A stretch of 24,957 bases of DNA from Octopus sinensis (taxonomy: Eukaryota), in NCBI RefSeq assembly GCF_006345805.1, contig NW_021824467.1, positions 1 to 24,957 on the forward strand, in the 5' to 3' direction. Position 1 is the stretch's first letter. Every line of letters starts with the position of its first letter. The notes under the pieces are model-generated. The model did not search any database and was not told the DNA's origin. It saw only the letters and a program-made list of their open reading frames with translations. Of this stretch, positions 1 through 24,957 are shown piece by piece. The translations under genes and the position numbers were made by a program.

Positions 1-1095
1 ACATCACATGTACACACACGCACATACACAAATATATATATATATACATATATGTATATGCACACACACACACACATGCATTTTTATATATACATATATA
101 TACACATACATAACTACATATACACACACACATCACATGTACACACACTCACATACACAAATATATATATATACATATATGTATATGCACACACACACAC
201 ACACATGCATTTTTATATATACATATATATACACATATATAACTACATATACACACACATCACATGTAATACACAACGCACTAAACAAATATATATATAT
301 ATACATATAATGTATATGCACACACACACACACATGCATTTTTATATATTACATATATTACACATACATAACTACATATACACACACACATCACATGTAC
401 ACACACGCACATACACAAATATATATATATACATATATGTATATGCACACACACACACATGCATTTTTATATATACATATATATATACACATATATAACT
501 ACATATACACACACACATCACATGTACACACACGCACATACACAAATATATATATATATACATATATGTATATGCACACACACACACACACACATGCATT
601 TTTATATATACATATATATACACATATATAACTACATATACACACACACATCACATGTACACACACGCACATACACAATATCTATAATATATACATATAT
701 GGTTATGCACACACACACACACATGCATTTTTATATAAATATATATACACATATATAACTACATTATACACACACATCACATGTACACACACGCACAACA
801 CACAAATATATATATAACATATATGTATATGCACACACACACATGCATTTTTTATATATACATATATATACACATATTAACAACATATACACACACACAT
901 CACATGTACACACACGCACATACACAAATATATATATATATACATAAATGTATATGCACACACACAAACACATATATGCATATATATATGTATATGTGTG
1001 TGTACATTGTATATGCATGTGTATATATGTATATGTGCATGTATATATGCATATGCATGTGTATGTGTGTGTGGGTGTGTGGGTGTGTGTGTGTG
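1..1095. repeat. ~129-bp minisatellite built from CA/TA microsatellites (7-8 units), grading into TA/TG repeats
   Basis: Anchor ACATCACATGTA recurs at about 1, 130, 258, 388, 516, 648, 774 and 898. ORFs here are H/T/Y/I low-complexity artefacts. Confidence 0.9.
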
Positions 1096-1174
1096 TGGCT
1101 GTTTCTTAATGCTTAGAAGTGTTCGGTGTCTGAGGAGGATTGAAAGCAAACCAAAACATTGTCTCAAGATAAAG

Positions 1175-1596
1175 CAGCAGGAGTGGCTGTGTGGTAAGTA
1201 GCTTGCTAACCAACCGCATGGTTCCGGGTTCAGTCCCACTGCGTGGCATCTTGGGCAAGTGTCTTCTGCTATAGCCCCGGGCCGACCAATGCCTTGTGAG
1301 GGATTTGGTAGACGGAAACTGAAAGAGCCTGTCGTATATATATAATATATAATATATATATATATGGTGTGTGTGTGCATGTGTTTGTGTGTCTGTGTTT
1401 GTCCCCCTAGCATTGCTTGACAACCGATGCTGGTGTGTTTACGTCCCCGTCACTTAGCGGTTCGGCAAAAGAGACCGATAGAATAAGTACTGGGCTTACA
1501 AAGAATAAGTCCCGGGGTCGATTTGCTCGACTAAAGGCGGTGCTCCAGCATGGCTGCAGTCAAATGACTGAAACAAGTAAAAAGATAAAGATAAAG
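1175..1596 (+). mobile_element. tRNA-derived SINE, family A (octopus OK/OR-type), full length
   Basis: tRNA-like head GGAGTGGCTGTGTGGTAAG...GGTTCAGTCCC, internal TA/TG microsatellite, 3' end CAGTCAAATGACTGAAACAAGTAAAA. AAGATAAAG at 1166-1174 recurs at 1582-1596 (candidate TSD). Closely similar to 2115-2494 and 3424-3820. Confidence 0.88.
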
Positions 1597-1714
1597 AACC
1601 GATGTAAAGCCTCCCTCGACCTGCTAGAAATAGTAGTCACACATTGTGTTTAAGAAAGACACGTTAGGGAGGCAGTTGGCGGTTGCGGTAGGAGGCAGCT
1701 GTCAGTTATGACAG

Positions 1715-1812
1715 ACAGGGTTGGCATGGGCGGAATTTGAACCGAGAACGCAAAGAGCAGGAACAAACACATCCAGACATTTCATCCAGATTTTACCAAT
1801 CCACTGCCCTTA
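1715..1812 (-). mobile_element. degenerate tRNA-derived SINE head (family C-like)
   Basis: GGCGGAATTTGAACCGAGAACG resembles GGCGGAATTTGAACTCAGAACG of the family C copies at 8.4-10.2 kb. Confidence 0.45.
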
Positions 1813-1822
1813 CCCACCACTC

Positions 1823-1884
1823 TAGTAGCAGTAGGAGTACAAATACTAGTAGCAGTAGTAGTAGCAGCAGTGGAGGAGTATGAA

Positions 1885-1926
<42 letters not shown>

Positions 1927-2012
1927 CAGCAGTAGTAGTAGCAGCAGCGGAGGAGTATGAATAGTAGTAGTAGTAGTAGTAGTAGTAGTAGCAGCAGGAG
2001 TGGCTGTGTGGT

Positions 2013-2044
<32 letters not shown>

Positions 2045-2114
2045 TAGCAGCAGCGGAGGAGTATGAATAGTAGTAGTAGTAGTAGTAGTAGTTGTAGTAG
2101 TAGTAGTAGTAGTA
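1823..2114. repeat. complex (AGT)n/(AGC)n microsatellite with higher-order repeats
   Basis: Long TAG runs. GCAGC(G/A)GAGGAGTATGAATAG-like unit at about 1868, 1940 and 2047. A copy of the SINE head sits at 1993-2018. Confidence 0.9.
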
Positions 2115-2494
2115 GCAGGAGTGGCTGTGTGGTAAGTAGCTTGCTTACCAACCACATGGTTCTGGGTTCAGTCCCACTGCGTGGCACCTTGGACAAGTGT
2201 CTTCTGCTATAGCCTTGGGCTGACCAAAGCCTTGTGAGTGGATTTGGTAGACGGAAACTGAAAGAAGCCTGTAGTATATATGTATGTATATGTTTGGGTG
2301 TGTGTGTACATTCCCCCAGCGTCGCTTGACAACTGATGCTGGTGTGTTTACGTTCCCGTGGGTTAGCGGTTCAATAAAAGAGACCGATAGAATAAGTACT
2401 GGGCTTACAAAGAATAAGTCCTGGGGTCGATTTGCTTGACTAAAGGCGGTGCTCCAGCATGGCCGCAGTCAAATGACTGAAACAAATAAATGAA
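2115..2494 (+). mobile_element. tRNA-derived SINE, family A
   Basis: Aligns by eye to 1175-1585 along its length. Confidence 0.88.
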
Positions 2495-2683
2495 TGTGTG
2501 TGTGTATGTGTGTGTTTGTATGTATATGGAGATAGTGATGCAAATAAACCCACTTGGACTTGAAATATAAAATATACATCCATGTAAATATATATATAGT
2601 GATATACAAAGAGAAAGAAAAATAGAAAATATTCCCCAAATGAACACTCATGTCTAAGCATGAAGAATATTTATATATCTTTA

Positions 2684-3091
2684 CTAGCAGCATAGCCCGG
2701 CGTTGCCCCGGTATGTAAGAGCCCCAAGTAGGCAACGACTAATCCCAATCTAGTTCTTTCCCTCTAGGGAACGAAGGCGCATGTGTAGGATGCAATGTCT
2801 TCTCTTCACTCGAATACTTCTATGTATACGATGTTCCTAGCTGTCTCCCAACAGAAAATGTGTTGCATACAAAAAGCTTAAATTCTCGACCCCATGTCGA
2901 ATTTATCGATCTTTTTCAGAACTGGCGGAACTTTTCAAAATTTTCGCTCCGTTAGTTTTGAATTATGACATTGGGCTATGTGTGTGTCAAGTTTCATCAG
3001 AATCGGTTGAAAGCCGTGGTCTGGGTGAGGGTACAACCTGACAACCACACAGACACACAGACAGACAAACTGCCGTTTATATATAGAGAGA
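2684..3091 (-). mobile_element. non-autonomous Helitron (Hel-1)
   Basis: Minus strand starts TCTCTCTATATATAAACGGCAG and ends with GC-rich hairpin CCGGGGCAACGCCGGG about 10 nt before CTAG. Inserted between A(2683) and T(3092) with no TSD, the canonical Helitron signature. Confidence 0.85.
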
Positions 3092-3144
3092 TAGAACAAA
3101 TTTGCACGGAGTACAAAAGATACAGAAAACTAAGGGGAGAGTGC

Positions 3145-3300
3145 ACGGTGTTTCGAGTCCGACGGCCGTTTCTGGGGACTCAGGATTATGTAATAGTTGT
3201 AATGTTAGCAGAGGAAATGTGCAAAAAGTCAAGGCTATGCAACAAGTTAGTGATTGATGCATATAAACATTAGTATAGCCCTGGCCTCCTTCATCAGGAT
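3145..3300 (-). mobile_element. probable Penelope-like repeat remnant with broken hammerhead pieces
   Basis: Minus strand has CCTGATGAAGG (about 3287-3298) with no downstream GAAA. A separate GAGTCC...GGACTC stem followed by GAAAC (3150-3181) lacks an intact core. Confidence 0.35.
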
Positions 3301-3423
3301 GGAGAGATTGACAACTACTGACTGGAAGAGGGGAGAAAGACGTAACAGGGCAGTTATGAGGGGGTTAGACAAATGAGACATTTGTTTTAATTTTATAAAT
3401 ATTTTTCTTTGGAAAATTCGTAT

Positions 3424-3820
3424 TTCTTTCTTTTCTTTTCTTTTACTTGTTTCAGTCATTTGACTGCGGCCATGCTGGAGCACCACCTTTAGTCGAGCAA
3501 CTCGACCCCGGGACTTATTCTTTTGTAAGCCCAGTACTTATTCTATCGGTCTCTTTTTTGCCGAACCGCTAAGTTACGGGGACGTAAACACACCAGCATC
3601 AGTTGTCAAGCAATGCTAGGGGAAACAAACACAGACACACAACCAACACAACATATATATACGACAGCTTCTTTCAGTTTACGTCTACCAAATCCACTCA
3701 CAAGCATTGGTCGGCCCGGGGCTATAGCAGAATGACACTGCCCAAGATGCCATGCAGTGGGACTGAACCCGCAACCATGTGGTTGGTTAGCAAGCTACTT
3801 ACCACACAGCCACTCCTGCT
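3424..3820 (-). mobile_element. tRNA-derived SINE, family A
   Basis: Reverse complement of 1175-1585 and 2115-2494, with a (TTTTC)n tail at 3424-3444. Confidence 0.88.
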
Positions 3821-3924
3821 CATCGTTTATTCATCATTTTGTATAAGCAGCAAGAAATTTGATAAACATTAGATTATAATCATTGTGTGTAAGCCACATT
3901 TTCTGATATTCCCCATGGTAGCAA

Positions 3925-4445
3925 AAGTAGATGTGTGTGCGTGCGTGTGTGTACATATGTATATGTGTCTGTGTACGTGTACGTATGTATGTGTGTGTGT
4001 ACGTGTACGTATGTATGTGTGTGTGTACGTGTACGTATGTATATGTGTGTGTACGTGTTCGTATATATGTGTGTGTACGTGTTCGTATGTGTGTGTGTGT
4101 ACGTGTACGTATGTATATGTGTGTGTACGTGTACGTATGTATATGTGTGTGTGTGTACGTGTATGTATGTATGTGTGTGTACGTATTCGTATGTATATGT
4201 GTGTGTGTACGTGTACGTATGTATGTGTACATATGTGTGTGTATATGTACATATGTGTGTATATATGTACGTATGTGTGTGTATGTGTACGCATGTGTGT
4301 GTGTATGTGTGCGTATGTGTGTGCATGTATACGTATGTGTGTATGTGTGTGTGTGTATGTATGTATGTATGTATGTATGTATGTATGTATGTATGTATGT
4401 GTACGTATGTGTGTATATATTATGTGTACATATGCATGTATGCAT
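3925..4445. repeat. compound GT/AC/TA microsatellite with recurring GTGTACGTGTACGTATG motif and (TATG)n
   Basis: Direct inspection. Six-frame ORFs here are low complexity. Confidence 0.9.
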
Positions 4446-4669
4446 GTGTGCAATAAAACTTGAGATAAAAAATAATAATAATAATGCAAACATACACACA
4501 CGCAATGCTAGGGGGACATCAAAACTTTGAGATAGATGTTTGAATTATTGTTATTATCGAGTTGTTAGTTTCAACGAAGCAATTTACCATTCACGTCTTT
4601 TTTTATTCTTTTACTTGTTTCAGCCAAATAAACACACACACTCTATATTTATTTTTCACTTGTTAATTC

Positions 4670-4857
4670 GGTGGCACGTAAAAAGCACCCACTACACTCA
4701 CGGAGTGGTTGGCGTTAGGAAGGGCATCCAGCCGTAGAAACACTGCCAGATCAGACTGGAGCCTGGTGCGGCCTCCTGGCTTCCCAGACCCCAGTTGAAC
4801 CGTCCAACCCATGCTAGCATGGAAAGCGGACGCTAAACGATGATGATGATGATGATG
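4670..4857 (+). mobile_element. 5'-truncated retroposon, family B, with (GAT)n tail
   Basis: GTTGGCGTTAGGAAGGGCATCCAG...CATGCTAGCATGGAAAGCGGACG then (GAT)n. Matches 5363-5549. Confidence 0.8.
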
Positions 4858-5106
4858 TATGGTACATACAAACAGGAATATTGCGTTATTTATGTCCAGT
4901 TGAGTTCTTTCTTCTCTTGCCATTTACCAACTTTACATTTCATTGCTCCAGTATGGGCACAGTGCAGTGACTAACACCAGTTGAAAAAGAGGATTAAATG
5001 AATACATTTTTGTGTTATTTCGAGCTTCATTCCCTTATCCCCCACTCAAGATATTTTCGACCAATAGATGAACATCAATGGAATTTGTATCTTTGTGGTA
5101 CCAGTG

Positions 5107-5549
5107 CCGGTGGCACACAAGAAAACCATCCGAACGTGGCTGTAGCCAGTACCGCATCGACTGGCCTCCGAGCTCTGGGCACGTAACAAACACCATCCGA
5201 TCGTGGCCGTTCGCCAGCCACATCTGGCACCTGTGTCGGTGGCACATAAAAACACCATCTGAGCGTGGCCGTCTGCCAGCCTCGTCTGGCACCTGTGTCG
5301 GTGGCACATAAAAAACACCATCCGAGCGTGGCCGTTCGCCTGCCTCGTCTGGCACCTGTGTCGGTGGCACATAAAATCACCCACTACACTCTCGGAGTGG
5401 TTGGCGTTAGGAAGGGCATCCAGCTTTAGAAACACTGCCAGATCTGACTGGCCTGGTGCAGCCTTCAGGCTCCCCCGACCCTAGTTGAACCGTCCAACCC
5501 ATGCTAGCATGGAAAGCGGACGTTAAATGATGATGATGATGATGATGAT
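5107..5549 (+). mobile_element. family B retroposon with internal 62-63-bp tandem repeats and (GAT)n tail
   Basis: GGTGGCAC anchors at 5238, 5300 and 5363, with degenerate ones at 5109 and about 5177. Same 3' end as 4670-4857. Confidence 0.8.
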
Positions 5550-5599
5550 ATTCGGCGATTCTAATATTTAGAAGTTTCGCATTCGTCTTGTAGTGATCC

Positions 5600-6005
5600 T
5601 ACAACGGCGCGCGCTCGCGCACCGTCCATTTTCTATTTCGCACGTGCGAGTGTTGGTGCCTTCACCAGGGCACAGAAAGGAAGGGCCCTCTCGCGCATGC
5701 GCGAACCACCGGAAGCACGACCCTATTGCCTACGTAGCAGTTAGCGAGGCAAGGGGGTCGTAGAACGTTTGACCGCTAGCAGCAGTCAGGGGTGACTTTG
5801 AGACATGGCTATCGAAGGCAACGGTCACGTATATTCTCTCTCCGTCAGGACTTAATTCTAGCAGCAGTCGGCCGAATGCCTTTAACCAAATTGTTGCCGA
5901 CCACATTCAACTTCCCTGTTCGACGCCATCTTGAACCCGTTCTGGTTTTAGCGGCTGAATATTGTAAATATTACAATCGATTAACTTTCAGCCTTGCGCG
6001 CCCAG
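5600..6005. promoter_or_regulatory. CpG-rich housekeeping-type promoter (E-box, NRF1, ETS, YY1 motifs)
   Basis: GCACGTGC 5640-5647; perfect palindrome TCGCGCATGCGCGA 5691-5704 (NRF1 core GCGCATGCGC); ACCGGAAG 5708-5715; CGCCATCTTG 5924-5933 (YY1). High CpG in non-repeat sequence. Plus-strand ATG in good context at 5805 (MAIEGNG...). Confidence 0.7.
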
Positions 6006-6194
6006 AACCAAGGACATCCAGATAACACAGTTATGTTACCAAGAAGAGAATAAAGTTAGTAGATATATATTTTACGTCTGCGTCTTGTTGTTTCTGACTG
6101 GTAGAATTCTGGATTATTAAAGCAACGGCTAGTGATTGCTTTCTTGTACCCCGAAAGTACAAGAGAAGATATTCACTCACGAAGTTCGTTACAG

Positions 6195-6545
6195 TCTTTT
6201 TTCGTTCAGAGTTCAAATTTTACTGAGGTCGACTTTGCCTTTCATCATTTCGGGGTCGATGAAATAAATACTGACTGAGCACTGGTGTTGATGCGATTGG
6301 CTTATCCCCTCCTTTGGAATTGCTGCCTCTGTGCCAAACCTTGAAACCAGTATTTGAAGGCCGCAAGGTAGCAAGCTGGCAGAATCATTAACATGCTGGG
6401 CAAATTGCTAAGTGGCATTTCATTGGTTTTTACATTTTGAGTTCCAATTCTGCCAAGGTCAGCTTGCTCTTTCGTCTTTTGGGTGTCGGTAAAATAAGTA
6501 CCAGTTGAGCACTGGGGTCGATGTAATTGATTTACGCGCTCCCGA
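6195..6545 (+). mobile_element. two tandem degenerate tRNA-derived SINEs, family C
   Basis: GAGTTCAAATT...GAGGTCGACTTTGCCTTTCATC...GGGGTCGAT...AAGTACCAGTTGAGCACTGGGGTCGATG. Copies at about 6195-6348 and 6364-6545. Confidence 0.75.
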
Positions 6546-7244
6546 AGTCCCCATGTTTCCCATTTTATGGCTAATCACACGGACATGGCTCCTCACACAT
6601 GCAACCCTTTTACTCCTCCTAACTCTGAGTAGGTCCATCTCAATGATGTTCACAATGTCTGTAGAAACTTCAAGTCACATCAAAGAAGATCCTGGTTTTC
6701 ACTATTTAATATCTGAGACGTTAAAAATTAAGGTAGCTTCATTCTTTCTCATGAATATGTTAATTTTCAGGTGATATACAAAAATTATTCGGTTTTAGCC
6801 AAATGCTGTAGGCATCAGGCAGTACTTTTTTTTTTTTCAACATTGTATGGATGGTGGAGCAAGTAATTATATTAAAGTTCAAACATTAAACTGAAAAATT
6901 GATTTACATAAAAAAAAAAATAGGAAAGAGAGAAAATACGATTTAATCATCCAGAAAATTTTATCAGTTTTAAAATTCTGATATTGAAGTGTTCGGCAGA
7001 GGTATTTGATGTGAGTTTACTCTTGTGCCATTACATTGATTCCAGCAAGCCATCTATGACAAGTGTGTACTTGATCTATCAGCGAATCCTTTCTTCTTTT
7101 CAAAAGATTTCGCATTTTCAGACCTCATCAATTGAAACCAATTTTCTTTTAGAGTATCATACCAAATTTAACCCTTTAACATTCAGACTAAATTGTTTTG
7201 AGTCAATCATGCATTATCTCGTAGCTTTGGAACTGAAGCCTAGT

Positions 7245-7350
7245 ATTTAGGGGTGTCGCCCTCACGATCGCTTGATCGCGAGTTCGATTGCCAGGCAGGG
7301 TTAGGGTGTTGTGTTCTTGAGCAAAACACTTCATTTCATATTGCTCAAAT
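7245..7350 (+). mobile_element. degenerate SINE 5' half (family D-like)
   Basis: GAGTTCGATTGCC B-box-like motif, then GTTGTGTTCTTGAGCAAAACACTTCATTTCA as in 22860-22910. Confidence 0.55.
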
Positions 7351-8415
7351 GCTGTGTGGGAACCGGTATGTCAAAAAATAGGCCCAACGGCCCCTCGGTG
7401 TGTCGTAAAAAGTGACTAAAAGAGGATATGCACACCGACTCCATAAAACCATCCCCATCAATAACCACCCAAAACAAACCCATGGGTTGTGGGGTTGTCA
7501 CCTGGGTGGTGCAAAGGTATCATCTGCCAGGCATAGTAGGGAATCACCACCAAAAGGTGGAGCCAGTGACATGTTACAGCGCACGCACACGTATTTCTTC
7601 TACTTTGAGATTTGACAATGTGATTGTTTATTTTCAGAGTGACATTGTAGGGTATGCCTGAGAAGCCAGATATGGCCAGCTTGAAAAGAAACAATTGAGG
7701 ATGACATTTGCTTTTGGCAGTTAGTATTTGATTCAGTTTCCGTGTGTAAGCAGAAGGAGGTCCAGAGCAGGTTAAACACCAAACGGTTTAAGATGTTCAA
7801 AGATTGTATTAAAGTATTTTTTCTGTGAAGAAGAAGAAGAAGAATCTAACGATTTAAACATCAATCTTCATCATAGAGGGCTGTTTCTGATGGTTCAGAA
7901 TAAACAGAAAGGGAGCAACGAAGGAGAGTGGGTGTTACACATTCATATCTATGTGTTTGCGTATGCCAAACTACATCCCCACTCTTGGCACTATTTTGTT
8001 AGTGAACAGTACAACTGTGTGTAAATTATATAATGTATACGCTGAATGTCGAGTCCGTGTATCATGACAAGTCAATAAACACGTAACAATAACAATGGTC
8101 TTTTTTGGTTGTCAATCCCATTAGAACACAACTACACACAACAGTGGGGGAGAATAAAGGTGGTGGGGAGCAGAGAATAAGGAAGATGTAAGATAAAATT
8201 TTGAAAAAAATATTGGTGGAGTCAAGGATAGAATTAAAAAAATCCTGGAAAATATTTACATTGTCTGTGAGATTATCGTCTTAAAATGGATAACAATTCT
8301 CATCATAATCTTCAGCAAAATCATAGAAATATTAATGCAAGATGGAAGATTTCAAGTGTTTGTTCGGTCGTCTGTCAACTGGCATTTTTCAAATATCTTA
8401 ATGATAATAATGATG

Positions 8416-9260
8416 GTTTCAAATTTTGCCACAAGGGTGGCCATTTTGGGAAAGAGGATGAGTCGATTATATCGACCCCAGTGTATTACTGGCGCTTAAT
8501 TTATCAACCCCGAAAGGATGAAGGGCAAAGTTGACCTCGGCGGAATTTGAACCCAGAACATAGCGACAGACACAATACCTATTTCTTTACTACCCACAAG
8601 GGGCTAAACACAGAGAGGATAAACAAGGACAGACAAACGGATTAAGTCGATTACATCGACTCCAGTGCGTAACTGGTACTTAATTTATCGACCCCAAAGG
8701 ATGAAAGGCAAAGTCGACCTCGGCGGAATTTGAACTCAGAACGTAGCGGCAGGGGAAATACCGCTAAGAATTTCGCCCGGCATGCTAACGATTCTGCCAG
8801 CTTGCTGTCTTTATCTTAATAATCCTTTCTACTGGAAGCACAAGGCCTCAAATTTGGGGTAAGGATTAAGTCGACCCCAATGCATAACTGGTACTTATTT
8901 CATCGACCTCGAAAGGATGAAAGGCGAAGTCGACCTCAGCGGAATTTGAACTCAGAACGTAAGGACGGACGAAATGCCGCTAAGCACTTCGTCCCTGCGT
9001 GCTAACTATTCTGCTAGATCCCCACCTTAATAATAATAATCCTTTCTACTATAGACACAAGGCCTGAAATTTGGTTGTGGTGGGGAGGGGCAGTCGATTA
9101 GATCGACTTCAGTACGAAACTGGTACTTAATTTATCGACACCAAAAGGATGAAAGGTATAGTCGACCTCAGCGGAATTTGAAGTCAGAACATAAAGACAG
9201 GCGAAATACTGTTAAGCTTTTTGCCTGGCGTGCTAACATTTCAGCCAGCTTGTCGCCTTC
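8416..9260 (-). mobile_element. four head-to-tail family C SINEs
   Basis: Motif ...ATCGACCCC(G)AAAGGATGAAAGGCAAAGTCGACCTC(G/A)GCGGAATTTGAAC... at about 8505, 8685, 8900 and 9135. Several copies are separated by short (AAT)n. Confidence 0.85.
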
Positions 9261-9262
9261 AG

Positions 9263-9278
9263 AATAATAATAATAATA

Positions 9279-9319
<41 letters not shown>

Positions 9320-9342
9320 TATTATTATTATTATTATTATTA

Positions 9343-9392
<50 letters not shown>
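9263..9392. repeat. (AAT)n immediately followed by (ATT)n, an AT-rich palindrome
   Basis: Arms 9263-9314 and 9316-9392 around C9315. Confidence 0.9.
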
Positions 9393-9539
9393 GAGTGAGA
9401 GAGCAGTGCATGCCATCAAAGTGACAGTGGAAAGACAGTTGGAAAGAAGATAGAATGGTACCGTAGGCTGCAGACAGCAAGCCAATTACGCATGCAAGAC
9501 TCCAGGAGCTCCAATAAAACTTGAGATAAAAAAAAAAAT

Positions 9540-10195
9540 GATAATAATCCTTTCCACTAAAGGCACAAGGCCTGGAATTTTGGGGCAGGGGATTAGCCAA
9601 TTACACCGACCCTAGTGCGTAACTGGTATTTATTTCATCGACCCCGAAAGGATGAAAGGCAAAGTCGACCTCAGGTTTCAAATTTTACCACAAGGGCAGC
9701 ACTTTTGGGGGAGGGGACGAGTCGACTACATCAACCTCAGTGTCCAATTGGTACTTAATTTATCGCCCTCGGCGGAATTTGAACTTGGAACCTAACGACA
9801 CACGAAATACCGCCAAGCATTTCATCTGGCGCGCTAACGATTCTGCCAGCGCGAATAATAATAATAATTCTTTCTATTATAAGCATAAGGTCTAAAATTA
9901 TGGGAGAGGGGGGATAATTGATTACATGAACCCCAGTATTCAACTGGTACTTATTTCATTGTACCTCTGAAAGGATCTAAGGCAAAGTCGAGTTCAGCAG
10001 AATTTGAACAAAATATCGTTTCTACTATAAGGTTCAAGGCCTGAAATTTTGAGGGAGCGAGGAAGCCGATTACATTGACCCCAGTACTCAACTGGTACTT
10101 ATTTTATCGACCCCGGAAGGATGAAAACCAAAGTCAACCTCAGAACACGTAGATGGATGAAGTGTCGCTAAGCACTTCGTCCAGTGTGCTATCCT
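9540..10195 (-). mobile_element. four more head-to-tail family C SINEs, some truncated
   Basis: Copies at about 9540-9672, 9674-9850, 9855-10010 and 10015-10195. Confidence 0.8.
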
Positions 10196-10444
10196 ACCAA
10201 TTCACAGTCATATATATATATACAATATATAATAAAATGAAGTAGCATGAAATGATTGTACCACATTACCTCGGATATACTTGTTGCTTATTTTGATTAT
10301 AATCACCCCCATGGATTTATATGGATAATCCCATACGAAATTCAGGTGCTTTTGACTGAAGTACCATATTCCATATTCATCTGATTCTAAATTTTGCTGA
10401 ACTTTATATATCTATATATATATATATTATATATATATATATAA

Positions 10445-10925
10445 TGAGATTAGCTCGTATACGAGTGGGTATATATTGTATATACCGGTCTGGACTGGCT
10501 ACCTAACAGGTGAATAAAACCAAAACAATCACAAGGTTCGCCAGAACGATCCAGCAAACACCGACCAAAGTCACATCACAGTTACTCAAGGTAAAATCTA
10601 AAATGAATTCCTCGCGCTCTTTCAGAACACCAATTTTTTATATTGACTGCATATCACACTTTGATCTATTTTTTATATTGAATGCATATCACCACTATGA
10701 CTACTACATCATACTCTCTAAACAATAGCATGAACGAACTCACTTCACGATATATGAACTTTTGATGTCTGACTCTATTGTAATTATAAATGAATTTTTT
10801 TATATTTGATAGCATGAACTATCTTTTTTTTTATATAACTTTTTTTGATAAGGTTCTCAAGAACCGAAACATGTTATAATGTATATATAACAAATTAAAA
10901 ATTTGTCTACTATGCAGCACTTTCG
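10445..10925 (+). mobile_element. possible Penelope-like fragment between (TA)n tracts
   Basis: Bounded by (TA)n on both sides. Contains hammerhead-like TTGATAA-GGTTC tcaa GAACC-GAAA-CATGT at about 10845-10875. Confidence 0.35.
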
Positions 10926-11614
10926 AACTTCATTTTTTACACACACCACATATATATATATATATATATATCAGTGATTACTCTGGCACTCGGGTTGTTC
11001 GTGCTTAGCCCTAGTATAAATTTAGTAAATTGAACGTGTATTTAACAAGCTGATTTAATTTCTGCCAACTCTGACTTCAAGTATGTAATTGCAGCCAATA
11101 ACTCAGGATCCTTTTATCGAACCTGGTCGCAACTCATTTATTTTCGTTCACCGTCTGACGGTCATCTTGGAGATGCCTCGTGTGAAAAAATATCATTTGT
11201 AGCAGACGTTCAGACATCGTTCATACGCGCCTGACTCGGGGCTCAGAAGTTACAGCCCGAATTGTTATCTATAATCGTAAAAGTTAAAAGTAATTCAAAT
11301 TCAATGTTTTCTTGAAACAATAAATCTCTGTAGAGATTAGGATTTAAATTCCAATCTATGAAACGTTTCCGTTCTACAATATTCTTAAAGGAACGGAAAT
11401 TATCCGGCGACTTGGTAGGTGTAAAAGACTAACCGGCATCTCTTGTCAAGAGTACAGGCGACAGTCAGATCGCTGATGTTTGTTGTGAACTCGGTTGTTG
11501 TTATTTGAAGCGGAAAAATGTGAAATTCTTCGAGCAGGCATGAGTCTTATGCGAGATCTGTGATGAGCCCGAGTAACGCTGATGACTTGGGGTCGCTTCT
11601 GATTATATAATGTA

Positions 11615-11984
11615 CTAGCAGTATCGCCCGGCGTTGCTCGGGTTTGTAAGGGAAATAACTATAAAGCATTTTTAGAGAGTTATAGCCAAAAAAATGGAAA
11701 AAAATTATGGTAAATTTTTTTGAGAGTTAAAACGGTCGAGTTGCGTCCCCTAGACAGTCTGTGGTTGTGGTTTCTGATTCTCGACCCCATGTCGAATTTA
11801 TCGATTTTTTTCAGAACTGGGGAAACTTTCAAAATTTCTCTGCGTTAGTTTTGAATTATGACATTGGGCTATGTGTGTGTTAAGTTTCATCAGAATCGGT
11901 TGAAAGCCGTGGTCAGGGTGAGGGTACAAGCTAACAGACACACAGAAACACACACAGACAAACTGCCGTTTATATAGAGAGAGA
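11615..11984 (-). mobile_element. non-autonomous Helitron (Hel-2), mosaic
   Basis: 5' TC, 3' hairpin CCCGAGCAACGCCGGG plus CTAG, target A(11614)|T(11985). 11777-11984 matches Hel-1 2882-3091; 11615-11682 matches Hel-3 17244-17311. Confidence 0.85.
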
Positions 11985-13449
11985 TTGCATCATTCTTTTC
12001 TGTCTAGGCCCAAACTGTTTTCCTAAATCCTCTTTCCATTGTCGTTGAAGCCTTCCAAATGGTCTTTCTTAATCCCTTGGATACCACTCGGCAACTACAC
12101 AGGTCCACATATATCTATATAGCAATTATCATAATTTGTCAGGTTTTCATTAAACCCCCATTATATCATATATGAACGACCCCTCGTTATGCTCTCCTCC
12201 CTCGCTGCCTAATATATCTCTGATGCCATTCAATAAAAGGATGTGTACTTTTATAAATATTTTTATTCATTTTCTAGATTATATAATTACGTATGTTCAG
12301 GTAAATTAAAATTTACACCTGCCGTGTTTAATATCTTACCTTGTGGAGTGAATTTACCCCTGGTTATTAATCTTTCATAACGACTGTAGTCTCTCTATCA
12401 CCAAGTTATTAGATTAACTGATAAAGATTGGAGTCTCTTTGACCAAGTTGTCGGAATCACTTACAATGGCTGTAGGTGTTAGAATTATTTCGAAACATCT
12501 TCACCAAAAAACTTCAAAGAATATTATTTTGCATATCATTCGTCCATAAGAAACTTGTTATTGTGGTTCTCGTTGTCGCATTTGTATAGCCCAAGGTTAA
12601 CGCTAATTGAGCAGAGCCACGATCAAAAGAGAGAGAGAGAGAGGGACTTCATCCAGGCCTTCTTGTTTTTTGCGTGGTTCTATGCAAGTCTTGTTCATCC
12701 TAGGTCAATTCTACCGAGCAAAACCTATGATGAAAAACAATCCAACCACGGCCATCCTACCTTGTTTCGTATGTGCCTAGAACCCTGGACAACATTATCC
12801 AATGAATCCTTTTTCCAAAGATGCTTGGGTATGGCTTGAGGGGTATTTGGCTGCTCTGTCTAGCAGATGGCGCGACCAGACTGTGCCGTGTTCTCTTGGA
12901 GTCTGAAACATCAGGATGTTTGTCTTGTGTTTCGTTGCATGTGTCTTTGACCACGTGTGTGTGTGTGTGTGTGTGTGACTATTTTGTTAATGTACCTTTG
13001 ACGAGGTGCTATGTTATTAAATTTATGTCAACCTCTCTTATGTATTTATATACGTGTGTTTGTATAAGTATGAAGCTATTTCTTGACGTGTGTTTTAGGT
13101 GTGTGTATAGTTCGGTTTGTATGTCAACTTTTGTAAACATTTAGATATATATATTTGTGCGTGTGTTTGTGTGTGTGTGTGTGTCTTGTGTGTGTGTGTG
13201 TGTTGGCGCGCAAGTCTATCCGTTTTCTGTCCTTTTTCTGTGTAAATTTATACTTGAAGTTATACACACATACGCAAACAAATCTATCAATCTCTCTTTC
13301 TCTCTCTCTCTCTCTCTTTATGTGTGTGTGTGTGTCACATAAAACAAATTCCTCAGATACAGGTGGTGGTCTGCATCGGTAAGACCTGTACACAATACAC
13401 ATGATATAAGCTTAACAACGTTTTCGATATCAAATATCTTTCAACACAC

Positions 13450-13806
13450 ACATACAAACGCGTGCGCATACACGTACGAACGTACCTGTACACACACACA
13501 CACACACATACACACACACGCACACACATACAAACGCGTGCGCATACACGTACGAACGTACCTGTACACACACACACACACACATACACACACACGCACA
13601 CACATGCACACACATACAACGCGTGCGCATACACGTACGAACGTACCTTTACACCCACACACACACATACACACACACGCACACACATGCACACACATAC
13701 AAACGCGTGCGCATACACGTACGAACGTACCTGTACACACACACACACACGCACACACATGCACACACATACAAACGCGTGCGCATACACGTACGAACGT
13801 ACCTGT

Positions 13807-13871
<65 letters not shown>

Positions 13872-13910
13872 TAAGCACAAACACACACATACAAACGCGC
13901 GCGCACACGC
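13450..13910. repeat. minisatellite: conserved ~36-bp CpG-rich core spaced by (CA)n
   Basis: AAACGCGTGCGCATACACGTACGAACGTACCTGTAC at 13456, 13532, about 13618, 13701 and 13773; partial at 13893. Confidence 0.9.
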
Positions 13911-13925
13911 AACACACAAACAAAC

Positions 13926-14100
13926 AAACATGGCGGCCAAAAGTTAAAAAAGAAGAAAAAGTAAAAAAAAAGTAAAAAAGTCTGTTTTCAACGAAAGAAC
14001 GAAGCCAAATCGAAACTCCGCCTCCCGCCTTACCTGGCGGCAGGCGGCGGCTCAGATCCACCAACCACCGCCTCTTGTTCCGTCTCAGCACTCCTCCCTA
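13926..14100 (-). promoter_or_regulatory. candidate non-coding first exon with splice donor and nearby YY1-like site
   Basis: Minus-strand CAG|GTAAGG with exon end at 14034; GC/CpG-rich exon; AAACATGGCGGC at 13926-13937. Upstream on the minus strand is (GA)n rather than a pyrimidine tract, which fits a first exon. Confidence 0.5.
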
Positions 14101-14104
14101 AACT

Positions 14105-14261
14105 CTCTCCTCTCTCTCTCTCTCTCTCTCTCCTACACACTCTCCCCCTTTCTCATCCTATCATATTCTTTCTCTCATCTCTTTAGATTTTCTTTCTTTC
14201 TTTCTTCGTCACTTCTTTCTTGCTTTTAACCCCCCTACCTCCTCCTTATCCTCTTTCTTGC

Positions 14262-14296
<35 letters not shown>

Positions 14297-14404
14297 TATA
14301 TATATATATAATCTTTCTCTCTCTCTCTCTCTCTCTCCAATTCATTACTCTTTCCAACGGGTTTCCTTCTTCCTTTCTTATTTCAAAAGTTTCTCCAACA
14401 CACA

Positions 14405-14440
<36 letters not shown>

Positions 14441-14580
14441 ATTTCACCTTCTATTTATTTCTCTCTCTCTCCTTCTCTCTCTCTCTCCCTCCCTCCCTCT
14501 CTCTCTCTCCTACTCTCTCTCTCCTATTCTCTCTCTCCCTCTCTCTCTCCCTCTCTCTCTCTCCTACTCTCTCTCTCCTA

Positions 14581-14625
<45 letters not shown>

Positions 14626-14701
14626 CTAACCACCCATCTATATATAGGGAGAGAGAGAGAGAGTTCGATCTGTAGCCAGGGTAGCTAAAGGGGCATAGGG
14701 G

Positions 14702-14755
<54 letters not shown>
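14105..14755. repeat. (CT)n, (CA)n, (GA)n and (TA)n microsatellite block
   Basis: Direct inspection. Confidence 0.9.
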
Positions 14756-14763
<8 letters not shown>

Positions 14764-14820
14764 ATCCCTGCCCTTGCATCCCTCTCCGTTTCGCTTTCTC
14801 CTCCTCCAAAACTCATCAAC

Positions 14821-15235
14821 TTCCTCTCCCCCACCACTTTCACGCCCCCTCCCCCCGCTCTTCTCCTACACCCATCTCTTCCTCCTCCCCTCCTCCTCCT
14901 CCTTCTCCGCACCCTCGCCCTTACTCTCCGAACTCAAAGCAGACTCCCTTCCCCTCACCCCCCCTTCCTCTCCCCACCACTTTCACGACCCCTCCCCCCG
15001 CTCTTCTCCTACACCCATCTCTTCCTCCTCCCCTCCTCCTCCTCTTCTCCGCACCCTCGCCCTTACTCTCCGAACTCAAAGCAGACTCCCTTCCCCTCAC
15101 CCCCTTCCTCTCCCCACCACTTTCACGACCCCTCCCCCCGCTCTTCTCTACACCCATCTCTTCCTCCCCTTTCCCCCACCCCCGCCTTACTCTCCGAACT
15201 CAAAGCAGACTACCTTTCCCACCCCCACCCCCACC
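14821..15235. repeat. ~140-bp C-rich tandem repeat (about 3 units; G-rich on minus strand)
   Basis: TTCCTCTCCCC(C)ACCACTTTCACG at 14821, 14965 and 15105; TTACTCTCCGAACTCAAAGCAGACT three times. Confidence 0.9.
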
Positions 15236-15261
15236 CCCTCCGACCTCACTGCCAGCACCCA

Positions 15262-15345
15262 ACTCACCTGGCTGTGACGTCAAAAGCCAGGAGATTTCGT
15301 CTATATTAATCCATTCCGGTCGGGATTTTGGAGAAAAGGAGTTTC
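15262..15345 (-). promoter_or_regulatory. candidate minus-strand non-coding exon with consensus donor; CRE palindrome
   Basis: CAG|GTGAGT on minus strand, exon end 15268; TGACGTCA at about 15276-15283. All three frames contain a stop within 15268-15345. Confidence 0.4.
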
Positions 15346-15413
15346 ACTGTTAACCAACGAACAACATCTCATTCAAGCCGTTCGTTTTTAATTCACGAAA
15401 GAAAAATCCCACC

Positions 15414-15489
15414 ATGGGGCGACAGACTAAGACTAAACATGAAGACTCCCGGGTTTCTTGCGCTATGTTCGCTTGCAATATTGTGACAG
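15414..15489 (+). CDS. candidate first coding exon of an unidentified gene (MGRQTKTKHEDSRVSCAMFACNIVT...)
   Basis: CCCACCATGG Kozak at 15414, open to donor CAG|GTAAGA at 15489/15490, followed by microsatellite-rich intron-like DNA. No homology recognised. Confidence 0.4.
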
Positions 15490-15496
15490 GTAAGAA

Positions 15497-15935
15497 ATAT
15501 ATATATATATGTATGTGTATGACGGGTGTGTGTATATATAAATATATAAATATGTGTGTGTGTATATATATATGTATATGTATGACGGGTGTGTGTGTGT
15601 ATATATAAATATATAAATATGCGTGTGTGTGTATATATATATATATGTATATGTATGACGGGTGTGTGTGTGAATGTGTATAAATATATAAATATGCGTG
15701 TGTGTGTGTGTATATATATGTACGTGTGTATGTGTGTATGTATGTGTACGTATGTATGCGCATATTCAGGTATGCATGCATGTGTGTGCAAATGTGTATA
15801 TGTGTACATATGCACGCATGTTTTGTATTTGTTTGCATGTGTAGATGTATGTATATACCCATATTTATACATAGTCATCCACACACACATATATATGCAT
15901 AATTATAAACTCACGCGCATACATAAGCATACACG

Positions 15936-15965
<30 letters not shown>
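15497..15965. repeat. compound TA/TG/CA microsatellite with ATGACGGGTGTG three times
   Basis: Direct inspection. Confidence 0.85.
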
Positions 15966-15968
<3 letters not shown>

Positions 15969-16100
15969 GTTTCGCTACATTTATGTTTTTTTCTGTTTTG
16001 TTTTCTTTGAAATTCGATCGGAAAATATTGGTGTTTTACATTCTGATACAATGGAATATATTCTTGCAAACGTCTTCAAGACGTAGGTGAAATCTTAGAA

Positions 16101-16140
16101 TCGTTTAACGTCCGCTTTCCATGCTAGCATGGTTTGGACC
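16101..16140 (-). mobile_element. 3' terminal fragment of family B retroposon
   Basis: TTTAACGTCCGCTTTCCATGCTAGCATGG is the reverse complement of 5498-5526. Confidence 0.7.
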
Positions 16141-16237
16141 CGCTGGTGAAAAATAGTCAAACTGATTCCGCCCCCACCACAACACACTCTACTGACTGGT
16201 GTTTATGAGGGCTATGTATATTGATGCGTGTATAAAT

Positions 16238-16285
<48 letters not shown>

Positions 16286-16300
16286 GTATATATATATATA

Positions 16301-16517
16301 TCCCTTTCAACATGTGATCTCTTGAGCACCACCAGCATAAATATTTTTTCCTTGTCTTCCCTCTGGGATCTTTCCTTCTCCTTGTTTCGACGAAGAGCTC
16401 CGCTCGAAACGTTAAACCCTCCTTCCCTTCTTTCCTGAGCGTCAATAATACTTAATTGTTCCACGTCCTCGCGTTGCTGTGTTTTTTCTGGGTTTTTTTC
16501 TGTTTTCTGGATTAACT
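16301..16517 (+). mobile_element. Penelope-like terminal-repeat fragment between (TA)n tracts
   Basis: Contains the hammerhead-like motif at 16384-16417. Downstream TTCCTGAGCG..AATA is shared with the 21.4-kb fragment on the minus strand. Confidence 0.55.
16384..16417 (+). ncRNA. minimal type-I hammerhead ribozyme-like motif (variant core)
   Basis: GTTT-CGACGA-A-GAGC tcc GCTC-GAAA-CG-TT-AAAC. Stems I and II pair, and ACGT forms a palindromic stem III. The core is one nt short of, or deviates from, CUGANGA. Confidence 0.55.
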
Positions 16518-16521
16518 ATAT

Positions 16522-16586
<65 letters not shown>

Positions 16587-17243
16587 GTTATGATTACTTA
16601 ATCGTAGTGTATAGCAGTTTTCTCGTCTCCAGATATTTTATTCTAATGTAGGAATTGCCGAAATTAAGAATTTGGTACTTCCTTTGTTTTTAGAGAGTCA
16701 CACGCATACACACATACGCACGCACGTATACACACACACACACACCACACACACACATTCACACACACACACCTAGATTTTGTTTTAGTACGTCTTTTAT
16801 TTGCAAAGACCGTTTGTCCATTGCATTCTTCCGTCTGAATCTTTAATTTCAATTTCTGAGTTGTCCCCCTTGTCCTTTTTGGCCAGAATTATCATTAATG
16901 TTGATCCTTTCCTTTCATTACCGAAACTAATGTAAATTAATTGAAATTTGTTTTGACTCGCTACACAAAAATTGTTTTGCCGCTACTTCACTATGTGCCC
17001 TTTTTGCAGAAGGCGTCCCTTCCTATGTGTCTAGCGTAACAAAACATTTACGAAGTTACATTAAGTGATACTGTTTCACGTTTTTAAAATCGTTCTTAAA
17101 GATTTGCTATTTGAGGGCCTTGAGTTGCTATATCTACCCGGTTGAATGGTGGCTGTGTTGTGACTCCATCGTATTCAACTCTCAATTGACAAACCACTTG
17201 AGAGAGTTGTGCCTGCTTCAGCTGTTCTTAGATTTATTTTTAA

Positions 17244-17755
17244 CTAGCAGTATGCCCGGCGTTGCTCGGGTTTGTAAGGGAAATAACTATATAAGCATTT
17301 TTAGAGAGTTACTTCCCTTATAGATGCCAATTCGGGCTTTCTTAGCCATTTCTGTTTTGGTGTCTTCAAGCCATGAAGTCGTTGTTCTAAAAGAACGCTG
17401 GTCTCCTTGACAACGCTTTACGACGTGATTTCCTTACACTCCCTTCCCAACAGCTTCACGAGGGAGGGAAGAAGGGGGAGAAGCAAACAAGTGCAGGTGT
17501 GACCATGGCCGCCAACTCTGCCGCCATCGACACACGAAAAATTATGCATTAAAATGGAATAAAAAATGATGTTAAATTATTTTTAAAATCGTAGACTCAT
17601 CGTAGACGCGCGCTAATACTCAGACGGGCTCGATATGAATCACGACTATAAGATACCCGAATTGGTTAAACTGCACCGCAAAATGTGGAGTAGTAGTTAG
17701 GAATCTAAATCGAAGGGGACAGACACTCACACAACTACAGTTTTATATATATAGA
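17244..17755 (-). mobile_element. non-autonomous Helitron (Hel-3)
   Basis: 5' TCTATATATATAAAAC, 3' hairpin plus CTAG, target A(17243)|T(17756). The 3' ~68 bp is shared with Hel-2; the interior is unrelated. Confidence 0.85.
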
Positions 17756-17979
17756 TGGAATTTTTCACTCGCGTTGGTTTACTGATATTTCTTTTCCAAT
17801 ATTCTCATCGTTGCTATTTTCATTGACATCGTCTTTATAATGCCCTCCCACCAATTCTATATTTCTTACTGAAACATCATCGTTTTCCTCTTCTAAAGTG
17901 TTTCCTTTTACATCAGGTTTCTACACAAGTCCTTTTTACTCTCATATTACGCAATAACAACGTCTACATTTTATTTACA

Positions 17980-18166
17980 ATGGACTGATATGTGTCCTCC
18001 CCTTGTTTGTTGTTACCACAACGTTTCTGCTGATGTACCCTCCAGCCTTCATCAGGTGTTCTGCTGGAACTTCGAACCCAACTCTTTATTTGACTAATGG
18101 GGTACTCTTTTCTCATTCTTAAGGTATTTTTTGCTGATATTATTACTATTTAATTATTCAAGTCAC
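17980..18166 (-). mobile_element. body of a SINE-like / Penelope-derived element carrying a hammerhead, downstream of the tRNA-like heads
   Basis: Continuous on the minus strand with the last tRNA-like unit. Its 3' ~75 bp recurs inverted at 18670-18752. Confidence 0.6.
18017..18058 (-). ncRNA. minimal type-I hammerhead ribozyme motif
   Basis: Minus strand CAC-CTGATGA-A-GGCTG gagggtacat CAGCA-GAAA-CG-TT-GTG. Intact CUGAUGA and GAAA, stem I CAC/GTG, ACGU palindromic stem III, GUU cleavage triplet. The base of stem II is a G.A mismatch (C in the paralogous copy at 18693). Confidence 0.65.
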
Positions 18167-18664
18167 TGCCTGAGATTGAACCCAGTATCCCACGCTCTTA
18201 ACCGCTACGCTATATGCCCGTGGGCAATTATAGAGTGTATTCTGGGGTTTGCCTGAGATTGAACCCAGTATCCCACGCTCTTAACCGCTACGCTATATGC
18301 CCGTGGGCAATTATAGAGTGTATTCTGGGGTTTGCCTGAGATTGAACCCAGTATCCCACGCTCTTAACCGCTACGCTATATGCCCGTGGGCAATTATAGA
18401 GTGTATTCTGGGGTTTGCCTGAGATTGAATCCAGTATCCCACGCTCTTAACCGCTACGCTATATGCCCGTGGGCAATTATAGAGTGTATTCTGGGGTTTG
18501 CCTGAGATTGAACCCAGTATCCCACGCTCTTAACCGCTACGCTATATGCCCGTGGGAAATTATAGAGTGTATTCTGGGGTTTGCCTGAGATTGAACCCAG
18601 TATCCCACGCTCTTAACCGCTACGCTATATGCCCGTGGGCAATCATAGAGTGTATTCTGGGGTT
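18167..18664 (-). repeat. six near-identical 83-bp tandem units, each a truncated tRNA-like head (A-box and B-box)
   Basis: Unit starts at 18167, 18250, 18333, 18416, 18499 and 18582; only three single-base variants seen. Minus strand: TAGCGTAGCGG (A-box), 19 nt, GGTTCAATCTC (B-box-like). Confidence 0.9.
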
Positions 18665-18752
18665 ATAAACCCGATGATGAAAGTACATCAGCCGAAACGT
18701 CGTGGTAACAACAAACAAGGTGAAAATACCTATCCGTCCATTACATAATCCC
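18665..18752 (+). mobile_element. inverted partial copy of the hammerhead and 3' segment (degenerate)
   Basis: GTACATCAGCCGAAACGTCGTGGTAACAACAAACAAGG...GTCCATT is the reverse complement of about 17980-18038. Core CCGATGA; the 5' arm of stem II is deleted; GUC triplet. Confidence 0.7.
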
Positions 18753-18882
18753 TCGTCCCCAAAATATAGAATCTATTTGTAATAGATTCCACCCTATGAT
18801 CTTCCCCGACCCCTACTCAACCAGTAACAATCTAATTTTGACTTTTAAGGCTCTCACTTCAAATAACATCTCACCGATACGA

Positions 18883-19078
18883 ATTCCTTTAATCAGTTAT
18901 TCTACTCCAAGGTCCATTCCTTTAATCAGTTATTCTACTCCAAGGTCCATTCCTTTAATCAGTTATTCTACTCCAAGGTCCATTCCTTTAATCAGTTATT
19001 CTACTCCAAGGTCCATTCCTTTAATCAGTTATTCTACTCCAAGGTCCATTCCTTTAATCAGTTATTCTACTCCAAGGT
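18883..19078. repeat. 33-bp VNTR, about 6 identical copies
   Basis: ATTCCTTTAATCAGTTATTCTACTCCAAGGTCC at 18883 + 33n. Confidence 0.95.
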
Positions 19079-19109
19079 TAGAACGCCACGAGTCTTTACA
19101 ATACAATTG

Positions 19110-19548
19110 CTTTCAAATTTGAGCAGGAAACAAGCTAACTGGGAAGAGAGGGGGTAAGTCGATTATATCGACCCCCGTATTCAAACTGGTACTTATTTTA
19201 TCGACCCCGAAATGATGAAAGGCGAAGTCGACCTTGGAGGAATTTGACCTCGGAACATAAAGCCGGACGAAATGCTGCTGAGCACTTCGCCCGGCATGTT
19301 AACGATTCCGCCAGCTTGCCACCCTCTTTACGATATTAATTATTGTTTCAAATTTTGGCACGAGGCCAGCAGTTTTAATGGGTGAAGTTTAGTCGATTAC
19401 ACTGACCACACCAATGGACTGGTTCTTTATCAGCGCCAAAAGGATGAATGGTAAAGTTGGCGTCGGCAGGATTTGAAGTCGATATTTAAAGATATGTTGC
19501 TGAGAATTTTTTTCCAACGCGTTAACGATTCTATTAGCTGGTCACCTT
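19110..19548 (-). mobile_element. two tandem family C SINEs
   Basis: Copies at about 19110-19325 and 19345-19548; the second is more decayed. Confidence 0.75.
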
Positions 19549-19611
19549 TTTTTAAAATAGTAATTAGGCTGGTCACTACTCGTGGTTTAATCGATGAATA
19601 AAATTTTACAT

Positions 19612-19874
19612 TAACCTAGAGAACACCTTGTGAAAGGTAGGAGAGTCCAGTTTGCTGGACATTGTTGTAGAGCTGAAAAAGAAGTAATTTCTACTCTTCT
19701 CCTCTGGAAGCCATCTGCTCGCGATACCAGAGGGCGCACACTCTCCTACCTGATGTGTAACTCCAGGGATACAGGCATCAGCAACAGGACCTCCGTAATG
19801 CCATGATGGACCGTGAAGTCTGGCGTAGCATGGTAAATTTCATTGTCTCGACCACGGTCGAACAATGATGATGA
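19612..19874 (+). mobile_element. 3' end of RTE/RTEX-type LINE (decayed ORF2 C-terminus plus (TGA)n tail)
   Basis: Translates as LVKGRRVQFAGHCCRAEKEVISTLLLWKP...RGRTLSY...SRDTG...NAMMDREVWRSMV with frameshifts. The FAGH and DRxxWR motifs are typical of RTE-group C-termini. Confidence 0.7.
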
Positions 19875-20136
19875 GAGAACACCTACGAAAACATGAGGAG
19901 GTGTTGAAAAGATTTGGGCTTTGGGTAAAAGAAAATACTGGATGGGGATCAGTTAATTATGATTTCGTTCAACATATTCCCCTCCTCTCAGAGTCACATA
20001 CTTATTGCAGCGGTCCTTCAGGCAGTTCTTCATTTGTTTTGCGATGAACTGAGGCCATCAATTGGACGTAACTAATTGGAGAAGGGACGGGCCCCTTTTC
20101 GTACTTTTTATTTGCCTCCTTTCTCACCCCTTTCCA

Positions 20137-20297
20137 CAATTTGGAAGGAAGTAGGCATGTTTCCAGTAACGGAACAGAAACTGGACGAGCAAGAATGTTC
20201 TATGAAGCATAATGGCTACCTATTAAATGTGGAATTATGGGAAATTTAAAGAGGACATAGAAAACCCCACGGGGAACGGAAAGATAATGTAACACAA

Positions 20298-20348
<51 letters not shown>

Positions 20349-20696
20349 TTGTGTGTATAAAATACAGGGTATGCTGGATATATTGTCGCCATTTTATATT
20401 TTGTCTGACAGCCATGACTGGGTTCTCCTGCTTGTGTGGCATGGTGCAGAGTCCTGTTGCCAGGCATAGGTCTTCCAGCAGCCACCCTCTTGACCCAAGG
20501 CAGCACTACCAAGCATCGAATGCAGGCCTCCGTGTTGAGTCTGAGATCGTGTGGGAAGATGAATGGAAGCACGACGTCGCCATCACTAGCGATCACTCCA
20601 AACACCATGATGCTGGCTGGTTGTTTGGTTTTTCATCACTCTCGCTACATATCCACAGATTGACACCCAAACACTCTGAAATGTTCATAATGGAGC
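20137..20696. repeat. local complex duplication: inverted copy of 22557-22789 fused to a direct copy of 22110-22406
   Basis: Manual alignment. Junction at 20401-20402 with TT microhomology. Contains TA plus maT TIR at 20363-20402 and a frameshifted transposase fragment. Confidence 0.85.
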
Positions 20697-20959
20697 TTGG
20701 GGAATTTTGGAGTACCCGCTTCCTCTGAATAAATTACTCTAGTTAATCACTGCAGTCGTTCGAATGTGCCCTGGATTCTTCTGGATTTATTTCTGTCTCT
20801 TCAATATTTCGTCCTCATCGTTTTTCCCAAAGGCTCCCCAATGTGCCGCCATGATGAACTTGTCCTGGGGAAGGGGTTCCTCTTCTTAACCGCTACTAAA
20901 AATCCAATTGTTTTTACTTTGAGTTGGTTTGTTTACTTTCTGTCTTTTGTATCGTCTCC

Positions 20960-21032
20960 GTGAAGGTGCGTGGCGAAGTGGCTAGGGGCATCCACCTCAC
21001 CATCATAAGGTCGTGAGTTCAATTCCCGGCGG
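20960..21032 (+). mobile_element. isolated tRNA-like SINE head (family D)
   Basis: GTGAAGGTGCGTGGCGAAGTGG...AAGGTCGTGAGTTCAATTCCCGGC resembles 22818-22873. Confidence 0.6.
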
Positions 21033-21222
21033 AAAATTTGAAGGCAAAACTAACCAGCATGAACTGGATCACCAACGGACTGTGTGAGAGAGTGTTAATG
21101 CAGTATCACGTCGCCTGGTGGCGCTTATTGGTTGCCTCAAATAGATCTTGTAAAACTATAAAACGGCATTTCACGAATGTCCCGCTTTTTCTAGCGACTA
21201 CCTTGTATATATGTATAGATAC

Positions 21223-21287
<65 letters not shown>

Positions 21288-21300
21288 CATATGTATACCA

Positions 21301-21338
<38 letters not shown>

Positions 21339-21383
21339 TATATATATAATATATATATATAATATATAATATATATATATATA

Positions 21384-21569
21384 AAGGAAAGTTTACGAAA
21401 ATAACAAAAGACGAAGGCAGGTGGACTACAAACAAACAAATGTATTAGTATTGCGCTCAGGAATAGAAAAAGTCTTTTACGTTTCGAGCCTACACTCTTC
21501 TACAGAAAGATACACAGAAAAAAAACAAGGAGAGAAAAAAATGTGTGTGGGAGCTAACGATCTATCATG
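21384..21569 (-). mobile_element. Penelope-like terminal-repeat fragment between (TA)n tracts
   Basis: Contains the hammerhead-like motif at 21473-21510 and is related to 16301-16517. Confidence 0.55.
21473..21510 (-). ncRNA. minimal type-I hammerhead ribozyme-like motif (A6 to U core variant)
   Basis: Minus strand TCTTT-CTGTAGA-A-GAGT gtag GCTC-GAAA-CG-TA-AAAGA. 5-bp stem I, 4-bp stem II, GUA triplet. Confidence 0.55.
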
Positions 21570-21606
21570 ATATATATACATATATATATATATATAATAT
21601 AACACA

Positions 21607-21641
<35 letters not shown>

Positions 21642-21738
21642 CACACACACACACAACACACCCACACACCCACACTATATATATACTATATATATATATA
21701 TATATATATCTATACATATACATACATACATATATATA

Positions 21739-22594
21739 CAGGGTGCGGTGAATATATTGTCGTCTAAATTACGCAAAAATAAAAATTACCCTGATATCTC
21801 ATTTTAACAGATATATTTACCAATATTCCATAAAAATATCTTAAATTAAATGATTAAATTTATTCAATAAAATCGCCATTCGCTTCAACCATGGCCTCCA
21901 GACGACTTCAGAATCTCCAACAACTCTTCTGGAGGGTCTCTGTGTTTAAGTGGGTGAATGCTGCCATAATCCTTGCCTTCAGTTCATCTTTGGTGTTACA
22001 AGGAGTTTTGTTGGTCTCTCACTCAGTTGTGTCCCACACATAATAATCAAGGGGGTTGCAGTCTGGGGAGTTAGGTGGCCAGATGTTAGGGGTAATGTGG
22101 TCGCAGAAATTGTCTGACATCCATGACTGGGTTCTCCTGCTTGTGTGGCATGGTGCAGAGTCCTGTTGCCAGGCATAGGGTCTTCCAGCAGCCACCCTCT
22201 TGGCCCAAGGCAGCACTACCAAGCATCGAATGCAGGCCTCCGTGTTGAGTCTGAGATCGTGAGGGGAGATGAATGGAAGCACGACGTCGCCATCACTAGC
22301 GATCACTCCAAACACCATGATGCTGGCTGGTTGTTTGGTTTTTCATCCCTCTCGCTACATGTCCTCAAATTGACACCCAAACACTCTGAAATGTTCATAA
22401 TGGAGCGTCTGGTGTGAATGCCAAGCAGTACAGCATGTTTCCAAATTTCTGGTAAAGTGAATTGTGTCACTGTGCTGTTTTTCTTACAGACGGTGCCCAA
22501 CTGACCCTACTATACTATGTCGTTGACAAAATCAAAAACAAACAATGCGTGAAATTAAAATATAAAATGGCGACAATTTATCCAGCGTACCCTG
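21739..22594 (-). mobile_element. internally deleted maT (DD37D) Tc1/mariner-superfamily DNA transposon
   Basis: TA flanks at 21737-38 and 22595-96. Imperfect ~26-bp TIRs CAGGGT(G/A)CG(G/C)TG(A/G)ATA(T/A)ATTGTCG. Transposase motifs WQQDSAPCH and WPPNSPDCNPLDY, with 37 residues between the second and third Asp. Confidence 0.9.
21860..22470 (-). pseudogene. maT transposase pseudogene
   Basis: N-terminus (TQFTLPEIWK...NISECLGVNLRT) fused near 22360 to ...MVFGVIASDG...LDYYVW...SRLEAMVEANGDFIE*. Stops and frameshifts; the segment that should hold the first catalytic Asp is deleted. Confidence 0.85.
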
Positions 22595-22676
22595 TATTTT
22601 ATACACACACATACACACACACACATCTTTGTATTACATTATCTTTCCGTTCCCCGTGGGGTTTTCTATGTCCTCT

Positions 22677-22818
22677 TTAAATTTCCCATAATTCCACATT
22701 TAATAGGTAGCCATTATGCTTCATAGAACATTCTTGCTCGTCCAGTTTCTGTTCCGTTACTGGAAACATGCCTACTTCGTTCCAAATTGCTACTATTCTT
22801 CGTTTATATCCACTCTTG
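22677..22818 (-). mobile_element. N-terminal ORF fragment of an R4/Dong-type non-LTR retrotransposon
   Basis: SGYKRRIVAIWNEVGMFPVTEQKLDEQ...NGYLLNVELWEI resembles the conserved GYRKRM..W...F.V.EQRL.DQ motif of R4/Dong ORFs (recognised from memory). Confidence 0.6.
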
Positions 22819-23125
22819 GTGAAGGCGCGTGGCTTAGTGATTATGAGTAAGGTCATGAGTTCGATTCCCGGCATCGCGTTGTGTTCTTGAGCAAGACACT
22901 TTATTTCACGTTGCTCCAGTCCACTCACCTGGCAAAAAGTGATTTGTACCTGTAATTCGAAGGGGGCCAGCCTTGTCACATTCTGTGTTAAGCTGAATCT
23001 CCCTGAGGGAACTATGTTAAGAAGCATCTATCTGTGCGGTGCTCAGCCACTTGCATGTTAACTTCACAAGTAGGTTGTTCCGTTAATCGGATCAGCTGGG
23101 ACCCTCGTCGTCGTAACCGACGGAG
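22818..23125 (+). mobile_element. tRNA-derived SINE, family D, near full length
   Basis: A-box TGGCTTAGTG, B-box GAGTTCGATTCCC, conserved TTGAGCAAGACACTTTATTTCAC body. The 3' 180 bp is shared with 23454-23633. Confidence 0.8.
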
Positions 23126-23442
23126 AACCTGTTTAATATCCCCTCGTGTTCAGTTCACTCAAAGTAAAATTTCGTTTCCAGCTTGTTTAGGTCTTTCCTT
23201 CAGGTACCTTTAACTGGCTTCTTTCATCTTTGCAACTCTTTAATATTCCGTGCTTGTGTAGTTGTTTGATATTTTCTTTCACCTAAACTAGAAATCTTAT
23301 TTGAATGTAGAATTTATGGAGAAAGAGAAATCTTTGAATGTAAAATGTTTGCTCTGAGAGTATTGTAATAACTGGAGATATGATTGTTACAAACCTACAT
23401 TGCTGAGTCTGTAAAAGAATGGATAAATGATGTGACTATAAA

Positions 23443-23723
23443 TGATGGAAGCACTCCGTCGGTTGCGACGACGAGGGTTCCGGTTGATCCGAATCAACTG
23501 AACAGCCTGCTCGTGAAATTAACGTGTAAGTGGCTGAGCACTCCACAGACACGTGTACCCTTAACGTAGTTCTCGGGGATATTCAGCGTGACACAGAGAG
23601 TGACAAGGCCGACCCTTTGAAATACAGGTACAACAGAAACAGGAAGTAAGAGTGAGAGAAAGTTGTGGTGAAAGAGTACAGCAGGGATCACCACCATCCC
23701 CTGCCGGAGCCTCGTGGAGCTTT
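23443..23723 (-). mobile_element. 5'-truncated retroelement 3' end with 13-bp TSD, sharing its tail with SINE family D
   Basis: ATGTGACTATAAA at 23430-23442 and 23724-23736. 23454-23633 is the reverse complement of 22944-23125; the remaining 5' part is not tRNA-like. Confidence 0.75.
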
Positions 23724-23779
23724 ATGTGACTATAAAACAGAACACATCACTGGAATTTAGAATGTACAGGAATTATGCG

Positions 23780-24205
23780 TCTTCTTTAGGCGCCATACCC
23801 AGAATGCAGGACAGACGATCTTCTTTAGGCGCCATACCCAGAATGCAGGACAGACGATCGTGTCCTGCCACCGTTCTCAGTTCTTCGTTTTATTATATCA
23901 CCTTCTGATGTTTAATGCCTCTTTCTTCCAACCTCTTTCTTCCAAAGCTTGACATCCGTATCACCCTTCTCCTTTCACTGCTTCTTTTCCCTACAATATT
24001 TCCGGTCATCACTAAATTTTCCTGACCCTTTTTCCTCATCACATGACCAAAAAATCTCAGTCGTCTGGCCCTTATCTCTCGAAGCAGTTTCCTATTTTCT
24101 ACAACCCAGGGGTCATCACTTCTTCATTAGACACTTTGTCATGCTATCCTCAATATTCTCCTTGAGATCCACGTTTCACAGCTTTCCAAGTACCTTCTCA
24201 TTTCT
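23780..24205 (-). mobile_element. 3' end of RTE-clade LINE (decayed), last 39 bp tandemly duplicated
   Basis: Minus-strand translation ETWISRRILRI...DKVSNEEV...RKLLREIRARRLRFFGHVMRKKGQENLVMTGNIVGKRS. 39-bp duplicate at 23780-23818 and 23819-23857. Confidence 0.8.
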
Positions 24206-24248
24206 CATGTCTCTCTATATTTTGGGATACAATGGGCAAATAAAATAT

Positions 24249-24630
24249 TCAGATGATGTTGTACTCAACACAGAGGAAAGTGTGTTGTTAATCGATGTTG
24301 TTTGCCCGTTTCATACAAAAGTGGTTGACAAAGAACACAAGTAAATGGAAAAATATCAGGACCCAAAATATGAACTTCAAAGAATCTGGAATTAGAGTAA
24401 AGTTATTATTATTCCAATTGTAATGGAAACCTTAGAACCAGTTCTAAGAATTCGGAACGGTTGATTGAGGTGGTTGGATATGGAGGCGAATTTCCTGATT
24501 TTACAGAAAGCTTGTTTGGTTGGCATAGTAAGGACTAAGGAAGATGCGAGATGCCTCGGGTTACGCAATGCAACTTGATGTCTAATAAACCTGTATCAGA
24601 AAAACAACAACAACAACAACAATAATAATA
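24249..24630 (+). mobile_element. decayed restriction-like endonuclease C-terminus and tail of an R4/Dong-type element
   Basis: (P)DDVVL..EESVLLIDVVCPFHTKVVDKEHK*MEKYQDPKYELQRIWN..VIIIPIVM...LQKACLVG, a PD..D/ExK-type RLE with KxxKY. Ends in (AAC)n(AAT)n. Confidence 0.8.
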
Positions 24631-24631
24631 A

Positions 24632-24820
24632 GATCAGTGCAAGTGTGAAGGTAGAACACCAACAAAAATCAGCATTGCTTGGAACTGCAAGAATTCTTCG
24701 CAGGGTTCTTGAAGCATGACCAGTAAACATGTGTCTCCTTAGTCTGCTGGCTGTGGACACCTGACACTTTCCATCATACCCAGCAAAATAAGCTGTGAGT
24801 TTCCATATAATAATAATAAT
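24632..24820 (+). mobile_element. second, 5'-truncated R4/Dong-type 3' end with (TAA)n tail
   Basis: QQKSALLGTARILRRVLEA* (stop at 24717-24719), 3' UTR, then TAATAATAAT. Starts directly after the (AAT)n tail of the preceding element. Confidence 0.8.
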
Positions 24821-24957
24821 CCTTCTGCTAAAGGCCTGAAATTTTGGGGGAGAGAATTAATCGATTACATTACAGCTCAACTGGTTCTTAATTTATCGAT
24901 CTCGAAAGGATGAAAGTAAAAGTCGACCTCGGCGGAATTTGGACTAGAACGTAACGA
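24811..24957 (-). mobile_element. family C SINE, cut by the window edge
   Basis: ATCGATCTCGAAAGGATGAAAGTAAAAGTCGACCTCGGCGGAATTTG. Confidence 0.8.

Follow-up and report, generated by a model that had tools for sequence, protein, structure and literature searches.

The window analysed here, 24,957 nt of Octopus sinensis DNA (contig NW_021824467.1, assembly GCF_006345805.1), contains a real Penelope-type, SINE-like non-autonomous retroelement in which a promoter-like head, a conserved body, a hammerhead motif and a short tail follow one another. We judge, with a probability of roughly 0.6, that a short non-coding, SINE-like, Penelope-mobilised family of hammerhead elements in cephalopods inserted here long ago and that the insertion is now inactive. 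The core idea of the preliminary description of this DNA, that a non-autonomous retroelement of the Penelope type bears both a hammerhead and a promoter-like head, holds in view of the copies recovered from other loci, the linkage of the parts within them and the type of the hammerhead. Mobilisation by Penelope-like elements (PLEs), transcription by Pol III and catalysis are what we infer for the family, and they are worded accordingly below.

Layout of the insertion in the window

The features of the locus are collected in Table 1. The preliminary description had reported six 83-bp units on the minus strand, a linker of about 110 nt, a hammerhead at the end of that linker and, 5′ of the array and pointing outward, a diverged inverted copy of the hammerhead and 3′ segment. 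All four were recovered: TRF returned the array with 6.0 copies, the linker measures 108 nt, the hammerhead was the sole descriptor match in the window, and the inverted arms are 87% complementary. Each 83-bp unit consists of a 30-nt leader (AACCCCAGAATACACTCTATAATTGCCCAC) and a 53-nt head. The body is made up of an A/T-rich, (AAT)n-like stretch followed by the conserved block GAATGAGAA..CCCCATTAGTCAAATAAAGAGTTGGGTTCGAAGTTCC, and the tail is AC-rich and carries a terminal TGTAAATAA-like repeat (x2). Self-BLAST revealed no further copies of the element in the window, and covariance model R1 found the two known sites only. The unit length of the family is about 280-330 nt, and the unit is non-coding.

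Table 1. Features of the composite insertion and of its hammerhead motif, in positions of the window.
Feature	Position	Strand	Evidence or remark
Composite insertion: inverted truncated copy, 5′ end, head array, body, hammerhead, tail	17965..18749		Ends are the limits of similarity to L001, L003, L004, L005, L006 and L007; outer ends uncertain by about 10-30 bp
3′ tail GUGGUAACAACAAACAAGGGGAGGACACAUAUCAGUCCAUUGUAAAUAAAAUGUA, past the predicted cleavage site	17965..18019	-	Kept in all window-family copies
Minimal type-I hammerhead motif	18017..18058	-	Descriptor match; covariance model 73.6 bits (window sequence in training set)
Helix I (CAC/GUG, 3 bp)	18058-18056 with 18019-18017	-	
Core CUGAUGA	18055-18049	-	
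Extra A between A9 and 10.1	18048	-	
Helix II, G.A at base	18047-18042 with 18033-18028	-	
GAAA	18027-18024	-	
Palindrome ACGU	18024-18021	-	U16.1 at 18021
H17 = U	18020	-	Predicted cleavage between 18020 and 18019
Body/linker, 108 nt	18059..18166	-	Homologous in L001, L005, L003 and in the sister family L002, L010, L011
Six tandem 83-bp units	18167..18664	-	TRF: period 83, 6.0 copies, 98% matches, score 975
Element 5′ terminus GGGTTTAT, running AACC into the first unit	18665..18672	-	Same 5′ end in L001
Inverted 5′-truncated hammerhead and tail copy, outward-pointing	18673..18749	+	Inverted-repeat search, blastn, covariance model

A minimal hammerhead of the Penelope type

The minus-strand motif reads CAC CUGAUGA A GGCUGG AGGGUACA UCAGCA GAAA CG U U GUG and possesses the core elements CUGANGA...GAAA...U-H in type-I order. 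It was detected with a descriptor for minimal hammerheads (CUGANGA, optional bulge, helix II of at least 4 bp, GAAA, optional palindrome, U-H, helix I of at least 3 bp), which matched exactly one site on the two strands of the window and gave 1 match in 1000 dinucleotide-preserving shuffles; the descriptor was devised after the site was known, and this p-value is therefore optimistic. The Rfam hammerhead models, applied at gathering and permissive thresholds to the window and to 100-nt slices of it, returned no match. They also missed the perfect hammerheads of a related locus, L002 (see below), so the Rfam negative is uninformative for the hammerhead: the models are blind to this minimal class.

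The motif resembles the minimal hammerheads of PLEs (PMC4209133; later work cited in PMC7761336) in being of type I, in its CUGANGA and GAAA cores, in the base between A9 and 10.1, in its long helix II, in having no helix III, in the palindromic ACGU and in its short helix I. The A9/10.1 base, the long helix II, the missing helix III, the palindromic 15.1-16.1 and a G10.1-C11.1 pair are traits of PLE hammerheads that go beyond the search pattern (PMC4209133), and of these the window motif has the first four. Minimal hammerheads without helix III have been reported from PLEs and Terminons (PMC7229834; PMC7761336). Taken together, these shared traits support the assignment of the motif, as a predicted ribozyme, to the PLE minimal type. 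The unpaired base between A9 and 10.1 is present in 12 of the 13 aligned relatives described below, and the palindrome is likewise kept in 12 of 13. Helix I comprises CAC/GUG only (3 bp), whereas the PLE type has 4-5 bp; it is conserved in the relatives, in which 84-87% of its cells are paired.

The conserved G10.1-C11.1 pair is absent from the window copy, in which helix II begins with a G.A at 10.1-11.1 and continues with five pairs. Among 17 distinct relatives, this position is G:C in 7, G.U in 4 and unpaired in 6, giving a G:C consensus and a 6-bp helix II. The mismatch at the base of stem II that had been pointed out earlier is real, and the suspicion that the copy may be impaired is supported by the C at 11.1 in most relatives. 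With a G.A at the base of helix II, a deleted twin and no second hammerhead in cis, the window copy is, to judge from its sequence, dead.

The promoter-like head and its six-fold array

An A-box-like motif (TAGCGTAGCGG, 10/11) and a B-box-like motif (GGTTCAATCTC, 9/11) lie in the head, 30 nt apart from start to start, with the A box 45 nt from the 5′ end of the element; by chance, a shuffled window is expected to contain 0.24 pairs that match this well. In the multiple alignment, every relative that has a head keeps the B box. No tRNA was found in the head by ARAGORN or by the Rfam tRNA model, the latter including 100-nt slices of three heads. Of the "tRNA-like heads (A- and B-box)" in the preliminary description, the box-like motifs are present and the tRNA is not recognised; because neither tool recognises the head, "tRNA-like" is the weakest part of that observation. 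The box-like motifs make Pol III transcription from the head plausible. As read from the window sequence, the sense strand of the element lacks any stretch of four T and would let Pol III read through it. A 38-nt leader upstream of the head, common to the window and L001, counts against a simple type-2 Pol III start, which would not transcribe upstream sequence.

Every head-bearing relative recovered (L001, L005, L002, L010 and L011) has a single head, and six heads are evidently not a feature of the family. The most fitting reading of the six-fold head is that leader and head were amplified locally after insertion, or that the units were homogenised later. The array would be younger than the insertion, since the six units differ from one another at 3 positions only, compared with 13% between the inverted arms. 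The 83-bp units carry no hammerhead and the locus has a single direct one, so that no unit-length circle could be excised from it, and the label "retrozyme" given to the locus earlier was not borne out.

Relatives of the window element

Relatives were recovered by translating the element and then searching protein collections derived from all public contigs. A 50-aa ORF spanning body, hammerhead and tail led to the protein P0001 on contig L001, where a full-length copy, diverged from that of the window (77% over 224 nt), has one head and shares the 5′ end GGTTTATAA; upstream of GGTTTATAA the sequences of the window and L001 are unrelated. A profile built from the tail translation was searched against 1.8 billion representatives and yielded 13 protein matches, whose best-conserved residues, TPDEGWR...KRCGNN, are the translated catalytic core CCUGAUGAAGGCUGG ... 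GAAACGUUGUGG; the contigs of these matches gave L003 to L009. The copy in L005 is full length, that in L003 extends from the B box onward and is cut by the contig end, and that in L004 is 5′-truncated and nested in a LINE-like ORF fragment. L006 and L007 have no head, and their contigs start within the (AAT)n linker, so truncation is indistinguishable from the contig ends. Exact look-up of two window ORFs and of P0008 returned no record, and there were 0 matches when metagenome and viral collections were scanned with DNA patterns.

An antisense profile retrieved P0002, an "uncharacterized protein" of Octopus bimaculoides in UniRef that is the antisense translation of another copy; the family is thus present in octopus. 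P0002 is a spurious protein entry.

At least 10 independent loci are now represented, short, non-coding and dispersed, with a discrete 5′ end in the window and L001 and a 5′-truncated copy in L004. The family consensus, ACAC CUGAYGA A GGCUGG AGAGUACA UCAGCC GAAA CG UU GUGAUAAC, has C at 11.1 and a complete 6-bp helix II: the core and the paired stems are kept, and the G10.1-C11.1 pair is restored.

A diverged sister family

Two further proteins, P0004 and P0006, led to two 20-kb loci of an ENA assembly, L002 and L010, and a gapped DNA pattern led to L011, a contig filed under a Rubritalea MAG. L011 is animal (host) DNA, i.e., a contaminated MAG contig. The three loci form a sister family whose hammerheads are perfect: ACAC CUGAAGA A GGCCGG AGGACAUA UCGGCC GAAA CG UU GUGG. 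The stretch over which the two families align starts at the B box and takes in the body (GGAATGAGAACAG..CCCC..AATAAAGGGTT.AGTTCGAAGTTCC), the hammerhead and the tail, and the hammerhead is the best-conserved stretch between them. The heads of the sister loci are longer than the window's and tRNA-like; by eye, the 5′ half of the window head matches the L002 head, with about 30 nt missing from the middle of the window head. The Ceph/RTE-domain marker CCAGCTATGGGTT is present in L010 and L011 and absent from the window and from the element, a hint that the sister-family host may be a squid or cuttlefish.

Head or B box, body, hammerhead and tail occur in the same order in L001, L005, L003, L002, L010 and L011. 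The earlier claim that head and hammerhead are linked as one mobile unit finds its support here, in that all full-length copies keep the order of the parts. The length of the unit, about 300 nt, is conserved across the two diverged families. Comparison of these copies shows that the four parts, from head to tail, have been inherited together in two diverged lineages, and chance adjacency is excluded.

The same copies bear on the possibility that all of them are 5′-truncated fragments of an autonomous PLE, derived from its pseudo-LTR or 3′ region, with a head that is PLE untranslated sequence resembling the boxes and no separate family at all. PLE insertions are indeed heavily 5′-truncated and most genomic minimal hammerheads are read as truncated PLEs (PMC4209133; PMC8557442), as L004 clearly is 5′-truncated, and a head that is not recognised as a tRNA would also fit. 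We nevertheless regard this reading as unlikely, since the 5′ ends are discrete: the window and L001 begin at GGTTTATAA, upstream of which their sequences are unrelated, and in L002, L010 and L011 the element begins no more than a few nt from the first base of the head. No coding sequence lies upstream in any copy, and both diverged families keep the unit length of about 300 nt.

No PLE reverse transcriptase or GIY-YIG gene was found in the 25-kb window or in any fetched locus, nor was an autonomous Penelope gene sharing the tail. The only reverse transcriptase nearby, at 2061-2579 of L002, was rejected as a PLE partner: it matches the generic RVT_1 only and is LINE-like by eye.

Conservation of the fold

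Pairing was analysed on 13 sequences, which became 17 distinct ones after L011 was added. In the hammerhead register 83-85% of the cells are paired, versus 15-47% when the 3′ partner is slid. RNAalifold predicted helix II unaided, and the L002 motif has the hammerhead as its minimum-free-energy fold, with helix I, helix II and an open core. A competing CUGAUG/CAUCAG hairpin was rejected, as it is neither the minimum-free-energy fold nor conserved, whereas helix II is conserved. A covariance model built from the alignment scored four L011 motifs, which were outside its training set, at 40-64 bits.

Covariation is thin. The pair 10.4-11.4 is U:A in 6 sequences, C:G in 4-7 and U.G in 2, the window family having U:A and the sister family C:G, and the pair 10.5-11.5 contains one A:U. 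The covariation is thus essentially one lineage-level switch from U:A to C:G plus one A:U, and it was not significant in a shuffle control, in which the observed score was reached by 48-53 of 500 shuffles. Overall, the predicted hammerhead fold is compatible with the aligned relatives and conserved among them.

The inverted copy and head-to-head insertions

The inverted arms at 17979-18038 and 18683-18742 are 60 nt long, 87% complementary and 644 nt apart (blastn E=1.7e-15), and they reach about 20 nt further inward, as read from the sequence, if an 8-nt indel is allowed. The inverted copy directly adjoins the 5′ end of the element. Its hammerhead has AUGAUGA in place of the core, has lost the 5′ strand of helix II (8 nt) and carries C at 11.1, with its GAAA at 18694-18697; a covariance model trained without this copy scored it at 22.2 bits (E=9e-4) at 18665-18709.

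Three loci contain head-to-head pairs whose tails point outward, namely the window, L002 (junction 10024/10025) and L011 (about 3690-3520). L002 and L010 also contain partial tandems of hammerhead and tail in 129-nt units. In L002 the minus-strand copy ends 38 nt short of the end of the tandem units, by which an optional PLE "tail" extension is only suggested; a comparison for an optional 3′ extension common to L001 and the window's inverted copy was not significant.

These arrangements have close counterparts among PLEs. PLE insertions often have an inverted 5′-truncated copy at the 5′ end, partial tandems and variable 3′ ends, with an optional 30-40-bp tail at one end (PMC8557442), and paired minimal hammerheads lie on opposite strands 100-700 bp apart (PMC4209133). 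A purified PLE enzyme cleaves and extends both target strands, with internal starts of reverse transcription (PMC11167929). The window's inverted 5′-truncated copy corresponds to the published insertion signature of PLEs (PMC8557442), and by this analogy a PLE-type insertion of the locus is supported.

An 87%-matching inverted repeat flanking a tandem array could also be taken for a non-autonomous DNA transposon (a MITE or foldback element) with terminal inverted repeats of about 80 bp around an internal satellite, the more so as TTACA stands beside both arms on the plus strand (read from the sequence). We consider this highly improbable. L001, L003, L004, L005, L006 and L007 have one arm in one orientation and no partner arm, and what lies upstream of that single arm in the relatives is head and body; the 5′-truncated L004 indicates retroposition. 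TTACA/TGTAA was likewise rejected as a target-site duplication, since the same bases follow GTCCAT in other copies and are hence element sequence. No target-site duplication was definable for the window insertion.

A more conventional origin would be an ordinary LINE-dependent, tRNA-type SINE whose LINE-derived tail by chance holds a hammerhead-like sequence of no ribozyme role and whose inverted copy arose by LINE-type rearrangement. A short tandem repeat, TGTAAATAA-TGTAAATAAT, closes the tail, as it does in some stringent LINE/SINE tails, LINE-like reverse transcriptase fragments lie near some copies, and octopus genomes are rich in LINEs and SINEs (PMC13282606). We give this origin little credence. 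The helix-III-less class of hammerhead is one reported from PLEs and Terminons (PMC7229834; PMC7761336), the head-to-head, tails-outward layout recurs at three loci, and between the two families no stretch is better conserved than the hammerhead. The inverted segment, moreover, duplicates the 3′ tail. Twin priming of LINE/L1 elements would instead continue the RNA further 5′ and would not duplicate the 3′ module.

Comparison with known elements

The Penelope-type element described here has partial counterparts in several known systems. The hammerhead of Sm-alpha is active and of the canonical type I, complete with helix III and loop contacts. Sm-alpha and Sj-alpha of schistosomes resemble the octopus element in being short non-coding retroposons with 5′ A/B-box-like motifs and a 3′ hammerhead (PMC4209133); they differ in belonging to another host phylum, and Sm-alpha also in having the canonical rather than the minimal PLE type. 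Sm-alpha may best be regarded as an analogy of architecture. The minimal hammerheads of PLEs are also alike in occurring as many scattered solo copies and as opposite-strand pairs a few hundred bp apart. They lie, however, in the pseudo-LTR of an element encoding a reverse transcriptase-endonuclease, whereas the octopus motif is part of a discrete non-coding unit of about 300 nt with a promoter-like head, a conserved body and a helix I of only 3 bp.

Animal non-LTR retrozymes (PMC7229834; bioRxiv 10.64898/2026.07.22.740005) are likewise non-coding, hammerhead-bearing and proposed to be PLE dependants, and the 129-nt head-to-tail repeats of L002 and L010, each with a hammerhead, are similar to theirs. 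In contrast, retrozymes have canonical hammerheads, repeats of 170-400 nt and no tRNA-like head, and the repeated units of the window are without a hammerhead. Insertions of PLEs themselves (PMC8557442; PMC11167929) share the inverted 5′-truncated copy, the partial tandems, the variable 3′ ends and a hammerhead near the 3′ region; the octopus element differs in having no open reading frame, and in the window family the comparison for the optional 30-40-bp tail extension was not significant. CORE, Ceph and Meta SINEs (PMC4824008; PMC5786205) are alike in having a head, a conserved body and a tail, with a body kept between diverged lineages, whereas they are LINE-dependent, often contain RTE-derived parts and have no hammerhead.

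A possible route of mobilisation and its implications

On the preferred reading, RNA would be made from the internal head by Pol III or by read-through, and its 3′ module of hammerhead and tail would be the part that the enzyme of an autonomous PLE, a reverse transcriptase-endonuclease, recognises and copies. By cleaving and extending both target strands, the PLE enzyme could leave a full copy together with an inverted 5′-truncated copy, head to head and with the tails outward. The hammerhead of the source RNA might cut in trans as a dimer through the ACGU palindrome, or it might serve mainly as a recognition structure. Once the element was inserted, unequal exchange or slippage would have multiplied leader and head until six copies stood in tandem.

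A broader proposal, which we put forward tentatively and with more doubt than confidence, is that cephalopods harbour an old superfamily of "PLE-SINEs", Pol III-driven PLE parasites with tRNA-like heads in which hammerhead and tail would be the module recognised by Penelope. If PLE-SINEs proved true, they would stand to PLEs as SINEs stand to LINEs, and many "solo" PLE hammerheads in animals would belong to SINEs rather than to truncated PLEs.

Among the papers searched, none describes such a hammerhead element in cephalopods. Its parts and their logic are already known, from Sm-alpha, from PLE minimal hammerheads and from retrozymes as PLE dependants. Thousands of minimal hammerheads are dispersed in animal genomes. 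In vitro, hammerhead cleavage was dispensable for insertion by a Penelope enzyme (PMC11167929). A compact element of head, body, hammerhead and tail isolates, across two diverged families, the part that must matter for mobilisation; it would be a handy substrate for asking whether the motif works by self-cleavage, as a ribozyme, or by being recognised by the Penelope enzyme, and also a test of whether Penelope elements have SINE-like dependants. In octopus genome annotation, the element accounts for one group of "unclassified SINE" and "solo hammerhead" calls, and through it at least one protein entry has come to light as spurious and one MAG contig as contaminated.

Further copies of the element and its 5′ end

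On L010, a contig with sister-family copies of the element, a diverged hammerhead reading TCAC CUGAAGA A UGCCAG ... UUGGCC GAAA CG UA GUGA follows a long, near-perfect hairpin with arms of ~60 nt. The hammerhead's 10.5-11.5 pair is A:U, and the region is the same hammerhead motif in another context. At ~80 bp upstream of the full element, and on its strand, there is an isolated ACC GAAACGTT fragment that the covariance model scores weakly (13 bits, E=0.34); it may be what is left of a partial tandem copy.

In three copies, those of the window, L010 and L001 (the contig with a full-length single-head relative), a TATA-like motif, TTTATAA, coincides with the 5′ end of the element or immediately precedes it. 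The leader of the window copy and that of L001 contain a second TATA-like motif, TATAAT, 12 nt before the head.

The Octopus bimaculoides entry P0002 (UniRef A0A0L8HDC6_OCTBM), listed as an 'uncharacterized protein' of 49 aa, corresponds to a copy of this element translated antisense and frame-shifted, and is very likely a spurious gene model. Contig L011 (CBDHDV010000339.1), deposited under a Rubritalea sp. MAG, holds four hammerhead-element copies together with microsatellites, tRNA-type SINEs, a Ceph/RTE-domain motif and a ~120-bp tandem array. It is animal DNA binned into a bacterial MAG, the source probably being a cephalopod host.

Locations of minor features in the window and on related contigs
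Feature	Sequence	Position	Strand
A-box/B-box pair	window	1184	+
A-box/B-box pair	window	2122	+
A-box/B-box pair	window	3812	-
A-box/B-box pair	window	20971	+
A-box/B-box pair	window	22830	+
TTTATAA motif	window	18665-18672	
TTTATAA motif	L001	77-85	
TTTATAA motif	L010	9869-9877	
DDE transposase-like fragment	window	20246-20608	-
DDE transposase-like fragment	window	22019-22318	-
Diverged hammerhead and hairpin	L010	10663-10860	- (hammerhead)
Hairpin alone	L010	10718-10860	
ACC GAAACGTT fragment	L010	9787-9800	
33-bp tandem array, 5.9 copies, 100% matches	window	18883-19078	
63-bp tandem repeat, 3.2 copies, 89% matches	window	5178-5376	

Other repeats in the window

Besides the element's own, five A-box/B-box pairs with tRNA-like spacing (28-45 nt) were found in the window. 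Three of them, identical in sequence (TGGCTGTGTGG ... GGTTCAGTCCC), come from a single abundant tRNA-type SINE that has no relation to the hammerhead element. A DDE transposase-like ORF is present as two fragments with their first ~47 residues in common; one runs on into QQDSAPCH..DCNPLDYYVW, with a weak match to Pfam DDE_3 (E=0.004), and the other is interrupted by a (GT)n run. The pair looks like a duplicated Tc1/mariner-like remnant.

The 33-bp unit ATTCCTTTAATCAGTTATTCTACTCCAAGGTCC, which has no similarity to the hammerhead element, forms a perfect array ~130 bp past the element's inverted copy; the array either arose very recently or has been collapsed in the assembly. The 63-bp repeat is GC-rich, contrasting with the AT-rich remainder of the window.
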